In this document: positions 1 to 64,000 of the stretch, piece by piece
Numbering within the stretch: the stretch's first letter is position 1
Layout: each line of letters begins with the position of its first letter
DNA from: Proteus penneri
Lineage (GTDB): Bacteria; Pseudomonadota; Gammaproteobacteria; Enterobacterales; Enterobacteriaceae
Assembly: GCF_003144535.1 (NCBI RefSeq)
Contig: NZ_PHFJ01000005.1
Location: 1 to 64,000 of the forward strand
Length of the DNA stretch: 64,000 nucleotides
Direction: 5' to 3'
Translations under genes and position numbers: made by a program
Notes under the pieces: generated by a model
The model's database searches: none
What the model saw: only the letters and a program-made list of their open reading frames with translations
Told to the model about the DNA's origin: nothing

Positions 1-250
1 AAACAATTTGGTGTATTCTGTTTATTTCTCTAAAGATGTCTGAATTCCTCTCTTTATTTATTTTTCACTTTTTCAATCAATAGCTTTTATTTTTCAAAAA
101 TTAATAATCTTTCGATAAACTTGTTTAAAATGAACAAGTAAAAGTGAAAGCATAAAAAAAATATAATCCTTTATTGATGCATATTACTTGTTATAGTTAT
201 GCAACAATTGACTTTTGTTCCTTGTTATCTCATTGAAAAGGTTATGAAAA

Positions 251-811
251 ATGAAGCAACGCAAGTTTCTTACACGTTTTGAGATCAATTCTATTTTGAA
301 ACAAGCAAAGGAAGGACGGTATCCAGAAAGAGATTACTGCATGTTTTTAATGTGTTTTTTACATGGATTTCGCGTTAGTGAGTTATGTAAGTTAACCCTC
401 AGCGATATTGATTTGGAAAGTAGGATACTCTATGTCAGACGTTTGAAAGGAGGGCTATCTACAACACAACCAATTATAGAAGATGAGTATGAAGCGTTAG
501 TTAACTGGTTGAAAAAACGGGAAACATGGAGAGAAGCTGATTCTGAATGGGTGTTTTTATCTCAAAAAACAGGCCCAATTTCGCGTCAACAAGTTTATGG
601 ATTACTTCGCCGTTTAGGTAAAAAAGCTAATGTATCTATTATTCCTCACCCTCATATGCTACGCCATGCGTGTGGCTATGCCTTAGCTGATTTGGGGCGA
701 GATACACGTCTAATTCAAGATTATTTAGGACATCGTAATATTTCACATACTGTTATCTATACTGCAAGTAATTCAAAACGTTTTTTTCACATTTGGGATG
801 CAATAAATTAA
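251..811 (+). CDS. FimB/FimE/MrpI-family tyrosine site-specific recombinase (fimbrial-switch type)
   Basis: 186 aa, aligns along its length with E. coli FimB (…FLTxxEIxxLL…HGFRxSE…HPHMLRH(A/S)CG(F/Y)ALA…DTRLIQDYLGHRNIxHTVxYTASN). ATG at 251 with an AAAGG Shine-Dalgarno ~10 nt upstream. Confidence 0.8.
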   Translation: MKQRKFLTRFEINSILKQAKEGRYPERDYCMFLMCFLHGFRVSELCKLTLSDIDLESRILYVRRLKGGLSTTQPIIEDEYEALVNWLKKRETWREADSEWVFLSQKTGPISRQQVYGLLRRLGKKANVSIIPHPHMLRHACGYALADLGRDTRLIQDYLGHRNISHTVIYTASNSKRFFHIWDAIN

Positions 812-1244
812 CAATTACTTTTTTATTAATATATACAATGAGGATTAATACTCTAAATAGAATAAGCTATATTTTTTCAATAAGAATAAAGTTAATTTTT
901 ATATAATTAATAAAATTAGGAATTGTTTTATACTAAAATAAATAACTGCGATTGTAGATATTAATAGATTATTAATAATTACTTTTCAATTATGAAATGA
1001 CTTAATATAGGTATTCTTTTTTTGATTATCTTTATTGGTTAGTAATAAGTTTGATATTAGTAATTATTTATTAATAATACTAAACATTTATCGTTCAAAT
1101 TTTGAGCGAGAAATAATGACTTAATTTAAAGGTAACTTTAATTCTTTAACTTATATTCATTTGCATACCATACACACGCTTTCATATCTCACTATCCCCA
1201 GCGTTATCGTTAGGGGATAGTTATGAATTACCTTAAAAACACCA

Positions 1245-2468
1245 TTATCCTTTTACACAAACAACCTGTCGTAGTGTATGAACTATCTCAACAAGTGATA
1301 ACTGCGCCTTCATAACCGCATCAATATCCTTATAAGCCATGGGAATTTCATCAATCACATCTTTATCTTTTCGACATTCCACATGTGCAGTTGCTCTCAT
1401 TTGGTCTTCAACACTAAAGGTTTTTTTCGCTGCTGTTCGACTCATTACGCGTCCTGCACCATGACTACATGAACAGAAACTTTCAGCATTTCCTTTTCCT
1501 CTCACAATAAAACTTTTAGCGCCCATTGAGCCAGGGATTATTCCCATTTCACCTTTTTGAGCCGAAACAGCGCCTTTTCGAGTCACCAGCACTTCTTCAC
1601 CAAAGTGCATTTCCTTTTGCACATAATTATGGTGGCAATTTACCGCCTGTTGTTGTGTTGTAAAAGGCTTAGCTATTTGTGTTGATAATGCCGCCAACAC
1701 GTGTTCCATCATAATTTCACGGTTATGTCGGGCAAAATCCTGTGCCCATTCTACGGCTTCTATATAGTCATCATAGAAAAGTGTCCCTTCTCTTAAATAT
1801 GCTAAGTTTCTATCCGGCAAGTTAGCGATATGTTCCCTCATATCTTCTTGTGCCATTTGTATAAATAGCGTACCGATAGCATTACCGACGCCACGAGAGC
1901 CACTATGTAACATGACCCAAACATTATCTGATTCATCAAGGCACAACTCGATAAAGTGATTCCCTGTTCCTAATGTTCCAAGATGACGATAGTTATTCGT
2001 ATTTCGCAAACGTGGATACTTATCAGTTAACACCTTAAAACGCCCTTCAAGTTGTTGCCAATGCTGATCAACAAGTTTAGGCGGGTTCTTCCATGAACCA
2101 CGATCGTTCCCTGATTGATAACTTGTTCTTCCATGAGGTACTGCTCTTTCTATTGCCGTTCTTATGGCAAATAAATTATCAGGCAGATCATTTGCGTGTA
2201 ATGATGTTTTCACCGCTATCATTCCACAACCGATATCCACACCAACAGCTGCCGGAATAATCGCACCTTTGGTTGGGATAACACTGCCTATTGTTGAACC
2301 TTTGCCTAAGTGAACATCAGGCATGACCGCCATATGTTTAAAAATAAAAGGCATCTTAGCGGTATTGATAAGCTGCTTTAGAGCATCAGCCTCAACAGGC
2401 ACACCATTTGTCCACATTTTAATTTCAGCAGTCCCTGCTTCTTTTACTATTTGGTGATCCAATATCAT
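1245..2468 (-). CDS. rtcB: RNA-splicing ligase RtcB
   Basis: 407 aa. N-terminus …KMWTNGVPVEADALKQLINTAKMPFIFKHMAVMPDVHLGKGSTIGSVIPTKGAIIPAAVGVDIGCGM is near-identical to E. coli RtcB. The stop/start junction with the upstream gene leaves a 2-nt gap. Confidence 0.92.
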   Translation of the reverse strand: MILDHQIVKEAGTAEIKMWTNGVPVEADALKQLINTAKMPFIFKHMAVMPDVHLGKGSTIGSVIPTKGAIIPAAVGVDIGCGMIAVKTSLHANDLPDNLFAIRTAIERAVPHGRTSYQSGNDRGSWKNPPKLVDQHWQQLEGRFKVLTDKYPRLRNTNNYRHLGTLGTGNHFIELCLDESDNVWVMLHSGSRGVGNAIGTLFIQMAQEDMREHIANLPDRNLAYLREGTLFYDDYIEAVEWAQDFARHNREIMMEHVLAALSTQIAKPFTTQQQAVNCHHNYVQKEMHFGEEVLVTRKGAVSAQKGEMGIIPGSMGAKSFIVRGKGNAESFCSCSHGAGRVMSRTAAKKTFSVEDQMRATAHVECRKDKDVIDEIPMAYKDIDAVMKAQLSLVEIVHTLRQVVCVKG

Positions 2469-2470
2469 GC

Positions 2471-3607
2471 TTATGCTCCTTTAATTTGTACTAACCCGTT
2501 TAATACTTGGTCTAAACCGCCATAAACGGAAATCTTATCAATACGTTCTGCAATACGTTCTACGGTTTCTAGCTCTTTTAACCGTAAGGCTACAGGATTG
2601 TTTTCCATCACTTTTGCCGTATTTAATAGAGAACGCGTTGCGGATGTTTCTTCTCTTCGACGAATAACATTAGCCTGAGCTGATTTTTCTGCCTCAACCA
2701 CTTGCGCTAAAATCGTTTTCATTTCACCCGGTAAAACAATATCTTTTACCCCTAATGAAGCCACTTCAATACCATATCCTTGAGTGACTTCACTGATTTT
2801 TTCACTGACTAAACTATCTATCAGGCTTTTATTTTCTAATAATTCATCCAGCGTTCTTGTTCCTACTGCTTCGCGTAAAGCAAATTGCAACTCTTTATAT
2901 AAAAACTCCAATGGTGAAGCCAATTGTTGATATGCTAAAAGTACGTCGCTATAACGCCAGTTAGCCGATAAATTAATACGCAGTGTTACTTTGTCTTTTG
3001 TTAAGATCTCCTGTCCACTCACATCCAGTGTTTGTAAACGCATATCGACTACTTCAACATCCACTTTATGCTGATAACGCCAATAGCCTTTTAATCCCGG
3101 TGGCAATAACGCTTGTGTTTCCCCATTGATCCGAATAACACCATTATGCCAAGCAGGAATATCCACATTGAGGATCCCTTCACTTCCTTTTATGACTTGA
3201 TTTCGTAATTTAGGATGCTGGAGTTTTTTCATCAACATTGAAGATACTTCAAGTTCATCGATAGATACTATTTCTAGAGAACGGTCGGCATAACGCCAAT
3301 ATAAACGTCGTGTTCCTGGTGCTAAGATCTCTTTTAAAGAGCCGTTTTCATATAAAAGGCCAATCTCTTCATCCGATAACACAATATCAAAACCATACTC
3401 AGCTACCCATTTAGGATAATATTGACGTAAAAATTCGGCTTTCTCGCTTTCTAATGCCCCCCCATTTAAAGGGAAGAGATCTACACTGAGCTGACGCCAA
3501 AAATCAAAAAACTTATGTTCACCTGCTGTTAGCACATCAATGTACTCATCTTTTTTCTTTAAAAGTGCTAACTGCCCCTGTTTTACCACTATTGTTGTTT
3601 TTATCAT
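2471..3607 (-). CDS. SPFH/band-7 (stomatin/prohibitin-like) domain protein, first gene of the rtcB operon
   Basis: 378 aa. The C-terminal half carries a typical SPFH signature (…VTLRINLSANWRYSD…KDIVLPGEMKTILAQVVEAEKSAQANVIRRREETSATRSLLNTAKVMENNPVALRLKELETVERIA…). It lies directly upstream of rtcB and is translationally coupled to it. Confidence 0.75.
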   Translation of the reverse strand: MIKTTIVVKQGQLALLKKKDEYIDVLTAGEHKFFDFWRQLSVDLFPLNGGALESEKAEFLRQYYPKWVAEYGFDIVLSDEEIGLLYENGSLKEILAPGTRRLYWRYADRSLEIVSIDELEVSSMLMKKLQHPKLRNQVIKGSEGILNVDIPAWHNGVIRINGETQALLPPGLKGYWRYQHKVDVEVVDMRLQTLDVSGQEILTKDKVTLRINLSANWRYSDVLLAYQQLASPLEFLYKELQFALREAVGTRTLDELLENKSLIDSLVSEKISEVTQGYGIEVASLGVKDIVLPGEMKTILAQVVEAEKSAQANVIRRREETSATRSLLNTAKVMENNPVALRLKELETVERIAERIDKISVYGGLDQVLNGLVQIKGA

Positions 3608-3772
3608 TTTTCGTTCCTTCTTCTTTTATTCTTCTTTATATAGTGCAATTTATCGTGACTTACTTTTCCACGGGCAAGCTTTGCGAAACTGAAAGGAAAA
3701 CAAGAGAGGAACGATACTTTGTTTGTCTCTTCTTCTGCTATCAATCCAGCTCAGTTGCTGGTGGATAAGTAA

Positions 3773-3808
3773 GGTGACGGTACAGCTGTCACAACGATTT
3801 TTTTATTT
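3773..3808 (+). terminator. Stem-loop followed by a T7 run on the plus strand, inside the minus-strand operon leader
   Basis: gtgacggtACAgctgtcac forms an 8-bp stem with two G·U pairs and a 3-nt loop. It is followed 4 nt later by ttttttt. Confidence 0.3.
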
Positions 3809-3830
3809 AATTTTACATTTGGATTTGTAA

Positions 3831-3858
3831 TGGTTTTGGTGTCAGGAATCGAACCTGA
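3831..3858 (-). ncRNA. tRNA-like 3' fragment (T-arm, 7-nt acceptor strand, discriminator, CCA) in the rtcB-operon leader; either a Y-RNA-like module or a tRNA remnant
   Basis: Minus strand reads tCAGG-TTCGATT-CCTGa-CACCAAA-A-CCA. This is a canonical 5-bp T-stem with a 7-nt TTCGATT loop, then exactly 7+1+3 nt to CCA. No complete cloverleaf could be folded upstream of it. Confidence 0.35.
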
Positions 3859-3970
3859 AAATAACCCTCTTCACCTACAGAGTCTCGATGTGGAGGAACA
3901 CATTTAGATAACACGACAGAGTGTTCTTTATGTGCCTACCAGATTTAAAATCTGCTCAAGACAATAATAA

Positions 3971-3990
3971 CATTGCCAATATCGTGCCAA
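3971..3990 (-). promoter_or_regulatory. Candidate sigma-54 (-24/-12) promoter driving the leader/SPFH/rtcB transcript
   Basis: Minus strand reads tTGGCACGatatTGGCAatg, against the consensus TGGCACG-N4-TTGCW. The GG-N10-GC spacing is correct. It points toward rtcB and is divergent from rtcR, as in the E. coli rtcBA/rtcR arrangement. Confidence 0.5.
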
Positions 3991-4154
3991 GTTTTAAAAA
4001 AACACCAAAAATATTTTTAATTCATTGTTTTTATTAATTAAATTATTTTTAGTGTTATTTTTAGATATTTACCCATTAAATTAAAAACAACAGAACACTA
4101 TCTTTTTATCTATATATTTATAAAAATAGATAAAAAATAAGTAGGGATAACTTA

Positions 4155-5744
4155 ATGAAACGCAAAGTAGTGATTGGTGTTTTAGGCACAACATTAGATA
4201 AAAGAGGTAAAAGCCATAAAAGGTGGAATTCATGGCGCCCAACAATTTCCATTTGTCATCAAAAGGATTTTCCTGTTAGCCGATTAGTGATGATCCACCA
4301 GCCTAATGATTCAATGTTAGCGTCAAAGATCACTGAAGATATTCATACCATTTCACCTGATACTGAGGTGTGGCCTTATGAAATTGATATTTGTGATCCG
4401 TGGGATCTTGAAGAGGTTTACAGCCATTTTCTTGATTTTGCCGTGAATTATCCATTTGATACTGAAAATGAAGAATATTATGTGCATATCACAACGGGAA
4501 CACATATTGCTCAAATTTGTTGGTTTCTACTGACAGAAGCACACTACTTGCCAGCAAAACTATTACAAACCTCACCCACATCTAAAATAGAAAATAAAGA
4601 CGGTGTGAAAACCATACAGTCAGCTACGGGCAGTTATGCCATTATTGACCTTGATTTAAGCCGTTATACAAAATTAACGAGCCGGTTTGAGCACTACCAT
4701 AATGAGTCACTCTCTTTTTTAAAATCGGGGATTGCCACACGTAATGAACGCTTCAATACTTTAATTGCTCAGATTGAACGAGTCGCATTGCGCTCTTTTG
4801 CTCCTATTCTATTAACTGGTCCCACTGGTGCTGGAAAATCATTTCTTGCTCAACGTATTTATGAATTACGACAATCACGCCATTTTGTAAAAGGGCGTTT
4901 TATCGCTGTTAACTGCGCCACTTTGCGAGGAGACAATGCGATGTCCACTTTATTTGGACATGTAAAAGGTGCATTTACAGGGGCATTACAAGCCAGACAT
5001 GGCTTATTAAGAGAAGCAGATAAAGGGATTTTATTTCTTGATGAAATTGCAGAATTAGGACTTGATGAGCAAGCGATGCTACTTAAAGCAATAGAAGAAA
5101 AATCTTTTTATCCTTATGGTTCAGATACTGAGGTACAAAGTGATTTTCAGCTAATCGCAGGAACACATCGTGATATGGACAAGCAAATTGCAAAAGGACT
5201 TTTTCGTGAAGATCTCTATGCAAGGATCAACTTATGGTCTTTTTCACTACCTGGTCTAGCCGATCGTAAAGAGGATATTGAGCCTAATATCGATTATGAA
5301 TTGCATCACTTTACAAAACGCCATCAAAAGGTAATCCGTTTTAACTCTGATGCGAAATCTCACTATATTCGGTTTGCCACATCTGAACAGGCATTATGGC
5401 GTGGTAATTTTCGTGAACTTAGTGCTAGTATAACGCGAATGGCAACACTTGCCGAAAATGGTCGTATTACTCTAGCACTTGTTGAGGAAGAAATTAGCCG
5501 TTTAAGACAAAATTGGGGAATAACTTCTTCTTTATTAAAAGATCAGGATATCGATCTTTTCGATCTCAGCCAACTGAATACGGTTATCAAAACTTGCCAG
5601 CAATCATCAACTCTCTCAGAAGCCGGTAGAAAACTTTTCGCAGTATCAAGACAAAATAAAAAACAGCCCAACGATGCCGATCGCCTACGCAAATACCTTG
5701 CGAAATTTGATTTAAGCTGGGAACAAATTCAACATGGAGAATAA
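4155..5744 (+). CDS. rtcR: Sigma-54-dependent transcriptional regulator RtcR
   Basis: 529 aa. Collinear with E. coli RtcR, with a CARF-like N-terminus, an AAA+ core (…LLTGPTGAGKSFLA…GAFTGA…ILFLDEIAELG…) and a conserved C-terminus (…NDADRLRKYLAKFDLSWEQIQ). Confidence 0.88.
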   Translation: MKRKVVIGVLGTTLDKRGKSHKRWNSWRPTISICHQKDFPVSRLVMIHQPNDSMLASKITEDIHTISPDTEVWPYEIDICDPWDLEEVYSHFLDFAVNYPFDTENEEYYVHITTGTHIAQICWFLLTEAHYLPAKLLQTSPTSKIENKDGVKTIQSATGSYAIIDLDLSRYTKLTSRFEHYHNESLSFLKSGIATRNERFNTLIAQIERVALRSFAPILLTGPTGAGKSFLAQRIYELRQSRHFVKGRFIAVNCATLRGDNAMSTLFGHVKGAFTGALQARHGLLREADKGILFLDEIAELGLDEQAMLLKAIEEKSFYPYGSDTEVQSDFQLIAGTHRDMDKQIAKGLFREDLYARINLWSFSLPGLADRKEDIEPNIDYELHHFTKRHQKVIRFNSDAKSHYIRFATSEQALWRGNFRELSASITRMATLAENGRITLALVEEEISRLRQNWGITSSLLKDQDIDLFDLSQLNTVIKTCQQSSTLSEAGRKLFAVSRQNKKQPNDADRLRKYLAKFDLSWEQIQHGE

Positions 5745-5753
5745 TATTTCATT

Positions 5754-6671
5754 ATGGAGCTCATTTTTTTAGGCACTAATGCTGGTGTTCCTTCTAAAGA
5801 TCGGAACGTCACAAGTATGGTGCTTGATTTACAAAATAAACAAAAAAGTATGTGGATGTTCGATTGTGGTGAAGCGACACAACATCAGATACTGCATACC
5901 CGCGTGAAACTACCGCGTTTAAATAAAATTTTTATTACCCATTTGCATGGCGATCATATTTTTGGTTTACCAGGATTACTTTGTAGTCGCTCAATGGGGG
6001 GAACAGAAACACTTTTAACAGTGTATGGCCCTACGGGTATAAAAGCTTTTATAGAAACAGCGCTGACATTAAGTCAATCCTATTTAACTTACCCTATTAA
6101 TATTATTGAGATTGACGAAGCTGGTTTTCTGTTTGAAGAAGAAGGAATGAAAGTCAGTTGTGAAGCGCTTTCTCATCCAGTACCTTGTTTTGGCTATCGC
6201 TTAGAAGAAGAAAATAGCCCCGGTAAACTCGATGCTCAGAAGCTAAAAGCTGAAAATATTCCGACCGGCCCTTGGTTACAAGAGTTAAAACAAGGCAAAA
6301 CTATTACGTTGCCCGATGGCAGAGTCATTGATGGCCAAGAATATATCGGCCCTGAAATAAAAGGACGCTGTATTGCTATTTTTGGTGATACACAACCCAC
6401 TCCGGATGCATTAAAACTAGCAAATAATGCAGATGTTATTGTGCATGAAGCAACGTTTAAGCATGAAATGGCAGAACAAGCCAATAGTCGCGGGCATTCA
6501 ACTACAGTACAAGCTGCAACATTAGCAAAAGACGCTAATGTCAAAAAGTTGATTATTACCCATCTTAGTAGCCGCTATTTACCCGAAGAGTGCGTTGAGT
6601 TACTCAATGAATGCCAACACGTTTTTAGCCATACTGAAATTGCGTCTGATTTTGCTGTGTTTAAGTTATAG
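5754..6671 (+). CDS. rbn: Ribonuclease BN / RNase Z (metallo-beta-lactamase fold)
   Basis: 305 aa. MELIFLGT(N/S)AGVP…FITHLHGDHIFGLPGLLCSRSM… aligns with E. coli RNase BN (ElaC) over its full length. It starts 9 nt after the rtcR stop codon. Confidence 0.85.
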   Translation: MELIFLGTNAGVPSKDRNVTSMVLDLQNKQKSMWMFDCGEATQHQILHTRVKLPRLNKIFITHLHGDHIFGLPGLLCSRSMGGTETLLTVYGPTGIKAFIETALTLSQSYLTYPINIIEIDEAGFLFEEEGMKVSCEALSHPVPCFGYRLEEENSPGKLDAQKLKAENIPTGPWLQELKQGKTITLPDGRVIDGQEYIGPEIKGRCIAIFGDTQPTPDALKLANNADVIVHEATFKHEMAEQANSRGHSTTVQAATLAKDANVKKLIITHLSSRYLPEECVELLNECQHVFSHTEIASDFAVFKL

Positions 6672-6691
6672 TTCTACGACTAGAAAGTAAC

Positions 6692-6727
6692 AATAGCGAC
6701 ATTATGTCGCCATTGTTACTCTACAGC
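6692..6727. terminator. Near-perfect 17-bp palindrome between convergent genes; possible bidirectional terminator or protein-binding site
   Basis: agtaacaatagcgacat|t|atgtcgccattgttact has one mismatch across the arms. It lies between the 3' ends of rbn (+) and the DUF421 gene (-). Neither side has a clear T-run. Confidence 0.35.
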
Positions 6728-6756
6728 ATTCACCTAATCATCGATTTGTATTTTAA

Positions 6757-7431
6757 TTAATTATTCTGCAGTGGTGCGGTACGTTTTATCTTGCCATCTT
6801 GCAAAATAAAATTCACTTTCCCATCCCAAAATTCAGCTAAAAAAACATCTTCAGGCTTATCAATATGCTGGTTTTTCATTTCTTCTTGTAACCATGCTTC
6901 ATCTTTTTCTATTTGTACTAATTCTGAAGTACGGATAACGCCATCTTTCATCACTATCAAGGATGGCATTTTAGCACCGTCACACACTACCGTAATTTGT
7001 CCATCAGGTTCAATTTGCGCATAATTGACCTCTTGAAACGAATGAATACCTTGAGCATGAAGACGAGACGTTATGTTTAAAATATCTATTTTATTCTTTT
7101 TCTCCATGATGTTTTCCATTATAAACTCGCCGTTCTTTATAATAGGAATAGGATTGCCAATCGTCACCGCACGGAAAAAGTTGAATCGCTTACTAATATA
7201 ATTAAGCAAAGAGATAAAACAGACACCAATTAAAAAGACGATAATATATTGATAAAGAGGGATTGCATCGGTATAAATTACCCCTCCCATAATGCCACCA
7301 AGGACAAAATTGCCAATAAAATCAATAGGTGTTAATTGAGAGAGTTGTGTTTTACCCGATAAATTCATATGGGCTAATATGATAGTAAAACCAATAATAA
7401 ATTTAATAATAACCAGAAAGTAATATTCCAT
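6757..7431 (-). CDS. DUF421 (YetF-like) membrane protein
   Basis: 224 aa. It has N-terminal TM helices and a soluble C-terminal domain (…GKVNFILQDGKIKRT…), typical of the YetF/DUF421 family. Confidence 0.55.
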   Translation of the reverse strand: MEYYFLVIIKFIIGFTIILAHMNLSGKTQLSQLTPIDFIGNFVLGGIMGGVIYTDAIPLYQYIIVFLIGVCFISLLNYISKRFNFFRAVTIGNPIPIIKNGEFIMENIMEKKNKIDILNITSRLHAQGIHSFQEVNYAQIEPDGQITVVCDGAKMPSLIVMKDGVIRTSELVQIEKDEAWLQEEMKNQHIDKPEDVFLAEFWDGKVNFILQDGKIKRTAPLQNN

Positions 7432-7701
7432 TTTTGTCTCACATTTCCAATAACTTCTGCACTTATTATAAAGCAGAAAATCTCACCTAGATAAAAATTT
7501 AAATTATTTTTGATGATATTTGACTAAGAAAAAACACTTAATATACTTAGGTTTGTTGATTTTAAGACTCATACTATACTTATTAGGATAGCTTATCCGT
7601 AATATCTTATTCGGATTCAGAACTCAATAGCTTCTCGCCTTTTCTATTTCTTACGCGGGATTTCACTGAATTGTTTTTAAACTCACATTTTGGAGAAAAA
7701 A

Positions 7702-8271
7702 ATGAATAAAAAACTACTTACTTCATTGGTTCTAGCGGGTCTTGTCACTATTACAGCAGGTTGTGATGATTCATCTAAGAAAGTCGATGATAGCATTGAT
7801 AAAGCAAAAGAAACCGCTACTCAAGTCACTGAAACAGCGCAAGATAAAGCCAATGAATTGACTGAACAAGCCAAAGATAAAGCTGCCGACTTGAAAGAAA
7901 ATGCATCAGCAAAATCAGATGAATTGACACAACAAGCTCAAGAGCTAAAAGATAAAGCTGAACAAAAAGCCGCTGAGTTAAAAGATGCGAGTGCTAACAA
8001 AGCTGAAGAAATAAAGCAAAGCCTAGAAGCTGAAAGTAATAAATTATCTGAAAAAGCCGCAGAGCTAAAACAAGATGCAAGCAAAGCAGCAGATAACCTG
8101 ATGCAAGAAACAGATAAAAAGATTGATCAACTGAAAGGTGACGCGTCAAAAACCAGCGATAATGTAAAACAACAAGCTCAAGAGACTGAAAATAAAGCAA
8201 TTGATAAAGCGGATCAATTAACTGATCAAGCCAAACAAAAAATTGATGATTTAAAAACTGAAAACAAATAA
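7702..8271 (+). CDS. Periplasmic lipoprotein made of LEA/apolipoprotein-like 11-residue amphipathic repeats
   Basis: Lipoprotein signal MNKKLLTSLVLAGLVTITAGC; the ATG at 7702 has GGAG 6 nt upstream. The mature protein consists of ~12 repeats of the type [DE]ELTEQAKDKAA / AELKDKAEQKAA with no hydrophobic core. A terminator follows at 8301-8329. Confidence 0.6.
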   Translation: MNKKLLTSLVLAGLVTITAGCDDSSKKVDDSIDKAKETATQVTETAQDKANELTEQAKDKAADLKENASAKSDELTQQAQELKDKAEQKAAELKDASANKAEEIKQSLEAESNKLSEKAAELKQDASKAADNLMQETDKKIDQLKGDASKTSDNVKQQAQETENKAIDKADQLTDQAKQKIDDLKTENK

Positions 8272-8300
8272 TCCGATTTCAGTTTTTTTGATGAATTGAG

Positions 8301-8329
8301 AGCCAGTGAACTTTCACTGGCTTTTTTTG
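8301..8329 (+). terminator. Rho-independent terminator of the lipoprotein gene
   Basis: agccagtgaa-ct-ttcactggct gives a 10-bp perfect stem, followed by tttttt. Confidence 0.6.
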
Positions 8330-8636
8330 TATAAAAAAAAGCCAAGGGTTGATCGTTTAAGCAAAAAATGTAACCATGTTCTCCTTTTTTCAACAGGAGA
8401 AACCTATTAAAGAGCGAAAGCATCTAGAATATAAAGTTATTAATAAATTGATTTAATTGTATTTTTCTTCATCTTGCGGAAAAAATAATTTACTTCCGTT
8501 CTTTTATAAAACATTTATCCAATTTTGTGTTTTATTCAAATTTTCTTATGAACTTTTCTTTTCTGGTAATACAAGCAATCAGATAATGGGTAGCGAAAAG
8601 TCTCTTTCTAAGAAAATAACTATAAATAGGTTAACT

Positions 8637-10643
8637 ATGAGTCAACAAAACGATATAACCCCTCAAAAAAAAGTTAGGATGAAAATTAATCCTCCCGTTT
8701 TTTATACATCAGCGTTGTTAATTTTACTGGTCGTTGGTTTCTCTGCGTTATTTCCTGAGTTAGCTAATGATAAATTAGGTCATCTTCAGGAAAATCTCTT
8801 CAGAAACGCGAGCTGGTTCTACATTCTAGCCGTTGCATTGGTTTTGCTGAGTGTGACTTATTTAGGGCTTTCCCGCTTTGGTGAAATCAAGTTAGGGCCT
8901 GATCATGCTCGCCCTCACTTTAGTTACTTTGCTTGGTTTGCCATGCTCTTTTCAGCAGGTATGGGGATCGGCTTAATGTTCTTTGGTGTTGCCGAACCTG
9001 TTATGCATTACCTAATGCCTCCGACTGGCGAAGCTCAAACCGTAGAAGCCGCGAAAGAAGCGATGCGATTAACCTTTTTCCACTGGGGATTACATGCATG
9101 GGCAATTTACGCCATTGTCGCATTGATCTTAGCTTTCTTCTCTTATCGCCATGGTTTACCGTTAACACTACGCTCTGCACTTTATCCAATTATTGGTGAT
9201 CGCATATATGGCCCAATTGGTCATGCTGTTGATATTTTCGCTGTGATGGGGACCGTATTTGGTGTCGCAACCTCCCTTGGCTTTGGTGTTCTGCAAGTTA
9301 ATGCGGGTTTAAATCACCTCTTTAATGTACCAATTAATCCAACTATTCAAGTAATATTGATTGTAGTGATAACAGGGCTTGCAACCATTTCTGTTGTATC
9401 TGGGTTAGAGAAAGGGATCCGCTTTTTATCTGAACTTAACTTAGGATTGGCGGTTATTCTTCTTTTATTAGTCATTACTCTCGGCCCAACCGTATTGATA
9501 TTAAAATCATTTGTTGAAAATACGGGGGGATATCTATCCGAAATTGTCAGTAAAACCTTTAATCTTTACGCATATGAACCCAAATCGAGTGATTGGTTAG
9601 GGGGATGGACACTGCTTTATTGGGGTTGGTGGTTATCATGGTCTCCATTTGTAGGGATGTTTATTGCCCGCATTTCTCGAGGCCGTACTATTCGTGAGTT
9701 TGTTGTCGGTGTCCTGTTTGTTCCTGCTGGCTTCACTTTACTTTGGATGACCGTTTTTGGTAACACTGCGATCCATTTAATCAAAGATAAAGGTGCAGAA
9801 GTCCTCGCCAATATCGTACAACAAGATGTGTCATTGGCTTTATTTGAGTTCTTAAATTATTTCCCATTCTCGTCTGTTTTATCCTTCGTTGCGATGTTGA
9901 TGGTAATCGTCTTCTTTGTGACTTCAGCAGACTCAGGCGCTATGGTTGTTGATACTTTAGCTTCTGGCGGTGATAGCGAAACGCCAGTATGGCAACGTAT
10001 TTTCTGGGCTGCCTTAATGGGTATCTCTGCAATTACTTTATTATTAGCGGGTGGTTTGACTGCACTACAAACAGTAACTATTGCAAGTGCACTCCCCTTC
10101 TCAATAGTATTGCTTGCTTCTATTTATGGACTGATAAAAGCATTGCGAGTGGATGTATATAAACGTGATAGTCAACAGTTAACTACGATTGCACCACCAG
10201 CCAGTCGTAATCCAATCCCTTGGCAACGTCGTTTAAGAAATATTGCCTATTTTCCTAAACGCTCTCATGTAAAACGTTTTATGGATGAAGTCATTCAACC
10301 CTCAATGGAAATGGTCTCTGCTGAGTTAAGTAAACAAGCAACGCAATGCTATATCCATAACGAAGAAGATGATCGCATTGGCTTCGAAGTCGATTTAGGC
10401 GATGACATGAATTTCTTCTATGAAGTTCGCCTGCGTTTTTATACTCAACCGGCCTTTGCTTTAGCAGGATTAAGTGATGAAGAAAGAGACGAAGAGCATA
10501 AATATTATCGTGCTGAAATTCATTTAAAAGAAGGTGGGCAAGATTATGATGTAATGGGTTGGACGAAAGAACAAATCATTCACGATATTCTTGATCAGTA
10601 TGAAAAACACATTCACTTCTTGCATGTATTAGGTAAGCAATAA
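8637..10643 (+). CDS. betT: BCCT-family choline/glycine-betaine transporter (BetT-like), with a long cytoplasmic C-terminal extension
   Basis: The N-terminus MSQQNDITPQKKVRMKINPPVFYTSALLILL… and the core …WFAMLFSAGMGIGLMFFGVAEPV…WTLLYWGWWLSWSPFVGMFIARISRGRTIREF… align with E. coli BetT. ATG 8637 is chosen over the ORF-track start at 8457, which would add 60 residues with no homology. No betIBA genes are adjacent. Confidence 0.8.
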   Translation: MSQQNDITPQKKVRMKINPPVFYTSALLILLVVGFSALFPELANDKLGHLQENLFRNASWFYILAVALVLLSVTYLGLSRFGEIKLGPDHARPHFSYFAWFAMLFSAGMGIGLMFFGVAEPVMHYLMPPTGEAQTVEAAKEAMRLTFFHWGLHAWAIYAIVALILAFFSYRHGLPLTLRSALYPIIGDRIYGPIGHAVDIFAVMGTVFGVATSLGFGVLQVNAGLNHLFNVPINPTIQVILIVVITGLATISVVSGLEKGIRFLSELNLGLAVILLLLVITLGPTVLILKSFVENTGGYLSEIVSKTFNLYAYEPKSSDWLGGWTLLYWGWWLSWSPFVGMFIARISRGRTIREFVVGVLFVPAGFTLLWMTVFGNTAIHLIKDKGAEVLANIVQQDVSLALFEFLNYFPFSSVLSFVAMLMVIVFFVTSADSGAMVVDTLASGGDSETPVWQRIFWAALMGISAITLLLAGGLTALQTVTIASALPFSIVLLASIYGLIKALRVDVYKRDSQQLTTIAPPASRNPIPWQRRLRNIAYFPKRSHVKRFMDEVIQPSMEMVSAELSKQATQCYIHNEEDDRIGFEVDLGDDMNFFYEVRLRFYTQPAFALAGLSDEERDEEHKYYRAEIHLKEGGQDYDVMGWTKEQIIHDILDQYEKHIHFLHVLGKQ

Positions 10644-10708
10644 TTTTATCTGCATGACAGCAACAAAAAGGAGATGCTATGACATCTCCTTTTTTCTTAT
10701 CAAATAAT

Positions 10709-11152
10709 TTATTTCTCTGATTGTTCAATATCATCTAAGTTAAGTGCAATCAGCTCTTTTAATAATCCGGATAACCGTTGTAGTTTTTCAGTCGAAAACT
10801 TTTGCTCAAGTAATTGATAACCTTCTTCAATTTTAGGCTGAATTTTATCGTATAAACTTTGCCCATTAGCAGAAAGTGAAACAAAAAGTTTACGTTGGTC
10901 ACTTATCGGTTTTAAACGACAAATTAGCTCGTCTCTTTCCATTCTAATAAGAATACCCGTTAGACTTGGTCGAAGAATACACGATTTTTGCGCTAATTCG
11001 TGGAAATCAATAGAACGTTTATCCGCAAGTACACGAATGATACGCCACTGCTGTTCTGTCAGATTATGCTCTTTGAGAACAGGTCGAAAAAAACCCATCG
11101 CAGATTCCCGTGCTTGTAATAGCGCGATAGTTAATGATTCATGCATAATCAA
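10709..11152 (-). CDS. hpaR: MarR-family repressor HpaR (homoprotocatechuate-pathway regulator)
   Basis: MHESLTIALLQARESAMGFFRPVLKEHNLTEQQWRIIRVLA…ILRPSLTGILIRMERDELICRLKPISDQRKL… is near-collinear with E. coli W HpaR. The start is probably the third Met, at 11146. Confidence 0.8.
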   Translation of the reverse strand: MIMHESLTIALLQARESAMGFFRPVLKEHNLTEQQWRIIRVLADKRSIDFHELAQKSCILRPSLTGILIRMERDELICRLKPISDQRKLFVSLSANGQSLYDKIQPKIEEGYQLLEQKFSTEKLQRLSGLLKELIALNLDDIEQSEK

Positions 11153-11737
11153 GAAGCTCTTTATATGGTGTTATAGGTGAAATGACAAAATATCACTCAA
11201 TATAGACAGTGAAAAAATACCGCTGTTTATAGTTTATAAATGGCTATATTCTAAGAATAGACTAATTGTTACAATTATTCATATTAACAAATAAATAAAG
11301 TTGACTCAATTTTTGCAATTTTCTTCCCTTTCTGCAATTTATCACCCATGCCCCTTTTCAGAGCTAAATTCATCTTCCACAACATCTTGAGCTATTCACA
11401 ATTTTTATAAATTGGCAATTTGTGTTATCTCTTTATCAACCCAAAAAAGTAGCTTGATTTGCCTATTATCCTACTTCTAAATTAGGAATAATGTCGCTTA
11501 GCGATAAGGTTGTCTCACAGTTTTTGAGATAAAGTTAATGGGTTGTAACAAAGAAAGATTGCTATCTTTGTTCATGCGCGGTAGCGTTACAGCTTTTAAA
11601 CAACGCAACAAAGAGACCGGCAATAGCATTACAACTTTGTTAGCGGAGTAGTCAGATGATTTTTATAGTTATCTAACTAATAAATTATTTTAAGTGAAGA
11701 CGCCCACAGACGAGAAGTCTGGCAGTAGGAGTAAATA

Positions 11738-12256
11738 ATGTCTGAGGAAAAACAGGCTAACCCACTTTTTCGGGATGCAATGGCAAGCTTAGGTGCTGCA
11801 GTCAATATCGTGGCAACAAATGGCGATGCGGGTTGTTGTGGCTTAACAGCAACTGCGGTATGTTCTGTTACTGATAACCCACCTACCGTAATGGTTTGCA
11901 TCAATAGTAAAAGTCAGATGAACTCTATTTTTCAAGAAAATGGAAAATTAAGCATCAATATATTAAATCATGAGCAAGAAGAAATGGCATGTCATTTCGC
12001 CGGAATGACAGGGCTCGCGATGGCAGATCGCTTTACCCAACCAGGATGGCAAAATGGACAATTACAACAACCTGTATTAACAAATGCACTTGCCTGCCTA
12101 GAAGGTGATATTCATGATGTACGCCAAGTCGGTACTCATTTTGTTTATATGACCGAAATTAAGACTATTTCAGTACGTGAAGATGGTGATGGACTTATTT
12201 ATTTCAAACGTCGTTTCCATTCTGTTAAAAATAAACAAGTCCCCATCACTGCTTAA
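11738..12256 (+). CDS. hpaC: Flavin:NADH oxidoreductase, HpaC-like (reductase component of 4-hydroxyphenylacetate 3-monooxygenase)
   Basis: 172 aa. FRDAMASLGAAVNIVATNGDAGCCGLTATAVCSVTDNPPTVMVCIN…GKLSINILNHEQEEMACHFAGMTG…LIYFKRRFH matches E. coli HpaC throughout. No hpaB or meta-cleavage genes are present nearby. Confidence 0.8.
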   Translation: MSEEKQANPLFRDAMASLGAAVNIVATNGDAGCCGLTATAVCSVTDNPPTVMVCINSKSQMNSIFQENGKLSINILNHEQEEMACHFAGMTGLAMADRFTQPGWQNGQLQQPVLTNALACLEGDIHDVRQVGTHFVYMTEIKTISVREDGDGLIYFKRRFHSVKNKQVPITA

Positions 12257-12280
12257 ATTTCACTTATTTTACCTCAAGAT

Positions 12281-12312
12281 AAAAACGCACTTTTAATAAG
12301 GGCGTTTTTATT
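12281..12312 (+). terminator. Rho-independent terminator after hpaC
   Basis: aaaaacgc…(loop acttttaataagg)…gcgttttt, followed by a T-run. Confidence 0.5.
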
Positions 12313-12852
12313 GACTATAATCACACCATGAAATTAAATATTTATTTATATTAAATGAATATTTATTTAATAAGGTAGCATTAGCTAACTTTTAGATACT
12401 TATTAAACATTTATTAACATCTGTTTGTTATAAAAGAATAATTTTTAATTATAATAAAAAATTTCTTTCTAGAATCAATTAGTCACATAATCAAAAATAT
12501 TTTCTCTCTACCTTTCCCCTTTATCTTTATTTAATTTACTAAGATTAAAATATAAACAAATAATAATTCCATTGATTGTATTTTATACAAAAAATCAATT
12601 AAATGACTTTATTTGAAAATAAACTAATGAATATTTTTTTCAATCTGGTATTAATCTTACCCACAGTGTGATCAACCTTTGAGAAGTCATTTCATCAATA
12701 TATTAGTCTACTCGACTTGCTGATTACCTTCTTAAATTTGCAAACATCACTCTAAATACGACAGATAATGTTACCGTCGTGTAACATTCCTCGTGAATGT
12801 GAGTAAATAACATCGTTGTTGAAAATAAATAATAATTAGGGGCATTACAGAT

Positions 12853-14338
12853 ATGGATAAACCCGCTCAAGTCGGTTTATTACAACAGCCTAAACCATTC
12901 TTTATGATTTTCTTTGTAGAATTATGGGAACGTTTTGGTTACTACGGCGTACAAGGTATTCTTGCCGTTTATTTTGTTAGTAAACTCGGTTTCTCTCAAG
13001 AACAGGCTTTCATTACTTTTGGTGCATTCTCTGCGCTGGTTTATGGGCTTATTTCTATTGGTGGTTATGTTGGTGACCACTTATTAGGAACAAAACGAAC
13101 AATTGTTTTAGGTGCTATTGTCTTGGCTATCGGTTATTTTATGACTGGTATGTCAATTATGTATCCTAATTTAATTTTCTACGCATTAGGCACTATCGCG
13201 GTAGGTAATGGTTTATTTAAAGCTAACCCAGCCAGCCTATTAGCAAAATGTTATCCACCTAAAGATCCACGTCTTGATGGTGCATTTACACTATTTTATA
13301 TGTCGATTAATATCGGCTCATTAATTTCTTTATCTATCGCCCCTGTACTTGCAGAACGTTACGGATATGCACTGACTTATAATATCTGTGGTATTGGCTT
13401 GATCATGGCGTTATTAGTTTATTTCTTCTGTCGTAAAATGGTTGCCAATATTGGTTCTGAACCAGACCATTTACCAATGAGCTTTAACAAACTGTTATTA
13501 GTTATTGTTGGTTCAATTGCGATGGTATTTGTTTGTGCATGGTTACTGCACAACGTGATGATTGCAAATATCGTTTTAGTCAGCCTGTCCATTATTGTTG
13601 TTTTCATTTATTTCCGTGAAGCTTTTAAACAAAAAAGACAGAGTTGCTCGTAATAAAATGTATGTTGCATTTGTTCTAATGTTAGAAGCAGTTGTTTTCT
13701 ACATTCTGTATGCTCAGATGCCAACTTCACTGAACTTTTTTGCTATTCATAACGTTCATCACACACTTTTAGGCTTTGATATTAACCCTGTAAGCTTCCA
13801 AGCACTAAACCCATTCTGGATCATTGTTGCTAGCCCAATCCTTGCTATCGCTTACAGTCATTTTGGCGCAAAAGGTAAAGACCTTTCAATGCCAGCGAAG
13901 TTTACCGCAGGTATGCTTCTATGCTCATTAGGTTTTCTTACAGCGGCAGCATCAGGTATGTGGTTTGCCGATGCTCAAGGCTTAACATCTCCTTGGTTTA
14001 TCGTTCTGGTTTACTTATTCCAGAGTTTAGGTGAACTGATGATCAGTGCGTTAGGTTTAGCAATGGTTGCTGCATTCGTACCACAATACATGATGGGCTT
14101 TATTTTAGGTATGTGGTTCTTAACACAAGCCACAGCCTATCTGTTAGGGGGTTATGTAGCGACGTTCACAGCCGCACCAGAAGGTATTACAGATCCACTA
14201 CAAACCTTACCTATTTATACTGATGTATTTGGTAAAATTGGCATAGTAACCTTAATTGTGGGCTTGGTTATGTGGGCAACAGTCCCCCTACTAAACCGAA
14301 TGATGAAAGAAGAAAGCAAAAACGTTAAAGTTGCTTAA
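12853..14338 (+). pseudogene. POT-family di/tripeptide permease (DtpA/DtpB-like) disrupted by a +/-1 frameshift in an A6 run
   Basis: ORF 12853..13653 (…[18 protein letters not shown]…REAFKQK) and ORF 13595..14338 (…[38 protein letters not shown]…) together span the ~500-aa E. coli DtpA sequence but are in different frames. The switch maps to the homopolymer aaaaaa at 13631-13636. Confidence 0.7.
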
Positions 14339-14364
14339 TCTTTCAATCTAAATTAAATATTAAT

Positions 14365-14395
14365 AAAAGCGCTTTTAATAGGCGCTTTTATTTTG
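14365..14395 (+). terminator. Rho-independent terminator after the dtp gene
   Basis: aaagcgc-ttttaatag-gcgcttt followed by tatttt. Confidence 0.55.
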
Positions 14396-14454
14396 CAATA
14401 AAAAACATTCTTTCGTTTAAGCGTTACCATGATTTTCCACTTTTCTTGATATAT

Positions 14455-14485
14455 AAAAAAACCCGCCAAATAAGCGGGTTTAATT
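14455..14485 (-). terminator. Rho-independent terminator of fbaA (hairpin is bidirectional)
   Basis: aaacccgc-caaataa-gcgggttt. On the minus strand it is followed by a T7 run (plus-strand aaaaaaa at 14454-14460). Confidence 0.6.
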
Positions 14486-14505
14486 TAATCATTAAGAGTG
14501 ATCAA

Positions 14506-15585
14506 TTACAGAACATCAACTGAATTCAGTTCTTTAAATGCTTGCTCCAAACGAACAACCATAGATGATTGTGCGTGACGCAACCAGTTACGTGGGTCGT
14601 AGTATTTCTTGTTAGGTTTATCAGCACCTTCTGGGTTACCTAACTGGCCTTGCAGATAGGCTTCATTCTTTTTGTAGAACTGTAAGATACCATCCCAAGT
14701 TGCCCACTGAGTATCTGTATCGATATTCATTTTGATAACACCATAATCAACAGCTTCTTTGATTTCTTCAGCCGAGGAACCTGAACCGCCGTGGAAAACG
14801 AAATCTAAGCTATTGTGTGGTAGATTGAATTTCTGTGATACGTAGTCTTGTGAGTTACGCAGAATTTTTGGCGTTAATTGAACGTTACCTGGTTTATAAA
14901 CACCGTGAACGTTACCGAAAGAGGCTGCGATAGTGAAACGAGGACTTACCGCGCTCAGTTTTTCATATGCATAAGCAACATCTTCTGGTTGTGTATACAG
15001 AGCAGAGCTGTCCATACCTGTATTATCAACACCATCTTCTTCACCACCAGTACAGCCTAATTCGATTTCTAAAGTCATATCGATTTTAGCCATACGCGCT
15101 AAATATTTAGCACAGATTTCGATGTTTTCTTCTAATGATTCTTCAGATAAGTCAATCATATGAGAAGAGAACAGTGGTTTGCCTGTTTTAGCATAGTGTT
15201 TTTCACCTGCATCTAACAGACCATCAATCCATGGTAATAATTTTTTCGCACAGTGGTCAGTATGCAGAATAACAGGAACACCATAATATTCAGCCATTTG
15301 ATGCACATGATGAGCACCAGAAATTGCACCTAAAATAGCAGCTTGCTGTGGTACATCAGATTTAAGACCTTTACCTGCGATAAATGCAGCACCACCGTTA
15401 GAGAACTGTACAATAACAGGAGAACGAACTTTCGCAGCAGCTTCTAACACAGCATTGATTGAGTCAGTACCTACACAGTTAACCGCAGGCAGAGCAAATT
15501 TATTTTCTTTTGCTACTGCAAATACTTTTTGTACATCATCACCAGTGATGACACCCGGTTTCACGAAATCAAAAACTTTAGACAT
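14506..15585 (-). CDS. fbaA: Fructose-bisphosphate aldolase, class II
   Basis: 359 aa, near-identical to E. coli FbaA (MSKIFDFVKPGV…). Confidence 0.95.
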   Translation of the reverse strand: MSKVFDFVKPGVITGDDVQKVFAVAKENKFALPAVNCVGTDSINAVLEAAAKVRSPVIVQFSNGGAAFIAGKGLKSDVPQQAAILGAISGAHHVHQMAEYYGVPVILHTDHCAKKLLPWIDGLLDAGEKHYAKTGKPLFSSHMIDLSEESLEENIEICAKYLARMAKIDMTLEIELGCTGGEEDGVDNTGMDSSALYTQPEDVAYAYEKLSAVSPRFTIAASFGNVHGVYKPGNVQLTPKILRNSQDYVSQKFNLPHNSLDFVFHGGSGSSAEEIKEAVDYGVIKMNIDTDTQWATWDGILQFYKKNEAYLQGQLGNPEGADKPNKKYYDPRNWLRHAQSSMVVRLEQAFKELNSVDVL

Positions 15586-15648
15586 GTAATAAGATCCTAT
15601 ATTTGGAACAGGTAGAAAATAATTTTCTACCTGTATGAGCTGACTTAA

Positions 15649-16812
15649 TTACTGTTTAGCGCGTTCTTCTAACATTGCAACAGCAGGAAGTTTTTTGCCT
15701 TCAACGAATTCTAGGAAAGCACCACCACCGGTTGAAATGTAAGAGATTTTGTCTGCGATATCAAATAAATCAATAGCAGCTAGCGTATCACCACCGCCAG
15801 CGATAGAGAATGCTTCACTATCTGCGATTGCTTTAGCAACGATTTCTGTACCTTTACGGAAGTTAGGGAATTCAAACACACCTACCGGACCGTTCCACAG
15901 AATAGTTTTTGCATTTTTCAGAATTTCAGCTAAACGTTCAGCAGTCACATCACCGATATCCAATACTTGTTCATCATCTTTAATGTCATTTGCTGATTTC
16001 AATACAGCTTCTGCTGTTTCAGAAAATTCAGTTGCAACACGAACATCGCTTGGTACTGGAATATCACATTTTTCCATTAATTTCTTAGCATCATCGACAA
16101 GATCAGCTTCATATAAAGAACGGCCTACTGGGTGACCTTCTGCTGCGATAAAGGTATTTGCGATACCACCACCAACGATTAATTGGTCAGCGATTTTTGA
16201 TAAAGAATCTAATACAGTCAGTTTAGTTGAAACTTTAGAACCACCAACAATTGCAACCATTGGGCGCGCTGGTTTATCTAATGCTTTACCTAATGCTTCA
16301 AGTTCTGCTGATAACAGTGGGCCAGCACAAGCAACTTGTGCAAATTTAGCAACACCATGAGTTGATGCTTGAGCACGGTGAGCTGTACCGAATGCATCCA
16401 TTACAAATACATCACATAATGCAGCGTATTGTTTAGACAGTGTTTCGTCGTCTTTCTTTTCGCCTTTGTTAAAACGAACGTTTTCAAGAACAACTAATTC
16501 ACCGGCATTAACTTCAACACCGTTTAAATAGTCTTTAGCAAGACTGACAGGTGCAGTTAATTTGTCTTTCAGATAGTCAACAACTGGTTTTAAAGAGAAC
16601 TCTTCGTTGTACTCACCTTCGGTAGGACGGCCTAAGTGAGAAGTTACCATCACTTTAGCGCCTTGTTTTAACGCGGCTTCAATTGTTGGTAAAGAAGCAC
16701 GGATACGCGCATCTGAAGTCACTTTACCATCTTTTACTGGAACGTTCAGGTCAGCACGGATAAGAACTCGTTTACCCGCTAGGTCTAAATCGGTCATCTT
16801 AATTACAGACAT
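15649..16812 (-). CDS. pgk: Phosphoglycerate kinase
   Basis: [25 protein letters not shown]… matches E. coli Pgk. Start set at ATG 16812, preceded by GAGAGG. The ORF-track start at 16827 lies inside the Shine-Dalgarno sequence. Confidence 0.95.
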
Positions 16813-16898
16813 GATGAATCCTCTCATTGATTCTCTAAAATTTAGTAATCTTCTGTTCAGTGTGTTGTATTTTACGCGACACCGTCATTAAAACATGA

Positions 16899-17918
16899 TT
16901 ATTTAAAACCAGTTGCAGCCATTGCTAACGTTGTATCAAGCATCCGATTAGCAAAGCCCCATTCATTATCACACCAGACTAACGTCTTGATCAGGTGTTG
17001 CCCACTGACTCTTGTTTGAGTGCCGTCAACGATAGCACTATGAGGGTCGTGGTTAAAATCAGTTGAGACTAATGGCAATTCTGTGTAATCCACTATACCA
17101 CGAAATGCGCCAGTTGCTGATTTTTGAATTAACCGATTGACATCTAACACATTTACAGCAGTTTTTACAGTGATACTTAAATCAATTGCCGTCACATTAA
17201 TTGTAGGAACTCGTACAGAAATTGCCTCAAAATGATCCTTAAATTTTGGGAAAATCCGAGTAATTCCTGCGGCTAATTTCGTATCAACAGGAATGATAGA
17301 TTGTCCTGCGGCACGAGTACGGCGTAAATCCTTATGATATGCATCAATCACGGGTTGATCGTTCATGGCTGCATGGATTGTTGTTACTGTTCCTGACTCT
17401 ATATTAAACGCATCATCCATCATTTTAATGATGGGAATAATACAGTTTGTTGTACAAGATGCATTTGAAACAATGCGGTGTTCTTTTTTAAGTTCATGTT
17501 GATTAACACCAAAAACCACTGTTGCATCTAAATCTGTTGTCCCCGGATGAGAAAAGAGCACTTTTTTTGCACCTTGTGCAATATGAGCTTCACCATCAGC
17601 ACGAGAGCCATAAGCACCACTACAATCAAGCACAACATCAATACCAAGCTCACCCCAAGGTAAATCAGTAATATCAGCATGATGAAAAAGACGAATGCTA
17701 TCATCACCTACTTGCAATAAATCGTTATTAATTCGTACATCCCAAGCAAAACGTCCGTGACTGGAGTCATACTTGAGAAGATGCCCAATGCCTTGTGCAT
17801 CAGCCAATTCATTTATTGCAACAACCGTTATTTCAGCCCGTTTACCTGATTCATAAAGCGCTCTTAACACATTACGCCCTATACGACCAAAACCGTTAAT
17901 AGCGACTCTGATTGTCAT
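16899..17918 (-). CDS. epd: D-erythrose-4-phosphate dehydrogenase
   Basis: [41 protein letters not shown]… is collinear with E. coli Epd. Start at 17918 with AAGGAAG upstream. The ORF-track extension of 36 aa is not supported. Confidence 0.9.
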
Positions 17919-18175
17919 GTGACTTCCTTGATAACTTGTGATTTGCAACCGCTTAGAATAATAGAGCAAGATACTAATCAACAACGATAAATCAAGTAAA
18001 TCTAGAAATTGTGCAGTCACCGACATTTTAGCATTAACTGAAACGGTTCAGCTTATTGATAATCAGATTACGAGAAATGAGAGAAGATCGCAATAGTAAA
18101 CAAAGATGGAAGGATAAAAAAAGAGCACATCTGAGAAATTCTTCCCAAAAATGTGCTCTTGTTAACACTTATTGA

Positions 18176-20170
18176 TTATTTAAGTAAAGATTTTGCCTGT
18201 GTGACCACATTTTCAACAGTAAAACCAAACTCTTCAAATAATTCGTTTGCAGGTGCAGATTCGCCGAAGCTATGCATACCAACAATCGCGCCTTCTAAAC
18301 CAACATATTTGAACCAATAGTCAGCAATACCAGCTTCGATAGCAACACGTGCTTTCACTGATGTTGGTAATACTGCTTCACGGTAATCTGCATCTTGCTT
18401 ATCAAATGCATCTGTTGCTGGCATAGAAACAACACGTACTTTACGGCCTTCAGCAGTCAGTTGATCATAAGCGCTAACCGCTAATTCAACTTCAGAACCT
18501 GTGGCAATAAAGATTAATTCAGGCGTACCAGCACAATCTTTCAGGATGTAACCACCCTTCTCGATATTTGCCAGTTGCTCTGGAGTACGTGGTTGTTGTG
18601 CAAGATTTTGACGAGAGAAGATCAGCGCTGTAGGGCCATCTTTACGATCAATAGCATATTTCCATGCAACAGCTGATTCAACTTGGTCACATGGACGCCA
18701 TGTGCTCACGTTTGGAGTGACACGCAGGCTTGCCATTTGCTCAACAGGTTGGTGAGTTGGGCCATCTTCACCCAGACCGATAGAGTCATGAGTATAAACA
18801 AAGATACTGCGGATCTTCATCAGTGCAGCCATACGCACTGCATTACGCGCATATTCCATAAACATCAGGAAGGTTGCGCCGTAAGGAACAAAACCGCCAT
18901 GTAATGCAATACCGTTCATGATTGCAGACATACCAAATTCACGCACACCGTAATGGATGTAGTTACCAGCCTTGTCTTCGTTCAGTGCTTTAGAACCAGA
19001 CCACATGGTCAGGTTACTTGGTGCTAAGTCCGCAGAACCGCCCATGAATTCTGGTAATACTTTACCGAATGCTTCTAATGCATTTTGAGACGCTTTGCGG
19101 CTTGCGATGCTTGAAGGATTTTGTTGCAGATTTTCAATAAATGCTTTGGCATCTTTTTCCCAGTTTGCGGGTAATTCACCAGAAACACGACGTTTGAATT
19201 CAGCCGCTAATTCAGGGAACTGTGCTGCGTATGCAGCAAATTTAGCATCCCATGCAGCTTCTTTTGCTTTACCCGCTTCTTTCGCATCCCACTCTTTATA
19301 GATTTCTTGTGGAATTTCGAATGCGCCATATTCCCAACCTAATGCTTTACGTGTTTCAGCAATTTCTGCATCACCTAATGGGGAACCGTGAGAATCAGCA
19401 GTACCTGCTTTATGAGGGGAACCAAAACCGATAGTGGTTTTACAAATCAACAGTGAAGGCTTGTCAGTAATTTGTTTTGCTTCTTCAACCGCGGCTTTGA
19501 TGCTTGCTGCATCGTGTCCATCAATGCCACTGATGACATGCCAGCCATAAGCGTCAAAACGTTCTGCTGTGTTATCAGTAAACCAACCGTGCACTTGACC
19601 ATCAATAGAGATGCCATTGTCATCATAGAATGCAATCAGTTTACCTAACTGTAATGTTCCAGCTAAAGAACACGCTTCATGAGAGATACCTTCCATCATA
19701 CAACCATCACCCATAAAGGCGTAGGTGTAGTGGTCAACAATGTCATGACCAGGACGGTTAAATTGAGCCGCTAATGTACGTTCTGCAATAGCAAAGCCCA
19801 CTGCGTTTGCAATACCTTGACCTAAAGGACCCGTTGTTGTTTCAACACCAGGGGTATAACCATATTCTGGGTGACCCGGCGTTTTAGAATGCAATTGACG
19901 GAAGTTTTTTAGATCATCTAAAGAAACTTGATAACCAGACAGGTGCAGTAAGCTATAAATCAGCATTGAAGCGTGGCCGTTAGATAATACGAAACGGTCA
20001 CGATCAGCCCAGTTAGGGTTAGTCGGGTTATGATTTAAAAAATCACGCCATAATACTTCTGCAATATCAGCCATACCCATAGGGGCGCCAGGGTGTCCTG
20101 ATTTCGCTTTTTGCACAGCATCCATACTTAAAAAACGGATCGCATTAGCAAGGGTTTTACGAGTGGTCAT
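18176..20170 (-). CDS. tktA: Transketolase
   Basis: 664 aa. Full-length match to TktA, including the thiamine-pyrophosphate motifs (GHPG…[10 protein letters not shown]…). Confidence 0.95.
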
Positions 20171-20956
20171 TTTCTACTCCAAGTCGGATAAAAAGCATCT
20201 AGATAGCTGATTCTCTCAATGCAGGCAAAAAACCGCAATATAAAAAATCCACCAAGGTGGCTATCGTAATTAGCTTAAAGCAATAATTCTTTGATTTGCA
20301 CGGCATTTTTTACGATCAAAGCGGAAAATAACATTACACCACCGCATTGTTGCGCAACGAAAAGCAAAAAAGACAATGATTTGCGCAATTGAGAAGCGTG
20401 CTATTAAACCTTAGCTTGATATGACTAATCAAGATAAAATTTCATTGCTGAATTATCCATCAAATCAAATAAATACTGTATTGTTTTAATTATAACCTAA
20501 TAACTGACTAAACTTGTTACAAGGACGTAGAATTATAAGAGATTAAAAAAGATAAAAAGCAGATAACCCACTGATTCAGTAATAAAAATCTTATTTACAT
20601 CATATATAACTAAAAGGGAAAGTCAGCGTAACGTAAATGTTACTTATCACCTTAGCAAAATGAGTGAGAAAATAAGTAATTAGGTTATTCCAAGAATGGT
20701 TTTTATAAATTTTATTACAATAAAGAATATATTTTTCGTATTTTGACTTTCAATAAGCCTAAAGTTTCTTTTTTCTGTGTTAATTGAATATTTTTTTCCA
20801 TTATTATTTTTGCAGAAAATAGTTTCAGAAAACAGCTTATTTAATAATACTCGAAAGTTTACAAAGCAAAAAACCCAGCATAAATGCCGGGGTTTAGTAA
20901 TGAAAGGCATCCCTCCGAATTGGATTATCATTTCATGTGGTTATAACTAACCTTGT

Positions 20957-22180
20957 TCAGATATTTTTAAAGATAGGTATTTTTCTCACTTCTTTAAGGT
21001 AGGCAGTACCTTCAGTATTGCCAGTACCTGGCGAGGCGCCCAGCATTTTTACAGCAATACCGTAATGCGACTGCCTCCATATTTTCATGCCTAATCCAAA
21101 CGACTCCATCGCTTGATGAAAATCATCTTTATACAAATTATCCTGAGGAATAAGATTAAAAACATCATCAATCGTCTCAGGGTTGCATAAAATCTCCTCG
21201 CTTACCTCCGGTACCGCTCGATAGGCTATTGAATTGAATCTTTCAGCATCAGGTCTACTACACAATGATTCAACTTTTTTATAACTGCGTGACTGGATTG
21301 CACTAGAACCTTCGGTATAGTCTCTGAACCTATGAAAGCCATCAACCCGCAACGTCGATAGCAATGGAAAAAGTGCTGCCATTTCATTCAATCGATTAGC
21401 ACTGAGAAACAAGAGTTCAGTTGCTTGTTTCAGATCCGATTTAGCAAAGGCAATAACTTCCGTTAAACAAGAGGCCAGCCAATCAAACAATGTTTCAAAA
21501 GCCTGTAATATACGTAAAAAAATGTACTCATCATGATTAATATAAACGGGTATCATTGAGTATTCTAAGCGTAATTTTTCATTATCAGATAAGCGTAAAA
21601 ACACAGCGGAACAAATTGTGTCGCAGATCGCTATCATATCCCGCTCATTATTTTCCCACTGTATATTCATTCGTTGATATACTTTTCCCATACACTTTAT
21701 CAGTCGTCGGCAACGCATATTAACAAGTCGCTGATCTGGTGCCATTTCATAGAGCCAACTGCCATTATTACGCAATGCCTCTAGCTCAAAACGGATTAAA
21801 TCCATAGTAATAATAGTCAGTTGCCAATCGATATAATCAGCACTATTTTCTGTGTAATTCTGCCAATGTAATAAATCCAGTGCTAGATAAGATCGGTAAC
21901 TATAAGTGTCATCAAATTTATCCAAGACGACGTTAAGAAAACTTAACATCCAATCACCAGCGGAATTGCGGGCTAATTCATCTCGATATACTGCCAGTTG
22001 TTGTAATTTTTGGTGGGTAACAAAATGTTTTCCAACTTTATGAAATTCAGAAAGAATTTCTCTGGCATCACATCGATGACTATTATTCAATAGACTGTCT
22101 TCGGTGGTCACTCTATAACTCTTTTCACGTTTTGAATCAGCCCCATCAAGATGCTCTTGCTCTGATATTCTATCAACCAT
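20957..22180 (-). CDS. Tryptophan 2,3-dioxygenase-like (TDO-superfamily fold) protein of unknown function, in an AT-rich islet
   Basis: 407 aa. The C-terminus WRQSHYGIAVKMLGASPGTGNTEGTAYLKEV matches the TDO motif WRxxHxxMVxRMLGxKxGTGGSSGxxYL (as recalled from human TDO2: [28 protein letters not shown]). The N-terminal region contains YRSYLALDLLHWQ, like the TDO Y-x-x-YL-x-LD-x-LL-x-Q motif. GGGAG lies 7 nt before ATG 22180. The gene is flanked by ~0.8 kb and ~1 kb of ORF-free, very AT-rich DNA. Confidence 0.5.
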   Translation of the reverse strand: MVDRISEQEHLDGADSKREKSYRVTTEDSLLNNSHRCDAREILSEFHKVGKHFVTHQKLQQLAVYRDELARNSAGDWMLSFLNVVLDKFDDTYSYRSYLALDLLHWQNYTENSADYIDWQLTIITMDLIRFELEALRNNGSWLYEMAPDQRLVNMRCRRLIKCMGKVYQRMNIQWENNERDMIAICDTICSAVFLRLSDNEKLRLEYSMIPVYINHDEYIFLRILQAFETLFDWLASCLTEVIAFAKSDLKQATELLFLSANRLNEMAALFPLLSTLRVDGFHRFRDYTEGSSAIQSRSYKKVESLCSRPDAERFNSIAYRAVPEVSEEILCNPETIDDVFNLIPQDNLYKDDFHQAMESFGLGMKIWRQSHYGIAVKMLGASPGTGNTEGTAYLKEVRKIPIFKNI

Positions 22181-23183
22181 AGTTAGCTCCCGGCTCTTTG
22201 TTTCGATAAATCAGTAACTGTCCACAAAAAAATCTACGTCGGCTTGCTGTATAAAATAATGGATGGCGATCCTTAACACCTTATTACGCAAATTCCTCTT
22301 TGTTGCATAAATGTCAGGATTTCAAGTTGCTGGGCGAGTAGTTTTATATATTCCATCCCGCGCTTCACTAATACTGTTGCCTTCGCTACATGCCCAGCAC
22401 TCAATTCACTTGCTGCTTCAGCTAACTCTTCATTTTGTTGAAGATTCAACCATCGCTATGTGGATTGATGTATAACCTGAAAGAAAAATTCATTAGAAAT
22501 ATGAATGTATTTATACAATATAACAGTCATTAAAACCAACAATAATTTAACGTTGAACCAACAACCCTAACTGTAAAAAGACATATTTACTGGAATTACA
22601 TAAACAAAATCAATCAAGTTAAAAGAAAAATAATTTTATTATATAGGTTGAAAATCCTTTAAATTAATCCGCAAAAGAGTAATTAAAGCTAATTAAAAGT
22701 GATAATTTGCATTATTATAGTCTTTTAGTTCACTTTGTTATTATGATTTATTTTATTATTCTAATTGCTTTAATTATTTTAACGGTAATTTTTCGAAGGG
22801 TAACAATTAAAGATACCCCGTCATCAATCACAAGTCCGAGAAGCATATACATAAAATATATTTATATTTTTAATTGAGGCAATGTTAAAATCTGTTTTAT
22901 TGGTTTCCAGTAATTATTTATATATTCAATTAAACGGCTATTCGGGTCTAATAAACAGGGTGTTACTGGCTAGCTGGGGCTAGTTTGGATATCAACGGGG
23001 ATCAGTACTGGAGTTGCCCGCTTAATGGTAGGAGAAAGCCTTGTGTTCTTATGTTTAGCCCAAAGAGTTCAATGTATATGAACACACATTACAGCGTGAT
23101 TTACGTGAACATTTGGCTTATTTACGGGTAGAAGGTCGGAAAAGTGGCATACTGCAGGTATGGCATAATGATAAAACCTCAAT

Positions 23184-23217
23184 AGCAAAAACGCCATGCT
23201 AATAAATAGCATGGCGT
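23184..23217 (-). terminator. Rho-independent terminator downstream of tRNA-Asp
   Basis: acgccatgct-aataaat-agcatggcgt is a perfect 10-bp stem. A T-run follows on the minus strand (plus-strand caaaaa at 23185-23190). Confidence 0.6.
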
Positions 23218-23224
23218 CATAATT

Positions 23225-23301
23225 TGGCGGAACGGACGGGACTCGAACCCGCGCCCCCCTGCGTGACAGGCAGGTATTCTAACCAACTGAACTACCGCTC
23301 C
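23225..23301 (-). tRNA. aspV: tRNA-Asp (anticodon GUC)
   Basis: The reverse complement GGAGCGGTAGTTCAGTTGGTTAGAATACCTGCCTGTCACGCAGGGGGCGCGGGTTCGAGTCCCGTCCGTTCCGCCA matches E. coli tRNA-Asp at all but 2-3 positions, with a 77-nt cloverleaf. It lies downstream of dnaQ, as aspV does in E. coli. Confidence 0.93.
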
Positions 23302-23424
23302 GCGTATCCTTTTGGACGAGGTGAATATTACGAATCTCTTGCCTTGTCGTCAACTGTTTTTCTAACAAAAAGATGCATTTGGATAGTTTTTAATCTCAGT
23401 TAACCATTTCTGCATTTTTTATCT

Positions 23425-24177
23425 TCAAACAGCCTCATCATTTGATGCTGGACGCCACAAACAATGCCCACCTTTTTTCTCAACTAAATCTAATCGAGAC
23501 TCATGCTCAGCAAGTTCTTCTGCGGTTGCTCTTATTACTCTTAATCCTGAAACAGGGCGCTCGATACGCTGGATATCATTTTGCTCTTGCTCGTTATTTG
23601 ATTCACCTTCCATTGAAAATGCTAATGCTGTTTGTCCACCGGTCATTGCCAAATAGACATCAGAAAGTATTTCAGCATCCAATAACGCGCCGTGAAGAGT
23701 ACGTTTAGAGTTATCTATTAAGTATCTATCACATAAGGCATCAAGGTTATTTCGCTTACCGGGAAATAATGCTCTTGCCATTGCAAGGCTATCGGTAATT
23801 TGGCAGAACGTTTCAGTAGGCGGAATATCACGGTTAAGTTTTCTAAACTCATAATCCATAAAGCCAATATCGAACGATGCGTTATGAATGATCAGCTCTG
23901 CGCCACGAATATACTCTAAAAACTCGTCAGCGATATCAGCAAAAGAAGGACAATCTTCTAAAAACTCATCACTAATACCATGAACTTCAAACGCTTCAGG
24001 ATCAACTAATCTTTCGGGCTTAATATAAACATGGAAATTTCGCCCTGTTAATCGACGATTGATAACCTCTACAGCACCAATTTCAATGATATTATGACCT
24101 TCATAATGAACGCCCAGCTTATTCATACCAGTAGTTTCGGTATCAAGTACAATTTGTCGTGTGATTGGAGTGCTCAT
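23425..24177 (-). CDS. dnaQ: DNA polymerase III epsilon subunit (3'-5' proofreading exonuclease)
   Basis: 250 aa. …RQIVLDTETTGMN…HNASFDIGFMDYEF… matches DnaQ. It is divergent from rnhA, as in E. coli. Confidence 0.92.
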   Translation of the reverse strand: MSTPITRQIVLDTETTGMNKLGVHYEGHNIIEIGAVEVINRRLTGRNFHVYIKPERLVDPEAFEVHGISDEFLEDCPSFADIADEFLEYIRGAELIIHNASFDIGFMDYEFRKLNRDIPPTETFCQITDSLAMARALFPGKRNNLDALCDRYLIDNSKRTLHGALLDAEILSDVYLAMTGGQTALAFSMEGESNNEQEQNDIQRIERPVSGLRVIRATAEELAEHESRLDLVEKKGGHCLWRPASNDEAV

Positions 24178-24242
24178 AATCCGTTTTTATGTCAGACTTA
24201 GGGTTAGTTTTTCGTATTAATCAAAAAGGATAAGTCGCCTTT

Positions 24243-24728
24243 ATGCACAAGCAGGTAGAAATATTCACCGATGGTTCATGCTTAGGCAACCCTGGCCCTG
24301 GTGGTTATGGCGCTATTTTACGCTATCAACAACATGAAAAAACCCTAAGTGAAGGTTTTTTTATGACCACCAATAACCGAATGGAACTTCTTGCCGCTAT
24401 CGTAGCATTAGAAACATTAAAATTCCCTTGTAAAATCACACTGACAACAGATAGCCAATATGTCAGACAGGGTATTACACAGTGGATCCATAGCTGGAAA
24501 AAGCGCCAGTGGCGTAAAGCAGACAAAAGCCCTGTGCTTAATGTCGATTTATGGAAACGCTTAGATAGTGCTATTACTCGTCATGAAATTGAATGGCATT
24601 GGGTAAAAGGCCATGCAGGTCATGATGAAAATGAACGTTGTGATGAATTAGCAAGAACGGCGGCTCAATCACCTACACAAGAAGACACAGGTTATATCGA
24701 AAGCCAAAAAGATAAAACCACAGATTAG
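24243..24728 (+). CDS. rnhA: Ribonuclease HI
   Basis: [28 protein letters not shown]…[20 protein letters not shown]…. Confidence 0.93.
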
Positions 24729-24734
24729 TAAGCA

Positions 24735-25451
24735 TTATGGCTCTGGATGATTACGTGTAGCGCCTAAAACTCGACCTTTTACACTCATGCGTGGCAATAC
24801 AAATTTCAAGGCTGTGGGTGTTAAAGGAAGCGTTCTTTTACGTGCAATGATTAGATTTAAACAGCCACCGATGTGATAGCGGCTGCCATCACATTTTATT
24901 GGTCTTGAAAATGGCATAATCTGGAAATTCTGTTGTGTCATCACTTCGTAATTTAGCACACTTAGCCAATCAATTTGGCGTCGAAGTGAAAACATACGAC
25001 TTGAATAAGGCTGCCTTTGTCGTAAAAAAGGCGTGCATTTACCCAATCCTAATAAACTCATAGGGTTAAAGCTCGTTAATACTATCCAGCCATCATCAAT
25101 TAAAACGCGATCTGCTTCTCGTAATAGCCAATGGGGATCTGCACTATAATCAAGCACATGCGCCATAAGACAAACATCAATCGATTTATTTTCAAAGGGT
25201 AAATAATCTAAAGAGGCGATAACATCTGCATTTATTTTATTAGATGTCACATTGACTTGATGTGAAACGATACTTAATTTGGTATCCAGTTCAGCACTGA
25301 GTTGACCGAGTTTTAATAAATGAAAGCCATACATTTTTGGCCACCAATTTTGTAAACGCAGTTCGATAGCCATGCGATAATATTCCCCCCATGGAATATC
25401 GCGCCAAGAATCTGGCATCATAATTGGTTTTGCTGAACGCGCTGCTTTCAT
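24735..25451 (-). CDS. Class I SAM-dependent methyltransferase, YafS-like
   Basis: 238 aa. Its position between rnhA and gloB matches E. coli yafS. It carries a methyltransferase-like core (…DVCLMAHVLDYSADPHWLLREADRVLIDDGWIVLTSFNP…). Confidence 0.65.
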   Translation of the reverse strand: MKAARSAKPIMMPDSWRDIPWGEYYRMAIELRLQNWWPKMYGFHLLKLGQLSAELDTKLSIVSHQVNVTSNKINADVIASLDYLPFENKSIDVCLMAHVLDYSADPHWLLREADRVLIDDGWIVLTSFNPMSLLGLGKCTPFLRQRQPYSSRMFSLRRQIDWLSVLNYEVMTQQNFQIMPFSRPIKCDGSRYHIGGCLNLIIARKRTLPLTPTALKFVLPRMSVKGRVLGATRNHPEP

Positions 25452-25489
25452 CGTTTAACCCTTTATATTTTATAAGTAAGGTAACTTAT

Positions 25490-26245
25490 ATGGAGCTTAT
25501 CAGAATTCCTGCTTTATCCGATAACTACATTTGGCTATTAAGTAATGAAAATAGTGAATGTGTGATTGTGGATCCGTCACAAGCCAAGCCTGTTATTGAA
25601 ATGCTTTCACAACGCTCGCTAACACCTATCGCGATTTTATTAACCCACCATCATGATGATCATGTTGGTGGCGTTACTGAACTTGTAAAAAAATATCCTA
25701 ACATTGACGTTTTTGGCCCACAAGAAACACAAAGTAAAGGGGCTGAAAATATTATTCATAATCAAGAGCGCATCATTGTTGGCACTTTCACTTTTAATGT
25801 GATTGGCACACCAGGCCATACATTAGGTCATGTTGCGTATTATTGTGAACCCTATTTATTTTGTGGCGATACACTTTTTTCTGGTGGTTGTGGTCGTTTA
25901 TTCGAAGGTACCGCACAACAAATGTTTAGTTCATTACAAAGATTGAGCGCTTTACCTGATGACACATTAATTTGTTGTGCTCATGAATACACCCTATCAA
26001 ATATGACCTTTGCACATCATATCATGCCAGAAAATGCACTTATTACCGATTATTTAGCCCAAGTTAGTGAAATGCGTAAAAATTTGCAACCTACTGTGCC
26101 AATAACACTGAAAAACGAAAAGAATATTAATCTTTTTTTGAAATCTGACGATATTGATTTGCAAAGGATTTTAGGTATAACCACTAATACATATGCTCCA
26201 ATTAAGACATTTACAAAATTAAGAGAATTAAAAGACAACTTTTGA
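25490..26245 (+). CDS. gloB: Hydroxyacylglutathione hydrolase (glyoxalase II)
   Basis: MELIRIPALSDNYIWLL…THHHDDHVGG… Start at ATG 25490 with AAGG upstream. The ORF-track start at 25424 is rejected. Confidence 0.88.
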   Translation: MELIRIPALSDNYIWLLSNENSECVIVDPSQAKPVIEMLSQRSLTPIAILLTHHHDDHVGGVTELVKKYPNIDVFGPQETQSKGAENIIHNQERIIVGTFTFNVIGTPGHTLGHVAYYCEPYLFCGDTLFSGGCGRLFEGTAQQMFSSLQRLSALPDDTLICCAHEYTLSNMTFAHHIMPENALITDYLAQVSEMRKNLQPTVPITLKNEKNINLFLKSDDIDLQRILGITTNTYAPIKTFTKLRELKDNF

Positions 26246-26320
26246 TTTCTATTGATTGTTTTATTTTGGCACACTAAGTATCATTTGGTTCAAAAAACAC
26301 ACAGGATGAATTTTTATATT

Positions 26321-27655
26321 ATGAAGACAAAAGCGATTTTGTTCTCCATATTGCTATTGGCGGGCTGCCAGCAATCTGAGAATATTAAACCTAATTTGTC
26401 TGCGATCACACCAACATCAACGAAAGGGACTTCAACTTCTCAACAACCTCAATATGATGTCAAAACCAATTTATGGGGTTATGTGATAAGTGAATTAAAA
26501 ATGGATCTCCCTGAAAATGAAAGGATCTCGCAGCAAGAATTATATTTTTTAAATAATCCCAAACATATACAAAACGTTGCTTCTCGTGCTGAACCTTATA
26601 TGTATTCGATTATTGATGAAATTGAAAAACGTGAATTACCGATGGAACTAGCTTTAGTTCCTGTGGTTGAAAGTGCGTTTAATCCCCATGTTACCTCTTC
26701 TGCAAATGCTGCTGGTTTATGGCAATTTGTTCCAATAACTGGTAATTACTATGGTTTAGCACAAAACCAATGGTATGACGGTCGTCGTGATGTCATGGCA
26801 TCAACCAAAGCCGCACTTGATTTACTTGAACGCTTGTATGTAATGTTTGATAGTGATTGGGCACTTGCCCTTGCTGCTTATAACGCTGGTGAAGGCCGTG
26901 TTATGCAAGCAATAAAGGCAAATGAAAGTAAAAACCTACCCACAGACTATTGGTCACTCTCTTTACCTAAAGAAACAATGAATTATGTACCTAAAATTCT
27001 CGCTTTAAGTAAAGTTATCCGTGAAAACGAAGAAAACATTACTTTTCCTAAAAGTAACTATCGTGATAAAGCATTAGCTTCCATTGATGTCGGTGAACAA
27101 ATCACATTAAATAAAGTTGCTGAATTAAGTCAGCTACCTATTAATACTGTGAAAGATTATAACCCAGGCTATAAACGTGGCATAACCGCACCTAATGGCC
27201 CTCATGTGATTATGTTGCCTCGCAATAAGCTTGATCAATTCCGTAACGCTTTTGAAGATGAAGCGGTATTAGAGACTATTCGTTTAGCTGTCGCCAAAAC
27301 AAATCAGTCTATTAAGCAAGAAGGTGTTTATAAAGTTCGCTCTGGGGATTCATTTTACGCTATTGCTCGTCGCTACAATATGAGCATAAAAGACTTACAA
27401 CGTATTAATGGATTAAATGCAAAAAGCACCCTATTAGTAGGACAAACATTAAAAATTCATAATGCGGGTAGTGCCAGTAATACCACGGTAACAAAACCGA
27501 CAAAACCGTCTCCGAGTTATTACAAAGTTCGACAGGGAGATTCTTATTACAGCATCGCTCGTCGTCACGGTATTAACCTTAAATTATTAATGAGTTGGAA
27601 CTCAGACATTAAAATGTTAAAACCGGGTACACAACTTACACTTTACACAAAATAA
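26321..27655 (+). CDS. mltD: Membrane-bound lytic murein transglycosylase D (lipoprotein with two C-terminal LysM domains)
   Basis: Lipoprotein signal MKTKAILFSILLLAGC, an SLT catalytic domain, and two LysM repeats (YKVRSGDSFYAIARRYNMSIKDLQRING… and YYKVRQGDSYYSIARRHGINLKLLMSWN…). Terminator at ~27681-27735. Confidence 0.85.
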   Translation: MKTKAILFSILLLAGCQQSENIKPNLSAITPTSTKGTSTSQQPQYDVKTNLWGYVISELKMDLPENERISQQELYFLNNPKHIQNVASRAEPYMYSIIDEIEKRELPMELALVPVVESAFNPHVTSSANAAGLWQFVPITGNYYGLAQNQWYDGRRDVMASTKAALDLLERLYVMFDSDWALALAAYNAGEGRVMQAIKANESKNLPTDYWSLSLPKETMNYVPKILALSKVIRENEENITFPKSNYRDKALASIDVGEQITLNKVAELSQLPINTVKDYNPGYKRGITAPNGPHVIMLPRNKLDQFRNAFEDEAVLETIRLAVAKTNQSIKQEGVYKVRSGDSFYAIARRYNMSIKDLQRINGLNAKSTLLVGQTLKIHNAGSASNTTVTKPTKPSPSYYKVRQGDSYYSIARRHGINLKLLMSWNSDIKMLKPGTQLTLYTK

Positions 27656-27889
27656 TTAAGTTATTTTCTATTTTAAATAGCCATCAATGTTATGACATTT
27701 TTAGTCTTAATATTGATGGTTTTTTATAACCCATAAAAGTCATATCACCTCTTCTTTTTCTAGAGCGATCCTTATAATAACTAGGATGCCAATCCAAATA
27801 ACAGATAAGAACAAGGCAATAAAAAAGCGCCCGATATCACTATCAAGCGCTCTATTTTTATCTCATCAAGATTAATTTAACGTATTCAC

Positions 27890-29272
27890 TTATAACCAGA
27901 AGAACCAAGCAAACAGAGAGATAACTAAGATACACACTAAGTTCAGCACACCACCGACACGTACCATCTCAGTTTGTTTAATATAACCAGAACCAAAGAC
28001 AATCGCATTTGGTGGGGTTGCAACAGGTAACATGAACGCACAAGATGCACCAATACCAATAATCATTGTCAACGCCATTACTGGCATACCTAACGCTTGT
28101 GCAACGGTTGCAAAGATAGGTACTAATAACGCAGCACTTGCTGTATTGCTGGTGAACTCTGTTAATACGATGATAAAGGTCGTTACTGCAAGGATGATCA
28201 CAAACCAATGGCTATTACCAAAGGTATCTTTCATAAAGTCAGCCATAACCAAGCTTGCACCAGATGATTGTAAAATTGCGCTCAGTGTTAAACCACCACC
28301 AAACAGCATTAATACCCCCCACTCAGTGTTCTCTTGAATTTGGCTCCAACTTGCTACACCTGTTACACCGATTACAATTGCTGCACCAACCGCAATAACT
28401 GTATCTAAATCTTTTACACCACCAAAAGCACTGCTGATGAAAGAGCTAAAGATCCAGCAAAATACGGTAACTAAGAAGATAATCATGGTGATAACACGTT
28501 TGTTATTCCACTCTAACACTTCTAATTTCAGATCAAACTTATGTTTCAAGTTAGGACGCAGCATTAGGTACATTACAATAAACATGATAGGCAATAATAC
28601 CAACATGATTGGAACACCATACTTCATCCACGTAATGAAATCTAAGTTCAGTTGAGCCGCAGCAATCGCATTCGGAGGGCTACCAACTAACGTACCTAAA
28701 CCACCAATACTGGCACTATAAGCAACACCTAGTAATACGAAGACGAAAGTATTACGTTCTGAACGAATATCTAAGTTAGATAAAATACCTAATACTAAAG
28801 GCAGCATCATCGCAGCTGTTGCTGTGTTACTGATCCACATTGAAAGTAATGCAGTAACACCAAATAACAGCAATACAGCGATTGACAGTTTACCTTTTGC
28901 AATCATCAGCAAGCGGTTAGCAATTAAGCGATCAAGCCCTTGAATATGAAGTGCTGTCGCTAATGCAAAGCCACCGAAGAATAAGAAAATGATAGGATTT
29001 GCAAATGATTTTAATGACTCATTGGTATTCATTAGCCCAAGCACAACGGCTAAAATAGGTATAAATAATGCTGTTATCGTCACGTGAATAGCTTCTGTCA
29101 GCCATAACACACCCACAAACACCATTAATGCTAAACCTGCATTGGCCTTCGGATCACAAGGTAAAAATTCTAGCAAAAGTAGTAATAACACCACATCAAT
29201 AGCCAGAATAATTAACCCTCGTTTGTTTATCGGACTAGACTTCGCCGATGGGGCTAAATTGGATGCGTCCAT
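27890..29272 (-). CDS. DASS-family (SLC13-like) divalent-anion:Na+ symporter
   Basis: It carries two SNT(A/S) signature motifs (WISNTATAAMMLP and FTSNTASAALLVP) and ~12 TM segments. Preferred start is MDASNL… at 29272, which has GGAG 8 nt upstream. The ORF-track start at 29287 has no Shine-Dalgarno sequence. Terminator at ~27815-27852. Confidence 0.7.
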   Translation of the reverse strand: MDASNLAPSAKSSPINKRGLIILAIDVVLLLLLLEFLPCDPKANAGLALMVFVGVLWLTEAIHVTITALFIPILAVVLGLMNTNESLKSFANPIIFLFFGGFALATALHIQGLDRLIANRLLMIAKGKLSIAVLLLFGVTALLSMWISNTATAAMMLPLVLGILSNLDIRSERNTFVFVLLGVAYSASIGGLGTLVGSPPNAIAAAQLNLDFITWMKYGVPIMLVLLPIMFIVMYLMLRPNLKHKFDLKLEVLEWNNKRVITMIIFLVTVFCWIFSSFISSAFGGVKDLDTVIAVGAAIVIGVTGVASWSQIQENTEWGVLMLFGGGLTLSAILQSSGASLVMADFMKDTFGNSHWFVIILAVTTFIIVLTEFTSNTASAALLVPIFATVAQALGMPVMALTMIIGIGASCAFMLPVATPPNAIVFGSGYIKQTEMVRVGGVLNLVCILVISLFAWFFWL

Positions 29273-29593
29273 GATAATACTCCACATTAGCTGATATGAA
29301 CATTGGATTCACTAAGCTTAAATTGTTAACGAAATAGGTTATATGTGAAATATAAAAACATTTCTCGTCCTTGAAAATGCGCAAAACTAATAATTGGGAT
29401 CTCATCCACGAGAATTAACCAATTTATTAATAAAAGAGTAATAATTGAACACTATTTCCTCTTACACATCACACTTTTTTCAAAACGGTTAAAAATAAAT
29501 ATGCTATTTTTTCGGTAAAAAAATAAAAAAAAGAGGAGAACTCAATGTTTTCCCCTTTCAGATTAATAAATTTTTTTAATCAAAGGTGCCAGA

Positions 29594-32610
<3,017 letters not shown>

Positions 32611-33105
32611 TTAGGTGTATTAGGATGATGGATATAACTGGACGGGAACACAGTATACCCGAACCTTATTTTCGCTACAAACATTCTTAGTAGTATAAAG
32701 TTCTTTTTCATCACGCCACTTATCCGTTTAAACACGAAAAAACAGTAAAAATTCAATTAACTAAACCCGTGAAAATATTTCACAAGCATTTTAGCTTAAT
32801 CCTTTCAGCTAAGCTATCACTTTTAGAGAAGAGATGCTTTATTTTTTCACAATATTAAGTGTAGCAGGTTTATAGCGAGATCTTTTGCTTATGATCATAC
32901 GTTTAATTTTTTTGAGATTAATCACACTTCTAATGTAATAGAATGCAAATGCAAAATTTTAAATCACCCAAAAACAAAAAAACGAAATTACATTTTATAA
33001 TTTTGATTTTTAAATATTTTTATAAAAATAGCTGAAAAAACGAGATGTTACAGACTATTTTTATCGCACTTTATGTCACGTTGGTGTTAATTTGCGTGTC
33101 ACAAT

Positions 33106-33906
33106 TCACTCAACCGGTTGTCCTTTTGCTTTCTGCCAACAGATCTCCATCTCTTCCAATGAGGCATTTTCTATGCCAGTGCCTTTTTCTGAGAGCATTT
33201 TTTCAACAAAACGAAAGCGCTGTTCAAATTTTCGGCATGCTCGATTTAATGCTTGCTCGGGTTTTTGTTTTAAATGACGTGATAAATTCACCACAGAAAA
33301 CAATAAATCACCTAACTCATCTTCAATTCGAGAGGCATCTTGAGGCTCTTTTTTCACCTCAGCTATCACTTCATCAATTTCTTCATAAACTTTACCCAAG
33401 ACAGGCTCTAGTTCATTCCAATCGAACCCCACTGAAGCACAACGCTTTTGAATTTTTTCTGCTTTCATTAAGGCTGGTAAAGTAGCGGGAATATCATCTA
33501 ATAATGAAAATTGTGCTTTTGCCTCACGCTCTTGAGCTTTAAGTTTTTCCCAACGATGTTTTTCTGTTGATAAATTGTTTTCGCTTTCAGAAGCAAAAAT
33601 ATGAGGGTGACGGCGTTCTAGCTTATTACTAATAGCTTCACAAACATCATTAAAATCAAATAACTTTTGCTCTTGCGCCATGCGTGAATAAAACACAACT
33701 TGATAAAGCAAATCGCCCAGCTCTTCTTTTAAATCAGCAAAATCTTTGCGTGTAATGGCATCTAATACTTCATAGGTTTCTTCTAATGTATAAGGTGCGA
33801 TAGTGTCAAAAGTCTGCACTTTATCCCATTCGCACCCTGTTTCAGGATCACGTAGCTGTACCATAATTTCTAATAAACGAAAGATTTCACGATTTTCTGA
33901 CATCAT
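33106..33906 (-). CDS. mazG: Nucleoside triphosphate pyrophosphohydrolase MazG
   Basis: MMSENREIFRLLEIMVQLRDPETGCEWDKVQTFDTIAPYTLEETYEVLDAI… matches E. coli MazG. Start at 33906 with AAAGG upstream. The ORF-track start at 33987 would overlap the repeat/terminator. Confidence 0.88.
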   Translation of the reverse strand: MMSENREIFRLLEIMVQLRDPETGCEWDKVQTFDTIAPYTLEETYEVLDAITRKDFADLKEELGDLLYQVVFYSRMAQEQKLFDFNDVCEAISNKLERRHPHIFASESENNLSTEKHRWEKLKAQEREAKAQFSLLDDIPATLPALMKAEKIQKRCASVGFDWNELEPVLGKVYEEIDEVIAEVKKEPQDASRIEDELGDLLFSVVNLSRHLKQKPEQALNRACRKFEQRFRFVEKMLSEKGTGIENASLEEMEICWQKAKGQPVE

Positions 33907-33948
33907 ATTGCCTTTTAAATAAGAGTGAGCGTTATCCTGTTTAATACA

Positions 33949-34000
33949 TTTTAGATAAAAAAATGCCGAGAACAGTTTTCTCGGCATCTTATCATTTCAA
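33949..34000. repeat. 52-bp direct repeat, copy 1, containing a terminator-like hairpin; left boundary of the inserted cassette
   Basis: ttttagataaaaaaATGCCGAGAacagtttTCTCGGCATcttatcatttcaa. Copy 2 is at 35877-35928, with 3 mismatches of which 2 are in the loop. On the minus strand the hairpin is followed by TTTTTTT. Confidence 0.75.
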
Positions 34001-34146
34001 GCTCAAGATCTTAAAAATAACTTTTTTGAAAGAATAATGACATTTTAAATTGAACTATAAATTTGTTATTTACAAATATACTCCTCGCTATAAATCCACT
34101 TTTCAACATCATATAAATACGTCATTTTTATCAAAGGATTAATAAA

Positions 34147-35421
34147 ATGGGTGAAAATATAATTCAATTTAGTTCATTAACTGTAACGCCACATAGTGCT
34201 TATATTCCTGAGTATGCTTTTAATAATGGTTTTTCTTTTAATCAAGCTACAAATATTATTTGTAATAATTTTATGCAGGATAAAAACCAAGAATGCCCTG
34301 TTTGCGGAAAGAAAAATTGTCCAGCGTTTAAAAATGAATGTAAATCTTACTTAAAACAGAAAACCGAGTTAGCATTAAAAAAAGCATTAATAATGCGACC
34401 TTATGGCCGTGCTTTAATGCATAGATCAAACGAGTTTAATAAAAGCTCTCCATTACTATTATTAAATATGGAAGAAAATAACATTCCATTAAATAATGAA
34501 AATATAGGTCGTATATTTGAAGCAGATCTGAATCTAAGTAGAATGTTTTACCAAAAAATGAACTATATAAATGGTTTTCTCTTTGATATTCATTTTAGTC
34601 CTCATCCAGATCCTATGTTACAAAATATAGGTGAAAAATTTGGGGAATATTCCCGCTGGTTACCCTCAGTTCGATTAGCCTTACATGCCTTATATGCGGA
34701 TAAAGGTGCAGACAATATAAATAATTTCCCTGAGATGCAAAAATACATCAGAGAACAAGATTTTAAATCCGCATGCCAAGATTTCCATAATAATATGACG
34801 TTTACATATCGCAATTTCCAAATTGCTGATATTTTAGCTCAACAAGCCAATAAAAAAGAACAAATAGATAATGATTTTAATCAGTTACATGATTCAATAA
34901 AGTTTACGGCTGATTTTTATAAAGAAGTGTTTAATGCTTATGGTGATAAAGCAAGGAAATTAGCAGAGTCTTTAGCCCAACAAGCCAGAGGAAAAACCAT
35001 CCGTAACGTTGATGATGCGCTAAAAGCTTACGAAAAATACAAAGTGGATATCAATAGAAGAATTAATGCCAAAGATCGTAAAGCTATTGCGACCGCATTG
35101 GAATCGATCAAAATCGATGATATAGCTCAAAAATTAAAAAAATTTAGTAAAGGTATGTTTTTTGTGAGTAAAGCTCTTGACGTCAAAGATCTATGGATAG
35201 AGTTAATTAAAGCAACAGAAACGGATGATTGGCGTCCATTTTTTGTTAAAGCAGAGACTATATTTGCAGGAATGGCGGTCACATCTGTAGCTGGATTTAC
35301 ATTTAGTGTACTTCTAGGAGGTCCTATAGGTATATTAGGATATGGATTGCTCATAGCTAGTATAGGAGCATTGATTAATAATGATTTAATCGAAAAAGCT
35401 AATAATTTAATTGGTATTTAA
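34147..35421 (+). CDS. Chimeric toxin candidate: novel N-terminal region (aa 1-~235, with a C-x2-C-x4-C-x6-C motif) fused to a colicin A/E1-type pore-forming (channel) domain (aa ~235-424)
   Basis: The C-terminus …GKTIRNVDDALKAYEKYKVDINRRINAKDRKAIATALESIKIDD…TDDWRPFFVKAETIFAGMAVTSVAGFTFSVLLGGPIGILGYGLLIASIGALINNDLIEKANNLIGI closely parallels the remembered colicin A end (…[66 protein letters not shown]) and the colicin E1 channel domain, including its hydrophobic helical hairpin. AAGGA lies 9 nt before the ATG. GC content is ~30%, against ~40% in the flanks. Confidence 0.7.
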   Translation: MGENIIQFSSLTVTPHSAYIPEYAFNNGFSFNQATNIICNNFMQDKNQECPVCGKKNCPAFKNECKSYLKQKTELALKKALIMRPYGRALMHRSNEFNKSSPLLLLNMEENNIPLNNENIGRIFEADLNLSRMFYQKMNYINGFLFDIHFSPHPDPMLQNIGEKFGEYSRWLPSVRLALHALYADKGADNINNFPEMQKYIREQDFKSACQDFHNNMTFTYRNFQIADILAQQANKKEQIDNDFNQLHDSIKFTADFYKEVFNAYGDKARKLAESLAQQARGKTIRNVDDALKAYEKYKVDINRRINAKDRKAIATALESIKIDDIAQKLKKFSKGMFFVSKALDVKDLWIELIKATETDDWRPFFVKAETIFAGMAVTSVAGFTFSVLLGGPIGILGYGLLIASIGALINNDLIEKANNLIGI

Positions 35422-35444
35422 TTAATAAATTAAAGGTTATTTAT

Positions 35445-35783
35445 TTAGAGAAAAAACCTTTTCACTGACACAAATAATATAAAAATCATTGTAATTGGTA
35501 TAGATAATAAAAACACTATAAAACTATATAAAGCTAAACCACCAGCTTTACCAGCTGTATCTAAAAATAATCCTCGATTCCAAAATTCTCTGGTAGTAAA
35601 TTGAAGAAAAAAACATTCAATTCCCCATTTAGCTAACGGATATAATACAATACCAGCAATACTAATTAACAATATTAAACTTTCATATTTTAACTCATAT
35701 TCTAAACAAGAGTATAAAAATAAAGCGCCAATAAACCATCCCCAACACATATTCTTAATATAATATTGTTTAGTTATCTTCAT
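35445..35783 (-). CDS. Pore-forming-colicin (E1-type) immunity-like inner-membrane protein
   Basis: 112 aa with three predicted TM helices. It is convergent with and immediately downstream of the toxin gene, the standard arrangement for pore-former immunity genes. The N-terminus MKITKQYYIKNMCWG… resembles the remembered ColE1 Imm start (MSLRYYIKNILFG…), and ColE1 Imm is 113 aa. Confidence 0.62.
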   Translation of the reverse strand: MKITKQYYIKNMCWGWFIGALFLYSCLEYELKYESLILLISIAGIVLYPLAKWGIECFFLQFTTREFWNRGLFLDTAGKAGGLALYSFIVFLLSIPITMIFILFVSVKRFFL

Positions 35784-35876
35784 ATTTATCTGCTAGATCC
35801 CTTTTATTTAAAACCATATTTACTTTAAATAAACCATAGCAATTTAATCACTAACTAAATATACAGTTTTTCTGAT

Positions 35877-35928
35877 TTTTAGATAAAAAAATGCCGAGAA
35901 CAATTGTCTCGGCATCTTATCATTTTAA
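35877..35928. repeat. 52-bp direct repeat, copy 2; rho-independent terminator of relA on the minus strand
   Basis: ttttagataaaaaaATGCCGAGAacaattgTCTCGGCATcttatcattttaa lies 5 nt downstream of the relA stop codon. Confidence 0.75.
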
Positions 35929-35932
35929 TGTT

Positions 35933-38170
35933 TTAGTGAGAAAAGCGTTTCGCCTCTATCACATCAGGCAGTTGATTAAGTTTTGCCAAAATACGACTTA
36001 ATACTTGGAGATTATAAATCTCAATATTCATATCGATTGTCGCAATTTGTTGCTTCACATCACTGCGGCTACTCACACCAAGTACATTCACTTTCTCATT
36101 GGCTAGAATAGTGGTGATATCGCGTAATAACCCACTACGATCATTCGCGACAACACGTACTACCAATGAATAACCGCTGGAATAATTCTCTCCCCATACT
36201 GCATCAACAATACGCTCTGGCGCATGAGAAAGTAATTCAGCAAGTTGTTCACAATCTGCTCGGTGAATCGAAATACCTCGACCTTTAGTAATAAAACCAA
36301 CAATATTATCACCCGGAATAGGCTGGCAACAGCGCGCAATATGATGCATTAAATTACCAACACCCTCAACGACAATACTACTCCCTGAGCCAGTGGTTCT
36401 TGGTGCTGGCGTTTTGCTTTCGAGTGTCCGCAGTGCCTCTTTATCTTCATCTTCTGCAGTGGCTTTATTTAATTTACTTTGAATAAAGTTCACTAATTGA
36501 TTAATTCGGATATCACCGACACCAATCCCAGCTAATACTTCATCAACACTATGCACGTTATAACGTGCAATCAGCAGTTTTTCTGCTTCTTTCATGTTGA
36601 TATCCATATGCGCCAATTCGTTATCTAAAATCTGACGCCCTGCAAGAATATTTTTATCGCGATCTTGCTTACGGAACCAATTGTGAATTTTCGCACGTCC
36701 ACGACTTGTCGTGACATAACCTAAATTAGGATTTAACCAATCACGACTCGGATTAGGATGTTTTTGCGTGATGATTTCAATTTGATCGCCCATCTGTAGC
36801 TGATAGCTAAAGGGCACAATGCGCCCGCCAATTTTCGCTCCAATGCAGCGGTGCCCCACATCACTATGAATATGATACGCAAAATCAAGCGGTGTTGAGC
36901 CAGCAGGTAAATCAACGACATCACCTTTTGGTGTAAAGACATACACTCGATCATCAAAAACCTGACTACGGACTTCATCCAACATTTCGCCAGAATCCGC
37001 CATCTCTTCTTGCCACGCAATCAGTTTACGTAGCCATGCAATACGGTTTTCATAACTTCCTGTACCGCCTTTCGTCGCAGCACCTGTAGCACCTTCTTTA
37101 TATTTCCAGTGCGCAGCCACACCCAACTCTGCATCTTCATGCATTTGGCGAGTACGAATTTGGATTTCAACTGTTTTACCTTCAGGCCCTAATACAACAG
37201 TATGAATAGATTGATAACCATTAGGCTTTGGATTTGCCACATAATCATCAAATTCATCAGGTAAATGGCGGAAATGCGTATGCACAATTCCCAATGCGGC
37301 ATAACAGTCTTGAAGACGTTCAACGACTATACGAACAGCCCTCACATCGAATAATTCATCAAATGCGAGGTTCTTTTTCTTCATTTTACGCCAAATACTG
37401 TAGATATGTTTGGGACGCCCATAGATATCTACATCAACATTCTCTTCTTTCATATAACCACGTACTGTACTGACAAAATTATCAATATACTGTTCGCGAT
37501 CGATACGGCGCTCATGAAGCAAGCTTGCTATTTTTTTGTATTCATCAGGATGAAGATAGCGGAAACAAAAATCTTCTAATTCCCATTTTAATTGACCAAT
37601 ACCCAATCGGTTGGCTAACGGCGCATAAATATTAAAACACTCTTTAGCGGCCAGTACGCGCTCATCTTCTGTGGCATCTTTTACTTCGCGTAAATGGGCT
37701 ATACGCTCTGATAGTTTAATGACTACACAACGGAAATCTTCTACCATAGATAACAACATACGACGTACGTTATCTACCTGAATGGAGCTTGTTTCATTGG
37801 TATGTGTCGCTTTTAATTGGCGTATGGCGTCCATCTCCATAACACCACGCACTAAACTCCAAATAGCATCACCAAAGTGTTCAGTGACAATTTCCTGACC
37901 AATAAGATTTTCTTCAGCAAGAGGGAAAAGAAGCGCTGCCCTCATGCTGTCTTTATCCATGCTGAGTGTCGAAAGAAGCTCAACCATTTCAACACCACGC
38001 CACAATAGCCGTTCAGCATCTTCACGCCCTTGAACAGTACGATGGCAGTATTCCCAGGTTTGCATGATTTCACTACCCGCATTGGTATGAGTTAAGTTCA
38101 AGCTGTTAACCCATTTATCAACAGCAAACTCTCCCGCAGGTGTTAAGTGAGCACTTCTTACTGCAACCAT
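35933..38170 (-). CDS. relA: GTP pyrophosphokinase ((p)ppGpp synthetase I)
   Basis: 745 aa, full-length RelA match. Confidence 0.95.
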   Translation of the reverse strand: MVAVRSAHLTPAGEFAVDKWVNSLNLTHTNAGSEIMQTWEYCHRTVQGREDAERLLWRGVEMVELLSTLSMDKDSMRAALLFPLAEENLIGQEIVTEHFGDAIWSLVRGVMEMDAIRQLKATHTNETSSIQVDNVRRMLLSMVEDFRCVVIKLSERIAHLREVKDATEDERVLAAKECFNIYAPLANRLGIGQLKWELEDFCFRYLHPDEYKKIASLLHERRIDREQYIDNFVSTVRGYMKEENVDVDIYGRPKHIYSIWRKMKKKNLAFDELFDVRAVRIVVERLQDCYAALGIVHTHFRHLPDEFDDYVANPKPNGYQSIHTVVLGPEGKTVEIQIRTRQMHEDAELGVAAHWKYKEGATGAATKGGTGSYENRIAWLRKLIAWQEEMADSGEMLDEVRSQVFDDRVYVFTPKGDVVDLPAGSTPLDFAYHIHSDVGHRCIGAKIGGRIVPFSYQLQMGDQIEIITQKHPNPSRDWLNPNLGYVTTSRGRAKIHNWFRKQDRDKNILAGRQILDNELAHMDINMKEAEKLLIARYNVHSVDEVLAGIGVGDIRINQLVNFIQSKLNKATAEDEDKEALRTLESKTPAPRTTGSGSSIVVEGVGNLMHHIARCCQPIPGDNIVGFITKGRGISIHRADCEQLAELLSHAPERIVDAVWGENYSSGYSLVVRVVANDRSGLLRDITTILANEKVNVLGVSSRSDVKQQIATIDMNIEIYNLQVLSRILAKLNQLPDVIEAKRFSH

Positions 38171-38241
38171 ATTCTCTCCCTACACGGTATAAATCTTATT
38201 TGCGACTTATTTACTGGCTAACTGTTTATTATCGACTCAAA

Positions 38242-39567
38242 TTATTTTCGACTAAACTGTGCCATTGATTCCAAATGACCCGTTTGTGGAAACATATCCA
38301 ACATTTTTAAACCGGTTAGCTGATATCCAGAATCTAATAATATCTTACTATCTCTGGCTAACGTGGTCGGATTACAGGAGACATACACGATTTTTTCTGC
38401 AGATAACTTCACTATGTGTGACATTACCTCCAACGCCCCTGCTCTTGCCGGATCTAACAACACTTTGTTAAACCCTTCTTTCGACCATGACATCGCAGAA
38501 AAATCAGCCGATAAATCTGCATGCCAAAAATGCGCATTACCTAGTTGGTTTAGTTTTGCATTCTTTTTCGCCATTTCAACCAGTGCAGGTACACCTTCTA
38601 TACCCACTACTTCACTGACGCGTTTTGCAATAGGTAAAGTAAAGTTACCCATACCACAAAACAGATCTAATACGCGATCTTCTGGCGATAAATCAAGCCA
38701 TTCAATAGCTTGAGCGACCATCTGAGAATTTATTTCATCATTTACTTGAATAAAATCAGTGGGTGCAAAACGTAAATTTAGACCTTCTATTTGATAGAAG
38801 GGTTCCTGCTCAATTGAAGTTAATCGTGCTATCTCGCTATTACCACCTGCAAGATACATCGTAACTTGATAAGTTTGAGAGAAATCACGCAAACTCTGTT
38901 TATCATGCTCAGACAATGGCGATAAATGACGTAAAATAACTGATGGCCCATTATCAGCAAGCACCATTTCAACATGCCCTAAATCACGTGCTGATGTTAA
39001 TTTGTTAAGGCATGTCCAAAGAGGAGACAATAAATCATTTAATTGAGGTTTTAACACTGGACATTTTTTTATCATCACCAAATCGTTAGAACGCTCTTGG
39101 CGAAAGCCCATCACCAACCCTTTTTCAGATTGATAGCGCAATCCTAATCTTGCTCTACGGCGGTAACCATATTCGGCACCTGCAATAACAGGCTCAGCTG
39201 AAATAATCACACCGGTTTCACGTTTAATAAGGTGCGATAACACACTGGCTTTTGTTGTACGTTGCAGCGCAATAGGGACATGTTGCTGCTGACAACCACC
39301 ACAACGCTCATAATATTCACAATGCGGTTTTATGCGCTGTTCACTGGTCGTTAAACGCTTAATAACTTCGCCTTTAGCAAACTGGCGCTTTTCTTCTGTT
39401 AAACGAATACGAGCAGTTTCTTGTGGGAGTAGTCCTTTTACAAAAATTGTTTTGCCCTCAGCATGAGCAATACCTTGACCATTTGCATCCAATGCACTGG
39501 CGGTCACTTCCAGAATCATCGCCTGTTTTTTCGCAGGACGTTTTTTAGGGGAATAAAACTGCACCAT
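38242..39567 (-). CDS. rlmD: 23S rRNA (uracil1939-C5)-methyltransferase RlmD
   Basis: 441 aa with a TRAM domain, a 4-Cys cluster ([14 protein letters not shown]) and a methyltransferase domain. Confidence 0.85.
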
Positions 39568-39956
39568 AGTATTAAATTAAGTATCAATGATGGATTAACA
39601 GTGAAATGACATCGTTTTAGAATACGCTGTATGCTTTTCAGCGTGACATGAATGACTATGCATTTCAGAAGAAAACATAAAGAGAGTATAACATCGAACA
39701 AGTTATTTACTTAACTGATATAAGCAATATTTTTGTTAATTTGATAAATATTTTAATGATAACAACCTAAGGCCCTCGATTTATGAATTTTATATTGTTC
39801 TATAACTAACAAATATTATATATAACTCTTATATTGAATATACTTACAATTAATAACATCTATTTTCTGTTATTTTAATAAATTTTTATTATCACTAAGA
39901 AAAGTCTAAAATTTATAATCAATCAATTAGATAGCGTTTTTCTTAATGATTACAAA

Positions 39957-41465
39957 TCAATCACAAACCATTAATTTTCTATATTCTTCATAAGCATAAT
40001 GATCCGTCATTCCACTGATATAATCTTGAATTAATCTTGTGCGATAATAAAACTCTAAAACTTTTCCTTTTTCAGTATTTATATCATTTAGCTTTTCTAA
40101 CATTTCGTTATAAGCCAGTTTATGTTTCACAGAAAGCTTATGATATAAACGCGTCTCAATAACATATTGAGGATGTTCGTTATATTTATGCAATCTTAAA
40201 AAATCTTCTGTTGATAATAAAAGCAAAGGCTTATAGATATCAAGTAATCCACTAATCACGCGATATCCTTTCATTTCAAGTTGTTCAACTTCAGGGTGGC
40301 TAAACACCCATTTTTTAGCCACACTTTTTAATGTTGTTAATAAACGGTGTTCAGCACTTTCCCCTTCCAATAAAGCGTGGTTAAAACTCCCTTCATAAAC
40401 TTGAGGAAGATTTTTTATAAAACGGTACGCAGTATAAGGGACTAATTTTCCTGTAATATAAACCCGTAAATACATAAAAAACTGATCTTGCATACTGCGT
40501 TTGGCTTCGTTTTGATCAACTTTTTTATAAGCCCGATTAACTGTAATATCGAATAAATCGCCTTCAGTTACATCACCACTTTCACGCCAAGCATCTCGTA
40601 AAAGCTGAACAAGACGGTTGATATCAAAAATCCCCTTTTCTACTGCATCATCTAAATCCGCAATACAATAAGAGATGTCGTCAGCAGCTTCCATAATATA
40701 TGTGAGAGGAAAGCGACAAAATTCACCCATATCTAATTTTTGTTGTACTTCTTTTACGAAAGCTAATTCAGACCAGTAATACCCTGGTTTTTTCATTAAA
40801 TAGCTATATTCTTTGGGGATCTCTCCTTGCCAATAAGCAGGACGAGTATATTTTAATACACATCCAATTTGCGCATAGGTTAAATTCAATTTAAGCAGAT
40901 GATGCGCCATTCGAATAGCTTGAGCATTGCCTTCAAATTGGCATAAATCTTGGCGTAAAGTTTGTCGCAATTCATTTAATTGCACTTTAGCTGAATACTG
41001 CATAGGGATAAATGGGCAACTGTCGAATTCAGCCGTCGCCTCTGGTGATAATACTTTGTGAAACCAATGCTTAATCGCTGCTTCACCAAAATGACCAAAA
41101 GGTGGATTACCAATATCATGCATTAAACACGCCATCTCAATTAAACTTTCAAGGCTATCAATACGCTCATTTAAGCCATACGCTTCAAGCTTATTTTGTT
41201 TTTTTAACTCACCAATAATTTGCTTAGCGATATAACGCCCTATTTGTTGAACTTCTAGAGAATGAGTAAGGCGACTGCGTACTGCGGAATTTGTCTCTAA
41301 AGGAAAGACTTGTGTTTTTTGTTGTAAACGACGAATAGCAGCTGAGTTAATAATACGTCCTCGATCACTTTCAAATTGTCGAGAAACCTGTGTTTCATCA
41401 TTAATATCGATGTCACTGCTGTTATATTTGCGTTGATAATTTAACTTCAGCTTAAAATCGATCAT
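39957..41465 (-). CDS. dgt: dGTP triphosphohydrolase
   Basis: 502 aa with HD-domain motifs (…[13 protein letters not shown]…[10 protein letters not shown]…). Confidence 0.9.
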
Positions 41466-41591
41466 TCCTATCCTCTTTCTGGCTTAAATAAAACGAATTC
41501 TCTATCCTTTGTGTTATATCGTGTTTTTCCGATAGATGTTAAACTCTATTTAAATTTTATTTATTCTTAACCTACAAGTGAGTATGACACA

Positions 41592-42287
41592 ATGAGAGTT
41601 GGCGTAATAGGTGCAATGGAGCAAGAGGTCACACTTCTGCGTGATAAAATTGAAGATTGCCAAATCTTATCCCGTGGCGGTTGTGAAATCTATACAGGCA
41701 AAATTAATGGTGTTGATGTTGCATTACTAAAATCAGGTATTGGTAAAGTTGCCGCTGCGATCGGTACAACATTATTACTTGAGCATTTTCGTCCTGATGT
41801 CGTTATCAATACTGGCTCTGCGGGTGGCTTAGACTCAAGATTAAATGTTGGTGATATCGTTGTTTCAACGGAAGTCCGCTATCACGATGCAGATGTAACT
41901 GCGTTTGGTTATGAACCAGGTCAAATGGCACAATGCCCCCCCGCTTTTATTGCAGATCCTAAACTTATTAGCGTCGCAGAAGCGTGTATTGAATCACTAA
42001 AATTAAATGCTGTTCGTGGTTTAATTTGTAGTGGTGATGCTTTTATTAATGGTGCAGAACCTTTAGCTCGTATCCGTCGCACATTCCCAGATGTTGTTGC
42101 CGTAGAAATGGAATCAACCGCAATTGGTCATGTTTGCCATCAGTTCGGTACACCATTTGTTGTAGTTCGAGCTATTTCTGATGTGGCTGATAAAGAGTCA
42201 CACTTAAGTTTTGATGAATTTTTATCTGTCGCCGCAGAACAATCAAGCTTAATGGTGACAGCGATATTGGATAAATTAAAAGACTAA
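41592..42287 (+). CDS. mtnN: 5'-methylthioadenosine/S-adenosylhomocysteine nucleosidase
   Basis: [56 protein letters not shown]… matches E. coli Pfs/MtnN. Confidence 0.92.
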
Positions 42288-42392
42288 TTAAGTCGAGATA
42301 ATCTTAAAACTGCTTTATCAATACCTCACCTTTATTTTTTACTTATTCTAAGATAAAAAATAGGTGGGTATTTTTTTATTATTGGAAAAGTA

Positions 42393-43217
42393 ATGCGTTT
42401 ATTTATCAATCTTGGATTATTACTCTACCCATTATTTTGGCTTAATGTTGCTATTGCTATCACGCCTGCTGATCGTGTTATTACGCTATCGCCATCAGCC
42501 ACTGAAATGGCTTATGCCGCGGGCATGGGAGATAATATTGTCGGAGTTAGTGCTTACTCAGATTATCCGGAGGAGGCTAAAAATATTGAACAAGTGGCTA
42601 ATTGGCAGGGGATTAATATTGAACGCATTCTATTATTAAAACCCGATTTAGTGATTGCATGGCAAGGCGGTAATCCACAACGTCCATTAGATCAGTTAAA
42701 AGCTTTGGGTATTCCTATTATTTATTCTGATCCACAAAGTATTGAAGAAATCGCAGACGATCTCGTTACTCTTTCCAATTATAGCCATCATCCTGATATT
42801 GCTTTAAACAATGCCCAACAATTACGCCAGCAATATCAGATATTACAACAACAATACGCATCAAATACATCGGATCACGCCAAGAAAAAAGTATTCATTC
42901 AATTTGGAATGCAACCATTATTTACTACATCAAATAGCACATTACAGAGCCATATTACGGAACTTTGCGGTGGAGAGAATATCTTTGCTAACAGCCCTGT
43001 GGCATGGCCTCAAGTAAGCCGTGAGCAAGTACTTACAAAACACCCTGATTTGATTATATTCAGTGGTAAGGCAGATCAAATACCTACAATAAAAGCATTT
43101 TGGCAACCTCAACTCCCTGTACCTGTTATTGCTATTGATGAAGACAGTTTTAGTCGACCAGCTCCACGTGTTATTAATGCAGCAAAACAAATTTGTGAGG
43201 CTATTGCGAACCATTGA
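42393..43217 (+). CDS. btuF: Vitamin B12 ABC-transporter periplasmic binding protein
   Basis: 274 aa with a signal peptide. Located after mtnN as in E. coli. Sequence includes …[17 protein letters not shown]…. Confidence 0.8.
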
Positions 43218-43234
43218 TTAGAAGCATAGACGGG

Positions 43235-43307
43235 ATTTTAGATTTTGAATTTTGAATTTTGAATTTTGAATTTTGAATTTTGAATTTTGAATTTTGAATT
43301 TTGACAG
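43235..43307. repeat. Heptanucleotide microsatellite (ATTTTGA)n: 8 perfect copies plus 2 degenerate copies
   Basis: attttag + (attttga)x8 at 43242-43297 + cag + attttgt. It sits in the convergent btuF/erpA 3' intergenic region. Confidence 0.95.
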
Positions 43308-43317
43308 ATTTTGTCTT

Positions 43318-43445
43318 TAACTTTCACAAACAAAAGTCGTGAGCGAGCAAGCAGTGCAACAAGGCAGACAGCGCACAGTAAGCGGAGCATACATTAGTAT
43401 GTGAGCATTTAACGTCGTGGCACTACTGCACAGCCACGACGCTAA
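43318..43445. repeat. Possible decayed ERIC/IRU-like extragenic repeat; its terminal hairpin could act as the erpA terminator
   Basis: It contains GTGAGCGAGCAAGCAG…CAGCGCACAG, which is reminiscent of the central region of enterobacterial ERIC elements. It also contains internal inverted repeats (catac-atta-gtatg, and cgtcgtggc-N11-gccacgacg). Confidence 0.25.
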
Positions 43446-43452
43446 ATAAGGA

Positions 43453-43797
43453 TCAGATACTAAAAGAAGAGCCGCAACCACACGTACTCTTAGCATTAGG
43501 ATTCGTCACAATAAAACGCGACCCCTCCAATCCTTCGGTATAATCCACACAACCGCCTACTAAATACTGCAAGCTCATTGGATCAACCACTAAAGCAACG
43601 CCTTGTTTTTCTATGGTCATATCACCTTCATTCATTGCATCATCAAAGGTAAAACCATACTGGAATCCGCTACAACCGCCACCCGTGATATAAACACGTA
43701 AACGCAGATTTGGATTTTCTTCATCTGCAATCAGATCTTTTACTTTATTTGCAGCCGCGTCAGTAAATTGTAACGGCAGAGCCATATCATCACTCAT
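43453..43797 (-). CDS. erpA: Iron-sulfur cluster insertion protein ErpA
   Basis: 114 aa, ending in the A-type carrier signature C…CGCG (…[10 protein letters not shown]). Confidence 0.92.
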
Positions 43798-44072
43798 TGT
43801 TCACTCCAGACTGGGTATTCCAGCAAAAAAAACAGCCAGCAAAAATTTATCTTTCTTGCTGATATAATGTGATGATTATCTAATACCTGCTCATAACCTT
43901 CAAGTTTGTTGTGGACAAAATACACTTTTTGCTACCTATCACTTTTTACGATAAACCACGTACCCACAATAATAGTGAGAAATCAAAATCTTGTTGCCGT
44001 AATTTGGCTTCATCAGCGTGGTGATTTAGAATACGCCTTAATCTTACGCTCACCCATCATTAGGAGTCTGAC

Positions 44073-45359
44073 ATGAGCAAGTCTGAAACGCTTTATAATC
44101 TCGCACAACAAGTGATCCCCGGCGGTGTCAACTCACCTGTTAGAGCATTTAACGGTGTAGGTGGAACCCCTCTTTTTATTGAACGTGCTAATGGTGCGTA
44201 TATTTATGATGCCGATGGACGTGCTTACCTGGACTATGTTGGCTCATGGGGACCAATGGTTTTAGGTCATAATCACCCTGCTATTCGTGATGCTGTTACT
44301 GATGCGGTACAAAAAGGATTAAGTTTTGGCGCACCAACAGCGGCTGAAGTTGAAATGGCAAACCTAGTCACTGAACTGGTACCTTCAATGGATATGGTTC
44401 GCATGGTGAACTCAGGTACCGAAGCGACAATGAGCGCTATTCGCCTTGCTCGTGGTTACACTGGTCGTGACAAAATCATTAAATTCGAAGGTTGCTACCA
44501 CGGTCATGCAGATTGCCTATTAGTAAAAGCGGGGTCTGGTGCATTAACCATGGGCCAACCTAATTCACCGGGCGTACCCGCTGATTTTGTCAAACACACC
44601 TTAACTTGCACTTATAACGATTTAAACTCTGTACGCCAAGCCTTTGAAAACTATCCAGAAGAAGTCGCTTGTATCATTGTTGAACCGGTTGCAGGCAATA
44701 TGAACTGCGTACCACCAAAAGCAGACTTCTTACCGGGTTTACGTGCGTTATGTGATGAGTTTGGTGCATTACTGATTATTGATGAAGTAATGACAGGCTT
44801 TCGCGTGGCATTAGGTGGCGCACAAGCTTATTATGATGTTGATCCTGACTTAACATGCTTAGGTAAAATTATCGGTGGCGGTATGCCTGTAGGTGCATTT
44901 GGTGGACATATGGAAGTGATGTCTAAACTCGCGCCAATTGGCCCTGTTTATCAAGCGGGAACCTTATCAGGCAACCCAATTGCAATGGCAGCAGGTTTAG
45001 CCTGTTTACACGAAGTCTCACAACCGGGTGTTCATCAAACATTAGATGAACTCACAACAATGCTAGCGGATGGTTTACTTGAAAAAGCACAACAAGCGGG
45101 CATTCCAATGGTTATCAACCATGTTGGCGGGATGTTTGGTCTGTTCTTTACAGATGCAAAAGAAGTGACTTGCTATCAAGATGTGATGAACTGCGATGTT
45201 GAACGTTTTAAACAATTCTTCCATTTAATGTTAGAAAAGCGCATCTACCTTGCACCTTCAGCATTTGAAGCCGGCTTTATGTCTATTGCTCATACCAAAG
45301 AAGATATTCAACGCACTATTGATGCAGCGGAATATGCATTTGGAAAAATGAAAGGCTAG
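44073..45359 (+). CDS. hemL: Glutamate-1-semialdehyde 2,1-aminomutase
   Basis: 428 aa. [26 protein letters not shown]… and a PLP-binding Lys region. Confidence 0.95.
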
Positions 45360-45431
45360 TTAGCGCTGTTCAGAGATCAATAAAAACGGCACTCACGTGC
45401 CGTTTTTATTTTAGCTAATCTACGTGATCAC

Positions 45432-47738
45432 TTACTCAGAAAACAGATCTTGTAACCACTTTGGTGCGCCACTTTCATCAGTATCTTGCTGAACAGGTGT
45501 GCACAATCCATCTGGATTTGCTGTCCATACAGGTAAGGTACGAACACCACCACCATAACAAGCAAAGTTACCTTGAGCATCAACAGACATCTCTGCAATA
45601 TCTTCTGGTGCTGGTGGGTTTAATTTCAGCGGTGCCTGATTCTGTAGATAATTACGATAAAGCAACAATGCCCCTGTTGAACCCGTTAAGTTCGTTGGGC
45701 CATTATTATCGCGCCCCATCCATGAAATCGTCACTTCTTTGCCATCAATCCCCGCAAACCAACTATCACGAAGATCGTTTGTCGTGCCCGTTTTACCCGC
45801 AAGATTGTAATTACCAAATTTTGGTTTTAATACACGCCATGCTGTACCCGAATTCACCACTTGTTGCATACCAAATAGCGTCATATAAGCCGCTTGTGGC
45901 GAAACCGTCGTTTCTGCTTGAGGATAACTTTGGTAAAGCACAGTACCATCTTGGGCAATAACAGAACGCAATGATGATAATTTTGCACGATTACCTAAAC
46001 TACCAATTGTTTGGAAAGTTTGAGCGACTTCCATTGGTGTTAAGTTTAATGCACCTAATAGCATCGCAGGCACTTTTTCCAGATTTTCTGCGGGGGCACC
46101 TAAGTTAATCCAAGTTTGGATCACTCGATCTAACCCGACTTCTAAACCCAGATTGACAGTAGGAACATTACGTGAGGTTGCTAATGCATCCACCAACATT
46201 AATTTACCTTTATAACCGCGATCGTAGTTACGAGGTTGCCAAGGTTTGCCCCCTGGAATAGGCACAGAAATAGGTTCATCTGCAAGCCAGGTATTTAAAC
46301 GAAAACGCTCAGGTTCACTTAATGCCGTTAAGTAGGTAGCCGGTTTTGCTAAAGAACCGATTGAGCGACGAGCTGATAATGCACGATTAAAGCCTGCATA
46401 TTGTGGTTGAGAGCCTCCCACTAATGCTCTCACCTCTCCACTTAAGCGATCCACAACAACCATCGCCCCTTCAAGATCGTCAATTTTACGCACTTTACGT
46501 ATATCGGCAACGCCCACTTCAACTGCTTTTTCAGCTGCATCTTGCGAGACAGGATCTAATGTAGTGAAAATTTTTGTACCCGATAAATCTTTTACTTTAT
46601 CGCCCAGGGTTGTTTGTAACTCTTGGCGAACCAATTGCATAAATGCAGGTTGAGGCGTTAACGCTTCACTACGTGGTTTCACACCTAAAGGGCGCGCACT
46701 CAGCACATTGTAAAGCTCTTGATCGATTATCTCTTGGGTTTGCAGTAGTTTTAATACCACATTACGACGCTCTAACGCAGATTTGGGGTTACGCCATGGG
46801 TTATAAGCAGACGCGCCTTTAACCATCCCCACTAAAAGGGCTTGCTGATCAAGGCTTAATTCATCAACGGGACGACCAAAATAGTAAAGGCTCGCTAAAG
46901 GGAAGCCTCGAATTTGTTCATCACCACTTTGCCCTAAAAAAACCTCATTAAGATACAGCTCTAAAATACGATCTTTGCTATAACTCGCATCCATAATGAT
47001 CGCCATATAGGCTTCATTAAGCTTTCTTTTTAACGTTCTTTCGTTAGTCAAAAATAGGTTTTTCACTAACTGTTGCGTTAAGGTACTCCCACCTTGAACC
47101 GCTTTACCGGCAGTAAAGTTTGCTAATACTGCGCGCCCAATCGAATAAAGGCTAATTCCATCATGTTCATAGAAACGGCGATCTTCTGTTGCAATTAATG
47201 TATCCACTAATAATTGTGGAAATTTATCTCTTGCTAAGAATAAGCGTTGTTCACCATTTGCAGATTGCATCATGGTAATTAACTTAGGATCAAGACGGAA
47301 AAAGCCAAATTGACGCTGATTATCCATGTTAGTAATACTAACCAATGAATTCTGCTCAAAGGTTAATTTAGCTAAAATTTGCTCTTCACGACCATCAGGA
47401 AAATCGAAAGGTCGGCGCAACATTTCAATCGTGTTGCCTCTTACCACAAATTCGCCAGGACGAGTGATTTTGTTAACATTGCGGTATTGCATACCTTCGA
47501 GTAAGCTCACCATCTCTTTTTGGCTATAATTCATGCCCGGCTCTAAGTTGACGGTACGTCCGTAAACCGCAGCGGGTAATTCCCAAACATTACCATCAAG
47601 GCGCTCTTTGATTTGAGAATGTAAATAAACCCCATAAATCCCCATTAAAACCGCAACCACAATGGCGATTTTGACAAATAACCAAAACCAAGAACGCCCT
47701 CTTTTGGTTTGTTTCACTGGTCTTTTCTTTCTACTCAT
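45432..47738 (-). CDS. mrcB: Penicillin-binding protein 1B (bifunctional glycosyltransferase/transpeptidase)
   Basis: 768 aa with TM anchor, UB2H domain, GT51 domain (…EDRRFYEHDGISL…) and transpeptidase domain (…SIGSLAKP…KTGTTND…). Confidence 0.9.
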   Translation of the reverse strand: MSRKKRPVKQTKRGRSWFWLFVKIAIVVAVLMGIYGVYLHSQIKERLDGNVWELPAAVYGRTVNLEPGMNYSQKEMVSLLEGMQYRNVNKITRPGEFVVRGNTIEMLRRPFDFPDGREEQILAKLTFEQNSLVSITNMDNQRQFGFFRLDPKLITMMQSANGEQRLFLARDKFPQLLVDTLIATEDRRFYEHDGISLYSIGRAVLANFTAGKAVQGGSTLTQQLVKNLFLTNERTLKRKLNEAYMAIIMDASYSKDRILELYLNEVFLGQSGDEQIRGFPLASLYYFGRPVDELSLDQQALLVGMVKGASAYNPWRNPKSALERRNVVLKLLQTQEIIDQELYNVLSARPLGVKPRSEALTPQPAFMQLVRQELQTTLGDKVKDLSGTKIFTTLDPVSQDAAEKAVEVGVADIRKVRKIDDLEGAMVVVDRLSGEVRALVGGSQPQYAGFNRALSARRSIGSLAKPATYLTALSEPERFRLNTWLADEPISVPIPGGKPWQPRNYDRGYKGKLMLVDALATSRNVPTVNLGLEVGLDRVIQTWINLGAPAENLEKVPAMLLGALNLTPMEVAQTFQTIGSLGNRAKLSSLRSVIAQDGTVLYQSYPQAETTVSPQAAYMTLFGMQQVVNSGTAWRVLKPKFGNYNLAGKTGTTNDLRDSWFAGIDGKEVTISWMGRDNNGPTNLTGSTGALLLYRNYLQNQAPLKLNPPAPEDIAEMSVDAQGNFACYGGGVRTLPVWTANPDGLCTPVQQDTDESGAPKWLQDLFSE

Positions 47739-47866
47739 GAACGCTATCTCTCATAAAAACCCCTTTATCACGGGATAAAGAAGCCTAACATTGTCGCTAT
47801 TTTTCCGTGTGATCCCACAAGAAAGCTCTCAAATAGGGATAATCTACGATAAAAACTTAAATTAAC

Positions 47867-50317
47867 TTATTGGCTATATTTTTTTACTCGTCGAGTCGGT
47901 GCCGTATTCGCCGGATCATCAGGCCATAAATGCTTGGGGTAACGTCCTTTCATCTCTTTTTGCACCTCTTTATAACTTCCAGCCCAAAATGTCGCCAGAT
48001 CTTGTGTTTTTTGGATGGGACGATGGGCTGGTGATAATAATTCCATGACTACAGGCAATTGACCATTCGCAATAATAGGGCTTTGTTGTTCGCCATAAAC
48101 TTCTTGAATGCGGATCGCAATGACTGGCGGTAACTCTAAATCATATTGGATCGCCACTTTTGTCCCTGTTGGTGCTAAATAATGCGTTGGAAATAAACTT
48201 TGTAGTAACTGATTTTCATGCCACGTTAATTGGTTTTTAATAATTGTATTAATATCAATTTGTTGTAATGCTTTTAATGTCTGAACTTCCCCCAATTCAG
48301 GCAAAAGCCATGTTTCTAAAGTTTCAAGTAACACCGTTTCTGCTAAATCAGGTAATAAGGCTTCTGGACACCATTTTTTCGCTAAAGAAAGGCGAATAAA
48401 AAGCTGTTGAGTCTCTTCATTCAGCGCTAAAGCCTTTAAACCGTTATCTCTCAACCAATTCAATAATGCTTGTTGCATTTGTTGCTTATTGGGTTTGTCT
48501 AATTGTCGCTGGCTTAAAGTTAATCGCCCTAATTGACGCTGTTGCCATGCAACTAATGTACCTCGTTTTTCATCCCATTCAACCGTGGTATTATTTTCAA
48601 TAAGATCAGGAAAGATAGCTGATATTTCATCGATATCAATGGGTAGCGCTAATAAAATGCGCACATCGGCATAATGTACATTTTGTAGTAATAACGGCGC
48701 TAAGATCCACTGTGCATTACTCATAGAATGCGCATCATCCATCATGGCACCTTGCCCATTGGCTAAACGAAAACGACCTTGATTATCACGATTTTTAGCA
48801 ATTCTATCAGGAAACCCGACTGCTAATAATGAACCTAATAATTCAGGACAAAAAATCCCTTTCCGATGTTGAGAAAGCTGTTTTTCACGTCGTGTCCAGA
48901 ACATATTTTTTTGTTGAGAAACCCGTTCTAGATTAATTTCCTGCCCTCGTGGAGGCTCTTCTAAGATTGCACATAAGCGTGCTGCCGTCGCAAGATGATT
49001 GTCACTTTGCTCACTCGCATAATCTAAAATCGCGGCTAATCGAGGTTCTATTCCCCATTGCGCCATACGCAAACCACGCGGTGTTAATCCATCTTGCTTA
49101 TCAATAGCGCCTAAACGATACAATAAATCTTTAGCTGCATTCAATGCTTGTGGGGTTGGTGTATCCAACCAACCCAATTGATTAATGTCACGACATCCCC
49201 ACTGCAAGACGGAAAGCCATAACGACGATAAATCACTAGTTAAAATTTCAGGTATTTGGTGAGAAGCAACACGCTCTGCCTGCTCTTGGCTGATTAAATG
49301 CCAGCAAATACCTGCTTCAAGACGCCCAGCTCGCCCAGCTCGTTGTGTTTGTGACGATTGGCTAATCCTTTGACGCACTAAGCTAGTGACACCGCTTCTT
49401 AAATCAAACTGAGCGCGTTTCTCAATAGCACTATCAAGGACTAAGCGAATACCTTCAATAGTCAGACTGGTTTCTGCAATATTGGTAGCAAGTACGATTT
49501 TTCGATAACCTTTTTCAGTCGGTTCAATCGCTTTTTGTTGTTCTGCTAATGAAAGGGCGCCATAAAGTGGAAATAGTAAAATATTGTCATCCACTTTATC
49601 TTTTAGAATATCTGCAACGCGTACTATTTCTGCACTTCCCGGCAAGAATATCAGCATAGAGCCGGTTTCTTGCGCCAATAATCGCAACGCCATTGTGGCA
49701 ATTTCTTGTTCAAAGGGTTGATGCGTATTGATAGGAAAATACACTCTTTCGACGGGATAACTGCGCCCTTGCGCACTGATCATAGGGGCATCAGGTAGTA
49801 GTGAGGTAATTTTTTGATTATCTAAGGTCGCGGACATAATCAAAACACGCAAATCATCGCGTAATCCCATCTGTACATCAAGCAATAGCGCTAGAGCTAA
49901 ATCCGCTTGTAAGCTGCGTTCATGAAATTCATCTAACATTACAAGGCTTACGCCAGTCAACTCTGGATCTTGCTGTAACATGCGGTTTAATACACCTTCT
50001 GTTACCACTTCAAGTCGAGTTTTTGAGCTGACTTTGCTTTCCGCTTTCATACGATAACCTACCGTATTTCCAACTTCCTCATTGAGTTGATTTGCTAAAC
50101 GATAAGCAATACTTTTAGCCGCTATTCTTCTTGGCTCTAATAAAATTATTTTGCCATCAAAGTAATTTTGCTCCAGTAAATAGAGAGGAAGCGCCGTGGA
50201 TTTACCGGCACCTGTAGGTGCATGAAGCAAAACTTGTGGGGATTGTTTTAACGCAGTAACGATTTTTTCTGTTACATCAAAGATTGGCAATAAATGCACA
50301 CAGGCTCCATGACTCAT
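47867..50317 (-). CDS. hrpB: ATP-dependent RNA helicase HrpB (DEAH box)
   Basis: 816 aa with a GAGKST Walker A motif, a DEFHERS motif and a C-terminal HrpB domain. Confidence 0.9.
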   Translation of the reverse strand: MSHGACVHLLPIFDVTEKIVTALKQSPQVLLHAPTGAGKSTALPLYLLEQNYFDGKIILLEPRRIAAKSIAYRLANQLNEEVGNTVGYRMKAESKVSSKTRLEVVTEGVLNRMLQQDPELTGVSLVMLDEFHERSLQADLALALLLDVQMGLRDDLRVLIMSATLDNQKITSLLPDAPMISAQGRSYPVERVYFPINTHQPFEQEIATMALRLLAQETGSMLIFLPGSAEIVRVADILKDKVDDNILLFPLYGALSLAEQQKAIEPTEKGYRKIVLATNIAETSLTIEGIRLVLDSAIEKRAQFDLRSGVTSLVRQRISQSSQTQRAGRAGRLEAGICWHLISQEQAERVASHQIPEILTSDLSSLWLSVLQWGCRDINQLGWLDTPTPQALNAAKDLLYRLGAIDKQDGLTPRGLRMAQWGIEPRLAAILDYASEQSDNHLATAARLCAILEEPPRGQEINLERVSQQKNMFWTRREKQLSQHRKGIFCPELLGSLLAVGFPDRIAKNRDNQGRFRLANGQGAMMDDAHSMSNAQWILAPLLLQNVHYADVRILLALPIDIDEISAIFPDLIENNTTVEWDEKRGTLVAWQQRQLGRLTLSQRQLDKPNKQQMQQALLNWLRDNGLKALALNEETQQLFIRLSLAKKWCPEALLPDLAETVLLETLETWLLPELGEVQTLKALQQIDINTIIKNQLTWHENQLLQSLFPTHYLAPTGTKVAIQYDLELPPVIAIRIQEVYGEQQSPIIANGQLPVVMELLSPAHRPIQKTQDLATFWAGSYKEVQKEMKGRYPKHLWPDDPANTAPTRRVKKYSQ

Positions 50318-50384
50318 TAACTTTCTCGGCTTGGCATTGTAGCATTAGCGCTTTATTAAAGGTCATATTTTCATCGGAGTGATC

Positions 50385-51095
50385 ATGAAATTTGAGCAAC
50401 CGCTACAATCTGCCACTTTACTAAAACGATATAAGCGTTTTTTAGCAGACGTTGTTACCCCTAATGGGGAAGAATTCACGCTCCATTGTGCCAACACAGG
50501 TGCAATGACGGGATGTGCGACACCGGGTGATACTGTTTGGTACTCCACCTCTTTGAATGCAAAAAGAAAATATCCGCACAGCTGGGAACTGACTCAAACT
50601 CAAACCGATGATTGGATTTGTGTAAATACCTTAAGAGCGAATGGGATTATTGCTAATGCGATTGAGGCGGGTGACATTCCAGAATTATCTGAGTATGACG
50701 AGATAAAACGAGAAGTGAAATACGGTAGTGAGAATAGCCGTATTGATATTTTACTTAAATCAAATCATAAAGTTGACTGTTATATTGAAGTGAAGTCAGT
50801 CACTTTGCTCGACAACGGTATGGGTTATTTCCCTGATGCAAAAACAGAACGTGGTCAGAAACATCTTCGAGAGTTGACCGCTATCGCAAAATTGGGTTTA
50901 AGGGCTGTCTTATTCTACGCAGTTCCCCATACTGGCATTACGGAAGTGACTGTTGCTAAAGAGATTGATCCTAACTATGCTTCACTACTAAAAGAAGCAT
51001 GTGATGCAGGGGTTGAAATCTTGTGTTATCGCATCAATATTAGTGAATACAATTTAACAATTGGACAGCAATTACCTTTTATTTCAAATGGTTAA
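50385..51095 (+). CDS. sfsA: Sugar fermentation stimulation protein A
   Basis: [23 protein letters not shown]… Start at ATG 50385 with GGAG 5 nt upstream. Confidence 0.85.
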
Positions 51096-51291
51096 TTGAA
51101 ATCCATGGTGTTAGTTAATCATTTTTTAACTAAAAAGGGATATTTACTTGCGTACCTTCACACCATGAGAAAACTTATTAAAGGAATAATTGCTATCCTC
51201 GCGGGCATCTGCTATTTATAGCGCCCTATTTTTTCCCCTTCCTGTTTTTAAGGTGGGGATTATTCAGAAATGCGTATGTAGGAGAAGCATT

Positions 51292-51747
51292 ATGCAAGAA
51301 GGGCAAAAGCGTAAAACATCGTCCATGAGCATTCTCGCTATTGCTGGCGTTGAGCCATATCAGGAAAAAGCGGGCGAAGAGTACATGAACGAAGCCCAAT
51401 TAGCGCATTTTAAGCTAATACTTGAATCTTGGCGCAATCAGCTCAGGGATGAAGTCAACCGCACCGTTACTCATATGCAAGATGAGGCGGCAAACTTCCC
51501 TGATCCCGTTGACCGAGCTGCACAAGAAGAAGAATTCAGTCTTGAGCTGCGTAACCGTGATCGTGAACGTAAACTCATTAAGAAAATCGAGAAAACACTG
51601 AAAAAAGTCGAAGATGATGACTTTGGTTTCTGTGAATCTTGTGGAGTAGAAATCGGCATTCGCCGTTTAGAAGCTCGCCCTACAGCCGATTTATGTATCG
51701 ACTGTAAAACCTTAGCTGAAATCCGTGAAAAGCAGATGGCTGGCTAA
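51292..51747 (+). CDS. dksA: RNA polymerase-binding transcription factor DksA
   Basis: [51 protein letters not shown]… is essentially identical to E. coli DksA. It has a C4 zinc finger (CESCGVEIG…CIDC). Start at 51292 with GGAG upstream. Confidence 0.96.
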
Positions 51748-51800
51748 TAATGAGCAAACGCCTCAACCTAATACGTTGAGGCGTTAATCTGAATCTTTCG

Positions 51801-52712
51801 ATGCACGAGATTACAGACTATATTGGGCGCTTTGCGCCATCGCCAACGGGTCGACTTCATTTTGGCTCATTGGTTACTGCACTTGGCAGTTATCTTCAAG
51901 CTCGTGCACACCACGGGCGTTGGCTTCTACGCATTGATGATATCGACCCTCTTAGAGAACCTCCTGGTACTGCACTCCAAATTATTCGCACATTAGAACA
52001 TTATGGTTTGTTCTGGGATGAAGAGATCCTCTATCAATCGCAACGCCATGATGCTTACCGTGAAATTTTACACACCCTTTGGAAAGAAGGTGTTTGCTAC
52101 CACTGTCATTGTAGCCGTCATCGTTTACATGACTTAGGGGGCGTGTATGATAACCACTGCCGTCATCGCGAACCGCTAACGAATAATGTTACACCTTTCG
52201 ATAAAGAGAGTGCATGGAGATTAATCCAACAGCATCCCGTTTATCATTTTGAAGATAGCATTCAAGGTACATATTATTCAAAGAGTACGTCTATCGTATT
52301 AGAAGATATGATTATTCACAGAAAAGGTAACTTATTTGCGTATAATCTAGTAACAGTGATTGATGATAGTTATCAGGGTGTAACAGAAGTTGTTAGAGGT
52401 GCCGATCTACTTGATCCCACATTGCGACAAATCAGTTTACATAAACAACTGAATTTACCTATTCCGCGTTATGCTCATTTACCTTTAGTAATAAATCATG
52501 ATGGTAATAAATTATCAAAACAAAATCACGCGAATGCGTTACCAGATACTGATCCAAGACCGGTCATTATCGATGCTTTACGGTTTCTTAATCAGCCCAT
52601 TATTGCAGGTTGGCAAGATTATTCGTTAACATCATTGCTAGAGATTGCGATAGCACAGTGGTCACCTTCTGAGATTTTAAAACAAAATTATCAGCAACAA
52701 AGGTATGAATAA
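51801..52712 (+). CDS. gluQ: Glutamyl-Q tRNA(Asp) synthetase
   Basis: 303 aa with a truncated GluRS catalytic domain (…GRFAPSPTGRLHFGSL…). Located after dksA as in E. coli. Confidence 0.85.
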   Translation: MHEITDYIGRFAPSPTGRLHFGSLVTALGSYLQARAHHGRWLLRIDDIDPLREPPGTALQIIRTLEHYGLFWDEEILYQSQRHDAYREILHTLWKEGVCYHCHCSRHRLHDLGGVYDNHCRHREPLTNNVTPFDKESAWRLIQQHPVYHFEDSIQGTYYSKSTSIVLEDMIIHRKGNLFAYNLVTVIDDSYQGVTEVVRGADLLDPTLRQISLHKQLNLPIPRYAHLPLVINHDGNKLSKQNHANALPDTDPRPVIIDALRFLNQPIIAGWQDYSLTSLLEIAIAQWSPSEILKQNYQQQRYE

Positions 52713-52803
52713 ACCACACAAAGCATTCTCAAAAAATGTTCAGTAGGCTATGATTAGCCGCTTAATTTTTTTAATTATTAGAATTTATTATTCGAGGTGT
52801 CAT

Positions 52804-54357
52804 ATTTTTAATCGAGTAGCACATTTCTGCCGTAATCTGCTAGGGCGACAAACACCGTCATCAGACACACAACCGGTAGCAAGTGAAAGGCCTGTCACTG
52901 CATCTGACCGACCAAAACAAGAAACACAGAAACCTGTGCGTCGGCGTCCTGCTATATCCGCAGACCGTCCCCGTAAGAAAAAGAGTAACAAAGAAAAGGC
53001 GAACGGGAGTGATTTGCCAATGACTGTGATCCCAAGAGATCAACACCCAATTTCACGTAAAGACATCAGTGATAATGCCTTAAAAGTACTTTATCGACTA
53101 AATAACTCTGGCTTTCAGGCTTATTTAGTGGGAGGTGGTGTCCGTGACTTATTACTGGGAAAAAAACCAAAAGATTTTGATATTGCCACAAATGCAACGC
53201 CTGAAGATGTACGTCGATTATTCCGCAACAGTCGTTTAGTCGGTCGTCGTTTCCGTCTTGCTCATATTATGTTTGGCCCCGAAGTGATTGAAGTTGCGAC
53301 TTTCCGTGGTTCTCATGAAGATCATGAAGTTTCAGACAACAACCAATCCCAGCAAGCACAAAGTGGCATGTTACTGCGCGACAATATTTTTGGTTCAATT
53401 GAAGAAGATGCCATTCGTCGTGACTTTACATTAAACAGTCTCTATTACGGCGTTGATGATTTTGCTGTACGTGATTACGTTGGCGGTTTAGCGGATCTGA
53501 AAGCTGGTATTATTCGTTTAATAGGCGATCCTGAAACGCGCTATCGCGAAGATCCTGTCAGAATGCTTAGAGCAATTCGCTTTGCCAGCAAATTGGATAT
53601 GCAAATTGCACCAGAAACGGCAGAGCCTATTAGCAGATTAGCCCCTTTATTACGTAATATTCCATCGGCTCGTCTTTTTGAAGAGTCGCTAAAATTATTA
53701 CAAACAGGGCAAGGCTACAAAACTTACAAGTTAATGTGCCGTCATCAATTACTTGAACCACTGTTTCCGCTAATTGCTTCTAAAATGACAGAGCAACATG
53801 ATACGCCGATGGAGAGAATGATAGATCAAATTCTCAAAAATACGGACTACCGCATCAATAAAGAGATGCGAGTCAATCCGGCGTTCTTATTTGCGGCGAT
53901 GTTGTGGTATCCATTAATTGAACATGCCGAAAAATTAGTCCAAGAAAGTGGTCTTTCTTACTATGACTCTTTCTCTATGGCGATGAACGATATTTTAGAT
54001 GAGCAATGTCGTACTATTGCGATACCCAAACGCATTACCACAACCATGCGTGATATCTGGCTATTGCAACAACGTTTACCGAAACGCCAAGGTCGTCGAG
54101 CGAATAAATTACTTGAGCACCCTAAATTCCGTGCCGCATTCGATTTACTGGAATTACGTGCCAATGTACAACGCAATCCAGATCTTGAAGCGTTAGCAAG
54201 TTGGTGGGCTGATTTCCAAGCATCTAACAATACACAACAACGCTCAATGGTCTCTGAATTAGGTCAAGCGCCGGTTCGTAGACGTCCACGTCCACGTAAA
54301 CGCCCTCGCCATCCAAGTGCAAAACCTGCATCCAGACAAGAGAACACCCATGAATAA
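52804..54357 (+). CDS. pcnB: Poly(A) polymerase I, with a probable non-AUG (AUU) start codon
   Basis: Homology to E. coli PcnB begins at [13 protein letters not shown]…, against E. coli M/I-FTRVANFCRKVL…. The ATT at 52804 has GAGG 7 nt upstream. E. coli pcnB is known to start at AUU. The ORF-track ATG at 52750 would add 18 residues with no homology. Confidence 0.75.
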
Positions 54358-54844
54358 GCAGAAAAAACGTGTTTATATCATCTTGGGAAGTAATTTGGAT
54401 TCACCTGAAAATCAGGTGAATTCAGCGATTAAGGCAATTAGTGAGATCCCACAAACAACATTAATTGCACAATCATCTTGGTATCGTACTCGCCCTATGG
54501 GACCACAAGATCAACCTGATTACCTTAATGTCGCTGTTGTGGTTGATACAACATTAGCCCCCGAAGAGTTGCTTAATAACACTCAAGCAATTGAATTAGC
54601 ACAAGGTCGCGTCAGAAAAGAAGGCAATCGTTGGGGGCCGAGAACGCTTGATATTGATATTATGTTATTTGGTGATGATGTGATCCAAACCGAGCGATTA
54701 ACGGTACCTCATTACGGACTTAAAGTCCGCGAATTTATGCTTTATCCATTAGCGGAATTAGCCCCCGAACTTCGTTTTCCTGATGGTGAGTTATTAGCAG
54801 ATAGATTGGCGTTAGTGCCTGAAAATGGCATGGAAAAGTGGTAA
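54350..54844 (+). CDS. folK: 2-amino-4-hydroxy-6-hydroxymethyldihydropteridine pyrophosphokinase
   Basis: [23 protein letters not shown]…[15 protein letters not shown]…TVPHY… Start overlaps the pcnB end by 8 nt. Confidence 0.85.
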
Positions 54845-55201
54845 TTTCACGCTAATACGTCCTTAATGCTAAAGGTTGATACCGTAAAAATAGACACTGT
54901 ATCAGCCTATCTCTTCTCTTTTGCTTTCCCTCAATTTTTCAAATTCAGCTCTTCTTCTCTATTTTTGAATTCTTTTATATTTATTTTTACATATAACAAA
55001 CTGATAAATATAAATAAAAATCATCATTTATTATTTTTCATTACTCATTTAATTACTTTTTCTTCGTTTTTAGTCCTTAAATGCTACAATCGAAAGCGGC
55101 TTTATTTTGATAATCTAATATTTTCTTTAATAAACAAATGATTATGTGAAGTAATTAATTTTATCTACACACCAAAAACGACACTGATGGAGTTTTTTAC
55201 A

Positions 55202-55993
55202 ATGAAACCCACTACGCTTTCAACGCTAAACCGCTATAAGCAAGAAAAGAAAAAATTCGCCACACTCACTGCTTATGATGCAAGTTTTGCTCACCTTTTT
55301 GCACAAGAAGGTATTCAAGCCATGTTGATTGGTGATTCCTTAGGAATGACACTACAAGGTCATAACAGCACCTTACCCGTTACTGTTGAGCAAATTGCCT
55401 ATCACACTCGTTGCGTAAGAGCTGGTGCGCCTAATGCCTTTTTAATTGCAGATATGCCCTTTATGTCTTATTCAACACCTGAGCAAGCTTGCCTTAATGC
55501 CGGCATTTTGATGCAAGCAGGGGCGAATATGGTAAAGATTGAAGGGGGTAGCTGGTTAATACCGACAGTAAAAATGCTGACCGAACGTGCTGTTCCAGTC
55601 TGTATTCATTTAGGATTAACACCACAATCCGTTAATGTTTTTGGTGGCTATAAAGTTCAAGGCAGAGAACTAGCAGCCGCAGAACAATTAAAACAAGATG
55701 CCATGTCACTTGAAAAGGCAGGTGCGCAACTGGCTGTTTTAGAATGTGTTCCCGTGGCTCTTGCAAAAGCGATTACAGACGCGCTAACGATGCCTGTTAT
55801 TGGTATTGGTGCGGGAAATGTTACTGATGGCCAAATTCTCGTTATGCATGATTTATTAGGATTAACGCCACAGCCTCCAAAATTCTCTAAAAACTTCTTG
55901 CAAGAAGCAGGCTCTTTGCAAGGCGCCGTTAGCCTGTATGTTCAGCAAGTAGAGCAAGGCCTATTTCCACAAGAACAACATACATTTAACTGA
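55202..55993 (+). CDS. panB: 3-methyl-2-oxobutanoate hydroxymethyltransferase
   Basis: [33 protein letters not shown]… Start at 55202 with GGAG upstream. Confidence 0.92.
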
Positions 55994-56036
55994 TTTATTA
56001 TCTTAATTTATAAACATCGTTTAAAGGAGTCACGCC

Positions 56037-64000: not shown

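Follow-up and report, generated by a model that had tools for sequence, protein, structure and literature searches.

The question raised by this locus is why the leader of an RNA-repair operon should contain what looks like the 3' end of a tRNA. Within the 64-kb stretch of Proteus DNA analysed here (hereafter the window), the locus runs in the order rtcR, sigma-54 promoter, a leader of ~355 nt, slipin (a Band-7/SPFH gene) and rtcB (Table 1). The rtcR product scores 798 bits against the NCBIfam model RNA_repair_RtcR, and homologues of the slipin encoded here carry the name ‘slipin family protein’. Leader, slipin and rtcB make up the whole operon, in which no rsr gene was found. As a whole, the best explanation, which we hold to be probable, is that the motif belongs, as its tRNA-like module, to a conserved and structured leader RNA transcribed from an RtcR-dependent sigma-54 promoter ahead of slipin and rtcB.

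A tRNA-like module in the slipin-rtcB leader

From the geometry of the promoter, transcription is predicted to start at ~3963, and the span assigned to the element in an earlier note on this DNA, 3831-3960, agrees well with the interval from this start to the CCA. The description of the region in that note as an rtcB-operon leader holds in so far as rtcB lies in the operon, but the first gene is slipin, and the leader, which had been taken to end in CCA, continues beyond the module for a further ~223-224 nt to the slipin ATG at 3607. No intrinsic terminator was found between the module and slipin, so that both should lie on one transcript and a free small RNA would need processing.

On the minus strand, positions 3858-3831 read as two T-stem strands (TCAGG and CCTGA) around the loop TTCGATT, followed by CACCAAA, a discriminator A and an encoded CCA. 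The 5-bp T-stem has G53-C61 as its closing pair, and the loop UUCGAUU matches the T54-Psi55-C56-R57-A58 consensus of the tRNA T-arm. The exact tRNA geometry reported earlier (5-bp T-stem, 7-nt loop, 7-nt acceptor strand, discriminator and CCA) is therefore borne out by the sequence. The statement that the element has no D-arm or anticodon arm and is not an intact tRNA gene likewise agrees with our searches: D-stem and anticodon arm are absent from the module, and neither ARAGORN nor Rfam (at the gathering threshold and also at E<=10) called anything in the leader. The only tRNA in the window is a tRNA-Asp at 23225-23301, and this gene and the module account for the two occurrences of GGTTCRANTCC in the 64 kb, against 0.22 expected.

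The same note had found no matching 5' acceptor strand, and here our results differ, since a partial one exists in the form of GUAGGUG, as indicated by its placement by a covariance model (R1, described below) and by comparison with P. hauseri-like loci. This strand is separated by 13 nt from the T-arm that follows it, and four of its pairs with CACCAAA are contiguous, the mismatches being G.A and A.A. The acceptor register is exact (7 + A + CCA), with five of seven positions paired in this genome and six of seven in P. hauseri-like loci. The intervening linker contains a GG that may be the analogue of G18/G19. Two other candidates for the 5' strand were rejected: TTTGGTG at 4009-4003, a perfect complement positioned 5' of the sigma-54 promoter and unconserved in loci L001 and L002, and TGTGGTG, a 6/7 complement in those two loci that lies inside hairpin H2, where the window is mismatched. 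Read from its sequence, the Proteus module thus appears as a tRNA ‘top half’ comprising acceptor, a 13-nt GG-containing linker in place of the D-loop, T-arm, discriminator A and CCA. In thermodynamic terms only the T hairpin is solid, and the 50-nt unit folds no better than shuffled sequences (z = +0.36).

Table 1. Features of the rtcR-slipin-rtcB locus, in window positions
Feature	Positions	Strand	Basis or remark
rtcR, sigma-54 activator with RtcR/CARF-type N-terminal domain, divergent from leader	4155..5744	+	Pfam RtcR and Sigma54_activat
Sigma-54 promoter TGGCACGATATTGGCA, GG at -24, GC at -12	3974..3989	-	Read from sequence
5' domain: predicted long-range helix P1 (GUCUUGA 3962-3956 with UCGAGAC 3888-3882) around hairpins H1 and H2	3882..3962	-	Centroid fold
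H1 hairpin CAGAUU-UUA-AAUCUG	3940..3954	-	RNAalifold; compensatory changes in all pairs
H2, long bipartite hairpin: basal GCACAU/AUGUGU, upper AACAC/GUGUU	3898..3935	-	RNAalifold
5' acceptor strand GUAGGUG	3872..3878	-	Placed as 5' strand by covariance model R1
Linker AAGAGGGUUAUUU, reduced and D-loop-like, replacing D-stem and whole anticodon arm	3859..3871	-	Conserved GG at ~3867-3865
T-arm UCAGG-UUCGAUU-CCUGA	3842..3858	-	Only helix stable in every fold
3' acceptor strand CACCAAA (3841-3835), discriminator A (3834), encoded CCA (3833-3831)	3831..3841	-	Sequence
Module 3' end, CACCAAAACCA		-	
Hairpin UUACA-AAUCCAAA-UGUAA, beginning right after CCA	3813..3830	-	Stem kept, loop altered in P. 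hauseri-like loci
Downstream leader domain: GUGAC..GUCAC hairpin (3792-3774) with conserved AGCUGUACC in loop, then long imperfect hairpin (3773-3659)	3659..3792	-	Fold
slipin, slipin-family (SPFH/Band-7) protein, 378 aa, first gene after leader	2471..3607	-	Pfam Band_7, E = 1.9e-28
rtcB RNA ligase, second and last operon gene	1245..2468	-	Pfam RtcB, E = 4.4e-131

Conservation of the module and of the surrounding leader

Comparison with orthologous loci, which had been suggested earlier as a check, bore out the conservation of the element: among 80 homologous gamma- and betaproteobacterial loci, 79 have the same T-arm 5' of slipin. Across this set, rtcR and slipin are divergently oriented in 63 loci and rtcB lies 3' of slipin in 62, while in most loci a sigma-54 element of canonical spacing is located 127-195 nt 5' of the first T-arm. 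An RNase Z/BN gene follows rtcR in six enterobacterial loci. In loci from Klebsiella, Lonsdalea and Hafnia, RlaP takes the place of RtcB and the T-arm leader and slipin remain, which implies that the RNA tracks slipin and not RtcB.

Alignment of the units required some care. MAFFT left the 5' strands of all 40 units out of register because their linkers differ in length, and this was solved by building a model from a short-linker subset and then re-aligning with Infernal. The covariance model R1 was built from 22 sequences outside Proteus. Covariance-model searching, the other check that had been proposed, gave a divided outcome in the leader: the Rfam YrlA and tRNA models found no match, but R1 matched over its full length at 3830-3879(-) with 26.3 bits and an E-value of about 8e-4, a modest score for which E-values are rough. 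The next-best R1 match in the window covered the T-arm of tRNA-Asp only (14.8 bits).

Across 41 R1 matches, 89% of cells were paired, as compared with 70% after shuffling and 38-56% in slid controls, and among 38 distinct sequences compensatory changes were seen in all seven acceptor pairs and in two of the five T-stem pairs. Variation is also seen within Proteus: in P. hauseri-like loci AUCAGUG pairs with CACUGAA, pair 4-69 having changed in a compensatory manner from G-C to A-U, with a C-G pair gained at 3-70. Four Proteus loci with differing flanks share one and the same unit sequence. CCA is enriched at the tRNA position, following the T-stem at an offset of 8 in 16 and of 7 in 7 of 61 distinct flanks (23/61 together); counts are 0-3 at offsets 6 and 9-19, and 6 and 10 at offsets 4 and 5, which are part of the acceptor strand. 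Not all units have the CCA, and in many Enterobacterales the sequence is ACCU. Among 37 distinct linkers, 34 have their first GG 2-7 nt from the linker start (14.7 +/- 2.9 in shuffles). In several Enterobacterales the 3' acceptor strand is able to pair either upstream or downstream, giving alternative conformers.

The module is embedded in a leader that, taken whole, folds more stably than shuffled sequences (z = -3.0). Its 5' domain aligns with other slipin leaders, with which it has covarying helices in common, and H1, H2 and the T-arm are all backed by covariation in RNAalifold, where compensatory changes were found in 13 of 19 pairs using 25 sequences and in 21 of 26 pairs using 10 sequences. 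In P1, an A-to-G change in loci L001, L002 and L081 retains the pair as a U.G wobble, and in Betaproteobacteria the counterpart of H1 resembles a T-arm (GGGUUC..CCC). Hairpins equivalent to the one that follows the CCA, with different sequences, are found 3' of the tRNA-like units of other taxa, and in the window this hairpin is followed on its 3' side by an A/U-rich single-stranded spacer. Further downstream, GUGAC/GUCAC is replaced by GUGGC/GCCAC in locus L082, although the cross-taxon alignment of this downstream domain is rough, too rough for defining its structure.

Relation of the element to known tRNA-like RNAs

In other taxa the leaders are more elaborate. They carry two tandem units, together with further copies between slipin and rtcB, and the second unit is a full tRNA-like cloverleaf with a variable ‘anticodon’. 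This adjacent cloverleaf scores 33-52 bits on the Rfam tRNA model and is present in most Pseudomonas and Betaproteobacteria loci, where the anticodons called by ARAGORN are inconsistent or impossible. It is absent from Proteus and from all 16 Enterobacterales loci, in none of which does ARAGORN call a tRNA in the leader; Erwinia, Franconibacter and Providencia have the reduced form in common with Proteus. In Gamma- and Betaproteobacteria, operons that pair slipin with either RtcB or RlaP have tRNA-like leaders, and the sequence comparison supports homology of the Proteus module with ‘unit 1’ of these leaders; the Enterobacterales have lost the second, full-cloverleaf unit and retain only the unit without an anticodon arm. 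Because the Enterobacterales form is made up of acceptor stem, elbow, T-arm and CCA (the CCA not being universal), it points to the top half, and not the anticodon, as the functional core, and it offers a small, genetically tractable version of the system in culturable enterics. Together these features form the basis for an RNA family model with a sigma-54 start, a 5' three-way domain, a unit 1 minihelix with CCA, an optional unit 2 cloverleaf and slipin-rtcB intergenic copies.

The partner gene, which encodes a slipin/Band-7 protein, assigns the element to the class of band-7-associated tRNA-like RNAs (b7a-tRNAs), and we consider it very probable that the element is the Proteus variant of this RNA, in identity as well as by homology. 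In 10.1101/312249, b7a-tRNA is described as having been predicted by Burroughs & Aravind (2016) without experimental validation, as strongly resembling authentic tRNA and as thought to be functionally redundant with YrlA, which is itself occasionally found beside Band-7 genes. As expected for such an RNA, the Proteus module adjoins the Band-7/SPFH gene of an RtcB-type repair operon with a divergent rtcR, and its leader is homologous, by the R1 match and the 5' domain, to leaders that carry a cloverleaf b7a-type unit. b7a-tRNA has been proposed as the cognate RNA of a Band-7 scaffold, in parallel with Y RNA and Ro. Unlike b7a-tRNA, the Proteus and Enterobacterales form has no cloverleaf and consists of a unit lacking the anticodon arm, with an encoded (A)CCA in Proteus and a structured 5' domain. 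Rfam searches of the leader returned no family for band-7-associated tRNA-like RNA.

Comparison with YrlA (RF02553) reveals a similar setting but a different architecture. Both RNAs belong to RtcR/sigma-54-controlled RNA-repair operons, and each combines an acceptor-like stem with a T-arm whose loop shows the complete tRNA consensus. In YrlA, however, the order is circularly permuted (T, closed acceptor hairpin, D) within a Ro-binding stem and the partner is Rsr, whereas the Proteus acceptor is open, its 5' strand lying upstream, with neither a D-arm 3' of the T-arm nor a Ro-binding stem, and the partner is slipin. The first of the two readings in the earlier note, that of a Y-RNA-like tRNA mimic, therefore stands in as much as this is a conserved tRNA-like ncRNA module in an RtcR/sigma-54 repair operon without rsr, and falls in that the RNA is not of the YrlA type.

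The module also resembles the tRNA-like domain of tmRNA and synthetic minihelices, in which acceptor, T-arm, a reduced D-loop and a 3' CCA are combined without an anticodon arm. RNase P, the CCA-adding enzyme and TruB are known to act on tRNA top halves of this kind. It differs from tmRNA in that the ARAGORN tmRNA search was negative, in that position 3-70 is A.A and not the alanine-identity G3.U70, and in having a 13-nt linker instead of the tmRNA body, with no pseudoknot and no tag reading frame. Its T-arm sequence, discriminator and encoded CCA are those of a canonical tRNA gene, as is the 7-nt register of its acceptor, but it lacks a D-stem, an anticodon arm and an anticodon, and was negative by ARAGORN and by RF00005 (29 bits or more).

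Possible roles of the leader RNA and rival explanations

How might such a leader act? Tentatively, we propose a stable tRNA-mimicking cofactor of slipin and RtcB, a model built by analogy that we take to be the likeliest of the roles considered here, at somewhat less than even odds. RNA damage would activate RtcR, whereupon the leader would be made along with slipin and RtcB, and tRNA enzymes would handle its tRNA-like elbow, acceptor and CCA end. TruB/TrmA might act on the T-loop, by analogy with YrlA, and the ends could be set by RNase P and/or 3' trimming to CCA, or by repair through the CCA-adding enzyme. The product, a small, stable RNA of ~130 nt or else a ~48-nt minihelix, would serve as partner of a slipin oligomer and, through slipin, of RtcB or RlaP, much as YrlA serves Rsr. 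Binding by slipin, modification and processing of the leader RNA are all suggested by such parallels: TruB and DusA modify YrlA, and in M. smegmatis this RNA has a 7-bp acceptor, undergoes RNase P cleavage and receives CCA (PMC4201824). A role of this kind would bear on the way bacterial repair operons with RtcB locate and deal with their substrates, and on the tRNA-mimicking RNAs that accompany them.

The slipin itself allows a more speculative extension. No hydrophobic membrane segment was seen on inspection of its translation, and its AlphaFold model consists of a confident portion (residues 1-190) with beta-strand repeats, followed by an SPFH domain and a long helix. Foldseek matched this model to cage-forming SPFH proteins and, more weakly, to the major vault protein, matches that are only suggestive because the SPFH and helical part is of low confidence (pLDDT 63 overall). 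Modelled on these, slipin and leader RNA could form a cytoplasmic vault- or Ro-like ribonucleoprotein cage, with the CCA-ending top half as minimal RNA subunit. The RNA would gate the access of damaged tRNAs, or of enzymes that handle tRNA, to RtcB or RlaP, or would recruit them there; we regard this as a long shot.

The position of the module on the slipin-rtcB mRNA suggests a role in cis, which we consider unlikely though deserving of some weight: a tRNA-like ‘punctuation’ mark cut by RNase P, RNase Z/BN or RNase E could set the 5' end and half-life of the message, or the module could be a conformational switch for downstream expression. The shared transcript without a terminator fits such a role, as do the A/U-rich single-stranded spacer after the post-CCA hairpin, the long conserved hairpin domain between the module and the ribosome-binding site, the alternative pairing of the 3' acceptor strand in several Enterobacterales and the RNase Z/BN gene after rtcR in six loci. 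A bare cleavage site, however, needs neither a conserved elbow GG nor a position-specific CCA; the tandem units and slipin-rtcB intergenic copies of other taxa would be superfluous for cleavage; and the equal conservation of the 5' domain suggests that the released RNA itself matters. Signalling in cis and action in trans as a cofactor are compatible, not mutually exclusive. Several toxins recognise the acceptor, T-arm and CCA region of tRNA, and the mimic might be attacked in the same way, as a decoy or sentinel that titrates a tRNA-targeting toxin or, in a feed-forward manner, yields 2',3'-cyclic-phosphate fragments that sustain RtcR. tRNA fragments with cyclic phosphate ends do activate RtcR, and YrlA has been suggested as a competitive inhibitor of anticodon nuclease, but Salmonella YrlA is uncleaved under inducing conditions (PMC7790460). 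Furthermore, the RNA is made only once RtcR is already active, the Proteus unit has no anticodon loop and so would be no substrate for anticodon nucleases, and the non-conserved ‘anticodon’ of the cloverleaf unit argues against mimicry of one target tRNA. A decoy or RtcR ligand source is for these reasons improbable.

Two further explanations concern origin, and both fare worse. The second reading in the earlier note was that of a tRNA 3' end left by integrase-mediated insertion (attL/attR), to which, as to a chance match, we give almost no credence. In its favour are the exact tRNA 3'-end geometry without a tRNA 5' half and the presence of a tyrosine recombinase gene at 251-811. This recombinase, however, is a FimB/FimE-type invertase that lies beyond rtcB, ~3 kb from the element, and there is no adjacent phage-type integrase. 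The orthologous position is kept in the 79 of 80 loci, across two classes, with stems that covary, and the constancy of the unit among the four Proteus loci despite their variable flanks likewise counts against a relic. The module differs from the 3' end of tRNA-Asp, and the 28-nt copy at the end of a tRNA gene that an att duplication would produce is not seen in the window, where the 28-mer of the module is unique even with three mismatches allowed. A tRNA starting with UUUGGUG would itself be atypical. No match was obtained when the leader was compared with E. coli genomes and plasmids, or a 25-mer with viral contigs. Very improbable, too, is a genuine YrlA family member bereft of its Rsr partner. 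The type of operon, as in the rsr-yrlBA-rtcBA operon of Salmonella, and the T-arm in common speak for it, as does the occasional presence of YrlA beside Band-7 genes (10.1101/312249). Against this, RF02553, with a gathering score of 69, had no match at E<=10 in window positions 3550-4250 or in a Klebsiella-type leader, the T-arm has no D-arm after it, the acceptor forms an open stem instead of a closed hairpin, no GNCGAA-type Ro-binding stem is recognisable and the operon has no rsr. A weak, partial alignment of 20.5 bits to the YrlA model in locus L017 may be counted for membership. It spans the junction between the T-arm of unit 1 and the D-arm of unit 2. As a more remote possibility, the permuted T, acceptor, D order of YrlA might have originated at the junction of two such tandem tRNA-like units.

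The tRNA-like motif of the operon leader

The earlier note had described a T-arm, an acceptor strand and CCA in the leader, and the minus strand at 3858-3831 reads exactly so: UCAGG-UUCGAUU-CCUGA-CACCAAA-A-CCA. The T-stem has 5 bp with the closing pair G53-C61, its 7-nt loop matches the T54-Psi55-C56-R57-A58 consensus, and next come a 7-nt strand, the discriminator A and CCA. The 64-kb window has two copies of GGTTCRANTCC, this one and one in a genuine tRNA-Asp, where 0.22 would be expected, and the 28-mer is single-copy in the window even at up to 3 mismatches. Neither ARAGORN nor Rfam, the latter run both at its gathering threshold and at E<=10, made a tRNA or other call over the leader, in agreement with the view that this is not an intact tRNA gene. 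Other parts of that description needed revision: the leader does not end at CCA but continues for a further 223 nt, and its first gene is not rtcB but the slipin/Band-7 gene. The window is DNA of a Proteus species, and its slipin protein shares 99% identity with a P. penneri entry. A search for terminators between the motif and the slipin gene found none. Transcription is predicted, from the geometry of the sigma-54 promoter, to start at ~3963, and the module, slipin and rtcB have the layout of a co-transcribed unit under an RtcR-type promoter.

Features of the window (minus-strand features read from high to low coordinates) and of individual slipin loci (L numbers)
Feature	Position	Strand	Remarks
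Invertase gene, FimB/FimE-type	251-811	+	~430 nt past rtcB stop codon
Hairpin CTATCCCC..GGGGATAG	1222-1190	-	directly 3' of rtcB
rtcB	2468-1245	-	second gene, after slipin
Slipin/Band-7 gene	3607-2471	-	first gene after leader
Long hairpin (predicted)	3773-3659	-	3' of hairpin 3792-3774
Downstream hairpin (predicted)	3792-3774	-	3' of A/U-rich spacer
Post-CCA hairpin	3830-3813	-	directly 3' of CCA, then A/U-rich spacer
H2 (5' domain)	3935-3898	-	many compensatory changes
H1 (5' domain)	3954-3940	-	many compensatory changes
P1 (5' domain, predicted long-range helix)	3962-3956 with 3888-3882	-	centroid fold; wobble change tolerated
Sigma-54 promoter TGGCACGATATTGGCA	3989-3974	-	canonical -24/-12 spacing
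rtcR	4155-5744	+	divergent from operon; NCBIfam RNA_repair_RtcR, 798 bits
RNase Z/BN gene	5754-6671	+	starts 9 nt past rtcR stop codon
tRNA-Asp	23225-23301		genuine tRNA
RlaP in place of RtcB, L005	5164-5946
RlaP in place of RtcB, L009	5122-5910
RlaP in place of RtcB, L084	2337-3140
Slipin-rtcB minihelix, L027	5562-5610
Slipin-rtcB minihelix, L071	5323-5372
Slipin-rtcB minihelix, L032	~5340-5390
Slipin-rtcB minihelix, L074	~5350-5400

A conserved, covarying module upstream of slipin genes

Scanning a slipin alignment against GTDB species genomes yielded 80 loci in Gamma- and Betaproteobacteria, and in 79 a T-arm motif precedes the slipin gene. Of the 80, 63 have a divergent RtcR and 62 a downstream RtcB, and in most loci a sigma-54 promoter stands 127-195 nt upstream of the first T-arm. 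The leaders share a plan that runs, 5' to 3', from a 5' domain (H1, H2) through unit 1, unit 2 and a small hairpin to a long downstream domain. Unit 1 has its T-arm between two 7-nt strands; a short linker, replaced in Pseudomonas by full D and anticodon arms, leads from the 5' strand to the T-arm, and the 3' strand is often followed by N-CCA. Unit 2 lacks CCA and forms an entire cloverleaf whose acceptor stem has 4-6 bp. Rfam tRNA scores reach 33-52 bits for unit 2 and for Pseudomonas unit 1, and the anticodons that ARAGORN assigns to these units are inconsistent or impossible (Met, Ser, Leu, Arg, Thr, Val, Ile, Pro, 'Stop', and 2- or 4-base anticodons). In each of the 16 Enterobacterales loci, among them Proteus, there is one T-arm and no cloverleaf.

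A covariance model of unit 1 (R1; acceptor stem of 7 bp, T-stem of 5 bp), built from 22 sequences, none of them from Proteus, matches the window end to end at 3830-3879 on the minus strand (26.3 bits, E = 8e-4, a modest score with rough calibration); its next-best match is only the T-arm of tRNA-Asp. Where the earlier note had found no matching 5' acceptor strand, R1 pairs GUAGGUG (3878-3872) with CACCAAA, two of the seven positions being non-canonical, and aligns ACCA to the consensus. Across the 41 R1 matches in all loci, 89% of cells pair, against 70% in column shuffles and 38-56% with slid partners, and compensatory changes occur at all seven acceptor pairs, both in a model-fitted alignment that favours structure. 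Unaligned sequences agree on this pairing (GGCGATG/CATCGCC, GGGAATG/CATTCCT, GGTGAGG/CTTCACC, GGATCAT/ATGGTCC). The window's own acceptor stem has two mismatches and gains no support from thermodynamics by itself. The most telling test is the comparison within the genus. P. hauseri-like loci read AUCAGUG ... CACUGAA-A-CCA: at pair 4-69 G-C gives way to A-U, and the A.A mismatch at 3-70 is replaced by C-G, so that six pairs are contiguous. Across four further Proteus loci the unit is invariant, with differences at flanking positions. The Proteus motif is a conserved, covarying, tRNA-like module, and very probably unit 1 of the slipin leader.

In units without a D-arm, CCA is position-specific: among 61 distinct flanks it starts 8 nt after the T-stem in 16 and 7 nt after it in seven, 0-3 times each at offsets 6 and 9-19, and at offsets 4 and 5, within the acceptor strand, in 6 and 10; many other flanks have CC at this position (ACCU in several Enterobacterales). 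Of 37 distinct linkers, 34 have GG 2-7 nt past the 5' strand (14.7 +/- 2.9 in shuffles), and this GG often lies in a mini-hairpin loop closed by 2-3 bp (CUC-GUCGG-GAG; AA-GAGGG-UU in Proteus). The linker would represent a reduced D-loop; pairing between its GG and the T-loop could form a tRNA elbow. Because of this CCA and this linker, unit 1 is a tRNA minus its anticodon arm: acceptor stem, elbow, T-arm and CCA.

The whole Proteus leader folds better than shuffled sequence (z = -3.0). In Betaproteobacteria (L025, L030, L020, L054 and others) H1 is T-arm-like, for example CAGGG-TTCGAAAC-GCCCTG, and in Proteus it is reduced to CAGAUU-UUA-AAUCUG; a third tRNA-like unit that has decayed may make up the 5' domain.

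Class membership and possible function

As summarised in Wang et al. (10.1101/312249), Burroughs & Aravind (2016) predicted a class of Band-7-associated tRNA-like RNAs, thought to be redundant in function with YrlA. In YrlA a Ro-binding stem encloses, in this order, V, T, a closed acceptor stem-loop and D. TruB and DusA modify this RNA, and RNase P cuts its M. smegmatis form, which has a CCA end (PMC4201824). The Rfam YrlA model has no match on the Proteus leader or a Klebsiella-type leader. By position and homology the Proteus element therefore belongs to the Band-7-associated class, although it does not look like a real tRNA as members of that class do; it is a real feature and a reduced variant of a predicted ncRNA class. 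Membership of the YrlA family is rejected as very improbable: of the earlier suggestion of a Y-RNA-like tRNA mimic, the tRNA-like ncRNA module of an RNA-repair operon stands and the YrlA type does not. The alternative of an att duplication of a tRNA 3' end, or of chance, has a negligible probability, since the motif is conserved in 79 of 80 loci, its stems covary, the window holds no matching tRNA end, and no phage-type integrase is adjacent.

RNA damage activates RtcR (PMC7790460), upon which the leader would be made along with slipin and RtcB. Enzymes that act on tRNA (TruB/TrmA, RNase P, the CCA-adding enzyme, those that trim the 3' end to CCA) could recognise its top-half fold and yield a stable RNA of ~130 nt or, with RNase P cleavage at 3878/3879, of ~48 nt. 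This RNA might partner the slipin oligomer as YrlA does Rsr. We tentatively favour such a processed cofactor, at rather less than even odds. An element working only in cis, as a switch or as a signal for processing or stability, is unlikely; a decoy, sentinel or feed-forward ligand source is less likely still, given that the Proteus unit has no anticodon loop and the 'anticodons' of other taxa vary. The RNA tracks slipin rather than RtcB: Klebsiella, Citrobacter, Lonsdalea, Brenneria and Hafnia-type loci keep the T-arm leader and have the RlaP nucleotidyltransferase (PF10127) 3' of slipin, with RtcB absent. The finding isolates a tRNA top half with CCA as the conserved core of a repair-operon RNA, and the Proteus form offers a simple system for probing what such RNAs do.

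Variant loci and neighbouring genes

In L007, L009, L010, L012-L014, L084, L005 and L006 the post-T-arm strand and a downstream copy form a closed hairpin with clear covariation (TTCACT/AGTGAA, TTCATT/AATGAA, TCACC/GGTGA, CATCA/TGATG), and in some of these Enterobacterales the strand can pair upstream instead; the outcome is a closed arrangement like that of YrlA, or a choice between two conformers. Where two tandem tRNA-like units meet, the elements run T, acceptor, D, as in the permuted order of YrlA, and on L017 (3635-3684) the YrlA model spans the unit-1 T-arm and unit-2 D-arm (20.5 bits; gathering score 69); this junction may hint at how YrlA arose. Some Betaproteobacteria have a further minihelix between slipin and rtcB (T-arm, 7-nt strand, N-CCA; for example GCGGGTTCGAGTCCCGC-CATGTCC-A-CCA), two of which score 28.4 and 23.2 bits with R1; yrlBA occupies this position in Salmonella rsr-yrlBA-rtcBA.

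The sole locus without any T-arm, in Pseudomonas entomophila (L068), keeps the sigma-54 promoter and 5' domain and is a natural deletion variant missing both tRNA-like units. Some Burkholderiales loci (L048, L049, L053) lack rtcR and the sigma-54 promoter; their tRNA-like leader and slipin lie just 3' of an ordinary tRNA cluster (Asp, Phe, Arg, Pro, His, Glu in L053), ~1-1.5 kb upstream of the slipin gene. In Anabaena, translation stress co-induces rtcB, a slipin gene and a spare tRNA operon (PMC10272220).

The RNase Z/BN gene also lies 3' of rtcR in Erwinia, Lonsdalea, Brenneria and Providencia (L003, L005, L006, L008) and in no other locus, possibly reflecting a link to 3' processing of the tRNA-like RNA, or plain synteny. 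The window's operon has no rtcA, and a very AT-rich stretch and the hairpin 3' of rtcB separate it from the tyrosine invertase gene. No membrane segment is obvious in the slipin protein. Its AlphaFold model, confident for residues 1-190 only, has repeated beta-strand units N-terminal to the SPFH domain, and Foldseek retrieved cages of stomatin, HflK/C and prohibitin; a weaker match was to the major vault protein (E = 5e-3, a low TM-score over ~450 aligned columns).

Follow-up and report, generated by a model that had tools for sequence, protein, structure and literature searches.

The route by which bacteria hydroxylate tryptophan reportedly went unexplained until the discovery of heme-dependent bTPH enzymes in 2023, and to our knowledge the roles of these enzymes beyond actinomycete antibiotic clusters have barely been explored. 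Their architecture consists of a C-terminal domain resembling tryptophan 2,3-dioxygenase (TDO) and an N-terminal extension in which a YxxY motif is conserved (PMC13091554). Luz15 of Actinomadura luzonensis (UKU09928.1) is described as a heme-dependent tryptophan hydroxylase acting at C5 (Shi et al. 2023, Nat Chem Biol 19:1415, as reported in PMC13091554 and PMC13141384), while BifE acts at C4 of tryptophan (PMC13285481). Luz15 is active alone in E. coli, and its Arg301 reportedly positions the indole so that C5 is hydroxylated (PMC13091554). Mono-oxygenation rather than dioxygenation also has a precedent within the histidyl-ligated heme fold (PMC11904535).

We analysed a stretch of 64 kb, referred to as the window, from a genome of the Proteus penneri/vulgaris group, whose members are gut and urinary-tract organisms. 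A part of about 3 kb, bounded by tktA on one side and by the 3' end of tRNA-Asp on the other, contains a single intact gene of 407 aa, as an earlier sequence-only reading had stated and as the coordinates and ARAGORN bear out (Table 1). The encoded protein, a long TDO-like putative heme oxygenase, is termed lTDO here.

Table 1 Features of the region between tktA and tRNA-Asp (positions within the window).
Feature	Position	Strand	Evidence
tktA	18176-20170	(-)	
AT-rich spacer, relic to tktA	20171..20873	.	GC ~0.30
Terminator-like hairpin CCCGGCA-TTTA-TGCTGGG + T run	20874..20891	(-)	consensus scan; 66 nt past lTDO stop
FAD-dependent monooxygenase remnant, first ~10 codons	20915..20944	(-)	blastn to intact clusters L091 and L092, running to 20918
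lTDO, long TDO-like (bTPH-like) putative heme oxygenase, 407 aa	20957..22180	(-)	ORF, PF03301, PDB phmmer, AF2/Foldseek
PLP (class-V, kynureninase-like) gene fragment, 3'-terminal, residues ~337-375	22176..22288	(-)	tblastn E 6e-11, match divided between two frames; DNA alignment to intact cluster L091
sTDO (short canonical TDO) internal fragment, residues ~48/57-118/133 of 238-254	22279..22515	(-)	tblastn 62-64% identity, E 1e-22
AT-rich core between sTDO and MFS fragments	22516..22975	.	GC 0.25
MFS transporter remnant, 43 bp, 3' part, residues 336-349	22976..23018	(+)	colinear blastn matches (E 8e-6 to 4e-4) in three independent intact clusters; tblastn 12/14 residues
12-bp terminator hairpin after tRNA-Asp	23190-23218		terminator scan
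tRNA-Asp (GTC)	23225..23301	(-)	ARAGORN; Rfam 67.7 bits; 3' end faces relic

On comparative sequence evidence we conclude that the region is what is left of a horizontally mobile, tryptophan/kynurenine-type biosynthetic operon of about 11 genes with lTDO as its last intact gene, because colinear fragments of the MFS, sTDO, PLP and FAD genes surround lTDO and relatives carry the intact 11-gene order. In intact clusters a divergently transcribed MFS exporter gene is followed by the genes for sTDO, the PLP enzyme, lTDO, an FAD monooxygenase, a class-IV aminotransferase (AT4), a formamidase-like cyclase, a class-I/II aminotransferase (AT1/2), a VOC protein and two ATP-grasp ligases. Among the loci compared, the three from outside Proteus with the highest identity (75, 71 and 69%) all show this arrangement, as does Yersinia alsatica (strain IP38850, contig NZ_CABHWW010000014.1, positions 244-257 kb); a homologue from Photobacterium leiognathi has 78% identity. 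One of the intact clusters stems from a Cosenzaea-like MAG, whose FliI shares 90% identity or more with the Proteus (Cosenzaea) myxofaciens protein. When all cluster proteins were compared with NCBIfam, the FAD enzyme alone passed a model, which was of the subfamily type (PRK08132), and none of the proteins matched an equivalog.

The surviving fragments show different kinds of damage. The PLP fragment carries a frameshift of 1 nt, although the Shine-Dalgarno sequence GGGAG for lTDO is still present, and three other Proteus genomes have an additional deletion of 86 bp in this fragment. The sTDO fragment, to which an ORF of 58 aa (22273-22449) belongs, is interrupted by an in-frame stop codon within the HQSTELW helix (translation 'HQST*RW') and has neither a start codon nor the proximal His. 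Similarity of the FAD remnant to the intact genes ends just ahead of the GxGxxG motif. The putative MFS remnant is weak alone and ambiguous at the protein level, where two parts of the transporter match the same DNA in different frames, but we accept it because the DNA matches to three references are colinear. The AT-rich core stands in place of about 1.2 kb of cluster DNA, i.e. the 5' end of the sTDO gene, the divergent promoter region and most of the MFS gene, and no homology of the core to cluster DNA was found. Nor did tblastn, blastn with a word size of 7 or local alignment to the cluster ends reveal convincing remnants of the seven missing downstream genes in 20171-20917. On this reading the operon once adjoined tRNA-Asp in a forerunner of the Proteus vulgaris/penneri group, and deletions then took almost all of it, leaving one gene.

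These results change the picture that had been drawn from the sequence alone in several respects. Fragments of four decayed operon genes lie in the flanks that had been taken as ORF-free. The proposed absence of kynurenine-pathway partners next to the gene holds for intact genes, as there is no intact kynB/kynU (formamidase, kynureninase) within the window, but not for the immediate upstream DNA with its sTDO and kynureninase-like fragments. The proposed AT-richness is real for the 3,054-bp stretch as a whole, the GC content of which is 0.343 compared with 0.384 for the window and falls within the lowest 5% of 3-kb windows; however, it is due wholly to the two spacers (0.30 and 0.33), whereas the lTDO gene (GC 0.381, GC3 0.319) is composed like its neighbours and thus host-like. 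In addition, 400-bp windows with a GC content below 0.28 occur at many further intergenic sites within the window. In line with the earlier interpretation, the site is variable: at the corresponding position after dnaQ, P. mirabilis carries different cargo, either siderophore genes or a gene for an IS200-type transposase. A horizontally acquired lone gene describes the present state, in which lTDO is solitary, but not its origin as the last of about 11 operon genes, its host-like composition or the lack of traces of integration: no integrase ORF was detected, and no second copy of the 3' 24-mer of tRNA-Asp was found at up to 3 mismatches. The relic resembles tRNA-associated genomic islands and decayed biosynthetic clusters in its position directly 3' of a tRNA gene, in the varying cargo and in the patchy distribution of the cluster among bacteria. 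It differs from them in that an integrase, a directly repeated tRNA 3' end and a compositional anomaly of the surviving gene are all lacking.

Regulatory signals were scarce. The promoter and terminator scans yielded no more sites than shuffled sequence would lead one to expect. Just two terminator-like hairpins are noteworthy, and the one downstream of lTDO is no more than suggestive. The promoter scan identified no lTDO promoter above chance; several promoter-like hexamer pairs are located on the minus strand of the AT-rich core, their count likewise not exceeding chance. The spacer next to tktA presumably contains the tktA promoter. A search of 20000-23500 against Rfam at E ≤ 1 returned the tRNA alone.

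The membership of lTDO in the TDO superfamily, already proposed from its motifs, is supported by several approaches. The protein matches PF03301 with 40.9 bits (cutoff 34.9; E 2e-10) over residues 215-335 and the C-terminus, and phmmer finds TDOs in the PDB at E 1e-7. The AF2 model (pLDDT 85.5, pTM 0.85) displays the all-helical TDO fold, and a Foldseek comparison of this model with the PDB gave bacterial TDO chains as all of the top 37 matches (E 5e-5, TM to target 0.63-0.67). MarE and IDO, which have a histidyl-ligated heme helical-bundle fold as well, are among the weaker Foldseek matches (E 8e-3 or worse), and MarE differs from lTDO in its size of about 280 aa, the lack of an N-terminal extension and the presence of the distal His. 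A preprint on cytochrome P422/DUF6875 deals with a different fold.

Both TDO motifs named in the earlier reading are present, i.e. Y95-R-S-Y98-L-A-L-D and W368-R-x-x-H372...G385-T-G-N-T-E-G391, next to HDEY (216-219) and Arg286/Thr289. The GNTEG ending had been regarded as a departure, but it is one residue away from GGTEG of the Cupriavidus TDO (2nox) and from the family consensus GYTEG. W368-R-Q-S-H372 aligns with WRFRH240 of xcTDO and is invariant across 32 family members, from which His372 is predicted to be the proximal heme ligand. At the distal His site of TDO (xcTDO His55, hTDO His76) lTDO has Leu225, and Leu is invariant in the clade. The excess length of about 120 aa over bacterial TDOs, correctly noted before (chains of 276-306 aa), goes along with four extra helices between the YxxY segment and helix B in the AF2 model. 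We assign lTDO to a clade of 'long TDO-like' proteins of about 400-450 aa, in which an N-terminal helical extension of about 200 aa with YxxY, conserved family-wide, precedes the C-terminal TDO fold. In the family alignment 51 columns are invariant in the 32 members, including columns of the N-terminal extension, and Proteus lTDO retains 79 of the 81 strongly conserved positions; the two changes, D94S and A292S, are Proteus-specific and both located within pocket motifs.

Among the described systems lTDO most resembles, judged by its sequence and predicted fold, bTPH and not a classical dioxygenase. The dioxygenase originally proposed has become unlikely, as lTDO scores below the cutoff of the KynA equivalog, has no distal His and is built like the heme-dependent tryptophan hydroxylases. 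With these it shares the size of about 400-450 aa, the YxxY extension, the heme motif W/x-R/K-x-x-H, an Arg...Thr pair to hold the amino-acid part of the substrate, an Ala and a Tyr to pack against its indole, and Ile or Leu at the TDO distal His site. The pocket residues reported for Luz15 (PMC13091554) correspond to residues of lTDO as follows: Tyr106 to Y98, Phe229 to F221, Ile233 to L225, Phe236 to F228, Phe291 to F282, Arg295 to R286, Thr298 to T289, Ser302 to S293, Ala303 to A294 and His375 to H372. This link was made through published residue numbers and a proxy instead of the sequence of a characterised bTPH, the proxy being the Streptomyces protein P0241, which has 16 of the 20 published Luz15 residues at one offset. 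P0241 matches lTDO at E 3e-33 with about 31% identity over the catalytic half, and its hhalign alignment with the family profile extends over the full length (386 columns, probability 99.9) and places Y95-R-S-Y98 against YHTY. The lTDO clade differs from bTPH in its genomic surroundings, since its members are usually found beside a short TDO and a kynureninase-like gene and not in NRPS clusters, and the Proteus copy is an orphan.

Taken together, the reading that we favour, and to which we attach a fair degree of probability, is that of a decayed operon of about 11 genes whose surviving bTPH-like heme enzyme stays functional, most likely hydroxylating L-Trp. Heme b would be ligated by His372, and an aromatic L-amino acid, most likely L-Trp, would be held at its carboxylate by Arg286 and at its ammonium group by Thr289/Thr386, while Tyr98, Phe221, Ala294 and Leu225, the replacement of the distal His, would pack the ring. 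With O2 and a reductant, or with H2O2, the ring would then be mono-oxygenated instead of undergoing 2,3-cleavage. Fold, motifs, decay of the operon and purifying selection belong to the observations, whereas heme binding, substrate, reaction and regiochemistry are inferred.

The alternative that survives best, though we regard it as rather unlikely, assumes a functional lTDO that is not a tryptophan hydroxylase and acts on a different aromatic amino acid or on an intermediate of the kynurenine pathway, or catalyses another heme reaction, possibly after recruitment for a new substrate in Proteus. The tight linkage of the clade to a short TDO (69 of 83 loci) and a kynureninase-like PLP enzyme (57 of 83), together with natural PLP::lTDO fusions in some members, suggests an action on a downstream intermediate, and the two Proteus-specific changes in the pocket motifs also speak for this alternative. 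Moreover, the Luz15 motif T-D-x-R-S-A was absent from all loci retrieved and every lTDO has T[ED]GASAIQS; the position of Arg301 is occupied by Ser292 in Proteus and by Ala in all other clade members, and that of Luz15 Asp299 by Glu. The Arg301 change bears on regioselectivity or substrate and not on the fold, and lTDO may therefore differ from Luz15 in one of these two properties. On the other hand, lTDO has the amino-acid-binding Arg/Thr, YxxY and a hydrophobic residue at the distal site, the set by which Luz15 is reported to bind tryptophan, lone members of the clade occur in Actinomycetes, and Luz15, as mentioned, requires no partner in E. coli. The orphan lTDO may nevertheless be left without both substrate and partner.

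A further, improbable explanation is that lTDO is a non-functional relic, which is intact by chance and will follow its neighbours. All of its surroundings have decayed, the operon promoter and the pathway partners have been lost, the dN/dS ratio of lTDO is 4-10 times above that of the neighbouring housekeeping genes, and split ORFs are found in Proteus sp. G2661 (199+201 aa) and P. penneri ATCC 35198 (238+73 aa). However, the ATCC 35198 draft also splits tktA, and its lTDO breaks are therefore probably assembly errors. In four Proteus lineages the gene comprises 407 codons without indels, and its dN/dS of 0.13-0.28, which is similar to the 0.12-0.17 of homologues in intact clusters, lies significantly under 1 in each of the six pairs compared (binomial test against neutrality, p 2e-8 to 5e-4). 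A comparison of the window with P. faecis shows about 17 indel events in about 1.85 kb of flanking DNA and none in the 1,224 bp of lTDO, and almost all conserved family positions are kept. Annotations of 384 aa in Proteus were considered as possible truncations and rejected, since the full frame of 407 codons is intact in a Proteus locus (L094). From the lack of indels and the low dN/dS, while the neighbouring fragments gained indels, a stop codon and a frameshift, we conclude that lTDO is probably functional; as regards the H-NS silencing suggested in the earlier reading, the purifying selection argues against a permanently silent gene.

It is highly improbable that lTDO is a classical TDO (KynA) yielding N-formylkynurenine, since, despite the PF03301 match, the helical fold shared with the enzymes of Xanthomonas campestris (2nw8/7p46) and Cupriavidus metallidurans (2nox), the proximal His, the equivalents of the substrate Arg117 and of Thr254, the GTGxxxG loop and the Y-x-x-Y-L-x-L-D segment, it reaches 51.8 bits where the KynA model TIGR03036 demands 390.7, has an invariant Leu for His55 and Phe for Tyr113, possesses the family-wide extension, has no kynB/kynU in the window, and has counterparts in intact clusters that encode a separate short canonical TDO with 'THQSTELW' two genes upstream, which makes a second identical activity unlikely.

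Returning to the favoured reading of a surviving bTPH-like hydroxylase, we tentatively consider, as a possibility on the unlikely side, that the Proteus vulgaris/penneri group keeps an exapted stand-alone heme enzyme, which was salvaged from an antibiotic-like operon and converts free tryptophan to hydroxytryptophan (5-HTP or another isomer). The islet, already decayed, would later have spread among Proteus species by recombination, a step suggested by its synonymous divergence, which is 2.5-3.5 times below that of the flanking core genes; such a pattern would hint at a selective advantage, possibly in the interaction with the host.

An inactive orphan would make the locus simply an annotated example of cluster decay. 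If it is active, it draws attention to a widespread 11-gene kynurenine-type/ATP-grasp cluster, which is patchily distributed across Proteobacteria and Actinomycetes, with carriers such as the Cosenzaea-like MAG, Yersinia alsatica, Photorhabdus noenieputensis, Rheinheimera and many Actinomycetes, and of which we found no description; our literature search yielded nothing specific on the cluster, on 'TDO-like' BGC enzymes or on Proteus and tryptophan hydroxylase. An active orphan would also be a clean case of one tailoring enzyme that was kept, and apparently exchanged between species, after the decay of its operon, and it would provide a stand-alone source of hydroxytryptophan, a serotonin-type precursor, in a common genus of human commensals and uropathogens.

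The long TDO-like gene (lTDO, 407 aa) lies between tktA and tRNA-Asp, both of which are encoded on the minus strand, and therefore the 3' end of the tRNA is oriented toward the lTDO region. The gene order dnaQ - tRNA-Asp - lTDO - tktA - epd - pgk - fba is constant in six Proteus assemblies, the 3.5 kb surrounding lTDO are 100% identical to CP065722.1, and the window's lTDO protein, TktA and DnaQ exactly match "MULTISPECIES: Proteus" proteins, whose 90% clusters take in P. penneri, P. faecis, P. columbae and P. terrae. No integrase gene, no repeat of the tRNA-Asp 3' end and no Rfam family besides the tRNA were found at the locus. In P. mirabilis, dnaQ is followed by FecCD/ABC/IucA-IucC siderophore genes or by an IS200-type transposase gene, so that the site is variable and the dnaQ-adjacent region is a variable hotspot across the genus. 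In the place that tRNA-Asp and the relic take in the window, one P. mirabilis contig (L089, 9331-16759) carries FecCD/ABC transporter, HpcH-like, IucA/IucC siderophore synthetase and TonB-receptor genes, and another strain (L090, 9173-9589) an IS200-type Y1 transposase gene.

The sequence-only reading had described this region as an AT-rich islet with empty, ORF-free flanks. The GC content of the 3,054-bp interval between tktA and tRNA-Asp is indeed 0.343 vs 0.384 window-wide; since this deficit is confined to the spacers (downstream 0.30, upstream 0.33, 460-bp core 0.25), the islet is a gene of ordinary composition (GC 0.381, GC3 0.319; tktA, dnaQ, epd and rnhA are alike with GC3 0.26-0.32) flanked by AT-rich non-coding DNA, which is also present at many further intergenic sites in the window. 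Nor are the flanks empty, as tblastn and blastn comparisons of intact homologous clusters with the window mapped a colinear series of gene fragments (see table), including a PLP gene fragment with a retained GGGAG ribosome-binding site. The remaining seven cluster genes left no detectable trace in 20171-20917. Judged by these similarities, the Proteus locus is the remains of an 11-gene operon; lTDO, correctly recognized before as solitary, is its only intact gene.

Features of the lTDO locus in the window and intact clusters on homologous contigs.
Feature	Sequence	Position	Strand	Remarks
epd/gapB-like ORF	window	16899-18026	-	375 aa from upstream ATG or 339 aa; both in public annotations
tktA	window	18176-20170	-	
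Terminator-like hairpin	window	20874-20891	-	66 nt past lTDO stop codon
FAD monooxygenase, first ~10 codons	window	~20915-20944	-	similarity ends just before GxGxxG motif
lTDO, intact, 407 aa	window	20957-22180	-	
lTDO residue 292 codon	window	about 21305-21307		
lTDO residue 94 codon	window	about 21899-21901		
PLP gene, last ~38 codons	window	22176-22288	-	E 6e-11; 1-nt frameshift in T run
Novel junction, 23 nt	window	next to 22279		
Short canonical TDO (sTDO), residues ~48-133	window	22279-22515	-	62-64% identity, E 1e-22; in-frame stop in HQST*RW
MFS 3' region, 43 bp	window	22976-23018	+	E 8e-6 to 4e-4, three references; weak alone, colinearity convincing
Terminator-like hairpin	window	23190-23218	-	directly after tRNA-Asp
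tRNA-Asp(GTC)	window	23225-23301	-	
Intact cluster	L008	5536-18719		
Intact cluster	L087	6382-18658		
Intact cluster	L091	1138-13606		
Intact cluster	L092	6375-18657		

The parent cluster was delineated by clustering ORFs around 80 loci and by a tblastn presence matrix over 83 loci. According to this matrix, lTDO homologues are adjoined by an sTDO gene in 69 of the 83 loci (~238 aa, PF03301 89 bits, canonical THQSTELW distal-His helix) and by a gene for a class-V PLP enzyme in 57, while FAD monooxygenase, class-IV aminotransferase and PF04199 cyclase/arylformamidase-like genes occur in about 24-30. The PLP enzyme resembles kynureninase; a match to PF22580 KYNU_C was obtained for Micromonospora and for fusion proteins. 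One operon is common to the three nearest non-Proteus relatives (75, 71 and 69% identity) and Yersinia alsatica, namely MFS (divergent) / sTDO - Aminotran_5 - long TDO - FAD_binding_3 (549 aa) - Aminotran_4 - Cyclase - Aminotran_1_2 - Glyoxalase/VOC - ATP-grasp - ATP-grasp. Carriers of the conserved 11-gene operon are a Cosenzaea-like MAG, Y. alsatica, Photorhabdus noenieputensis, Rheinheimera, Cysteiniphilum and many Actinomycetes, and among them it comprises two aminotransferases besides the PLP enzyme and two or three ATP-grasp ligases. FliI of the MAG contig clusters at 90% with that of Proteus (Cosenzaea) myxofaciens, and therefore the intact cluster is present in a sister lineage of Morganellaceae; there it adjoins fliE-J, a chromosomal place other than in Proteus. 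A CBASS-like SMODS and SAVED pair and AbiH (L092, 258-4350) and a YafO-type toxin (L087, 19093-19335) lie beside intact clusters, as would fit a mobile or variable genomic setting.

No protein of the cluster reached an NCBIfam equivalog and the literature search yielded no paper on the 11-gene cluster, which, like the orphaned, selectively maintained Proteus gene, appears undescribed in the literature searched. In at least three representative clusters, the PLP enzyme is naturally fused with the long TDO-like protein (787-806 aa); this Rosetta-stone sign implies that the two work jointly in the parent pathway, the coupling being functional and perhaps physical. The fusion proteins are P0105, P0108 and P0118 (787-806 aa) and P0114 (562 aa). 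A lone long TDO-like gene with no sTDO gene within 10 kb was observed in 13 of the 83 loci, mostly of Actinomycetes and Solirubrobacterales (L096, 9001-10651, where a SnoaL-like gene follows, and 12 more, e.g. L013, L022, L026 and L040), and the enzyme can therefore stand alone outside Proteus too.

Membership of the TDO superfamily, as proposed from the sequence, was borne out by PF03301 (40.9 bits, cutoff 34.9) and by the fold. A confident AlphaFold model (pLDDT 85.5, pTM 0.85), built from a 32-member family alignment, found bacterial TDOs as best Foldseek matches (E 5e-5, target-normalised TM 0.63-0.67), human TDO, MarE and IDO being far weaker. In the PDB sequence search, TDOs were the sole matches (E 1e-7, limited to residues ~210-407). 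HMMER and family alignments located both TDO motifs named before, i.e. the Y-x-x-Y-L-x-L-D segment (TDO Y24/Y27/L28, lTDO Y95/Y98/L99) and the proximal His (WRxxH, W368-R-x-x-H372), as well as the carboxylate-binding Arg (xcTDO R117, lTDO R286) and the Thr of the GTG loop (T254, lTDO T386); Tyr113 corresponds to Phe282. Unlike canonical TDOs, lTDO has, between the YxxY segment and helix B, a ~110-residue insert of four helices, and ~70 further residues precede that segment. Its GNTEG loop is one residue off GGTEG of the Cupriavidus TDO and off the clade consensus GYTEG. The N-terminal extension is kept family-wide, with invariant GKHF, LDKxDxxYxYxSY and PVxxxHDE motifs. When 5.8 billion proteins were searched by word index, 50 matches were obtained, each of 330-460 aa and with PF03301; HMMER, run exhaustively on 1.84 billion representatives at 50% identity, matched 113 of them at E<=1e-30 and 439 at E<=1e-3. 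Scanning one genome per species revealed >252 loci, mostly in Actinomycetes (Micromonospora, Nocardia, Streptomyces, Kutzneria) but also in Y. alsatica, P. noenieputensis, Rheinheimera, Cysteiniphilum, Chitinimonas and several Rhodobacterales. The nearest non-Proteus match, P0002 (WP_305840198.1, 78% identity), is annotated as Photobacterium leiognathi and could originate from inter-family transfer or a contaminated assembly.

Bacterial heme-dependent tryptophan hydroxylases have been on record since 2023 (PMC13091554, PMC13141384). Luz15 of Actinomadura luzonensis is described as hydroxylating Trp at C5, using heme with O2/ascorbate or H2O2, and as active alone in E. coli; Arg295 and Thr298 are reported to bind the amino-acid group, Ala303 and Tyr106 the indole, and Arg301 to direct C5 selectivity (PMC13091554). 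BifE is described as a C4 hydroxylase of Trp (PMC13285481). The published Luz15 residue numbers fit lTDO at piecewise-constant offsets: Y106, F229, I233, F236 and F291 correspond to Y98, F221, L225, F228 and F282, R295, T298, S302 and A303 to R286, T289, S293 and A294, and H375 and Y397/L398 to H372 and Y394/L395. In place of the Luz15 sequence we used P0241, a 453-aa Streptomyces protein among the representative matches, in which 16 of 20 published Luz15 residues (positions 229 to 398) are found at one offset. As P0241 aligns with the lTDO protein at E 3e-33 (31% identity, 236 aa) and with the whole family at E 1e-34 (profile comparison, 386 columns, probability 99.9, YHTY opposite YRSY), compared with E 1e-7 for TDOs, lTDO is, as judged via this stand-in, far nearer in sequence to Luz15-like proteins than to canonical TDOs. 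The chief difference is Arg301, which is Ala in the lTDO clade and Ser in Proteus, and regiochemistry or even substrate may thus differ from Luz15. A functional enzyme acting on another substrate is the rival explanation to which we give most weight.

That lTDO is a dying relic ranks second. Four Proteus lineages that share the wrecked operon were compared, namely those of the window, P. faecis L007, Proteus sp. CD3 L093 and JADSAT01 L094. The 407 codons of lTDO align without a gap in all four; that L094 is annotated with 384 aa reflects only the start-codon call. Pairwise dN/dS is 0.13-0.28 with a significant synonymous excess in 6/6 pairs (binomial p 2e-8 to 5e-4); the values are 0.12-0.17 for homologues in intact clusters and 0.02-0.05 for tktA, dnaQ and epd. 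The flanking fragments of the same genomes differ by an 86-bp deletion (PLP), ~20 bp (sTDO) and 12-15 bp (MFS), and the window and P. faecis by about 17 indel events across ~1.85 kb of flanks, a rate that predicts roughly 10 in 1,224 bases of neutral sequence. Among 81 family columns that are >=90% conserved, lTDO deviates at two (intact-cluster members at 0-7). These residues, D94S beside YxxY and A292S within the TEGASAIQS loop, are fixed across the Proteus copies seen and lie in predicted substrate-pocket motifs, A292 of the family corresponding to Luz15 Arg301. From these comparisons we conclude that lTDO has been under purifying selection ever since the cluster decayed. It can be lost in Proteus, as its ORF is split in two assemblies, though in one of these drafts tktA is split as well.

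For the deeper Proteus species pairs, lTDO has a dS 2.5-3.5 times below the dS of dnaQ/tktA (0.066-0.092 vs 0.16-0.28; window 18176-24177, L007, L093, L094), and so the islet, already decayed, seems to be younger than its flanks, which suggests recombinational spread among species or divergent recombination in the flanks. In the closest pair, dS of lTDO equals that of the flanks (~0.05).

A classical dioxygenase is the weakest rival, and the earlier label "dioxygenase" is probably wrong, the score against the KynA equivalog TIGR03036 being 51.8 bits, far below the cutoff of 390.7, and the distal His55 of TDO being replaced by Leu225, which is invariant in the clade. The lTDO product is instead predicted to be a homo-oligomeric heme b protein with His372 as ligand, which would bind an aromatic L-amino acid, most likely L-Trp, through Arg286 and Thr289/Thr386 in a putative hydrophobic ring pocket of Tyr98, Phe221, Leu225, Phe282 and Ala294 with no distal base, and mono-oxygenate the ring using either O2 and a reductant or H2O2. 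Within the parent operon, the oxygenase step would feed or follow the sTDO, formamidase and kynureninase-like steps, and the ATP-grasp ligases would complete a small peptide-like product sent out by the MFS exporter. In Proteus, the oxygenase step would be the sole remnant of this pathway.

What the first reader, a model, noticed from the sequence alone, without database searches (positions are those of the whole stretch)
33949..35928. Cassette is bracketed by a duplicated 52-bp relA-terminator sequence (direct repeats at 33949-34000 and 35877-35928)
The two copies differ at only 3 positions. Each contains the 9-bp-stem hairpin ATGCCGAGA…TCTCGGCAT followed, on the minus strand, by a T7 run, so each is a functional-looking terminator. 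Copy 2 is the relA terminator. Copy 1 sits just upstream of mazG. Direct repeats of this length flanking a 1.9-kb insert with foreign base composition are the footprint of an insertion that duplicated its target. They could also drive excision or loss of the module by homologous recombination. The duplication also means both relA and the immunity gene terminate before reaching mazG.
Basis: seen in the sequence. Interest (0 to 1): 0.6.

Follow-up and report, generated by a model that had tools for sequence, protein, structure and literature searches.

The report
Duplicated relA terminator flanking colicin cassette
A 1.9-kb bacteriocin (colicin plus immunity) cassette entered the relA terminator of an ancestral Proteus chromosome once, leaving a copy of that terminator on each side; related species without the cassette have exactly one copy, so this is a tidy but ordinary insertion scar.

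Summary
Two 52-nt direct repeats (33949-34000 and 35877-35928, 49/52 identical) bracket an AT-rich 1,876-bp insert. The insert encodes a pore-forming colicin and an E1-type immunity protein, and it lies between relA and mazG.

The event is old. Seven species share identical junctions, and the slowly evolving cassette parts track the flanking-gene tree. Empty species are nested among occupied ones, which fits repeated precise loss by recombination between the repeats.

No transposase, recombinase or terminal inverted repeats are present, and the repeat occurs nowhere else, so the integration mechanism is unresolved. It is not classical transposition.

The relA-side copy is conserved everywhere. 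The mazG-side copy is intact in this genome but has independently lost its hairpin in several sister lineages, so only the relA-side copy appears to be under constraint as a terminator.

This is a new member of a known kind, of modest interest.

The parts
35877..35928 (-). Repeat copy R2 (relA side). It is the relA intrinsic terminator: hairpin 35891-35915 followed by T7 on the minus strand. It is conserved in all occupied and empty genomes.
33949..34000 (-). Repeat copy R1 (mazG side). It is the duplicated terminator sequence: hairpin 33963-33987 followed by T7 on the minus strand. It is intact here and decayed in several sister species.
34001..35876 (.). The 1,876-bp insert, absent from empty sites. 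GC is 0.289. It has no terminal inverted repeats and no recombinase gene.
34147..35421 (+). 424-aa colicin-like bacteriocin. The pore-forming domain spans residues 245-421 and is closest to colicin Ia/Ib, pyocin S5 and E1. The N-terminal 225 residues have no solved relative.
35445..35783 (-). 112-aa colicin E1-type immunity protein, convergent with the colicin gene.
35933..38170 (-). relA, the (p)ppGpp synthetase gene. Its stop codon lies 5 nt upstream of R2.
33106..33903 (-). mazG, the nucleoside triphosphate pyrophosphohydrolase gene. The 293-aa ORF that extends to 33987 and overlaps R1 is a start-codon artefact of some gene callers.

Best explanation
A colicin-immunity cassette integrated once at the relA intrinsic terminator. 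This happened in the common ancestor of the P. vulgaris-P. penneri-P. hauseri clade, after it split from P. mirabilis and P. myxofaciens. The event left a 54-bp copy of the terminator region on each side of the 1.87-kb insert. The structure has since been inherited mostly vertically.

The relA-side copy still terminates relA. Read on the other strand, it probably also stops colicin transcripts from running antisense into relA. The mazG-side copy stops transcripts leaving the cassette towards mazG, but it is dispensable and decays in several lineages.

The repeats are substrates for homologous recombination. That recombination has deleted the cassette precisely several times and restored a single-copy empty site. 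Retention elsewhere is probably enforced by the need for immunity to the colicin made by relatives.

Shown here: the repeats, the single-copy empty sites, the identical junctions, the nested distribution and the asymmetric decay. Inferred: the integration mechanism (most likely a one-off single-crossover or illegitimate integration, not transposition), deletion by repeat recombination, and terminator activity.
For: - Empty sites with one copy: P. columbae, P. vulgaris, fly-1077, P. myxofaciens, and P. mirabilis with a diverged hairpin in the same place; four P. terrae-like contigs; 24 P. mirabilis contigs.
- Identical left and right junctions in the window species, six further species and two metagenome contigs.
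- In P. terrae the two copies differ at 1 of 54 positions, and each penneri copy differs from the ancestral sequence by its own substitutions.
- In the flank trees the outgroups are empty, and each empty ingroup species is sister to an occupied one.
- The tree and distances for the colicin N-terminal half plus upstream region roughly follow the flanks.
- All strains of the window species that were examined carry the cassette and both copies, with the same fixed differences.
- R2 shows 0-2 changes, always keeps T7 and folds at -16.4 to -19.3 kcal/mol. R1 shows 1-5 changes, four independent stem-breaking mutations, T6 in four lineages, and energies as weak as -8.0.
- Many P. faecis strains have a 586-bp colicin deletion but keep the immunity gene.
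Against: - No donor molecule carrying the cassette next to a single repeat copy was found in plasmids, phages, viral contigs or metagenomes. How the duplication arose is therefore unknown.
- The immunity and pore-domain segment clearly moves between lineages, so some horizontal exchange at this locus is real. That exchange could also explain some empty or occupied states.
- The colicin N-terminal region of P. hauseri is less diverged (0.07) than its flanks (0.12-0.13).
- The contrast of 4 versus 0 disruptive stem changes is suggestive only (one-sided binomial about 0.06).
- No transcript or excision data exist.
Confidence: 0.62

Rival explanations
1. The empty sites inside the clade are ancestral and never held the cassette. 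The cassette, together with its flanking repeats, has spread among Proteus species by homologous recombination in relA and mazG, as allelic replacement. The repeats would then reflect one original event, but the present distribution would reflect gains rather than losses.
For: - The immunity and pore-domain alleles are trans-specific and also polymorphic within the window species, which shows recombination at this locus.
- The tree of the first 400 nt of mazG is partly incongruent with the longer flank trees.
- The P. hauseri cassette is less diverged than its flanks.
Against: - This needs about five independent gains, against one gain and three or four losses.
- The colicin N-terminal and upstream tree is broadly congruent with the flanks, and its distances scale with them.
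- Flanks of the empty species group with their occupied sister species in both relA and the mazG-pyrG-eno stretch.
Confidence: 0.2
2. The 54-bp repeats are attL/attR-type sites of a site-specific system. A recombinase encoded elsewhere recognises the terminator hairpin (9-bp inverted arms around a 5-7-bp spacer) and can integrate and excise the small cassette through a circular form.
For: - The repeats are direct repeats of att-like length with an inverted-repeat core.
- Empty sites are precise.
- No transposon features are present.
Against: - The insert encodes no recombinase.
- The repeat and the cassette were found at this one locus only, in 64 kb plus two long metagenome contigs (487 and 149 kb), and in no viral contig.
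- The mazG-side site has accumulated mutations in its arms without loss of the cassette.
- All intrinsic terminators share this geometry.
Confidence: 0.07
3. The repeats are a target-site duplication made by a transposase acting on a non-autonomous transposon.
For: Direct repeats of target sequence flank a foreign insert, and the empty site holds one copy.
Against: - Known bacterial transposases make duplications of about 2-15 bp (established knowledge), whereas this one is 54 bp.
- The insert ends show no inverted repeats.
- There is no transposase gene, and only one insertion site was found anywhere.
Confidence: 0.03
4. The two copies are unrelated members of a dispersed repeat family (REP/ERIC-like), or the cassette's own terminator happens to resemble the relA terminator.
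For: Hairpin-containing intergenic repeats are common in Enterobacterales. In Providencia the same junction holds tandem 142-nt hairpin units.
Against: - There are only two copies in the window, and none elsewhere in the long Proteus contigs that were hit.
- Identity extends 13 nt and 16 nt beyond the hairpin, and the two copies were 53/54 or 54/54 identical ancestrally.
- The chance expectation is 0.
Confidence: 0.01

Closest known systems
Plasmid-borne pore-forming colicin operons of the Ia/Ib/E1 group
   Same: The pore domain matches PF01024 at E = 3e-52, and the best solved relatives are colicin Ia, colicin Ib, pyocin S5 and colicin E1. The small E1-type immunity gene lies on the opposite strand directly downstream of the toxin gene. 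There is no lysis gene, as in Ia/Ib (operon layout from established knowledge).
   Different: The cassette is chromosomal and fixed at one housekeeping junction. No LexA/SOS box lies upstream of the colicin, although a 72%-identical relative (L079) has one. The unrelated 225-residue N-terminal part has no solved homologue. The cassette is flanked by a duplicated host terminator.
Integrated elements flanked by direct repeats of their attachment site (attL/attR of prophages, genomic islands, Xer-dependent elements)
   Same: Direct repeats of host target sequence flank the foreign DNA, the empty site holds one copy, and the function of the interrupted host feature (here a terminator) is preserved on the host-gene side.
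   Different: There is no integrase in or beside the insert, the insert is only two genes long, no circular or extrachromosomal form is known, only one locus is involved, and one repeat is decaying.
mazEF toxin-antitoxin module between relA and mazG in Escherichia coli
   Same: The chromosomal junction is the same. E. coli K-12 has rlmD-relA-mazE-mazF-mazG-pyrG. Proteus has rlmD-relA-[immunity, colicin]-mazG-pyrG. Both are two-gene toxin/antidote modules.
   Different: The proteins are unrelated and work differently (an intracellular endoribonuclease with its antitoxin, against an exported pore-former with a membrane immunity protein). mazEF is co-oriented with relA, whereas the colicin is on the opposite strand. 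No duplicated terminator was examined at the E. coli site.

Membership tests
Intrinsic (Rho-independent) terminator | A G+C-rich hairpin immediately followed by a U-tract on the transcribed strand | tested here: met
   Both copies have a 12-13-pair stem including the 9-bp GC-containing core, then T7, on the minus strand. Fold energies are -19.6 and -18.4 kcal/mol, z about -5.
Intrinsic (Rho-independent) terminator | Transcript 3' ends map to the U-tract | not testable with these tools
   This needs Term-seq, 3' RACE or a reporter assay.
Intrinsic (Rho-independent) terminator | Hairpin conserved across relatives | tested here: inconclusive
   The relA-side copy is conserved in all 13 distinct haplotypes and all empty sites. 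The mazG-side copy has a broken stem in P. faecis (two separate mutations), FME41 and P. hauseri.
Transposon or MITE with target-site duplication | Terminal inverted repeats at the ends of the insert | tested here: not met
   No inverted repeat pairs the two insert ends.
Transposon or MITE with target-site duplication | Short duplication (about 2-15 bp) and multiple insertion sites | tested here: not met
   The duplication is 54 bp. A single locus is found in all genomes and contigs.
Site-specifically integrated element (att sites) | Direct repeats of the target core flank the element, and the empty site has one copy | tested here: met
Site-specifically integrated element (att sites) | A cognate recombinase is encoded in or next to the element | tested here: not met
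   The insert has only two real ORFs, the colicin and the immunity gene. The neighbours are relA and mazG.
Site-specifically integrated element (att sites) | An excised circular form exists | not testable with these tools
   This needs outward-facing PCR or read-level data.
Pore-forming colicin / E1-type immunity pair | C-terminal colicin pore-forming domain | tested here: met
   PF01024 at E = 3e-52, residues 245-421. Colicin Ia 1cii at E = 1.5e-54.
Pore-forming colicin / E1-type immunity pair | Cognate small membrane immunity gene adjacent, on the opposite strand | tested here: met
   PF03526 at E = 3.3e-7, above Pfam's cut-off. The gene is convergent and 23 nt from the colicin stop.
Pore-forming colicin / E1-type immunity pair | SOS (LexA) box upstream of the toxin gene | tested here: not met
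   No CTGT-N8-ACAG match with up to 1 mismatch lies in 34001-34146. The relative L079 has one.
Dispersed intergenic repeat family (REP/ERIC-like) | Many copies at unrelated loci | tested here: not met
   There are two copies in the window. In the viral and metagenome collections the sequence occurs only at this locus.

The most novel reading that the evidence does not exclude
The relA terminator hairpin is a dedicated landing site. An unidentified recombinase or hairpin-directed mechanism, acting in trans, inserts and removes very small toxin modules at the relA-mazG junction (colicin-immunity in Proteus, mazEF in E. coli). This would place them under the transcriptional influence of the stringent-response gene.
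Probability: 0.06. Interest if true: 0.7.

Novelty: new member of a known kind. Interest (0 to 1): 0.33.

Why it matters
This is a clean natural example in which an insertion, its empty site and later precise losses can all be read from sequence. It shows a chromosomally domesticated colicin whose immunity and pore segment is under diversifying exchange while the locus itself stays fixed. It also suggests a testable idea: short duplicated terminators both insulate a foreign convergent gene pair from its housekeeping neighbours and provide the route for losing it. The asymmetric decay of the two copies gives a simple natural experiment on which terminator is needed. It does not reveal a new kind of mobile element or mechanism.

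Tried and rejected
- **Source of the cassette.** A search of plasmids (blastn; megablast with the divergent relative L079) gave only about 65% matches to colicin Ia/E1-type plasmids over the pore and immunity part, with no copy of the repeat.
- **The repeat in other collections.** Viral contigs gave nothing. Metagenome contigs gave only the same locus.
- **Same-species empty site.** Exact-protein look-ups of colicin, MazG and RelA found only occupied sites in the window species. The first MazG look-up used the wrong start codon and found one fragment.
- **SOS boxes.** None lies upstream of the colicin.
- **Rfam.** Over 32500-36500 there were only chance-level hits far below the gathering scores.
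- **Literature.** Searches for a Proteus colicin at relA-mazG, or for repeats at the mazEF site, found nothing relevant. PMC8749433 did not state the gene order, so the order was read from the K-12 annotation instead.
- **Terminal inverted repeats.** None were found.
- **Flanking repeats around L079.** Only a 27-nt, 70% match was found, which is at chance level.
- **The L079 left-flank match.** It hit an unannotated stretch of a P. mirabilis record and was uninformative.
- **Rejected explanations.** Transposon target-site duplication, a dispersed repeat family, and an independent cassette-borne terminator.

Full report
**1. What is in the window**

The minus strand carries, in transcription order, rlmD (39567-38242), relA (38170-35933), mazG (33903-33106) and pyrG (32595-30958). 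Between relA and mazG lie two further genes:
- a 424-aa protein on the plus strand (34147-35421), whose residues 245-421 match the colicin pore-forming domain PF01024 (E = 3e-52);
- a convergent 112-aa protein on the minus strand (35783-35445), which matches the colicin E1 immunity family PF03526 above its curated cut-off.

The pore domain is closest to colicin Ia, colicin Ib, pyocin S5 and colicin E1 among solved structures. The first 225 residues have no solved relative.

Exact copies of the colicin and RelA occur in assemblies whose proteins NCBI names Proteus penneri. The window is therefore from P. penneri or a very close relative.

**2. The observation**

The repeat finder gives one 52-nt direct-repeat pair at exactly the stated coordinates, 49/52 identical and 1,928 nt apart.
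- The mismatches are at repeat positions 27, 30 and 50.
- No further copy exists in the window, and shuffles give none.
- Each copy contains the hairpin ATGCCGAGA/TCTCGGCAT followed on the minus strand by T7. Both are scored as terminator-like on the minus strand, and less convincingly on the plus strand, where the tail is CTTATCATTT.
- Minus-strand RNA folds are -19.6 kcal/mol (mazG side) and -18.4 kcal/mol (relA side), with z about -5.
- The 1,876 bp between the copies has GC 0.289, the lowest of any stretch of that length in the window (mean 0.385, sd 0.030).

**3. The empty site**

A scan of one genome per species with MazG returned eleven Proteus loci.
- In five of them relA and mazG are about 105 nt apart, and the spacer holds exactly one copy of the sequence: P. 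columbae, P. vulgaris, P. myxofaciens and a second 'P. hauseri' species (fly-1077). P. mirabilis has a diverged hairpin with a T7 run at the same position.
- Six species carry the colicin, the immunity gene and two copies: P. faecis, P. terrae, P. cibi, P. alimentorum, sp. FME41 and P. hauseri ATCC 700826.
- Twenty-four P. mirabilis contigs are all empty.

Its prediction (one copy) is met.

**4. One event, and an old one**

All occupied genomes share the same two junctions. This covers the window species, the six other species and two metagenome contigs. Written in the relA-to-mazG direction, the junctions are ...ATCTAAAAAT|CAGAAAAACTGTATATTT... on the relA side and ...AAGATCTTGAGC|TT(G/A)AAATGATAAG... 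on the mazG side.

The inferred ancestral duplicated unit is 54 nt: TTAAAATGATAAG, then the 25-nt hairpin, then TTTTTTATCTAAAAAT.
- In P. terrae the two copies still differ at only one position.
- In the window species each copy carries its own derived loop substitution.
- All 23 identical-haplotype loci of the window species show the same fixed differences, so there is no sign of continuing homogenisation.

Neighbour-joining trees of relA and of the 5.7 kb downstream of the junction give the same picture. P. mirabilis and P. myxofaciens, both empty, fall outside a clade in which every empty species is sister to an occupied one: columbae with alimentorum, vulgaris with terrae, and fly-1077 with hauseri ATCC.

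The slowly evolving part of the insert is the colicin N-terminal half plus its upstream region. Its tree is broadly congruent with the flanks, and its distances to the window sequence (0.035-0.094) scale with the flank distances.

The simplest history is one gain followed by at least three precise losses. In addition, four contigs sit at empty sites although their mazG-pyrG region is 98.1-98.6% identical, and their relA 96.4-96.7% identical, to the occupied P. terrae type strain. Both states therefore occur within or very near one species.

A loss by recombination between the repeats would regenerate exactly the single-copy site that is observed. This step is inferred. Replacement by an empty allele through recombination in the flanking genes cannot be excluded.

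**5. How the duplication arose**

This is not resolved.
- The insert encodes nothing but the toxin and the immunity protein.
- Its ends have no inverted repeats.
- 54 bp is far longer than the duplications made by bacterial transposases (established knowledge).
- No plasmid, phage, viral or metagenome sequence carries the cassette beside a single repeat copy.

A 72%-identical colicin-immunity pair (L079/L080) lies in a different context. It has no long flanking repeats and a canonical LexA box (CTGTGTTTGCATACAG) upstream of the toxin gene. The window cassette has no such box, so its regulation seems to have changed after it settled in the chromosome.

My best guess is a one-off integration. 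It could have been a single crossover with a circular molecule that carried the terminator sequence, or an illegitimate insertion with staggered joins on the two sides of the terminator. A hairpin-directed, recombinase-mediated process remains possible but has no positive support.

**6. What the two copies do now**

Across 13 distinct haplotypes:

| Feature | relA-side copy (R2) | mazG-side copy (R1) |
|---|---|---|
| Changes from the ancestral 54-mer | 0-2 | 1-5 |
| T-run | T7 in every haplotype | shortened to T6 in four lineages |
| Fold energy (kcal/mol) | -16.4 to -19.3 | as weak as -8.0 |
| Stem changes | one, which preserves a G.U pair | four independent disruptive changes: two different ones in P. 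faecis strains, a 1-nt deletion in FME41, and G to A in P. hauseri |

Only the relA-side copy therefore looks constrained as a terminator. In that picture relA stops at copy 2, and transcripts leaving the cassette towards mazG stop at copy 1.

The colicin and immunity genes are convergent, with only a weak AT-rich hairpin between them. Because of this, the relA-side copy read on the plus strand is also the first plausible stop for colicin transcripts before they would run antisense into relA. This is inference.

A possible reason for the decay of the mazG-side copy is selection for read-through into mazG, which lost its direct link to relA transcription. This is speculation and can be tested with reporters.

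**7. Why the cassette persists despite the repeats**

The immunity gene and pore domain fall into deeply diverged allele classes, about 30% and 13% nucleotide divergence. These classes are shared across species and also segregate within the window species as 112-aa and 114-aa immunity proteins. The rest of the cassette is nearly identical within the species.

Many P. faecis strains carry a 586-bp deletion in the colicin gene but keep the immunity gene. Some apparent frameshifts in P. penneri assemblies may be sequencing errors. One such assembly also splits mazG, and another has an extra T in a homopolymer.

These patterns are the usual signature of selection on colicin specificity and on immunity. 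They would explain why a cassette that is easy to delete is nevertheless retained.

**8. Comparison with what is known**

The toxin-immunity pair is an ordinary member of the E1/Ia group of pore-forming colicins by its domains and gene layout. It is unusual in being chromosomal, lacking an SOS box, and having its own N-terminal part.

The repeats behave like attL/attR scars, but the element fails the recombinase criterion. It also fails every transposon criterion.

In E. coli K-12 the same junction holds the mazEF toxin-antitoxin pair. In Providencia it holds a variable tandem array of 142-nt hairpin units. The relA-mazG junction is thus repeatedly remodelled in Enterobacterales, by different means in each case.

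Literature searches found no description of this Proteus locus.

**9. Verdict**

Two corrections apply: the event is ancient rather than recent, and the mechanism is not transposition-type target duplication. The finding is a new member of a known kind (a chromosomal bacteriocin cassette with a duplicated insertion target) and is of modest interest.

Noticed in passing
window 35445-35783 and 34879-35421; loci L012, L019, L024, L028, L029: The immunity gene and colicin pore domain exist as deeply diverged allele classes (about 30% and 13% nt divergence). The classes are shared across Proteus species and segregate within the window species (112-aa versus 114-aa immunity), while the rest of the cassette is nearly identical. 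This is a classic pattern of diversifying exchange of specificity.
   Followed up: partly
L088 and L091 (about 2070-2760); the look-up reports 16 further similar places: Many P. faecis-type strains have a 586-bp deletion that removes most of the colicin N-terminal half, leaving a 208-aa remnant. The immunity gene stays intact, so these strains are immunity-only 'cheater' alleles.
   Followed up: partly
L081 6001-7281 (Chrysoperla carnea chromosome FR997757.1): The closest full-length relative outside Proteus is a 426-aa 'colicin-5-like' gene in a 77-Mb lacewing chromosome (47% identity over 99% of the query). No immunity ORF or other bacterial-type ORFs lie within 3 kb. It could be a bacterium-to-insect gene transfer or an assembly contaminant.
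   Followed up: partly
L095-L100, relA-mazG spacer: Providencia strains with identical MazG have relA-mazG spacers of about 314, 391, 533 or 675 nt. The spacers are made of 2-5 tandem copies of a roughly 142-nt unit containing a GC-rich hairpin, and they hold no genes.
   Followed up: partly
L079 240-270; window 34001-34146: A 72%-identical colicin-immunity pair in another context has a canonical LexA box upstream of the toxin gene. The window's cassette has none, which suggests its regulation is no longer SOS-dependent.
   Followed up: partly
window 33904-33987: Some gene callers extend mazG to a 293-aa ORF starting at 33987, inside repeat copy 1. The 265-aa start at 33903 is conserved across species and preceded by AAAAGG, so the extension is an annotation artefact.
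   Followed up: yes
L110 (E. coli K-12 NC_000913.3 2908000-2915500): E. coli carries the mazEF toxin-antitoxin pair at the same relA-mazG junction where Proteus carries the colicin-immunity pair.
   Followed up: yes
window 34288-34338 (colicin residues 48-64): The colicin N-terminal part contains a four-cysteine motif, CPVCGKKNCPAFKNEC. The motif is conserved in the 72%-identical relative, is unusual for colicins, and has no solved homologue.
   Followed up: no

Follow-up and report, generated by a model that had tools for sequence, protein, structure and literature searches.

The junction between mazG and relA of Proteus penneri raises the question of what occupies the place that mazEF holds in Escherichia coli, where the gene order is eno-pyrG-mazG-mazF-mazE-relA-rlmD. 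A reading of the DNA letters (the sequence-only reading) had proposed that two genes here encode a colicin-like pore-forming toxin and its immunity protein, and we examined what these proteins are, how they came to this position and how the toxin might enter and leave cells. The window referred to below is the whole 64-kb stretch of DNA that was analysed.

A two-gene island between mazG and relA

The island is flanked on the left by mazG (33106–33903, minus strand; Pfam MazG, E = 2.6e-41), with pyrG and eno beyond it in the order given previously, and on the right by relA (35933–38170, minus strand; Pfam RelA_SpoT, HD_4, TGS and ACT). Pfam thus identifies both flanks of the proposed relA–mazG junction, and the comparison drawn with E. 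coli mazEF is correct. The insert between them spans 1,876 bp (34001–35876) and has a GC content of 28.9% compared with 38.4% for the whole window, close to the ~30% noted before. With the start called in identical genomes the mazG product is 265 aa long, as it is in 20 contigs; the listed mazG open reading frame of 293 aa, starting at 33987, runs into a 52-bp repeat described below.

Both reading frames of the insert lie where they had been placed. The toxin gene (34147–35421, plus strand) encodes 424 aa and is recognised from its open reading frame, its Pfam match and its matches to colicins, and the immunity gene (35445–35783, minus strand) encodes a 112-aa protein of the colicin Ia/E1 type; the two are convergent, with 23 bp between the toxin stop codon and the immunity gene. 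The region upstream of the toxin (34001–34146, plus strand) contains an AGGA ribosome-binding site and the palindrome ATTTGT-N5-ACAAAT, and the region upstream of the immunity gene (35784–35876, minus strand), which forms the right end of the insert, presumably holds that gene's own promoter. An Rfam scan of the whole window gave a single tRNA and no match in the island.

The toxin has a colicin Ia-type channel domain

Residues 245–421 of the toxin (34879–35409, plus strand) match the Pfam Colicin profile PF01024 (E = 3e-52; 177.6 bits, cut-off 23.4) over profile positions 9–185 of 185, and the proposal of a C-terminal colicin channel domain is thus borne out by the profile search suggested for it. 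Comparison with chains of known structures gives alignments over the full length of the domain with E values from 1e-54 to 1e-48, namely colicin Ia (1cii, 1.5e-54), colicin Ib (8iom, 4.9e-51) and pyocin S5 (6thk, 1.6e-48). In a hydropathy plot the toxin has a single strongly hydrophobic stretch, at about aa 371–410 (35257–35376), which aligns with the hydrophobic hairpin of colicins Ia and Ib, and the motif DDWRPFF (aa 360–366) and the C-terminal end ...NNLIGI are present together with this hairpin. Helices are predicted throughout the toxin, in a model of low confidence in the pore part. The full-length AlphaFold model, made from an alignment of seven sequences, had a pLDDT of 55 with a badly modelled pore domain and was dropped as a query for fold searches. 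These profile and chain alignments identify the 424-aa product as a pore-forming bacteriocin of the colicin Ia type, for which channel formation and membrane depolarisation are the predicted activity.

The 112-aa protein matches the colicin E1-immunity family PF03526 (30.4 bits; cut-off 25) and is 49–52% identical, over 96% of its length, to plasmid-encoded colicin Ia/E1-family immunity proteins (E = 3e-28). Hydropathy indicates three hydrophobic segments, at the approximate positions aa 13–31 (weak), 35–55 and 82–108, which together with the convergent genes agrees with the three transmembrane segments and opposite-strand layout expected from the first inspection. By homology it is an E1-type immunity protein for a pore former, predicted to protect against its cognate toxin. 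We consider it probable that the island is a two-gene module for competition between bacteria, consisting of a soluble colicin-type bacteriocin and its immunity protein.

Copies of the relA terminator flank the insert

A 52-nt direct repeat brackets the insert, with 94% identity between copies and a spacing of 1928; the left copy lies at 33949–34000 and the right copy at 35877–35928. Both contain a terminator-like hairpin, on both strands; the right copy is the functional relA terminator and the left copy is a duplicate of this intrinsic terminator hairpin. The interval 34001–35876, to which the sequence-only reading had assigned the locus without mention of the repeat, is exactly the unique DNA between the copies. 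The survey of relatives that had been proposed shows both states of the site: three Proteus species (P. vulgaris, P. columbae and P. hauseri) have an empty site with a single terminator copy, and the site is filled in five others (P. terrae, P. cibi, P. faecis, P. alimentorum and strain FME41). Among contigs with an identical MazG, of which 20 were read, the module is present at all 10 places shown. A single-crossover (Campbell-type) recombination event at the relA terminator probably brought the module into the relA–mazG spacer; such an insertion would have duplicated the terminator, and recombination of one copy with the other could later remove the module.

Compared with a phage collection, the insert gave no DNA match. 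Two other Morganellaceae colicin-like genes that were looked up, one from Morganella morganii and one named for P. columbae (P0011), are located elsewhere than between relA and mazG and lend no support to this junction being a general hotspot. The suggestion that the position tolerates addiction or competition modules has two cases in its favour, mazEF and the present bacteriocin pair, and nothing beyond these two.

Since the island occupies the intergenic position that mazEF has in E. coli, pairs a toxin with an antidote, and belongs to a class of genes whose loss can expose cells to killing by their kin, it could be viewed as an addiction module of toxin–antitoxin character that stabilises relA–mazG and functionally stands in for mazEF. 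Several observations make this exceedingly unlikely. No MazE, MazF or other type II toxin–antitoxin domain is found by Pfam, and the genes are convergent, apparently with separate promoters, rather than forming an autoregulated operon. Pore-forming colicins attack the inner membrane from its outer side, and one present in the cytoplasm does not kill its producer in the manner of a toxin of such a system. Three Proteus species, moreover, live without the module, their only scar being a single terminator copy. The toxin/antitoxin-like label is better replaced by that of a bacteriocin and its immunity protein.

The N-terminal region is a candidate import module

The bacteriocin begins with a segment predicted to be disordered (aa 1–26; 34147–34224, plus strand; pLDDT <50), within which the pentapeptide SSLTV (aa 9–13; nt 34171–34185) is followed by a conserved TPH. 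The pentapeptide is kept as xxL/MxV in all homologues, where the aligned motifs include GSLVV, DTLVV, DVMVV and SALSV, and V13 and H16 do not vary within the family. It resembles the TonB boxes of colicin M (ETLTV; PMC11658791) and pesticin (DTMVV; PMC3390615), although the call is of a five-residue motif whose first two residues are SS where canonical boxes have acidic residues or Thr. The toxin may thus be imported in a TonB-dependent manner through this putative box. The sequence-only reading had left both export and delivery without a route, and for entry into the target cell, at least, the conserved motif provides a clue.

Next in order is the Cys4 motif CPVCGxxxCxxFxxxC (aa 50–65; 34294–34341, plus strand), in which C50, P51, V52, C53, G54, C58, F61 and C65 are invariant in the family alignment; it is modelled as a small beta hairpin and could be a zinc knuckle or a disulfide loop. 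A helical subdomain (aa ~113–225; 34483–34821, plus strand) weakly resembles the C-terminal lobe of lysozymes of the T4 type (GH24), in an alignment that spans only lysozyme residues ~48–147. The catalytic Glu/Asp/Thr, which in GH24 enzymes belong to the N-terminal lobe, were not found in it, and the alignment of the N-terminal domain contains no invariant acidic residue. Similarity to colicin Ia in the comparison with 1cii begins at toxin aa 225, the other stretch scoring only −4.2 bits, and neither the Ia-type translocation domain nor the long Cir-binding coiled coil was found before aa ~225; with a glycine content of 3.75% in the N-terminal 240 aa, this agrees with the reported lack of a Gly-rich domain and of a receptor-binding coiled coil.

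Searches with the N-terminal domain returned few relatives. Foldseek comparison of its model with the PDB and BFVD gave no match with E <1, and Pfam and NCBIfam gave sub-threshold noise only; one such hit, to colicin Z over 25 residues (E = 0.023), was set aside as uninformative after comparison with the colicin Z paper. An exhaustive phmmer search of 1.84 billion representatives and a profile search of 5.8 billion proteins identified only about five related clusters, none of them colicin Ia, and the 240-aa entry domain was found only in Proteus, Providencia, Photorhabdus, Pectobacterium and one lacewing genome. It is fused to two pore subtypes: an Ia type accompanied by an E1-type immunity gene, and an A/U type accompanied by a Cui immunity gene, the latter type being present in Pectobacterium and also in Providencia (P0076). 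Attachment to two kinds of pore is the behaviour expected of an import module.

We therefore raise, as a tentative proposal with somewhat less than even prospects, that the N-terminal 240 aa form an undescribed import module shared by a small group of Morganellaceae and Pectobacterium bacteriocins, composed of a TonB box, a probably metal-binding Cys4 knuckle and a catalytically dead scaffold derived from T4 lysozyme, and that the lacewing Chrysoperla carnea has acquired a full-length copy, without an immunity gene, in its nuclear genome, with a possible role there as an antibacterial protein. The papers searched contain no description of either the Proteus protein or the lacewing gene.

An N-terminal domain with no characterised relative could also belong to a contact-dependent effector whose pore domain reaches its target through a secretion system (type VI, CDI or another). 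Some type VI effectors, TseMt for example, do carry colicin-like pore domains, and in one P. mirabilis locus (L026) a PAAR-motif gene lies about 2 kb from the module. An integrase fragment lies between that gene and the module, however, and the gene is absent from the loci L023–L025. The protein itself contains no PAAR, VgrG, Rhs, MIX or CdiA-type domain in Pfam searches, its N-terminal TonB-box-like motif is typical of imported bacteriocins, and the module is also found on small plasmids and as prophage cargo without secretion genes. The search for linked secretion genes that had been recommended was carried out within the 64-kb window and was negative, since the ten large reading frames scanned are housekeeping genes and none encodes type VI, CDI or prophage functions. 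We judge contact-dependent delivery to be very unlikely, and continue with an imported, soluble bacteriocin as the preferred interpretation.

The toxin C-terminus and the immunity gene vary together

The locus exists in two types, the window carrying type A. A 570 bp specificity cassette (35158–35727), comprising toxin aa ~338–424, the spacer and immunity aa ~20–112, is about 65% identical between types A and B while its flanks are 99–100% identical, and the upstream region of the immunity gene is 100% the same in strains of the two types. At the protein level, toxin aa 1–336 are ~99% identical between types, aa 337–424 are 65–67% identical, and the immunity proteins, of 112 aa in type A and 114 aa in type B, are 56% identical. 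The type of toxin aa 337–424 and the type of the immunity protein agree in every scorable locus group (16/16, of 19 groups in all). As judged from these alignments, strains swap the 570-bp cassette between two co-varying types, and the toxin's last ~88 residues would determine the specificity of immunity.

Regulation, release and the question of decay

The region upstream of the toxin is nearly identical in five other Proteus species. It has no LexA box, as had been stated for these 146 bp: no CTGT-N8-ACAG with one mismatch or fewer is present in 34001–34146, and the best 20-mer scores 12/20. A candidate Fur box in the same region was rejected, its best score of 11/19 being at the level seen in shuffled sequence. 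In contrast, the P. mirabilis homologue is preceded by a perfect LexA box, TACTGTGTTTGCATACAGTG, and a Fur-like box, and LexA and Fur boxes also control cia and cib. With neither box, the window copy may have poor expression.

The lack of a lysis gene also stands, there being no lipoprotein-like small reading frame in 33950–35930. Group B colicins have no lysis gene as a rule, and ColIb is released by prophage lysis (PMC7374059). Because a lysis gene is missing, we infer that release would occur through cell lysis of some other cause, for example prophage induction, as for colicin Ib. Prophage ends, behind the tail genes, are the location of both the P. mirabilis homologue and a second colicin-like gene of Proteus.

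An alternative explanation is that the locus is defensive or decaying, such that immunity is selected against the bacteriocin of neighbours (prophage-carrying P. mirabilis, for example) and the toxin is silent or becoming a pseudogene after losing SOS and Fur control. The absence in the window of the boxes that the P. mirabilis homologue retains would fit with this, as would strains (L005, P0003, P0005 and P0072) in which a frameshifted or truncated toxin gene stands beside an intact immunity gene, showing that some members of the population can do without making the toxin. The window reading frame, however, is intact and has a good AGGA ribosome-binding site; its aa 1–336 are 99–100% identical among 10 or more independent contigs from this species, and the toxin is 92–97% identical across five other species. 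The upstream 146 bp are likewise kept across species, suggesting a maintained promoter, and co-variation of the toxin C-terminus with the immunity allele is expected only if the toxin is used. Decay or a purely defensive role is therefore unlikely, and an active competition module is the interpretation that we carry forward.

Discussion

A plausible course of events for this competition module is as follows. The disordered N-terminus with its TonB-box-like motif would head a modular bacteriocin, in which a folded entry domain of ~210 aa, built from the Cys4 knuckle and a helical scaffold that may derive from a lysozyme, would attach to a receptor in the outer membrane, for which a TonB-dependent transporter is the likeliest candidate. 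The ten-helix Ia-type channel would then insert into the inner membrane of the target from the periplasm and depolarise the cell. The producer would be protected by the 112-aa inner-membrane protein, transcribed from its own promoter on the strand opposite to the toxin, which would block the channel domain within the membrane.

The closest parallels in the killing domain are colicins Ia and Ib, with which the module shares a channel alignable over its whole length, a convergent immunity gene whose product is ~50% identical and of the same length, the lack of a lysis gene and a TonB-box-like motif near the N-terminus. It differs from them in its import region and regulatory sequences, in being chromosomal rather than plasmid-borne, and in its size, the toxin being 424 aa long compared with 626 aa for colicin Ia (602 residues in the 1cii chain). 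Pyocin S5 of Pseudomonas aeruginosa, imported via FptA and TonB1, is similarly chromosomal, with a homologous pore domain, a disordered N-terminus with a TonB-binding site and an all-helical import region that is not Gly-rich and has no colicin-type coiled coil (PMC7064778). The Proteus import region nevertheless shows no match to the kinked three-helix-bundle domains of pyocins and has the Cys4 motif and lysozyme-like lobe instead, and the immunity type and host genus are different. Pesticin of Yersinia pestis and colicin M are short TonB-dependent bacteriocins, but the C-terminal lysozyme domain of pesticin is a catalytically active killing domain, whereas the Proteus protein has its lysozyme-like segment, which lacks conserved acidic residues, in the import region and would kill through the pore domain.

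Two relatives share the full architecture. The P. mirabilis prophage homologue (P0082/P0004 cluster) is 72% identical, with the N-terminal domain, the pore and a convergent E1-type immunity gene, and follows the tail-fibre genes where a lambdoid prophage ends; its DNA homology to the window covers 34126–35777 and not the flanks. The Photorhabdus asymbiotica homologue, ~30% identical, is on the 29-kb plasmid pPAU1. Chromosomal and prophage-borne relatives are common in the Morganellaceae, and NCBI already names the window protein a "colicin-like pore-forming protein". The novelty first claimed for the locus was thus overstated, since a missing lysis gene is the rule in group B colicins and pyocin S5 also does without a Gly-rich domain. 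The locus is an ordinary, already annotated kind of weapon, of which the uncharacterised cell-entry domain is the sole unusual part.

The finding opens no new field, since pore formers of the colicin kind that are accompanied by E1-type immunity genes are well known from chromosomes and prophages. It does offer a clean natural example of how such a weapon moves and diversifies, with a terminator-flanked island, empty and filled sites in sister species, and a 570-bp cassette exchanged between strains that do not otherwise differ at this locus. The occurrence of the gene pair on chromosome, prophage and plasmids links bacteriocins without lysis genes to phage-mediated release. The toxin may be a natural narrow-spectrum anti-Proteus protein, and because its entry domain has no characterised relative, discovery of the receptor would add an import route to the bacteriocin toolbox.

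A pore former and its immunity gene between mazG and relA

The DNA between mazG (33106–33903, minus strand, with pyrG and eno beyond it) and relA (35933–38170, minus strand, followed by rlmD) contains two convergent ORFs 23 bp apart: an intact toxin ORF of 424 codons (34147–35421, plus strand) and an immunity ORF of 112 codons (35445–35783, minus strand). The GC content is 28.9% in 34001–35876 versus 38.4% in the whole 64-kb window; the ten large window ORFs that were scanned are housekeeping genes (PBP1b, HrpB, a BCCT transporter, transketolase, RtcR, PcnB and others), with no secretion-system or prophage genes among them. A 293-aa mazG ORF starting at 33987, whose extension (33904–33987) enters the left terminator repeat, is an ORF-listing artefact; in identical genomes mazG is called from 33903 and encodes 265 aa. 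Loci nearly identical to it, together with protein names, assign the window to the genus Proteus.

The sequence-only reading proposed that the toxin ends in a colicin channel domain and that the 112-aa protein is of the colicin E1 immunity type, and profile searches with both proteins uphold this core interpretation. Toxin residues 245–421 match the entire Pfam Colicin profile (PF01024, E 3e-52), and the best match among PDB sequences is colicin Ia (E 1.5e-54, residues 225–420), followed by colicin Ib, pyocin S5 and colicin E1, and then by colicins A, S4, B and N. Hydropathy identifies residues ~371–410 as the sole strongly hydrophobic part of the toxin, at the position expected for the helical hairpin, and three hydrophobic segments in the immunity protein. 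The latter scores above the curated cut-off for PF03526, the colicin E1 immunity family, and is 49–52% identical over 96% of its length (E 3e-28) to colicin Ia and E1-family immunity genes annotated on ~1,000 enterobacterial plasmids. On these matches, the two ORFs almost certainly constitute a pore-former/immunity pair. NCBI names the toxin and its close relatives "colicin-like pore-forming protein", and a literature search found no publication characterising the Proteus toxin.

Insertion at a duplicated terminator

The segment 34001–35876 corresponds exactly to the unique DNA between 52-bp direct repeats (33949–34000 and 35877–35928) that are identical at 49 of 52 bases. Both copies hold an intrinsic-terminator hairpin readable on either strand; the relA terminator is the right-hand one. 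When the hairpin was scanned in one genome per species, the site was empty in P. vulgaris, P. columbae and P. hauseri, with a relA–mazG gap of ~105 bp and a single-copy terminator, and filled in P. terrae, P. cibi, P. faecis, P. alimentorum and strain FME41. An exact match to the window's MazG is encoded on 20 contigs, and the module is present in 10/10 places shown. In each species the state of the site may reflect either gain or loss.

A transposon target-site duplication was considered as an explanation for the repeats, but 52 bp is far too long. There is also no integrase or transposase at the island. We favour integration by a single crossover, in which a circular intermediate carrying a terminator copy would have entered the relA–mazG spacer; recombination between the two terminator copies would then delete the module. 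The equivalent E. coli junction holds mazE–mazF, which is a second, independent insertion. Two cases bear on the proposition that this spacer tolerates such modules, too few to call it a hotspot, and the two further colicin-like genes from Morganellaceae that we looked up are located away from it.

A toxin-end/immunity cassette

A homologous locus with identical flanks (L001) is 99–100% identical to the window except across 35158–35727, where identity falls to ~65%. This 570-bp cassette spans toxin residues ~338–424, the spacer and immunity residues ~20–112, and the divergent version is also present in L007, L010–L012 and L018. The relA–mazG slot has two types, with immunity proteins of 112 aa (type A, as in the window) and 114 aa (type B); both are found among strains with identical MazG, and across species. 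We compared 19 locus groups, and in every one of the 16 where both genes could be scored the toxin C-end type varies together with the immunity type. A third, more divergent C-end/immunity pair is present in the prophage copies of P. mirabilis. The co-variation fits the established picture of E1-type immunity, in which recognition takes place in the membrane and is directed at the C-terminal helices of the channel domain. As judged from these alignments, the locus shows diversification of a toxin-end/immunity unit by recombination.

In some strains the toxin gene is frameshifted or truncated and the immunity gene is intact. In Proteus GCA_009915285.1 (L005, 3482–4757) a frameshift splits the toxin into ORFs of 190 and 241 aa beside an intact 114-aa immunity gene, and three homologous protein sequences from other strains (P0003, P0005 and P0072) resemble similar truncations. 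This is the usual drift to immune non-producers.

The N-terminal domain

The N-terminal 240 residues are the sole truly uncharacterised part of the locus. Searched exhaustively with phmmer, 1.84 billion cluster representatives yielded four matches, to which a profile run against 5.8 billion proteins contributed nothing but fragments; the family is confined to Proteus, Providencia, Photorhabdus asymbiotica (plasmid pPAU1), Pectobacterium carotovorum (plasmid Drgb1) and one insect genome. The domain's partner in Providencia and Pectobacterium is a different pore subtype, accompanied in Pectobacterium by a Cui (A/U-type) immunity gene. Because it is joined to different pore subtypes, the domain behaves, as far as sequence can tell, as an exchangeable import module. 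On Drgb1, from cabbage-fly maggot gut, a 156-aa N-domain ORF precedes a separate 258-aa pore ORF of the A/U-like subtype, with the Cui gene convergent (L027, 2989–4875); this looks like a frameshifted bacteriocin with the same import domain and the other pore/immunity type.

The reported lack of a Gly-rich region and receptor coiled coil also holds: glycine accounts for 3.75% of the N-terminal region, and comparison with PDB sequences reveals no Ia-like coiled coil. Pyocin S5 shares this build (PMC7064778). An AlphaFold model from a six-sequence alignment (pLDDT 73.7, pTM 0.66) predicts a disordered tail (residues 1–26) followed by helices. Across the family the tail carries a conserved motif (SSLTV-TPH, GSLVV-TPH, DTLVV-TPH, DVMVV-TPH or SALSV-EEH) in which V13 and H16 never vary in the alignment, and this motif resembles the TonB boxes of colicin M (ETLTV; PMC11658791) and pesticin (DTMVV; PMC3390615). 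C-terminal to this motif is an invariant CPVCGxxxCxxFxxxC. We lean slightly towards a lysozyme origin for residues ~113–225, a link that neither Foldseek with the N-domain model nor Pfam supports; no acidic residue is invariant in the domain alignment, and the region, if lysozyme-derived, is probably inactive.

An intact, intronless homologue of 426 aa, named 'colicin-5-like' by NCBI, is located on a chromosome of the lacewing Chrysoperla carnea (FR997757.1, 77 Mb, chromosome-scale assembly; L002, positions 6960554–6981834, gene at 10001–11281 of that locus). It is 47% identical over its full length, including both N-domain and pore domain. Its GC content is 39.7% against ~28% in the flanks, the surrounding genes are sparse and eukaryote-like (one with DUF4820), and neither of the adjoining 10-kb stretches holds an immunity gene. 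Transfer from a bacterium to the insect may account for the gene, on which a literature search found no publication. The most far-reaching reading, which we hold less likely than not, couples such a transfer with a Cys4/dead-lysozyme import module.

Regulation and release

No lysis-type ORF was found in the island and no LexA box upstream of the toxin gene, as the sequence-only reading had stated; the best Fur-box match upstream is at chance level. Lysis genes are missing from group B colicins as a class, and colicin Ib is freed by prophage-mediated lysis (PMC7374059). Upstream of the P. mirabilis homologue, which is 72% identical, are a perfect LexA box, TACTGTGTTTGCATACAGTG, and a Fur-like box matching at 14/19 (L024, within ~5865–5950). 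This is the dual LexA and Fur control described for cia and cib (PMC3879352); the window copy has neither box. DNA homology between the two copies begins just 21 bp 5' of the ATG, from which we infer that the promoter was replaced in the window lineage. The 146-bp upstream region of the window is kept across five other Proteus species. It includes a palindrome, ATTTGT-TATTT-ACAAAT (34061–34077), conserved in all five with single-base changes in two, that may be an operator for some regulator.

Relatives on other replicons

P. mirabilis carries the same convergent pair (72% identical; L023–L026, 6001–7637) at a prophage end, directly after tail-tip J and tail-fibre genes. About 3.6 kb past it in L024, beside an integrase fragment, is a second bacteriocin (10899–12949) consisting of a 596-aa Cloacin and Col-Pyo_DNase protein and an 86-aa Colicin_Pyocin immunity gene; L026 has a PAAR-motif gene instead, and this stretch seems to be a weapons island of variable content. 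A 463-aa pore former in Proteus GCA_031873025.1 (L033, 5001–6752) has an unrelated N-domain, a 69% identical pore domain and an E1-type immunity gene, and is at the end of a different prophage, after tail genes and near smpB. Morganella morganii has a 411-aa colicin-like gene on the core chromosome (L030); 3' of it is a convergent immunity-like ORF (6257–6664; …TKKYYIQNMCWGWF…) missed by the gene caller. The Photorhabdus and Pectobacterium copies are plasmid-borne. Since the pair occurs on prophage, plasmids and chromosome, it is a small cargo unit moving between replicon types, of which the window carries a pared-down version on the chromosome.

Proposed mode of action

We consider it likely that the toxin is a diffusible, TonB-dependent bacteriocin. 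Lysis of the producer, possibly through prophage induction, would free the toxin, and its folded N-domain would dock on an outer-membrane TonB-dependent transporter of the target. The disordered TonB box would be threaded into the periplasm to tap the proton-motive force, and the channel domain, once it reached the inner membrane, would depolarise the cell; the immunity protein would block the channel within the producer's membrane. The pore and immunity parts are standard and the import domain is rare and undescribed, and the protein is a fresh addition to the colicin-like modular bacteriocins.
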